In this document: in pieces, positions 1 to 6,119 of the stretch
Position numbering within the stretch: position 1 is the stretch's first letter
Layout: each line of letters starts with the position of its first letter
DNA from: a virus
IMG/VR virus record: IMGVR_UViG_3300038585_000197
Location: 1 to 6,119 of that record
Strand: one strand, 5' to 3'
Length of the DNA stretch: 6,119 nucleotides
Notes under the pieces: generated by a model
Seen by the model: the letters and a program-made list of their open reading frames with translations, nothing else
Database searches by the model: none
Told to the model about the DNA's origin: nothing
Made by a program: the position numbers and the translations under genes

Positions 1-99
1 TTCCAAGGAACGTGCCAATAGTTGTTGCCATACGATGAGAGACTGGGCGCAGTATTTGATCGATTAGAAATTGCATTACTTAACCTTTCTTTGTGCAAT
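1..99. repeat. Terminal direct repeat, copy 1 (assembly overlap of a circular genome)
   Basis: Positions 1-99 (ttccaaggaacgtgccaatag...ctttctttgtgcaat) match 6021-6119 base for base when read by eye. This implies a circular unit of 6,020 nt. The repeat carries a duplicated 5' fragment (76..1, - strand) of the small ORF annotated at 5923..6096. Confidence 0.95.
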
Positions 100-400
100 A
101 TGGAACATAGCGGCGAGAGTTACCGCCTTTGCTTTTGTTATTAGTTGGGCGTTGTTTACAGGTTTGTCGCGACAAAGGCTTTTCACGCGACAATACCCGC
201 TTTTGAGAGGGAGCAACGCCCTTGGTATGGTCAATTTCTTGCCCAACCAATGCTTTTTGATTTACTCTTCCGATTTTTTCGTATTCGGAAAAGGTGTCAA
301 TGAATGTCCGCCTTTTAACCGATCGCGCAATTCGCGCTTGGTTGACCGGTCTTGGGGCGGTTATTTGTGTTCTTTGACTTTTTCCTGGTCGGCGAGCCAT
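80..400 (-). CDS. Highly basic 106-aa protein; candidate DNA-binding/packaging protein (functional analogue of phiX174 J or gokushovirus VP8/ORF5)
   Basis: It is the only long --strand ORF filling the gap between the Rep gene and the next gene. It is rich in Arg/Lys (MARRPGKSQRTQ..., ...KQRPTNNKSKGGNSRRY...). An AAAGG motif lies about 10 nt upstream of the ATG. The start overlaps the Rep 3' end by 40 nt. Its stop (82..80) lies 3 nt before the ATG of the 57-aa ORF on the circle. I did not recognise any sequence family. Confidence 0.6.
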   Translation of the reverse strand: MARRPGKSQRTQITAPRPVNQARIARSVKRRTFIDTFSEYEKIGRVNQKALVGQEIDHTKGVAPSQKRVLSREKPLSRQTCKQRPTNNKSKGGNSRRYVPYCTKKG

Positions 401-1398
401 TTTTTTGTTGCCTTTGCTTCTGCTTCCATTTCTTGACGGTTCTGCTCTTTATAGAGTGTCCACCTTGCTCTTCTTTCCTGGAATTCATCAATTTCAGCAA
501 TTTCCTCGCTTGTCAACACCACACCGGCCATAGAGCGCGGCGCGTGGGTTTCGGAATAGAATTTTATCTGCTCAGAAATTGGCAAATTTTCAAAGGCATC
601 TTTTATTTTCTTCAAATTATAGCGCCGATATGCATTTTCCATCCATTCTGTTTTTCTAGCATTTATGCCTTCCGGCCATAGTTCGAATAATCTATCAAAA
701 TACACCTCTTGCGCTTTTCCTTGCAGGGTATAGCGCCATTTTGAAGGATGCGCATTCGGAGGCATATAATTAAAGTTACGCGGAAAGACCTGCATTTCAG
801 CTTGTCTTTCTGCGAATTGACGCACCATTTGTTCGCCTAGAATTGGTCGTTTTGAGTAGCCGATCCATTCGCTTAGGTGCTGAGTTTTGTCGCGCTTTTT
901 CTTGCGCTCCTGTTCTTTGGCCTTCACCAGATATTTAACAATATATCGGATTTTGGCCTCAGATGTTCCGTGATCTGCATAGACATAGCCCCAAGGCCAG
1001 TGCTTCCAGCTCACGTAGTTTTTTTTATTTGGTATCTCGGGAGGTATCCCTTGGCCCATGAGGAGTACGTGGAAGTGGGTTCGCCCTTTTCTTTCACCGT
1101 ACTCACCAGCGGCCAGATATTTGAACTGCCAGTGACGCCTTAAACGACGTTGGAATTTTTGAAAGTCCTCCACGGTGACTATTTTGGTTTGAAGGGGATT
1201 TGTTATTTTCTTATCGTCGTAAGTAAGTGTTAGGGCCATGGTCCAGTCTGATTTATGGCTTTCCATAAGGCAGCGCCCGATCAAATCAAACATTTTGTTT
1301 TTTGAACATGCGTAGCAATGATTACACGGCACTAGGACCTTTTCATAAGTTGGCCCAGATAGTTTCCAAATCGGTTGTGGATTTACACACATTTGCAT
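361..1398 (-). CDS. Microviridae replication initiation protein (VP4 / phiX174 gpA-type HUH rolling-circle endonuclease)
   Basis: 345 aa. RCR motif 1 is present as ALTLTYDD. The HUH motif is present as RTHFHVLLMG, preceded by YLAAGEYGERKGR. The two-tyrosine catalytic motif is IRYIVKYLVKAK (Y-x-x-K-Y). An N-terminal Cys cluster PCNHCYAC is typical of VP4. SD AAGGA lies about 6 nt upstream of the ATG. Confidence 0.93.
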   Translation of the reverse strand: MQMCVNPQPIWKLSGPTYEKVLVPCNHCYACSKNKMFDLIGRCLMESHKSDWTMALTLTYDDKKITNPLQTKIVTVEDFQKFQRRLRRHWQFKYLAAGEYGERKGRTHFHVLLMGQGIPPEIPNKKNYVSWKHWPWGYVYADHGTSEAKIRYIVKYLVKAKEQERKKKRDKTQHLSEWIGYSKRPILGEQMVRQFAERQAEMQVFPRNFNYMPPNAHPSKWRYTLQGKAQEVYFDRLFELWPEGINARKTEWMENAYRRYNLKKIKDAFENLPISEQIKFYSETHAPRSMAGVVLTSEEIAEIDEFQERRARWTLYKEQNRQEMEAEAKATKKWLADQEKVKEHK

Positions 1399-1461
1399 TT
1401 TTTCCTTCTCTTTCGTCGTTAGGCGTGACGGCAGTTAGAATACGGTATCAAGAGATGTATT

Positions 1462-1504
1462 CAAACAGCCCCGAAATTTCTAGGAGAAATTTCGGGGCTG
1501 TTTG
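1462..1504. terminator. Perfect 20-bp stem / 3-nt loop hairpin, intrinsic-terminator-like; the strong T-tract is on the + strand side
   Basis: The sequence is caaacagccccgaaatttct-agg-agaaatttcggggctgtttg. The arms are exact reverse complements. On + it is followed by cTTTTTTa (1505-1512). On - it is followed only by gaatacatc, although the last stem bases supply UUUG. It lies 64 nt upstream of the Rep ATG in the - direction. Confidence 0.7.
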
Positions 1505-1604
1505 CTTTTTTAGCGTCTCACGTCGCTTTTTTTGCTTTGACCGTTGCAGCGCGCACATGGTGACCTATCGGGCTAACTGCTAAGACGGATCAAAGGTATA
1601 TTGA

Positions 1605-1620
1605 AGCCCCTTGCGGGGCT
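1605..1620. other. Short GC hairpin (6-bp stem, 4-nt loop)
   Basis: The sequence is agcccc-ttgc-ggggct. It shares the cggggctg arm sequence with the 1462-1504 hairpin. Confidence 0.4.
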
Positions 1621-1754
1621 GCTTTGTGAGCACACACGCACGCCGCTTCGCTGGGCGGCATGTATGCAGACGCTATTTTTTTGAGAATTCAGGAATGCGC
1701 TAGGCCGTTTGCGTTGTAACCGCGTACGATCCGGCTTTGCCCTATTCCTGAGAA

Positions 1755-1770
1755 GCGGCCTGCTGGCCGC
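1755..1770 (+). terminator. GC hairpin (6-bp stem, tetraloop) followed by a T-rich tail on the + strand
   Basis: The sequence is gcggcc-tgct-ggccgc, followed by gtttatttgtattctgttggttt on +. The tail in the - sense (ttctcagg) is poor. Confidence 0.35.
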
Positions 1771-1792
1771 GTTTATTTGTATTCTGTTGGTT

Positions 1793-1833
1793 TGGGGGGC
1801 GGTACCCACCTCGCTTCGCTCGCCCACCCCCCA
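1793..1833. other. Imperfect hairpin closed by a G6:C6 run
   Basis: tgggggg (1793-1799) pairs with cccccca (1827-1833). After a 1x1 mismatch, gg (1801-1802) pairs with cc (1824-1825). The loop is about 21 nt and contains ctcgcttcgctcg. Confidence 0.35.
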
Positions 1834-1936
1834 TTAATTGCGCTTGTGGCGCTTTTGATTTGCTTAGAGAGGTCTAGCTTATAATTTGTCGTCTGCCCTA
1901 TGCCTTGCGGCTAAAATCGGGCTTAGAAACGAATTA

Positions 1937-1955
1937 GGGCCGCTTAATGCGACCC
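1937..1955 (-). terminator. Imperfect hairpin spanning the stop codon of the last gene of the - strand gene string; candidate weak terminator
   Basis: On +, gggccgc-ttaat-gcgaccc forms 7 pairing positions with one C.A mismatch. In the - sense it is followed by taattcgtttctaagcccgatttt, which is moderately U-rich. The stop codon of the 60-aa ORF lies in the loop. Confidence 0.3.
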
Positions 1956-2126
1956 CATTGTTGGTTCTTTTTTTTCCTCATCATTTTGCCTTCGGAGTCG
2001 AGTGTGTTGCAAAATATTGTGCATGTGCTCAGAGAGTTGAGCATTTAGGAGTATCAATTGATTGAAGTCGAGGCGACAGATCGCGTCGACCGCGTCTGTC
2101 ATCGCTTTTTCTTTATTAATTGGCAT
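1944..2126 (-). CDS. Hypothetical 60-aa protein, apparently soluble with an acidic C-terminus
   Basis: The ORF track gives 1944..2168 (74 aa), but codon 2168..2166 is GTG. The in-frame ATG at 2126..2124 has SD AAGAGG about 9 nt upstream. That ATG overlaps the peptidase stop by 11 nt (aacaATGCCAATTAA). The product is MPINKEKAMTDAVDAICRLDFNQLILLNAQLSEHMHNILQHTRLRRQNDEEKKEPTMGSH. There is no TM segment and no lipobox. Confidence 0.5.
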   Translation of the reverse strand: MPINKEKAMTDAVDAICRLDFNQLILLNAQLSEHMHNILQHTRLRRQNDEEKKEPTMGSH

Positions 2127-2901
2127 TGTTGAGAACCTCTTTTGAAAATTCGGTATCTGTTGTTTCACCTGTTATTAGGTTGACCTTATCGCCACCCTTT
2201 ACTGCGTTATATGGCGTTACAGTTTCTTGCCACCCGTCATGAATGACGGTTGCACGTGAACGCCAGTCTCTTAACTCCCAATGGGCAGGGTCCCATTTGA
2301 ATGTATCATTTGGATCGCGAAGATCGGATTGAAAGAGGCTAGAAGTCTCATCACCGCCCCAGATTAATTTGTATCCATTTCGTTTTGCAATTCGCTTTCC
2401 TGTCATACCGACATAAAGCCAAAATTCTTTGGGAGCATCCCAATGATGATAAGCATGCACTACATCAATCGCGCAGCTACGTTGATGCGCGCCGTTTGTT
2501 GTTTTTGACAAACGTCGCTCAAACAATGTTTGCTGGAGATCAGGCGATCTATAGCAAGTATGGACGTACATAGGTATTCCGTCCTTTTTAAGTTGTCGAA
2601 ACAACTTTTCAGTAAATTCACGCAATTCTGGAGGACAACCAACCCAGTTAGCGCGAGAATGCTGTTTTAGCATGTAATTGCTAGAGAATGTATCTTGTGG
2701 AGATTTCAAGTATTGAAGTTGCTTTGCAACATCTTCAGGAAACCATTTTTGAAAGGGATCAACAGGATGTGGCTTAAAATTTTGCCACGCACGACGCATT
2801 AATTCGCTCGGCGTTGTTTTGATATACCCCTTATCAAGTAAGGTTTTATTTAATTTGGCGACTAGCGCCCTAATTAAAAGATTTTTTTCTGATTTTCTCA
2901 T
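2116..2901 (-). CDS. Zinc D,D-/L,D-peptidase of the VanY / Peptidase_M15 superfamily (endolysin-like cell-wall hydrolase)
   Basis: 261 aa. The Zn-ligand motif H-x6-D is present in GAHQRSCAIDVVH. A downstream WGGD is followed by DPAHWE (the D-x-x-H-[WF]-E motif). An upstream YRSPDLQQTLF segment matches the R-x-x-x-Q helix of M15_4/VanY-type enzymes. SD AAAGG lies 7 nt upstream of the ATG. About 85 N-terminal residues have no recognised domain and there is no obvious signal peptide. Confidence 0.85.
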   Translation of the reverse strand: MRKSEKNLLIRALVAKLNKTLLDKGYIKTTPSELMRRAWQNFKPHPVDPFQKWFPEDVAKQLQYLKSPQDTFSSNYMLKQHSRANWVGCPPELREFTEKLFRQLKKDGIPMYVHTCYRSPDLQQTLFERRLSKTTNGAHQRSCAIDVVHAYHHWDAPKEFWLYVGMTGKRIAKRNGYKLIWGGDETSSLFQSDLRDPNDTFKWDPAHWELRDWRSRATVIHDGWQETVTPYNAVKGGDKVNLITGETTDTEFSKEVLNNAN

Positions 2902-2922
2902 GTTTTTGCCTTTGTTTAAGAA

Positions 2923-2944
2923 AGGCCCCCAATTAAGGGAGCCT
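2923..2944 (-). terminator. Intergenic hairpin between the 166-aa gene and the peptidase gene; candidate partial terminator/attenuator
   Basis: On +, aggccccc-aattaa-gggagcct forms 8 pairing positions with one mismatch. In the - sense it is followed by ttcttaaac, then the SD AAAGG and the peptidase ATG. It sits in a 67-nt gap, the largest gap inside the gene string. Confidence 0.35.
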
Positions 2945-2968
2945 CGTTTACTTATTTAAGAACGGCAT

Positions 2969-3469
2969 TTACACCGCTTCCGAGGTTGTTTCCTCGGTTG
3001 TTTCCTCAGTTGCCTGCGAATCTGCTTCGGATGTTTCCTCGGTCTCTTCCTCATCGTCAATCACCTCGGTTGTTGGGCGTTTTTGCATCATTTTATCAAA
3101 TTCTGCTTTTTGTGCTTTCATCGCCGTGCGATTTTGTAGCTCCAACCTTCGAACCGCCTGTTTAACAATCGCGTTAAAGCCATCATCAAGCGGTTTCATT
3201 TCCGCGTTTGTGAAAACCTCCCCTTCGCTTACACGAAGTCGAGTTTTCGGCGCATAAACTGCGCTTTCGACGGAAGTTGACAGGTGATAATGGTCATTCG
3301 GACCCTCCACCTTAAATTCGCTGCCATATCCTAGAAGAATCTTGTCCGCCCCTAAATGGAGATAAAGCGCGGCGGGCGCCGCCAAACGAATGTGACAATT
3401 TCCATACGCGGGAATTTTATTGCCTTTCGGCATATGTTCCCAGTCGAGGCTATACTTGATCTTTTGCAT
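2969..3469 (-). CDS. Hypothetical 166-aa protein with a strongly acidic Glu/Thr-rich C-terminal tail; possible internal scaffolding (VP3-like) or other structural protein
   Basis: The start overlaps the capsid gene stop as TAATG. SD GGAG lies 8 nt upstream. The C-terminus is EVIDDEEETEETSEADSQATEETTEETTSEAV. Position immediately after the capsid gene suggests a morphogenesis role. I recognised no family motif. Confidence 0.6.
   Translation of the reverse strand: MQKIKYSLDWEHMPKGNKIPAYGNCHIRLAAPAALYLHLGADKILLGYGSEFKVEGPNDHYHLSTSVESAVYAPKTRLRVSEGEVFTNAEMKPLDDGFNAIVKQAVRRLELQNRTAMKAQKAEFDKMMQKRPTTEVIDDEEETEETSEADSQATEETTEETTSEAV
2984..3007. repeat. 12-bp tandem duplication (2 exact copies) inside the acidic tail coding region
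   Basis: ggttgtttcctc occurs at 2984-2995 and again at 2996-3007, followed by the related agttgc. It encodes the repeated EETT units in the - sense. Confidence 0.85.
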
Positions 3470-5136
3470 TAGACTTGCTCCGCTTCCACCATGGCGAATT
3501 CTGAATTATCTTCATTCAGAACATCACCGAATTGAGTTATTCCCGTAATTGTCAGTTGTTGTTGAACACCAATGTTTACGATGTGATTAGCTGGCACGCT
3601 AAAGACATCTTGAGGGAATGGTGAAGGACAAAGCCAATGGTCTGATGTAAATACGGGATCAACAATGTCGGCTTGCCAAATTGCAGTACGCCCCGACGTA
3701 TTTGGAGTACCTGGGGTACTTTGGATAAATTCACCACCGAGCCGCGTAAACTCACGTTTCCATTTGGAATTCATAGGCTCATAGCCGAATGTCCCCGCAG
3801 GTGTGGAATGAGCCGTATCCAAACGACGGTTCAAAACCGTATCAACAGGTTCAGTTCGCTGAATGTCGCGCAATGCATTTGGAAGATCATCGACGTCCGT
3901 GACATATAGATACTCGTCAGCTTGCCGCTCGTAAAGACGCTCAGGCATTACCTCAACAGTTGCCATTATAATCCCGCCGTATTCAGCGGTCGGAACGTTG
4001 ACGCTAAGCGTCATTTGAGCGCGACCAGTGCTAACACTGTCATCTAGGTTTGCAGCGTCAGTTGCGTGGCGTTCCGTCATTCCAAACACAACCGTTTTGC
4101 TATCAAGCAACCAAGGACGGTGCATAAGCTCATTTGGAACAGTGAAGCCCTGCAATAATTCAGACATAACAACATCATCGTTGTTGAAGCCGCTGAAATT
4201 TGAACCTGCATACGCAGCGGCCCGTTTTGCAAATGCCTGAGTTGTGCGGGCCTTATCAATATCCATAAGCGACGTTGGAATAGTCACACCTGTCATTTCA
4301 GCATTGATATCAGGAACACCTGCGGCACCTTCTTTCACAACGGTATGTGCTTCGCCCGCTCCGACTGGAGTTGCCGGACCATCTGAGACCCATCCAGTAA
4401 ATGTAACGTGTCCTGCATCTGCCGTAGTCGCCACATTCGAATACGACGTTGAAGCACTTTCGTTACGGATGCCAAATCCACTTACAGGAATTTGACCCGC
4501 TGTTACATCCAGATCAAGAGAACCTACAACTAGCGCTTGTTCATAATCTGGTACAATTTCAGACATACGATTGCGTGGCCAAAAGGCTTGCTTCAATGTT
4601 CGTGCATTGACTGCACTTTCTGCCCAATAGTCGTATTTCGTCATTTTTGACGAATGCGCCGCTAGTCGAAAATTTTGAATATGATTATATGCATCGATAT
4701 AATCATGGTTCATTTCCTGACCTGCAACACCGTGTATTCCTAGCGCCTGATAAATTTCCCCCGCCAAATCTGCATTCACTGATCCCGAAGGCGTCACCTC
4801 AAATAATGTCGGCGCCGCTCTCGTTGTACTATTCAAAGCTGTAATGGATTTGCCATGGTATGCGTGCGTATACTCATCCAATCCGCTAAAATGAGGTAGA
4901 GATGGGCGCGGAACAAACCACACTTGGCCACGGCCAATTACGGCGTTTTCAAGAGGTTTAGGCATTTCTGCCAATTGTAAATCGAGCGCAATCCGGCCCG
5001 AACAACTATCCTTTCGGAATAGCGGAGCAACCGCAACAGGAATTACCACGCCAGCATCACCGGACGTTCGGGTCGAACAATAATCCGGTCGGCGTGTCAT
5101 TCCGTACTCAATAGGTCTTGCATCTTGTCTAATCAT
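3469..5136 (-). CDS. Microviridae major capsid protein (VP1 / phiX174 F family)
   Basis: 555 aa, the largest ORF, with a size typical of non-bullavirus microviruses. The N-terminal pattern GVVIPVAVAPL...D...(about 30 aa)...VWFVPRPSL resembles the conserved G-x-[LV]-[IV]-P-[IV] ... F-[FV]-V-P-x-R layout of VP1/F proteins. A strong SD AGGAG lies 8 nt upstream. Synteny with the pilot and Rep genes supports the call. Confidence 0.88.
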   Translation of the reverse strand: MIRQDARPIEYGMTRRPDYCSTRTSGDAGVVIPVAVAPLFRKDSCSGRIALDLQLAEMPKPLENAVIGRGQVWFVPRPSLPHFSGLDEYTHAYHGKSITALNSTTRAAPTLFEVTPSGSVNADLAGEIYQALGIHGVAGQEMNHDYIDAYNHIQNFRLAAHSSKMTKYDYWAESAVNARTLKQAFWPRNRMSEIVPDYEQALVVGSLDLDVTAGQIPVSGFGIRNESASTSYSNVATTADAGHVTFTGWVSDGPATPVGAGEAHTVVKEGAAGVPDINAEMTGVTIPTSLMDIDKARTTQAFAKRAAAYAGSNFSGFNNDDVVMSELLQGFTVPNELMHRPWLLDSKTVVFGMTERHATDAANLDDSVSTGRAQMTLSVNVPTAEYGGIIMATVEVMPERLYERQADEYLYVTDVDDLPNALRDIQRTEPVDTVLNRRLDTAHSTPAGTFGYEPMNSKWKREFTRLGGEFIQSTPGTPNTSGRTAIWQADIVDPVFTSDHWLCPSPFPQDVFSVPANHIVNIGVQQQLTITGITQFGDVLNEDNSEFAMVEAEQV

Positions 5137-5161
5137 TTCATTTTCTCCTGATTAGGTTAGG

Positions 5162-5923
5162 TTATTTCCACCAATTAAGGGTTCCTAATGGTGGAAGGGA
5201 AGTTTGTGGTAATGGCCGACGATCATAATAAGATCCATCAGGCGCGAGCTCACCATAATCTGGGGGGCGCTCTTCACTAAAGGTTAGAGCATTGCGCCAC
5301 CAGTTAGATATACGGTTGTCCTCATTCGCTTTTTCAAATTCAAGGATTTTCCGTATGGCGAAGCCTGTTATCATGCTATCGGCGTCAGGGCCTTCCGTTA
5401 CTTTAACAGTATTTCCTTGCTCACCTACATAGGTTTGCGTCGGGCTTTCGACCCTATCCGAAACAATTTCGCCATCCTCATTATAAGAAAGGCCAACTTG
5501 CGGCGCTCCAATAGCCCGCAACGCTGTTGTTATAATTGGGTCCACAGGAGGCACACCCTGAATAGGGTCTGCAGTTGGATATTCGTTTGGAATGAAGGCC
5601 GAACCCGCCGTACGACCACGACGAGCCTCATCAATTTGTATGCGCATTAAATCATTGCGCAATTCCAGGCTTTTTTGCTCGGCCGCCGAACGTCCAGTGA
5701 GAATGTCCTCAACCTTATCAAACGCATTTGTCATCGCGGTTTGCGTCATCAAAGGGGGTCTTTGCTGTTGAGCAAGACCCCCACGAATGGCTTCTAAAGG
5801 ATGAATGCCAGCTTCTTTCGCCTGGCGCACTGTATCGCTTATTCGGTTTTCATAGTTTTTTTGCTTTTGACGACCTTGGATAAGGCTTGCGCCAAAAGAT
5901 AGGAGAGGGCCTAGCCAGCTCAT
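5162..5923 (-). CDS. Microviridae minor capsid / DNA pilot protein (VP2 / H-like)
   Basis: 253 aa. The N-terminus MSWLGPLLSFGASLIQG... is Gly/Ala/Ser-rich and hydrophobic. It is followed by ...RQAKEAGIHPLEAIRGG, which matches the A-G-[LI]-N/H-P-[LI] motif I recall from VP2 proteins. It lies directly upstream of the capsid gene. SD GGAAGG lies 7 nt upstream. Its ATG overlaps the stop of the 57-aa ORF (TAATG). Confidence 0.78.
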   Translation of the reverse strand: MSWLGPLLSFGASLIQGRQKQKNYENRISDTVRQAKEAGIHPLEAIRGGLAQQQRPPLMTQTAMTNAFDKVEDILTGRSAAEQKSLELRNDLMRIQIDEARRGRTAGSAFIPNEYPTADPIQGVPPVDPIITTALRAIGAPQVGLSYNEDGEIVSDRVESPTQTYVGEQGNTVKVTEGPDADSMITGFAIRKILEFEKANEDNRISNWWRNALTFSEERPPDYGELAPDGSYYDRRPLPQTSLPPLGTLNWWK

Positions 5924-6096
5924 TAGAGAACCTTCCGTACAACAAGATCAATAAGAATGCCTACCGCAACAGGAATTGCGGCGACGATTGTTTGCACATC
6001 GTCAGAGGCATAACCAAGCGTTCCAAGGAACGTGCCAATAGTTGTTGCCATACGATGAGAGACTGGGCGCAGTATTTGATCGATTAGAAATTGCAT
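5923..6096 (-). CDS. Small 57-aa predicted membrane protein (absent from the ORF track); candidate holin-like or other membrane-active protein
   Basis: Hand translation gives MQFLIDQILRPVSHRMATTIGTFLGTLGYASDDVQTIVAAIPVAVGILIDLVVRKVL. The ATG is at 6096..6094, with AAAGG 7 nt upstream. An alternative internal ATG at 6051 would give 42 aa. An 18-residue hydrophobic stretch TIVAAIPVAVGILIDLVV is followed by RKVL. A second Gly-rich weakly hydrophobic stretch is TTIGTFLGTLGYA. The stop overlaps the pilot-gene ATG as TAATG. The 5' part lies in the terminal repeat. Confidence 0.55.
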   Translation of the reverse strand: MQFLIDQILRPVSHRMATTIGTFLGTLGYASDDVQTIVAAIPVAVGILIDLVVRKVL

Positions 6097-6119
6097 TACT
6101 TAACCTTTCTTTGTGCAAT
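6021..6119. repeat. Terminal direct repeat, copy 2 (identical to 1-99)
   Basis: It is an exact 99/99 match to the window start. Confidence 0.95.

What the first reader, a model, noticed from the sequence alone, without database searches (positions are those of the whole stretch)
2116..2901. VanY/M15-type zinc peptidase (endolysin-like) encoded by a microvirus
The catalytic signature can be read directly: H-x6-D in AHQRSCAID, WGGD, then D-x-x-H-W-E in DPAHWE. This is typical of VanY / Peptidase_M15_4-type D-Ala-D-Ala or L-Ala-D-Glu peptidases, which tailed phages use as endolysins. The classical microvirus paradigm is single-gene lysis without a muralytic enzyme; phiX174 E inhibits MraY. A peptidoglycan peptidase implies a different lysis strategy, or possibly an entry-associated one, and probably horizontal acquisition. 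I recall that M15-type peptidases have been noted sporadically in metagenome-derived microviruses, but I cannot verify this here. The class may therefore not be wholly new, but it is functionally uncharacterised in this context. Two details stand out. The roughly 85-aa N-terminal extension has no recognisable motif, signal peptide or SAR-like hydrophobic segment, which leaves periplasmic access unexplained. A hairpin and a 67-nt gap precede the gene, which may throttle its expression.
Basis: partly seen in the sequence, partly recalled or inferred. Interest (0 to 1): 0.72.

Follow-up and report, generated by a model that had tools for sequence, protein, structure and literature searches.

The report
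Microvirus M15 endolysin with holin partner
This small single-stranded DNA phage carries a zinc cell-wall peptidase that most likely bursts the host cell, but the same gene at the same place is already a known hallmark of its lineage of microviruses, which infect alphaproteobacteria, so this is an ordinary new member.

Summary
ORF 2116-2901 (minus strand, 261 aa) carries H139-x6-D146, W181-G-G-D and D204-x-x-H207, and these residues are conserved across 66 homologues.

Profile and fold comparisons place it with M15C-type L-Ala-D-Glu endopeptidases: ChiX, LysECD7, and the T5, RB49, Ply500 and LysB4 endolysins. Alone it falls below Pfam's cut-off, but its relatives hit Peptidase_M15_4.

It is not a sporadic or recent acquisition. 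Every fetched homologue lies between the capsid and replication genes of a related microvirus or microvirus prophage. These include Rhizobium and Roseobacter isolates annotated "endolysin" or "M15 metallopeptidase", and prophages in nine alphaproteobacterial genomes. Peptidase divergence tracks capsid divergence (Mantel rho 0.77). This gene position is already published.

- The only transmembrane protein of the genome (57 aa, 5923-6096) belongs to a conserved family linked to the Pam3-gp28 holin family. That would explain how the enzyme reaches the cell wall.
- The upstream hairpin (2922-2945) sits at the same position in two relatives, with different stem sequences.
- About half of the N-terminal extension is family-wide.

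Verdict: new member of a known kind, low to moderate interest.

The parts
2116..2901 (-). Peptidase gene, 261 aa plus stop; putative endolysin
   Evidence: ORF list; PHROG 465 endolysin E 9e-14; identical protein on 8 contigs
2260..2676 (-). M15C-type catalytic core (LAS fold), residues 76-214
   Evidence: Aligned to RB49 and LysECD7 endopeptidases from residue 76. Family profile against ChiX, RB49, LysECD7, LysB4 and Ply500, E 4e-16 to 1e-13. Foldseek TM 0.72-0.74
2464..2487 (-). H139-x6-D146: first two zinc ligands (codons 2485-2487 and 2464-2466)
   Evidence: H139 invariant and D146 at least 90% conserved in 66 homologues. Aligned to HLTGHAVD of ChiX
2281..2292 (-). D204-P-A-H207: catalytic acid and third zinc ligand
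   Evidence: Both invariant. Aligned to DGPH of ChiX
2350..2361 (-). W181-G-G-D184 motif
   Evidence: WGG invariant. It is followed by an 18-residue insertion, the low-confidence stretch of the model (blocks 181-200 average pLDDT 57-64; residues 186-191 below 50). This insertion may be why this sequence misses Pfam Peptidase_M15_4 (inference)
2677..2901 (-). N-terminal extension, residues 1-75. All-helical, basic (residues 1-85: pI 10.1, net charge about +9)
   Evidence: Model helices 5-23, 31-40, 56-65 and 69-73, pLDDT 80-95; charge. Residues from about 41 align to the Rhizobium microvirus endolysin. The motif RLLxxGY..T..EL..AR is shared by a subset of the family. No Pfam match and no significant PDB match
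2902..2968 (-). 67-nt intergenic spacer between the 166-aa gene and the peptidase gene, with an AAAGG Shine-Dalgarno-like element at 2909-2913
   Evidence: Sequence; alignment with relatives keeps AAAGGC before the ATG
2922..2945 (-). Stem-loop (9 bp, 6-nt loop) followed by UCUU; terminator- or attenuator-like
   Evidence: Folding z = -3.0; part of it is flagged as terminator-like. Hairpins sit at the same position in L007 and L008 with entirely different stem sequences (z -2.4 and -5.1)
5923..6096 (-). 57-aa membrane protein, candidate holin; its stop overlaps the start of the next gene (ATGA)
   Evidence: The only predicted transmembrane protein of the genome (residues 34-52, mean hydropathy 2.23). 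Family found at the same position in 41 of 79 related loci. 10 of 28 members hit Pfam Phage_holin_10 below its cut-off. The family profile reaches proteins that carry PF23987, one of them named 'Pam3-gp28 family putative phage holin'
1944..2126 (-). 60-aa ORF overlapping the peptidase 3' end by 11 nt; function unknown, not a spanin
   Evidence: Called on all contigs. Conserved in L007, L008, L013 and L014. No transmembrane segment and no lipobox
1935..1957 (-). Terminator-like hairpin at the end of the peptidase/60-aa ORF unit
   Evidence: 9 pairs, 6 of them G-C, with a T-rich tail
3469..5136 (-). Major capsid protein (context)
   Evidence: 50% identical to the Tortoise microvirus 38 capsid protein; 32-34% to Rhizobium and Roseobacter microvirus capsid proteins
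361..1398 (-). Replication initiation protein (context)
   Evidence: Pfam REP_ORF2-G2P E 1e-15; PHROG 942 E 4e-33

Best explanation
The gene encodes an active zinc peptidoglycan peptidase of the LAS/M15 clan. It is closest to the M15C L-alanyl-D-glutamate endopeptidases and serves as the phage's endolysin.

Shown:
- The zinc ligands H139, D146 and H207, the catalytic D204 and the R118/Q123 pair are conserved.
- The predicted fold matches solved M15C enzymes.
- The gene sits between the capsid and Rep genes in every fetched relative and co-diverges with them.

Inferred:
- Late in infection the soluble enzyme, which has no signal sequence, accumulates in the cytoplasm.
- The 57-aa membrane protein (5923-6096, Pam3-gp28-like holin family) opens the inner membrane and lets the enzyme reach the murein. 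There it cuts the stem peptide, probably at the L-Ala-D-Glu bond, and the cell bursts.
- The stem-loop in the 67-nt spacer partly terminates or shields the transcript coming from the capsid/scaffold genes, so less enzyme than capsid protein is made.
- No spanin is present, so the outer-membrane step is unexplained. The basic N-terminal helical module may bind the envelope or regulate the enzyme, but this is open.
For: - Motifs and invariant residues.
- PHROG endolysin family 465, E 9e-14.
- Family profile against PDB: ChiX 4e-16, RB49 7e-16, LysECD7 1e-15, LysB4 6e-14, Ply500 1e-13.
- 50 of 66 relatives hit Peptidase_M15_4; two annotated microvirus relatives pass its cut-off at 36.8 and 29.3 bits.
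- AlphaFold pLDDT 85.9; Foldseek top hits are all L-Ala-D-Glu endopeptidases.
- All 64 GenBank phage records with a match are microviruses; the Rhizobium records listed are annotated 'endolysin protein' and the Roseobacter ones 'M15 family metallopeptidase'.
- 80 of 80 IMG/VR loci and 9 of 9 bacterial loci carry the related capsid gene, on the same strand and upstream of the peptidase wherever the contig is not split or concatenated. Where the contig reaches that far, Rep lies downstream on the same strand, with one exception.
- Similarity matrices of capsid and peptidase correlate: Mantel rho 0.77, p 0.001.
- Holin candidate.
- Hairpin kept in position with changed stem sequences.
- Literature: peptidase/amidase lysis genes are conserved between VP1 and VP4 (PMC9239249); most Occultatumvirinae carry an M15 peptidase (PMC11499846).
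Against: - No enzyme of this microviral M15 clade has been assayed in the papers I could search. The one tested microvirus lysin, Ebor Gp7, is not homologous (hhalign probability 0.2).
- This sequence alone is below Pfam's cut-off, and NCBIfam gives nothing.
- The holin link rests on sub-threshold Pfam hits (best 22.4 bits among the ten members rescanned; best E 1.3e-5 over all 28; cut-off 27) plus a profile bridge, and membrane proteins attract compositional matches. The family was detected in 41 of 79 loci, not in all.
- No spanin or lipobox ORF was found.
- Bond specificity is inferred from the nearest solved relatives only.
- The role of the hairpin rests on three genomes. More distant relatives have overlapping scaffold and peptidase genes and no spacer.
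Confidence: 0.78

Rival explanations
1. The enzyme is an endolysin but reaches the periplasm without a holin. For example, the basic N-terminal helical module could carry it across or destabilise membranes, or another phage protein could damage the membrane. The 57-aa membrane protein would then have another job, such as helping the pilot protein in DNA delivery or assembly.
For: - The 57-aa gene is coupled to the pilot-like gene (ATGA overlap) and lies far from the peptidase.
- Pfam holin hits are all below the cut-off.
- The family was detected in only 41 of 79 loci.
- The N-terminal 85 residues carry about +9 net charge.
Against: - The N-terminus has no hydrophobic or strongly amphipathic 18-residue window.
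- The membrane-protein family profile reaches proteins that carry PF23987, one named as a Pam3-gp28 holin.
- The Ebor membrane protein at the equivalent position was not found in virions (PMC11980548).
Confidence: 0.15
2. The peptidase is carried in or on the virion and opens the cell wall locally during entry, rather than at lysis.
For:
- Ebor's (non-homologous) lysin was seen in trace amounts in purified virions (PMC11980548, Table 1).
- The gene lies next to the structural genes.
Against: - A T=1 microvirus capsid has little room for a 30-kDa passenger.
- Nothing in the sequence resembles a capsid- or pilot-binding module.
- The closest solved relatives are the free lytic enzymes of T5, RB49, A500 and B4, plus ChiX, which is released by a holin (ChiX-holin link from my own knowledge).
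- A holin-like partner is present.
Confidence: 0.05
3. It is a VanY-like D-Ala-D-Ala or L,D-carboxypeptidase that trims stem peptides (wall remodelling, or superinfection exclusion in lysogens) rather than a wall-breaking endopeptidase.
For: - The only Pfam hit of the sequence itself is VanY.
- LdcB and VanY structures appear among the Foldseek hits.
- Relatives occur as prophages.
Against: - The carboxypeptidases rank well below the L-Ala-D-Glu endopeptidases in the structure comparison (E 1e-3 or weaker against 3e-6) and do not appear among the PDB sequence-profile hits at all.
- Lytic isolates keep the gene.
Confidence: 0.04

Closest known systems
Endolysin / M15 metallopeptidase of Occultatumvirinae-type microviruses: Rhizobium phages RHph_TM1_7A (EVB45_007) and RHph_TM3_3_5A; Roseobacter phages CRPss-151 to -155; many Tortoise and Flyfo microviruses
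   Same: Homologous at 27-36% identity over 130-210 residues. Same position after the capsid and scaffold-like genes and before Rep. Same catalytic residues. The related capsid protein is 30-50% identical.
   Different: The window protein is longer (261 aa against 173-223). It has about 40 extra N-terminal residues, an 18-residue insertion after WGGD and a 47-residue acidic tail. In the isolates the gene overlaps the upstream gene; here a 67-nt spacer with a hairpin precedes it. GC is 46%, against 59-60% for the Rhizobium microviruses (PMC9512667).
M15C L-alanyl-D-glutamate endopeptidases with solved structures: ChiX (5opz), LysECD7 (8q2g), RB49 (23ri), EndoT5 (2mxz), Ply500 (2vo9), LysB4 (6akv)
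   Same: LAS fold; H-x6-D...D-x-x-H zinc site; R-S-x3-Q motif.
   Different: Only 19-22% identity. Those enzymes are about 130 residues (or carry C-terminal wall-binding domains) and lack the 75-residue N-terminal helical module. They come from tailed phages or, for ChiX, a bacterial secretion system.
M15_3 peptidases of Gokushovirinae and Alpavirinae (Roux et al. 2012, PMC3394797)
   Same: A zinc peptidase of the same clan carried by microviruses and proposed to act as an endolysin.
   Different: A different Pfam family (PF08291). It is sporadic (11 genomes) and shows clear recent transfers from Bacteroidetes and Firmicutes or their phages. Here the gene is a stable, co-diverging part of the lineage.
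Ebor Gp7, the only microvirus peptidoglycan hydrolase assayed so far (PMC11980548)
   Same: Same genome position (after the capsid and two small genes, before Rep). Same presumed role. A small membrane protein gene (Gp1) lies upstream of the pilot gene, as here.
   Different: Not homologous (hhalign probability 0.2; no Pfam M15 hit).
phiX174 protein E (single-gene lysis by MraY inhibition)
   Same: The lysis function of a microvirus.
   Different: E is an overprinted membrane protein with no enzyme activity. Here there is a separate enzyme gene and a separate membrane-protein gene, as in tailed phages.

Membership tests
Peptidase M15 / LAS clan (Pfam clan Peptidase_MD), M15C-type | Zinc ligand triad His-x(3-6)-Asp ... 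His | tested here: met
   H139-x6-D146 and H207. H139 and H207 are invariant and D146 is at least 90% conserved in 66 homologues. They align to the ChiX ligand motifs.
Peptidase M15 / LAS clan (Pfam clan Peptidase_MD), M15C-type | Catalytic acid three residues before the last His (Asp/Glu-x-x-His) | tested here: met
   D204-P-A-H207; D204 is invariant.
Peptidase M15 / LAS clan (Pfam clan Peptidase_MD), M15C-type | Conserved Arg-Ser-x3-Gln segment upstream of the first His | tested here: met
   R118-S-P-D-L-Q123; R118 and Q123 are invariant. Aligned to RSMARQ of ChiX and RSLETQ of RB49.
Peptidase M15 / LAS clan (Pfam clan Peptidase_MD), M15C-type | LAS fold | tested here: met
   Predicted model only: pLDDT 85.9. 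Foldseek: ChiX E 3e-6, TM 0.72; LysECD7 TM 0.74; then T5, RB49, Ply500 and LysB4.
Peptidase M15 / LAS clan (Pfam clan Peptidase_MD), M15C-type | Score above the curated cut-off of a Pfam M15 model (VanY PF02557, Peptidase_M15_4 PF13539) | tested here: inconclusive
   This sequence: VanY 19.6 bits against a cut-off of 25, and no M15_4 hit. Relatives: 50 of 66 hit M15_4 at E <= 0.01, and two pass the cut-off at 36.8 and 29.3 bits. The family profile against solved M15C enzymes gives E 4e-16.
Peptidase M15 / LAS clan (Pfam clan Peptidase_MD), M15C-type | Zinc-dependent cleavage of the peptidoglycan stem peptide (L-Ala-D-Glu bond for M15C) | not testable with these tools
   Needs a zymogram and muropeptide analysis.
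Lysis module of Occultatumvirinae-type microviruses (Families 7/14 of Kirchberger et al. 2022) | Peptidase/amidase gene located between VP1 and VP4, in a genome with the related capsid and Rep proteins | tested here: met
   Order on the coding strand: capsid, 166-aa gene, peptidase, Rep..., pilot-like gene. Same order in the relatives. Published order VP1-peptidase/amidase-VP4-VP2 (PMC9239249). The subfamily or family label itself was not tested by phylogeny.
Holin, Pam3-gp28 family (Pfam PF23987), for the 57-aa ORF 5923-6096 | Small protein with transmembrane segment(s) and a charged C-terminus | tested here: met
   57 aa; hydrophobic segment at residues 34-52 (mean hydropathy 2.23); C-terminal RK; a weaker glycine-rich segment at residues 16-29.
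Holin, Pam3-gp28 family (Pfam PF23987), for the 57-aa ORF 5923-6096 | Sequence membership in PF23987 | tested here: inconclusive
   The window protein scores 15.5 bits against a cut-off of 27. 10 of 28 family members hit the same model in the same register, best E 1.3e-5, none of those rescanned above the cut-off. The family profile finds Rhizobium phage RHph_TM32 EVB46_003 (E 8e-13) and Rhizobium proteins that carry PF23987, one named 'Pam3-gp28 family putative phage holin'.
Holin, Pam3-gp28 family (Pfam PF23987), for the 57-aa ORF 5923-6096 | Timed permeabilisation of the inner membrane that releases the endolysin | not testable with these tools
   Needs co-expression and lysis-timing experiments.
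Signal-anchor-release (SAR) or secreted endolysin | N-terminal hydrophobic signal or SAR segment | tested here: not met
   The highest 19-residue hydropathy mean in the whole protein is 0.54.
Spanin (Rz/Rz1 or unimolecular) | Lipobox-bearing outer-membrane lipoprotein ORF, often embedded or adjacent | tested here: not met
   No ORF of 25 aa or more on either strand has a charged n-region, hydrophobic stretch and lipobox. The adjacent 60-aa ORF has no transmembrane segment.
phiX174 E-type single-gene lysis protein | Overprinted small membrane protein as the only lysis factor, with no muralytic enzyme | tested here: not met
   A muralytic enzyme gene is present. The only membrane-protein ORF is a free-standing gene, not overprinted.

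The most novel reading that the evidence does not exclude
This lineage of microviruses, which infect alphaproteobacteria, runs a tailed-phage-style two-component lysis system split across a 6-kb ssDNA genome. A Pam3-gp28-type holin is encoded just upstream of the pilot gene. A lineage-specific M15C endolysin is encoded after the capsid genes. A structured RNA element sets the endolysin dose, and a basic N-terminal helical module has no counterpart in solved endolysins and might stand in for the missing spanin. None of the microvirus papers I could search mentions a holin (no occurrence of the word in PMC9239249, PMC9753089, PMC11499846, PMC11980548 or PMC9512667).
Probability: 0.35. Interest if true: 0.45.

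Novelty: new member of a known kind. Interest (0 to 1): 0.27.

Why it matters
It adds one more genome, and a small clade of three, to a lineage in which enzyme-based lysis is already the rule rather than phiX174-style MraY inhibition.

Two things are modestly useful. First, the paired holin candidate makes the lysis pathway of these abundant soil, marine and gut-associated ssDNA phages directly testable with two small genes. Second, the prophage hits point to Alphaproteobacteria as the likely host range for an otherwise host-less metagenomic virus; among those prophages the capsid is closest to the ones in Rhodobacterales.

The microviral M15 clade remains biochemically untested in the literature I could search. 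The compact enzyme and its unusual N-terminal module could therefore interest people working on lysins.

Tried and rejected
- NCBIfam gave nothing for the peptidase or any other protein tested.
- The word-index homologue search found only 4 proteins. The exhaustive profile search was needed and found 603.
- Ebor Gp7 as an experimentally tested homologue: rejected, not homologous.
- A genome-contig scan with the 66-sequence alignment failed for lack of a conserved stretch. It was redone with the 4-sequence alignment.
- The first test of co-inheritance used window-centred bit scores and was weak (rho 0.23), because nearly all relatives are equally distant from the window. The all-against-all comparison gave rho 0.77.
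- N-terminal module: no Pfam family. The PDB profile hit to DotG/IcmE (E 7e-7) is a sum of ten repeat matches, none significant on its own, so I treat it as a weak lead only.
- Spanin/lipobox scan: nothing.
- dif/XerCD site search with the Ebor and E. coli motifs: best matches had 10 or more mismatches out of 28.
- tRNA and Rfam scans: nothing above threshold.
- Recent horizontal transfer from tailed phages: rejected, because no tailed phage in 50,697 records matches at E <= 1e-3.
Full report
**1. What is in the window**

The window is a complete circular genome of 6020 nt. Its first 99 nt repeat at the end, and an ENA contig of 12,095 nt is a head-to-tail dimer of it. All genes lie on the minus strand:
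- Rep, 361-1398 (Pfam REP_ORF2-G2P E 1e-15; PHROG 942 E 4e-33).
- A basic 106-aa ORF, 80-400, overlapping the Rep 3' end.
- A 57-aa membrane protein, 5923-6096.
- A 253-aa protein, 5162-5923. I call it pilot-like from its position only.
- A 555-aa capsid protein, 3469-5136.
- A 166-aa protein with an acidic tail, 2969-3469.
- The 261-aa ORF of the finding, 2116-2901.
- A 60-aa ORF, 1944-2126.
- A 545-nt non-coding stretch, 1399-1943.

The capsid protein misses Pfam entirely. It is nevertheless 50% identical to the annotated capsid protein of Tortoise microvirus 38, and 30-34% identical to those of the Rhizobium and Roseobacter microvirus isolates. 'Encoded by a microvirus' is therefore correct.

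**2. The observation**

In an alignment of 66 of them, R118, Q123, H139, W181, G182, G183, D204 and H207 are invariant and D146 is nearly so.

The 67-nt gap and the hairpin are also real, and the protein has no hydrophobic segment.

**3. What the protein is**

Taken alone, the sequence is a weak Pfam match: VanY at 19.6 bits, below the cut-off of 25, and no Peptidase_M15_4 hit. An 18-residue insertion after WGGD, the low-confidence stretch of the model, may be the reason; this is my inference.

The family-level evidence is strong:
- PHROG 465 'endolysin', E 9e-14.
- 50 of 66 relatives hit Peptidase_M15_4.
- The family profile matches solved L-Ala-D-Glu endopeptidases: ChiX 4e-16, RB49 7e-16, LysECD7 1e-15, LysB4 6e-14, Ply500 1e-13 and T5 3e-3. 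The zinc-ligand and catalytic motifs are in register.
- An AlphaFold model (pLDDT 85.9) finds the same enzymes first by Foldseek (ChiX TM 0.72, LysECD7 TM 0.74). The VanY and LdcB carboxypeptidases rank lower.

The best label is therefore an M15C-type LAS peptidase. The L-Ala-D-Glu specificity is inferred from these neighbours and has not been shown.

**4. It is a lineage gene, not a sporadic pick-up**

- A tblastn search of 50,697 GenBank phage records found 64 matches, all of them microviruses and none a tailed phage. The Rhizobium records listed are annotated 'endolysin protein' and the Roseobacter ones 'M15 family metallopeptidase'.
- IMG/VR holds 177 loci. The best 80 are all contigs of about 2-13 kb. 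Each carries the related capsid gene, which lies on the same strand upstream of the peptidase wherever the contig is not split or concatenated. Where the contig reaches that far, Rep lies downstream on the same strand, with one exception.
- Nine GTDB genomes carry the same block as a prophage, and all are Alphaproteobacteria: three Mesorhizobium, Aminobacter, Pseudaminobacter, Sinirhodobacter, Rhodobacter capsulatus, Roseobacter and Paracoccus. Among them, the three with the closest capsid (48-49% identity: Sinirhodobacter, Rhodobacter, Paracoccus) are Rhodobacterales.
- Over 59 loci, the all-against-all similarity matrices of capsid and peptidase correlate (Mantel rho 0.77, p 0.001). This is close to the value for capsid against Rep, 0.86. 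Clusters of near-identical genomes contribute to these values, so they show mainly that no gross exchange has taken place.

The literature already describes this:
- M15_3 peptidases in gokusho- and alpaviruses, proposed as endolysins (PMC3394797).
- Peptidase/amidase lysis genes conserved between VP1 and VP4, with the order VP1-peptidase/amidase-VP4-VP2 in Families 7 and 14 (PMC9239249).
- M15 peptidase in most Occultatumvirinae (PMC11499846).
- mcp, rep and lys described as the basic gene set of the Rhizobium microviruses (PMC9512667).

**5. What has and has not been tested experimentally**

The Ebor paper reports the first assayed peptidoglycan hydrolase of an ssDNA phage (PMC11980548). I fetched Ebor. 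Its Gp7 is not homologous to this family (hhalign probability 0.2; no Pfam hit). In the papers I could search, the microviral M15 clade is still unassayed.

**6. How the enzyme could reach the wall**

The peptidase has no signal or SAR segment. The genome has exactly one predicted membrane protein, the 57-aa ORF.

An iterated HMM search of small ORFs lying between Rep and the capsid gene found homologues of it in 41 of 79 related loci. These include the Rhizobium and Roseobacter isolates and several prophages. The shared pattern is P-x2-R-R-x-G-T-x2-G ... D-L.

Ten of 28 members hit Pfam Phage_holin_10 (Pam3 gp28 family) in the same register, all below the cut-off. A database search with the family profile reaches Rhizobium phage RHph_TM32 EVB46_003 (E 8e-13) and Rhizobium chromosomal proteins that do carry PF23987. 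UniRef names one of these 'Pam3-gp28 family putative phage holin'.

I therefore read the 57-aa protein as the probable holin. None of the five microvirus papers I checked contains the word holin. No spanin-like lipoprotein ORF exists, so the outer-membrane step is open.

**7. The hairpin**

In the two closest relatives (L007 and L008: peptidase 61-64% identical, capsid 70-73%), the spacer between the scaffold-like gene and the peptidase also holds a strong stem-loop about 25-30 nt before the ATG. The stem sequences are completely different:
- Window: GAGGCUCCC / GGGGGCCUU.
- L007: GGAAGGGCG / CGCCCUUCC.
- L008: AAGGGGGCGC / GCGCCCCCUU.

The AAAGGC ribosome-binding element is conserved in all three. 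Keeping the structure while the sequence changes argues for a function. A partial terminator or a transcript-end stabiliser, as in the phiX174 transcription pattern (my own knowledge), is the simplest reading. Three genomes are too few for a statistical covariation test. More distant relatives have overlapping genes instead of a spacer.

**8. The N-terminal extension**

The M15C core starts at about residue 76. Residues from about 41 to 75 align across the family, including the 173-aa Rhizobium enzyme. Residues 1-40 occur in a subset that shares the motif R-L-L-x2-G-Y-x3-T-x2-E-L-x3-A-R.

The module is predicted helical with high confidence and is strongly basic. It has no Pfam match, and the only PDB hit is a non-significant sum of matches to the DotG/IcmE repeats. 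Its role is unknown. Wall or envelope binding and regulation are both guesses.

**9. Verdict**

However, the gene is the expected lysis gene of a published microvirus lineage. It is a new member of a known kind, with three modest additions: a holin candidate, a positionally conserved hairpin, and a conserved N-terminal module. Interest 0.27.

Noticed in passing
window 1399-1943: A 545-nt non-coding stretch between the 60-aa ORF and Rep holds several G+C-rich hairpins, including a 20-bp stem at 1462-1504 followed by a T-run on the plus strand, and others at 1755-1770 and 1840-1852. It could hold the complementary-strand origin, promoters or an attachment site. No dif-like site, tRNA or Rfam family was found.
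   Followed up: partly
window 3469-5136: The capsid protein gets no Pfam hit at all and only E 0.005 against PHROG 514, although it is 50% identical to an annotated microvirus capsid protein. Standard Pfam-based screens would miss this lineage.
   Followed up: partly
window 80-400: A very basic 106-aa ORF overlaps the 3' end of Rep. It has the same position and character as Ebor Gp10, a virion protein proposed to neutralise DNA charge (PMC11980548). Weak tblastn matches appear at the same place in Ebor-unrelated relatives.
   Followed up: no
window 1944-2126: A 60-aa ORF overlaps the peptidase stop by 11 nt and is conserved in L007, L008, L013 and L014 (31-67% identity). It has no transmembrane segment, no lipobox and no family match. 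It ends in a terminator-like hairpin at 1935-1957. It may belong to the lysis unit.
   Followed up: partly
window, whole genome: GC content is 46.2%, far below the 59-60% reported for Rhizobium microviruses (PMC9512667). The hosts of the prophage relatives are also G+C-rich (my own knowledge, not measured here). The host may therefore be a lower-GC alphaproteobacterium or something else. The same genome appears in several samples (ENA ERZ28604369 and ERZ28602719, SRR2135738-40, JGI 3300038758).
   Followed up: no
P0111 (representative library): A 3408-aa protein matches the peptidase profile in 13 separate stretches (E 4e-27). It is either a giant protein with repeated M15 domains or an assembly or gene-calling artefact.
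   Followed up: no
L027 (6170-6400 and 7630-7839), L039 (6001-6210 and 6807-7016): Two copies of the holin-like ORF were found in single IMG/VR contigs of 7281 and 6650 nt. Coordinates are on the doubled (circularised) contig sequence used in that scan. These are either real duplications or contigs with long terminal redundancy.
   Followed up: no
window 2677-2901 (peptidase residues 10-35): The N-terminal motif L-L-x2-G-Y-x3-T-x2-E-L resembles the short repeats of the Legionella type IV secretion protein DotG/IcmE (LKAAGYTAKELK). The summed score gives E 7e-7, but no single repeat is significant.
   Followed up: partly

What the first reader, a model, noticed from the sequence alone, without database searches (positions are those of the whole stretch)
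5923..6096. Unlisted 57-aa transmembrane ORF coupled to the pilot gene: candidate holin-like partner of the peptidase or a new lysis/entry factor
The ORF falls below the ORF-track length cutoff and straddles the artificial contig junction, so it is easy to miss. It has a plausible SD and a TAATG overlap with the pilot gene. It begins 3 nt after the stop of the upstream basic ORF, which makes it a tight fit in a compact genome. It carries one clear hydrophobic helix (TIVAAIPVAVGILIDLVV) with a short basic C-terminus. A Gly-zipper-like segment (GTFLGTLG) precedes the helix. The peptidase lacks an export signal, so a small membrane protein is the obvious candidate to give it periplasmic access. 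Alternatively it could act like the phiX174 E amurin, or assist the pilot protein during DNA delivery. One caveat is that it is not adjacent to the peptidase gene, which weakens the holin interpretation.
Basis: partly seen in the sequence, partly recalled or inferred. Interest (0 to 1): 0.62.

Follow-up and report, generated by a model that had tools for sequence, protein, structure and literature searches.

The report
Candidate holin gene in a microvirus
A tiny 57-residue membrane-protein gene just upstream of the DNA-pilot gene of this small single-stranded-DNA phage is real and strongly conserved, and it is the best candidate for the untested "hole-maker" (holin) that lets the phage's signal-less cell-wall peptidase reach the wall.

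Summary
ORF 5923-6096 (minus strand, 57 aa) has an SD, starts 3 nt after the basic-protein gene, overlaps the pilot gene by TAATG and spans the 99-nt end duplication of a 6,020-nt circular microvirus of the Occultatumvirinae type.

It is a real gene. The family ("T1") has 149 clusters in a 1.8-billion-protein library. It sits in the same slot in 14 of 21 diverse relatives and in all 13 complete marine relatives. Its dN/dS is 0.08. AlphaFold predicts a helical hairpin at pLDDT 92, and R15 and D50 are almost invariant.

It is the only hydrophobic protein in the genome, and the M15 peptidase has no export signal. T1 members give sub-threshold hits to Pfam PF23987 (Phage_holin_10). In six of the other relatives, and in phages ICBM5 and Ebor (Gp1), an unrelated small membrane ORF ("T2") fills the same slot. 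The one genome without the peptidase has neither type.

Best reading: a holin-like partner of the endolysin (confidence about 0.55). This is untested, and a pilot-linked or entry role is not excluded. This scan reached the same reading before on other marine microviruses. The papers I read on these phages describe no holin.

The parts
5923..6096 (-). T1 gene: 57-aa small membrane protein (MQFLIDQILRPVSHRMATTIGTFLGTLGYASDDVQTIVAAIPVAVGILIDLVVRKVL), the candidate holin
   Evidence: ORF. The family profile found 149 clusters. Local HMM E=9e-25. dN/dS 0.084. AF2 helical hairpin at pLDDT 92.
6104..6109 (-). Shine-Dalgarno-like GAAAGG, 7 nt upstream of the T1 ATG, inside the 3' end of the basic-protein gene
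   Evidence: Read directly from the sequence.
6010..6051 (-). Codons 16-29: uncharged Gly/Ala/Ser/Thr-rich core of helix 1 (MATTIGTFLGTLGY), preceded by the near-invariant P11 and R15
   Evidence: Family column statistics: R15 97%, G17 84%, T18 83%, G28 93%. The core has mean KD 1.38, is 57% G/A/S/T and has no charges. It is too polar to count as a stand-alone TM helix.
5938..5994 (-). Codons 35-53: the transmembrane helix (QTIVAAIPVAVGILIDLVV), with the invariant D50, followed by the basic tail RK
   Evidence: KD19 of 2.23. D50 is conserved in 99% of 150 family members, and the C-terminal tail has a median net charge of +3.
5921..5925 (-). TAATG junction where the T1 stop overlaps the pilot start codon (translational coupling)
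   Evidence: The same or a nearly identical junction (TAATG, ATGA, or a 0-4 nt spacer) is seen in 12 of 14 relatives examined.
5162..5923 (-). DNA pilot protein gene (VP2/H-like, 253 aa), downstream and coupled
   Evidence: The local iterated HMM links it to annotated pilot proteins of CRPss-154, Tortoise microvirus 46 and Ebor Gp3.
2116..2901 (-). M15/VanY-type zinc peptidase (261 aa), the presumed endolysin and functional partner, with no export signal
   Evidence: PHROG 465 endolysin at 8.9e-14. Pfam VanY sub-threshold. H139-x6-D146 and D204-x2-H207-W motifs, and maximum KD19 of 0.54.
80..400 (-). Basic 106-aa protein gene whose stop codon lies 3 nt upstream of the T1 start on the circle
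   Evidence: It is conserved upstream of T1 in relatives.
6021..6119 (.). 99-nt terminal duplication (identical to 1-99) that closes the 6,020-nt circle; the T1 ORF crosses its start

Best explanation
The 57-aa product (family 'T1') is a small inner-membrane protein that acts as the holin of a two-part holin-endolysin lysis system.

**Expression (inferred).** T1 is made late, from the same polycistronic message as the structural genes, and its translation is coupled to that of the pilot gene.

**Membrane form (inferred).** It inserts as a helical hairpin. The basic N-terminus (about +2) and the basic C-tail (about +3) stay in the cytoplasm, and the acidic turn (about -2) faces the periplasm. 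Helix 2 (residues 35-53) is the true membrane anchor. Helix 1 has an uncharged Gly/Ala/Ser/Thr-rich core, like the weak first helix of class II holins and pinholins.

**Action (inferred).** Once enough protein has accumulated it oligomerises and permeabilises or depolarises the membrane. The near-invariant R15 and D50 are presumably involved. The cytoplasmic, signal-less M15 peptidase then reaches and cuts the peptidoglycan.

**Shown here:**
- the gene is real, conserved and under strong purifying selection;
- it is the only hydrophobic protein in the genome;
- the peptidase has no export signal;
- the fold is predicted with confidence as a hairpin;
- the family shows a weak family-level likeness to a Pfam holin family;
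- a non-homologous small membrane protein replaces it in the same slot in some relatives.
For: 1. **Real, constrained gene.** The profile search found 149 clusters, nearly all 54-100 aa. Median pairwise dN/dS is 0.084, against 0.20 for the capsid and 0.52 for the pilot.
2. **Fixed slot.** T1 lies directly upstream of the pilot in 14 of 21 diverse Occultatumvirinae-type genomes and in 13 of 13 complete marine relatives. All of these also carry the peptidase.
3. **Sole membrane protein.** T1 is the only protein of the window with a TM-grade segment. The peptidase has maximum KD19 of 0.54.
4. **Holin family signal.** Pfam PF23987 Phage_holin_10 is hit by 41 of 150 family members, while the next family is hit by 4. 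The Rhizobium phage RHph_TM24 homologue scores 25.7-25.9 bits against a cut-off of 27, over profile positions 4-52. The type member, Pam3 gp28, lies immediately after the phage's lytic enzyme gp27.
5. **Holin-like charge and fold.** Family median charges are N-terminus +2, turn -2 and C-tail +3. AF2 gives a hairpin, H2-26 and H31-56, at pLDDT 92.
6. **Replacement in situ.** An unrelated ~40-aa single-TM ORF (T2) fills the slot in 6 of 21 genomes. T1 and T2 are mutually exclusive and are interspersed on the capsid tree. T2 is also present in ICBM5, which has an M15-like lysin, and as Gp1 in Ebor, whose different lysin Gp7 is experimentally active (PMC11980548).
7. **Joint absence.** CRPss-154, the only relative without the peptidase, has neither T1 nor T2.
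Against: - No experiment exists for any member of the family.
- The window protein scores only 11.8-15.5 bits against PF23987, below the 27-bit cut-off. A direct profile comparison with Pam3 gp28 is not significant.
- I found no experimental basis for the 'holin' label of Pam3 gp28 itself.
- The gene is three genes away from the peptidase and sits inside the structural module, coupled to the pilot.
- Helix 2 is only moderately hydrophobic by an insertion-energy sum (+4.6), and helix 1 is not a stand-alone TM helix, so the topology is uncertain.
- The co-loss with the peptidase rests on a single genome.
- According to earlier notes of this scan, which I did not check, gut gokushoviruses carry M15 peptidases with no holin-like gene. 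If so, a peptidase does not strictly imply a holin.
- Very strong purifying selection and near-invariant R15 and D50 would also fit a protein with a specific binding partner.
Confidence: 0.55

Rival explanations
1. T1 is a membrane partner of the DNA pilot protein rather than a lysis protein. It is made together with the pilot. It could chaperone or anchor the pilot's hydrophobic Gly-rich N-terminus at the inner membrane during assembly, or it could be packaged and help form the DNA-delivery conduit at entry.
For: - The tight coupling to the pilot gene (TAATG, ATGA or a few nt) is conserved across the family.
- The gene lies inside the structural module, between the virion-internal basic protein and the pilot.
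- dN/dS is very low and R15 and D50 are near-invariant, which suggests a specific interaction.
- The pilot starts with a hydrophobic Gly-rich segment.
Against: - The slot is filled by two unrelated proteins that swap repeatedly on the capsid tree, while the pilot stays homologous. That is unexpected for a specific structural partner.
- The pilot evolves fast (dN/dS 0.52) while T1 is nearly frozen.
- The T2 analogue, Ebor Gp1, was not detected in purified virions by LC-MS/MS (PMC11980548). This is weak evidence, because Gp1 has almost no usable tryptic peptides.
- CRPss-154 has a pilot but no T1 or T2.
Confidence: 0.2
2. T1 acts alone on the host. It could be a single-gene lysis protein (an amurin that blocks a step of cell-wall synthesis, as phiX174 E blocks MraY). 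It could instead be a superinfection-exclusion or membrane-depolarising factor that is independent of the peptidase.
For: - It is a small membrane protein in a microvirus, the family in which single-gene lysis was discovered (PMC3394797).
- It is the only membrane protein in the genome.
- The family is almost confined to microvirus-sized contigs.
Against: - A conserved endolysin-type peptidase accompanies it in every complete genome examined, which makes an amurin redundant.
- It has no similarity to E. Its TM helix is C-terminal and the gene is not embedded in another gene.
- CRPss-154 lacks T1 together with the peptidase.
Confidence: 0.1
3. The ORF is a chance open frame or an annotation artefact of the contig junction.
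For: - It is short and crosses the terminal duplication.
- No PHROG, and no Pfam family above its cut-off, matches it.
Against: - 149 homologous clusters were found.
- Its position is conserved in more than 25 genomes.
- dN/dS is 0.084.
- The AF2 model has pLDDT 92.
Confidence: 0.01

Closest known systems
Pfam PF23987 Phage_holin_10 (Pseudanabaena myophage Pam3 gp28 family)
   Same: Both are small proteins with an N-terminal helix ending in a Gly-rich ...LG.YGV motif, a short acidic or polar turn, one hydrophobic helix and a basic tail. Compare Pam3 gp28 with T1. 41 of 150 T1 members hit the model, with a best score of 25.9 bits.
   Different: - The window protein scores 11.8-15.5 bits, below the 27-bit cut-off.
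- Pam3 gp28 lacks the R15-G-T motif and D50, is 88 aa long and lies next to its lysin.
- The profile comparison with gp28 is not significant.
- T1 is found on microvirus-sized contigs and is not adjacent to the peptidase.
Class II holins / pinholins, for example phage 21 S21-68 (from my own knowledge, not tested here)
   Same: Both are about 60-70 aa, with two helices and a predicted N-in/C-in arrangement. The first helix is weakly hydrophobic and rich in Gly/Ala/Ser/Thr, and the C-tail is basic.
   Different: - No sequence similarity was found.
- Pinholins work with SAR endolysins, which carry their own membrane signal. The M15 peptidase here has none, so a pore large enough for a folded enzyme, or another route, would be needed.
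- Helix 1 of T1 has only about 14 uncharged residues.
Ebor Gp1 and the 'T2' small membrane ORFs of Tainavirinae and Occultatumvirinae (PP754850 67-204; ICBM5 OM782324 359-484)
   Same: They occupy the same slot just upstream of the pilot module in sister microviruses that also carry a peptidoglycan hydrolase. They are small membrane proteins and are mutually exclusive with T1.
   Different: - They are unrelated in sequence (hhalign probability 21%).
- T2 has a single TM helix and a C-terminal P..H..(F/L)C motif.
- Ebor Gp1 is published only as a 'membrane protein' with no function assigned (PMC11980548).
phiX174 lysis protein E (amurin)
   Same: It is a small membrane protein of a microvirus that is involved in host lysis.
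   Different: - E has an N-terminal TM helix, is encoded inside gene D and needs no endolysin.
- T1 is a separate gene with a C-terminal TM helix, in a genome that has an endolysin.
- No similarity was found.

Membership tests
T1 family (microvirus small hairpin membrane protein, defined here) | Match to the family profile, with P11, R15-x-G-T, G28 and D50-L | tested here: met
   Local HMM E=9e-25. All motif residues except G17 (Ala in the window) are present.
T1 family (microvirus small hairpin membrane protein, defined here) | Gene located between the basic-protein gene and the pilot gene, closely coupled to the pilot | tested here: met
Pfam PF23987 Phage_holin_10 | Score at or above the curated gathering cut-off (27 bits) | tested here: not met
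   15.5 bits by hmmscan and 11.8 bits by the genome search. The best relative reaches 25.9 bits.
Pfam PF23987 Phage_holin_10 | Gene adjacent to the phage's lytic enzyme, as in Pam3 gp27/gp28 | tested here: not met
   Pam3 gp28 follows gp27 directly. In the window three genes separate T1 from the peptidase.
Holins (functional class) | Small protein with at least one transmembrane helix and a charged, mostly basic C-terminal tail | tested here: met
   57 aa, KD19 of 2.23 at residues 35-53, tail RK, family median tail charge +3.
Holins (functional class) | Encoded by a phage whose endolysin lacks its own export signal | tested here: met
   The peptidase has maximum KD19 of 0.54 and no N-terminal hydrophobic segment.
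Holins (functional class) | Expression is lethal, permeabilises the cytoplasmic membrane at a set time and releases the endolysin | not testable with these tools
   This needs inducible expression and membrane-potential or lysis assays.
Pinholin / class II holin | Two transmembrane helices, N-in/C-in, with a weakly hydrophobic first helix that can leave the membrane | tested here: inconclusive
   The hairpin is predicted at pLDDT 92. The charge pattern is +2/-2/+3, and the helix 1 core is 57% G/A/S/T. However, that core has only 14 uncharged residues and an unfavourable insertion-energy sum.
phiX174 E-type amurin | N-terminal TM helix, gene embedded in another gene, no endolysin in the genome | tested here: not met
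   The TM helix is C-terminal, the gene stands alone and a peptidase is present.

The most novel reading that the evidence does not exclude
Microviruses of the sister subfamilies Occultatumvirinae and Tainavirinae lyse their alphaproteobacterial hosts with a canonical holin-endolysin pair, not by single-gene lysis.

- The holin sits at a fixed 'cassette' slot that is translationally coupled to the pilot gene.
- Two unrelated holin types have been exchanged repeatedly at that slot. T1 is a two-helix hairpin with invariant Arg15 and Asp50. T2 has a single TM helix with a C-terminal Cys motif.
- T1 would be a new, microvirus-specific holin family, only remotely related to Phage_holin_10.
Probability: 0.45. 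Interest if true: 0.65.

Novelty: new variant of a known kind. Interest (0 to 1): 0.55.

Why it matters
How microviruses other than phiX174 lyse their hosts is still an open question. M15 peptidases were noticed in them in 2012 (PMC3394797). The first ssDNA-phage peptidoglycan hydrolase was shown to be active in 2025 (Ebor Gp7, PMC11980548). The papers I read on these phages propose no way for such enzymes to cross the membrane: searches found no holin described for the microviruses, and searches found no mention of a holin at all.

A conserved candidate holin, plus a second, interchangeable type, would complete the lysis system. It is directly testable because cultivable phage-host pairs carry each type:
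- T1: Rhizobium RHph_TM phages and Roseobacter CRPss-151.
- T2: Sulfitobacter ICBM5 and Rhodobacter Ebor.

It would also improve annotation. ICBM5's copy is unannotated, and the others are labelled 'hypothetical protein'.

Tried and rejected
**Searches that found nothing useful**
- Single-sequence searches of the 57-aa protein found only the protein itself, or three weak tblastn hits in Tortoise microviruses.
- PHROGs and NCBIfam gave no meaningful family for T1.
- Foldseek against BFVD gave no significant hit apart from family members. Several 'holin' entries appeared, but only at E>1.
- I tried to find true PF23987 or T1 members in bacterial genomes, to read their gene context. 401 genomes of the class of a prophage-bearing MAG gave no hit over the cut-off. 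The Roseobacter genome copy P0161 could not be located.
- The search for related loci failed with the broad T1 or VP1 alignments because no stretch was conserved enough. The pilot alone and the CRPss-154 capsid alone found nothing.
- I tried to enlarge the set of peptidase-less genomes. All 13 complete marine relatives that I retrieved carry both T1 and the peptidase. The co-occurrence test therefore rests on CRPss-154 alone.

**Ideas considered and rejected**
- T1 as a split-off N-terminal TM domain of the pilot: the pilot keeps its own hydrophobic Gly-rich N-terminus.
- T1 and T2 as divergent homologues: hhalign probability is 21%.
- Joint acquisition of the peptidase and T1 from a Pam3-like lysis cassette: Pam3 gp27 is unrelated to the window's peptidase.

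Full report
**What the window is.** Bases 1-99 repeat exactly at 6021-6119, so the contig is a 6,020-nt circle. All genes lie on the minus strand:
- Rep, 361-1398
- a basic 106-aa protein, 80-400
- the 57-aa ORF, 5923-6096
- the pilot protein, 5162-5923
- the major capsid protein, 3469-5136
- a scaffold-like protein with an acidic tail, 2969-3469
- an M15/VanY-type peptidase, 2116-2901
- a 74-aa ORF, 1944-2168

The capsid is 31-50% identical to those of Rhizobium, Roseobacter, tortoise and bat-faeces microviruses. These are the lineage published as 'Occultatumvirinae' (PMC9753089, PMC11499846).

**Checking the observation.**
- The ORF runs from ATG 6096-6094 to TAA 5925-5923.
- The basic gene stops at 6102-6100, 3 nt before the ATG.
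- GAAAGG lies at 6109-6104, 7 nt upstream of the ATG.
- The T1 stop overlaps the pilot start as TAATG.
- The ORF crosses the start of the terminal duplication.

Residues 35-53 have a Kyte-Doolittle 19-residue mean of 2.23. No other protein of the genome exceeds 1.2. The peptidase has no hydrophobic N-terminus (maximum 0.54) and carries the H-x6-D and D-x2-H-W metal and catalytic motifs.

One caveat applies. A simple sum of Hessa-type insertion energies, with scale values recalled from memory, gives +4.6 kcal/mol for the best 19-mer, because of P42 and D50. It gives at least +8 for the first helix. There is therefore one moderately hydrophobic TM helix, and the first helix is not a stand-alone TM helix.

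**Is it a real gene?** Yes.
- The three closest IMG/VR relatives (capsid identity 48-73%) carry a homologous 57-59-aa ORF in the same place.
- A 9-sequence profile, scored against 1.84 billion representative proteins, found 149 clusters at E<=1e-3. Nearly all are 54-100 aa long.
- The family logo shows P11 (86%), R15 (97%), G17, T18, G21, L24, G28 (93%), G46 and D50 (99%).
- Median pairwise Nei-Gojobori dN/dS over 397 pairs is 0.084. The same pipeline gives 0.20 for the capsid and 0.52 for the pilot.
- AlphaFold2 predicts two antiparallel helices (2-26 and 31-56). Mean pLDDT is 81 with nine sequences and 92 with 150.

**Genomic context across relatives.** I built local HMMs for each gene and scanned 21 diverse genomes: the window, IMG/VR contigs, assemblies and GenBank phages.
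- The family, which I call T1, is present in 14 of them. It always lies between the basic gene and the pilot gene.
- Its stop is usually within 0-4 nt of, or overlapping, the next start.
- GenBank already lists these homologues as 'hypothetical protein'. Examples are CRPss-151 1434-1619, RHph_TM24 1881-2126 and RHEph17 4765-4968.
- All 13 complete marine relatives with terminal repeats, from a further scan, carry both T1 and the peptidase.
- Members returned with contig data sit on microvirus-sized contigs or concatemers. One copy comes from a Roseobacter genome, and I could not retrieve its context.

**A second, unrelated occupant of the same slot.** Seven of the 21 genomes lack T1.
- In six of them the slot holds a ~40-aa ORF with a single TM helix and a C-terminal P..H..(F/L)C motif. 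I call this T2.
- T1 and T2 are mutually exclusive. They are not detectably related (hhalign probability 21%).
- They are interspersed on the capsid tree. For example, L008 (T2) is nested among T1 genomes next to the window.
- T2 also occurs in the sister subfamily. An unannotated 41-aa ORF of ICBM5 (OM782324 359-484) ends at the pilot start and matches the T2 HMM at E=6e-10.
- Ebor Gp1 matches at E=1.7e-7. It is published only as a 45-aa 'membrane protein' and was not detected in virions by LC-MS/MS (PMC11980548).
- Ebor's lysin Gp7 is experimentally active and is not an M15 peptidase. The small-membrane-protein slot therefore accompanies different lysin types.
- The seventh genome, CRPss-154, is the only one without a peptidase. 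It has neither T1 nor T2.

**Comparison with known families.**
- The window protein alone matches no PHROG, no NCBIfam family and no Pfam family above its cut-off.
- When all 150 family members were scanned, Pfam PF23987 (Phage_holin_10, Pam3 gp28 family) was hit by 41. The next family was hit by 4.
- Scores are 11.8-15.5 bits for the window, 16-22 bits for several relatives and 25.7-25.9 bits for RHph_TM24. The last covers nearly the whole 52-position model. The cut-off is 27 bits.
- In Pam3, gp28 (annotated 'holin') follows the 'lytic enzyme' gp27 directly. Its sequence shows the same layout of helix, Gly-rich ...LGTYGV, polar turn, hydrophobic helix and RRK tail.
- It lacks the R15 and D50 equivalents, and a direct profile comparison is not significant.
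- I found no experimental work on gp28.
- Membership in PF23987 is therefore not established. What I can state is a family-level remote likeness and a holin-like architecture.

**Mechanism proposed.** Family median charges are +2 for the N-terminus, -2 for the turn and +3 for the C-tail. This fits an N-in/C-in hairpin under the positive-inside rule. The helix 1 core is uncharged and 57% Gly/Ala/Ser/Thr, which recalls the weak first helix of class II holins and pinholins. That comparison comes from my own knowledge and was not tested.

I infer that T1 accumulates in the inner membrane late in infection. It then permeabilises the membrane, and the cytoplasmic M15 peptidase reaches the wall. Expression timing, topology, oligomerisation and the roles of R15 and D50 are all inferred.

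**Rivals.**
- A pilot-linked assembly or entry role fits the conserved coupling and the strong constraint. It fits poorly with the repeated T1/T2 exchange beside a homologous pilot, and with CRPss-154 having a pilot but no small membrane gene.
- An amurin or exclusion role is made less likely by the constant presence of an endolysin.
- A chance ORF is excluded.

**Literature and earlier notes.**
- Roux et al. 2012 noted M15 peptidases in microviruses and the contrast with holin-endolysin systems, but reported no microviral holin.
- Zucker et al. 2022 and Zhang et al. 2024 do not mention a holin or a membrane protein.
- The Ebor paper lists Gp1 as a membrane protein without a function.
- Earlier notes of this scan (e1-3259625 and e1-3270900) reached the same 'candidate holin, closest PF23987' reading on other marine microviruses. 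Note e1-3292244, on this genome's peptidase, mentions a holin partner. I had reached PF23987 independently. These notes are not independent evidence.

**Verdict.** The holin-like interpretation is the best supported reading but remains untested (confidence about 0.55). The gene belongs to a conserved, microvirus-specific family with a holin-like architecture, and it is interchangeable in situ with a second small membrane-protein family. I class it as a new variant of a known kind. Interest is moderate, because it makes the open question of microvirus lysis directly testable in cultivable phage-host systems.

Noticed in passing
L008 1383-1511; L011 ~5027-5149; L017 5030-5245; L018 5113-5247; L020 ~4706-4834; L021 ~4915-5091; L025 ~5760-5920; L107 (ICBM5) 359-484; L109 (Ebor) 67-204: A second family of ~40-45-aa single-TM ORFs ('T2'), with a conserved C-terminal P..H..(A/L/F)(F/L/I)C motif, occupies the slot upstream of the pilot gene in genomes that lack T1. 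It includes Ebor Gp1 and an unannotated ORF of ICBM5. The conserved C-terminal Cys is unexplained.
   Followed up: partly
L017 5242-5505; L025 ~5930-6180; L109 (Ebor Gp2) 206-460: In some T2 genomes a conserved ~85-aa soluble ORF sits between T2 and the pilot gene. By tblastn it is 46% identical between Tortoise microvirus 38 and Ebor Gp2. Its function is unknown.
   Followed up: partly
window 1944-2168 (-): A 74-aa soluble ORF immediately downstream of, and overlapping the end of, the peptidase gene is conserved in the close clade (local HMM E of 1e-24 to 1e-37 in L001-L008 and L010). It has no family match. It may be a further lysis-module gene.
   Followed up: partly
L012 (Roseobacter phage CRPss-154, PP558217): This is the only relative without an M15 peptidase. 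It also lacks T1 and T2, and it carries an HNH endonuclease between Rep and the pilot. The 191-aa ORF at the peptidase position has no Pfam or PHROG match. How this phage lyses its host is open.
   Followed up: partly
L004 1385-1597; L023 6975-7470: Some T1 genomes carry extra small ORFs around T1. L004 has a 70-aa ORF between T1 and the pilot, and L023 has three 54-56-aa ORFs upstream of T1. I did not analyse them.
   Followed up: no
L025 (Pseudomonadota MAG contig JAZKCV010000022, 1-8707): A related microvirus (capsid 49% identical) is integrated at the end of a 75-kb bacterial contig, next to host housekeeping-like ORFs. This is evidence that the clade forms prophages. The prophage runs off the contig end.
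   Followed up: no
window 5162-5923 (-) and homologues: The pilot gene evolves much faster (median dN/dS 0.52) than the capsid gene (0.20) or T1 (0.084), by the same estimate.
   Followed up: no
window 1399-1943: A long non-coding stretch of about 545 nt lies between the 74-aa ORF and Rep. I did not examine it.
   Followed up: no
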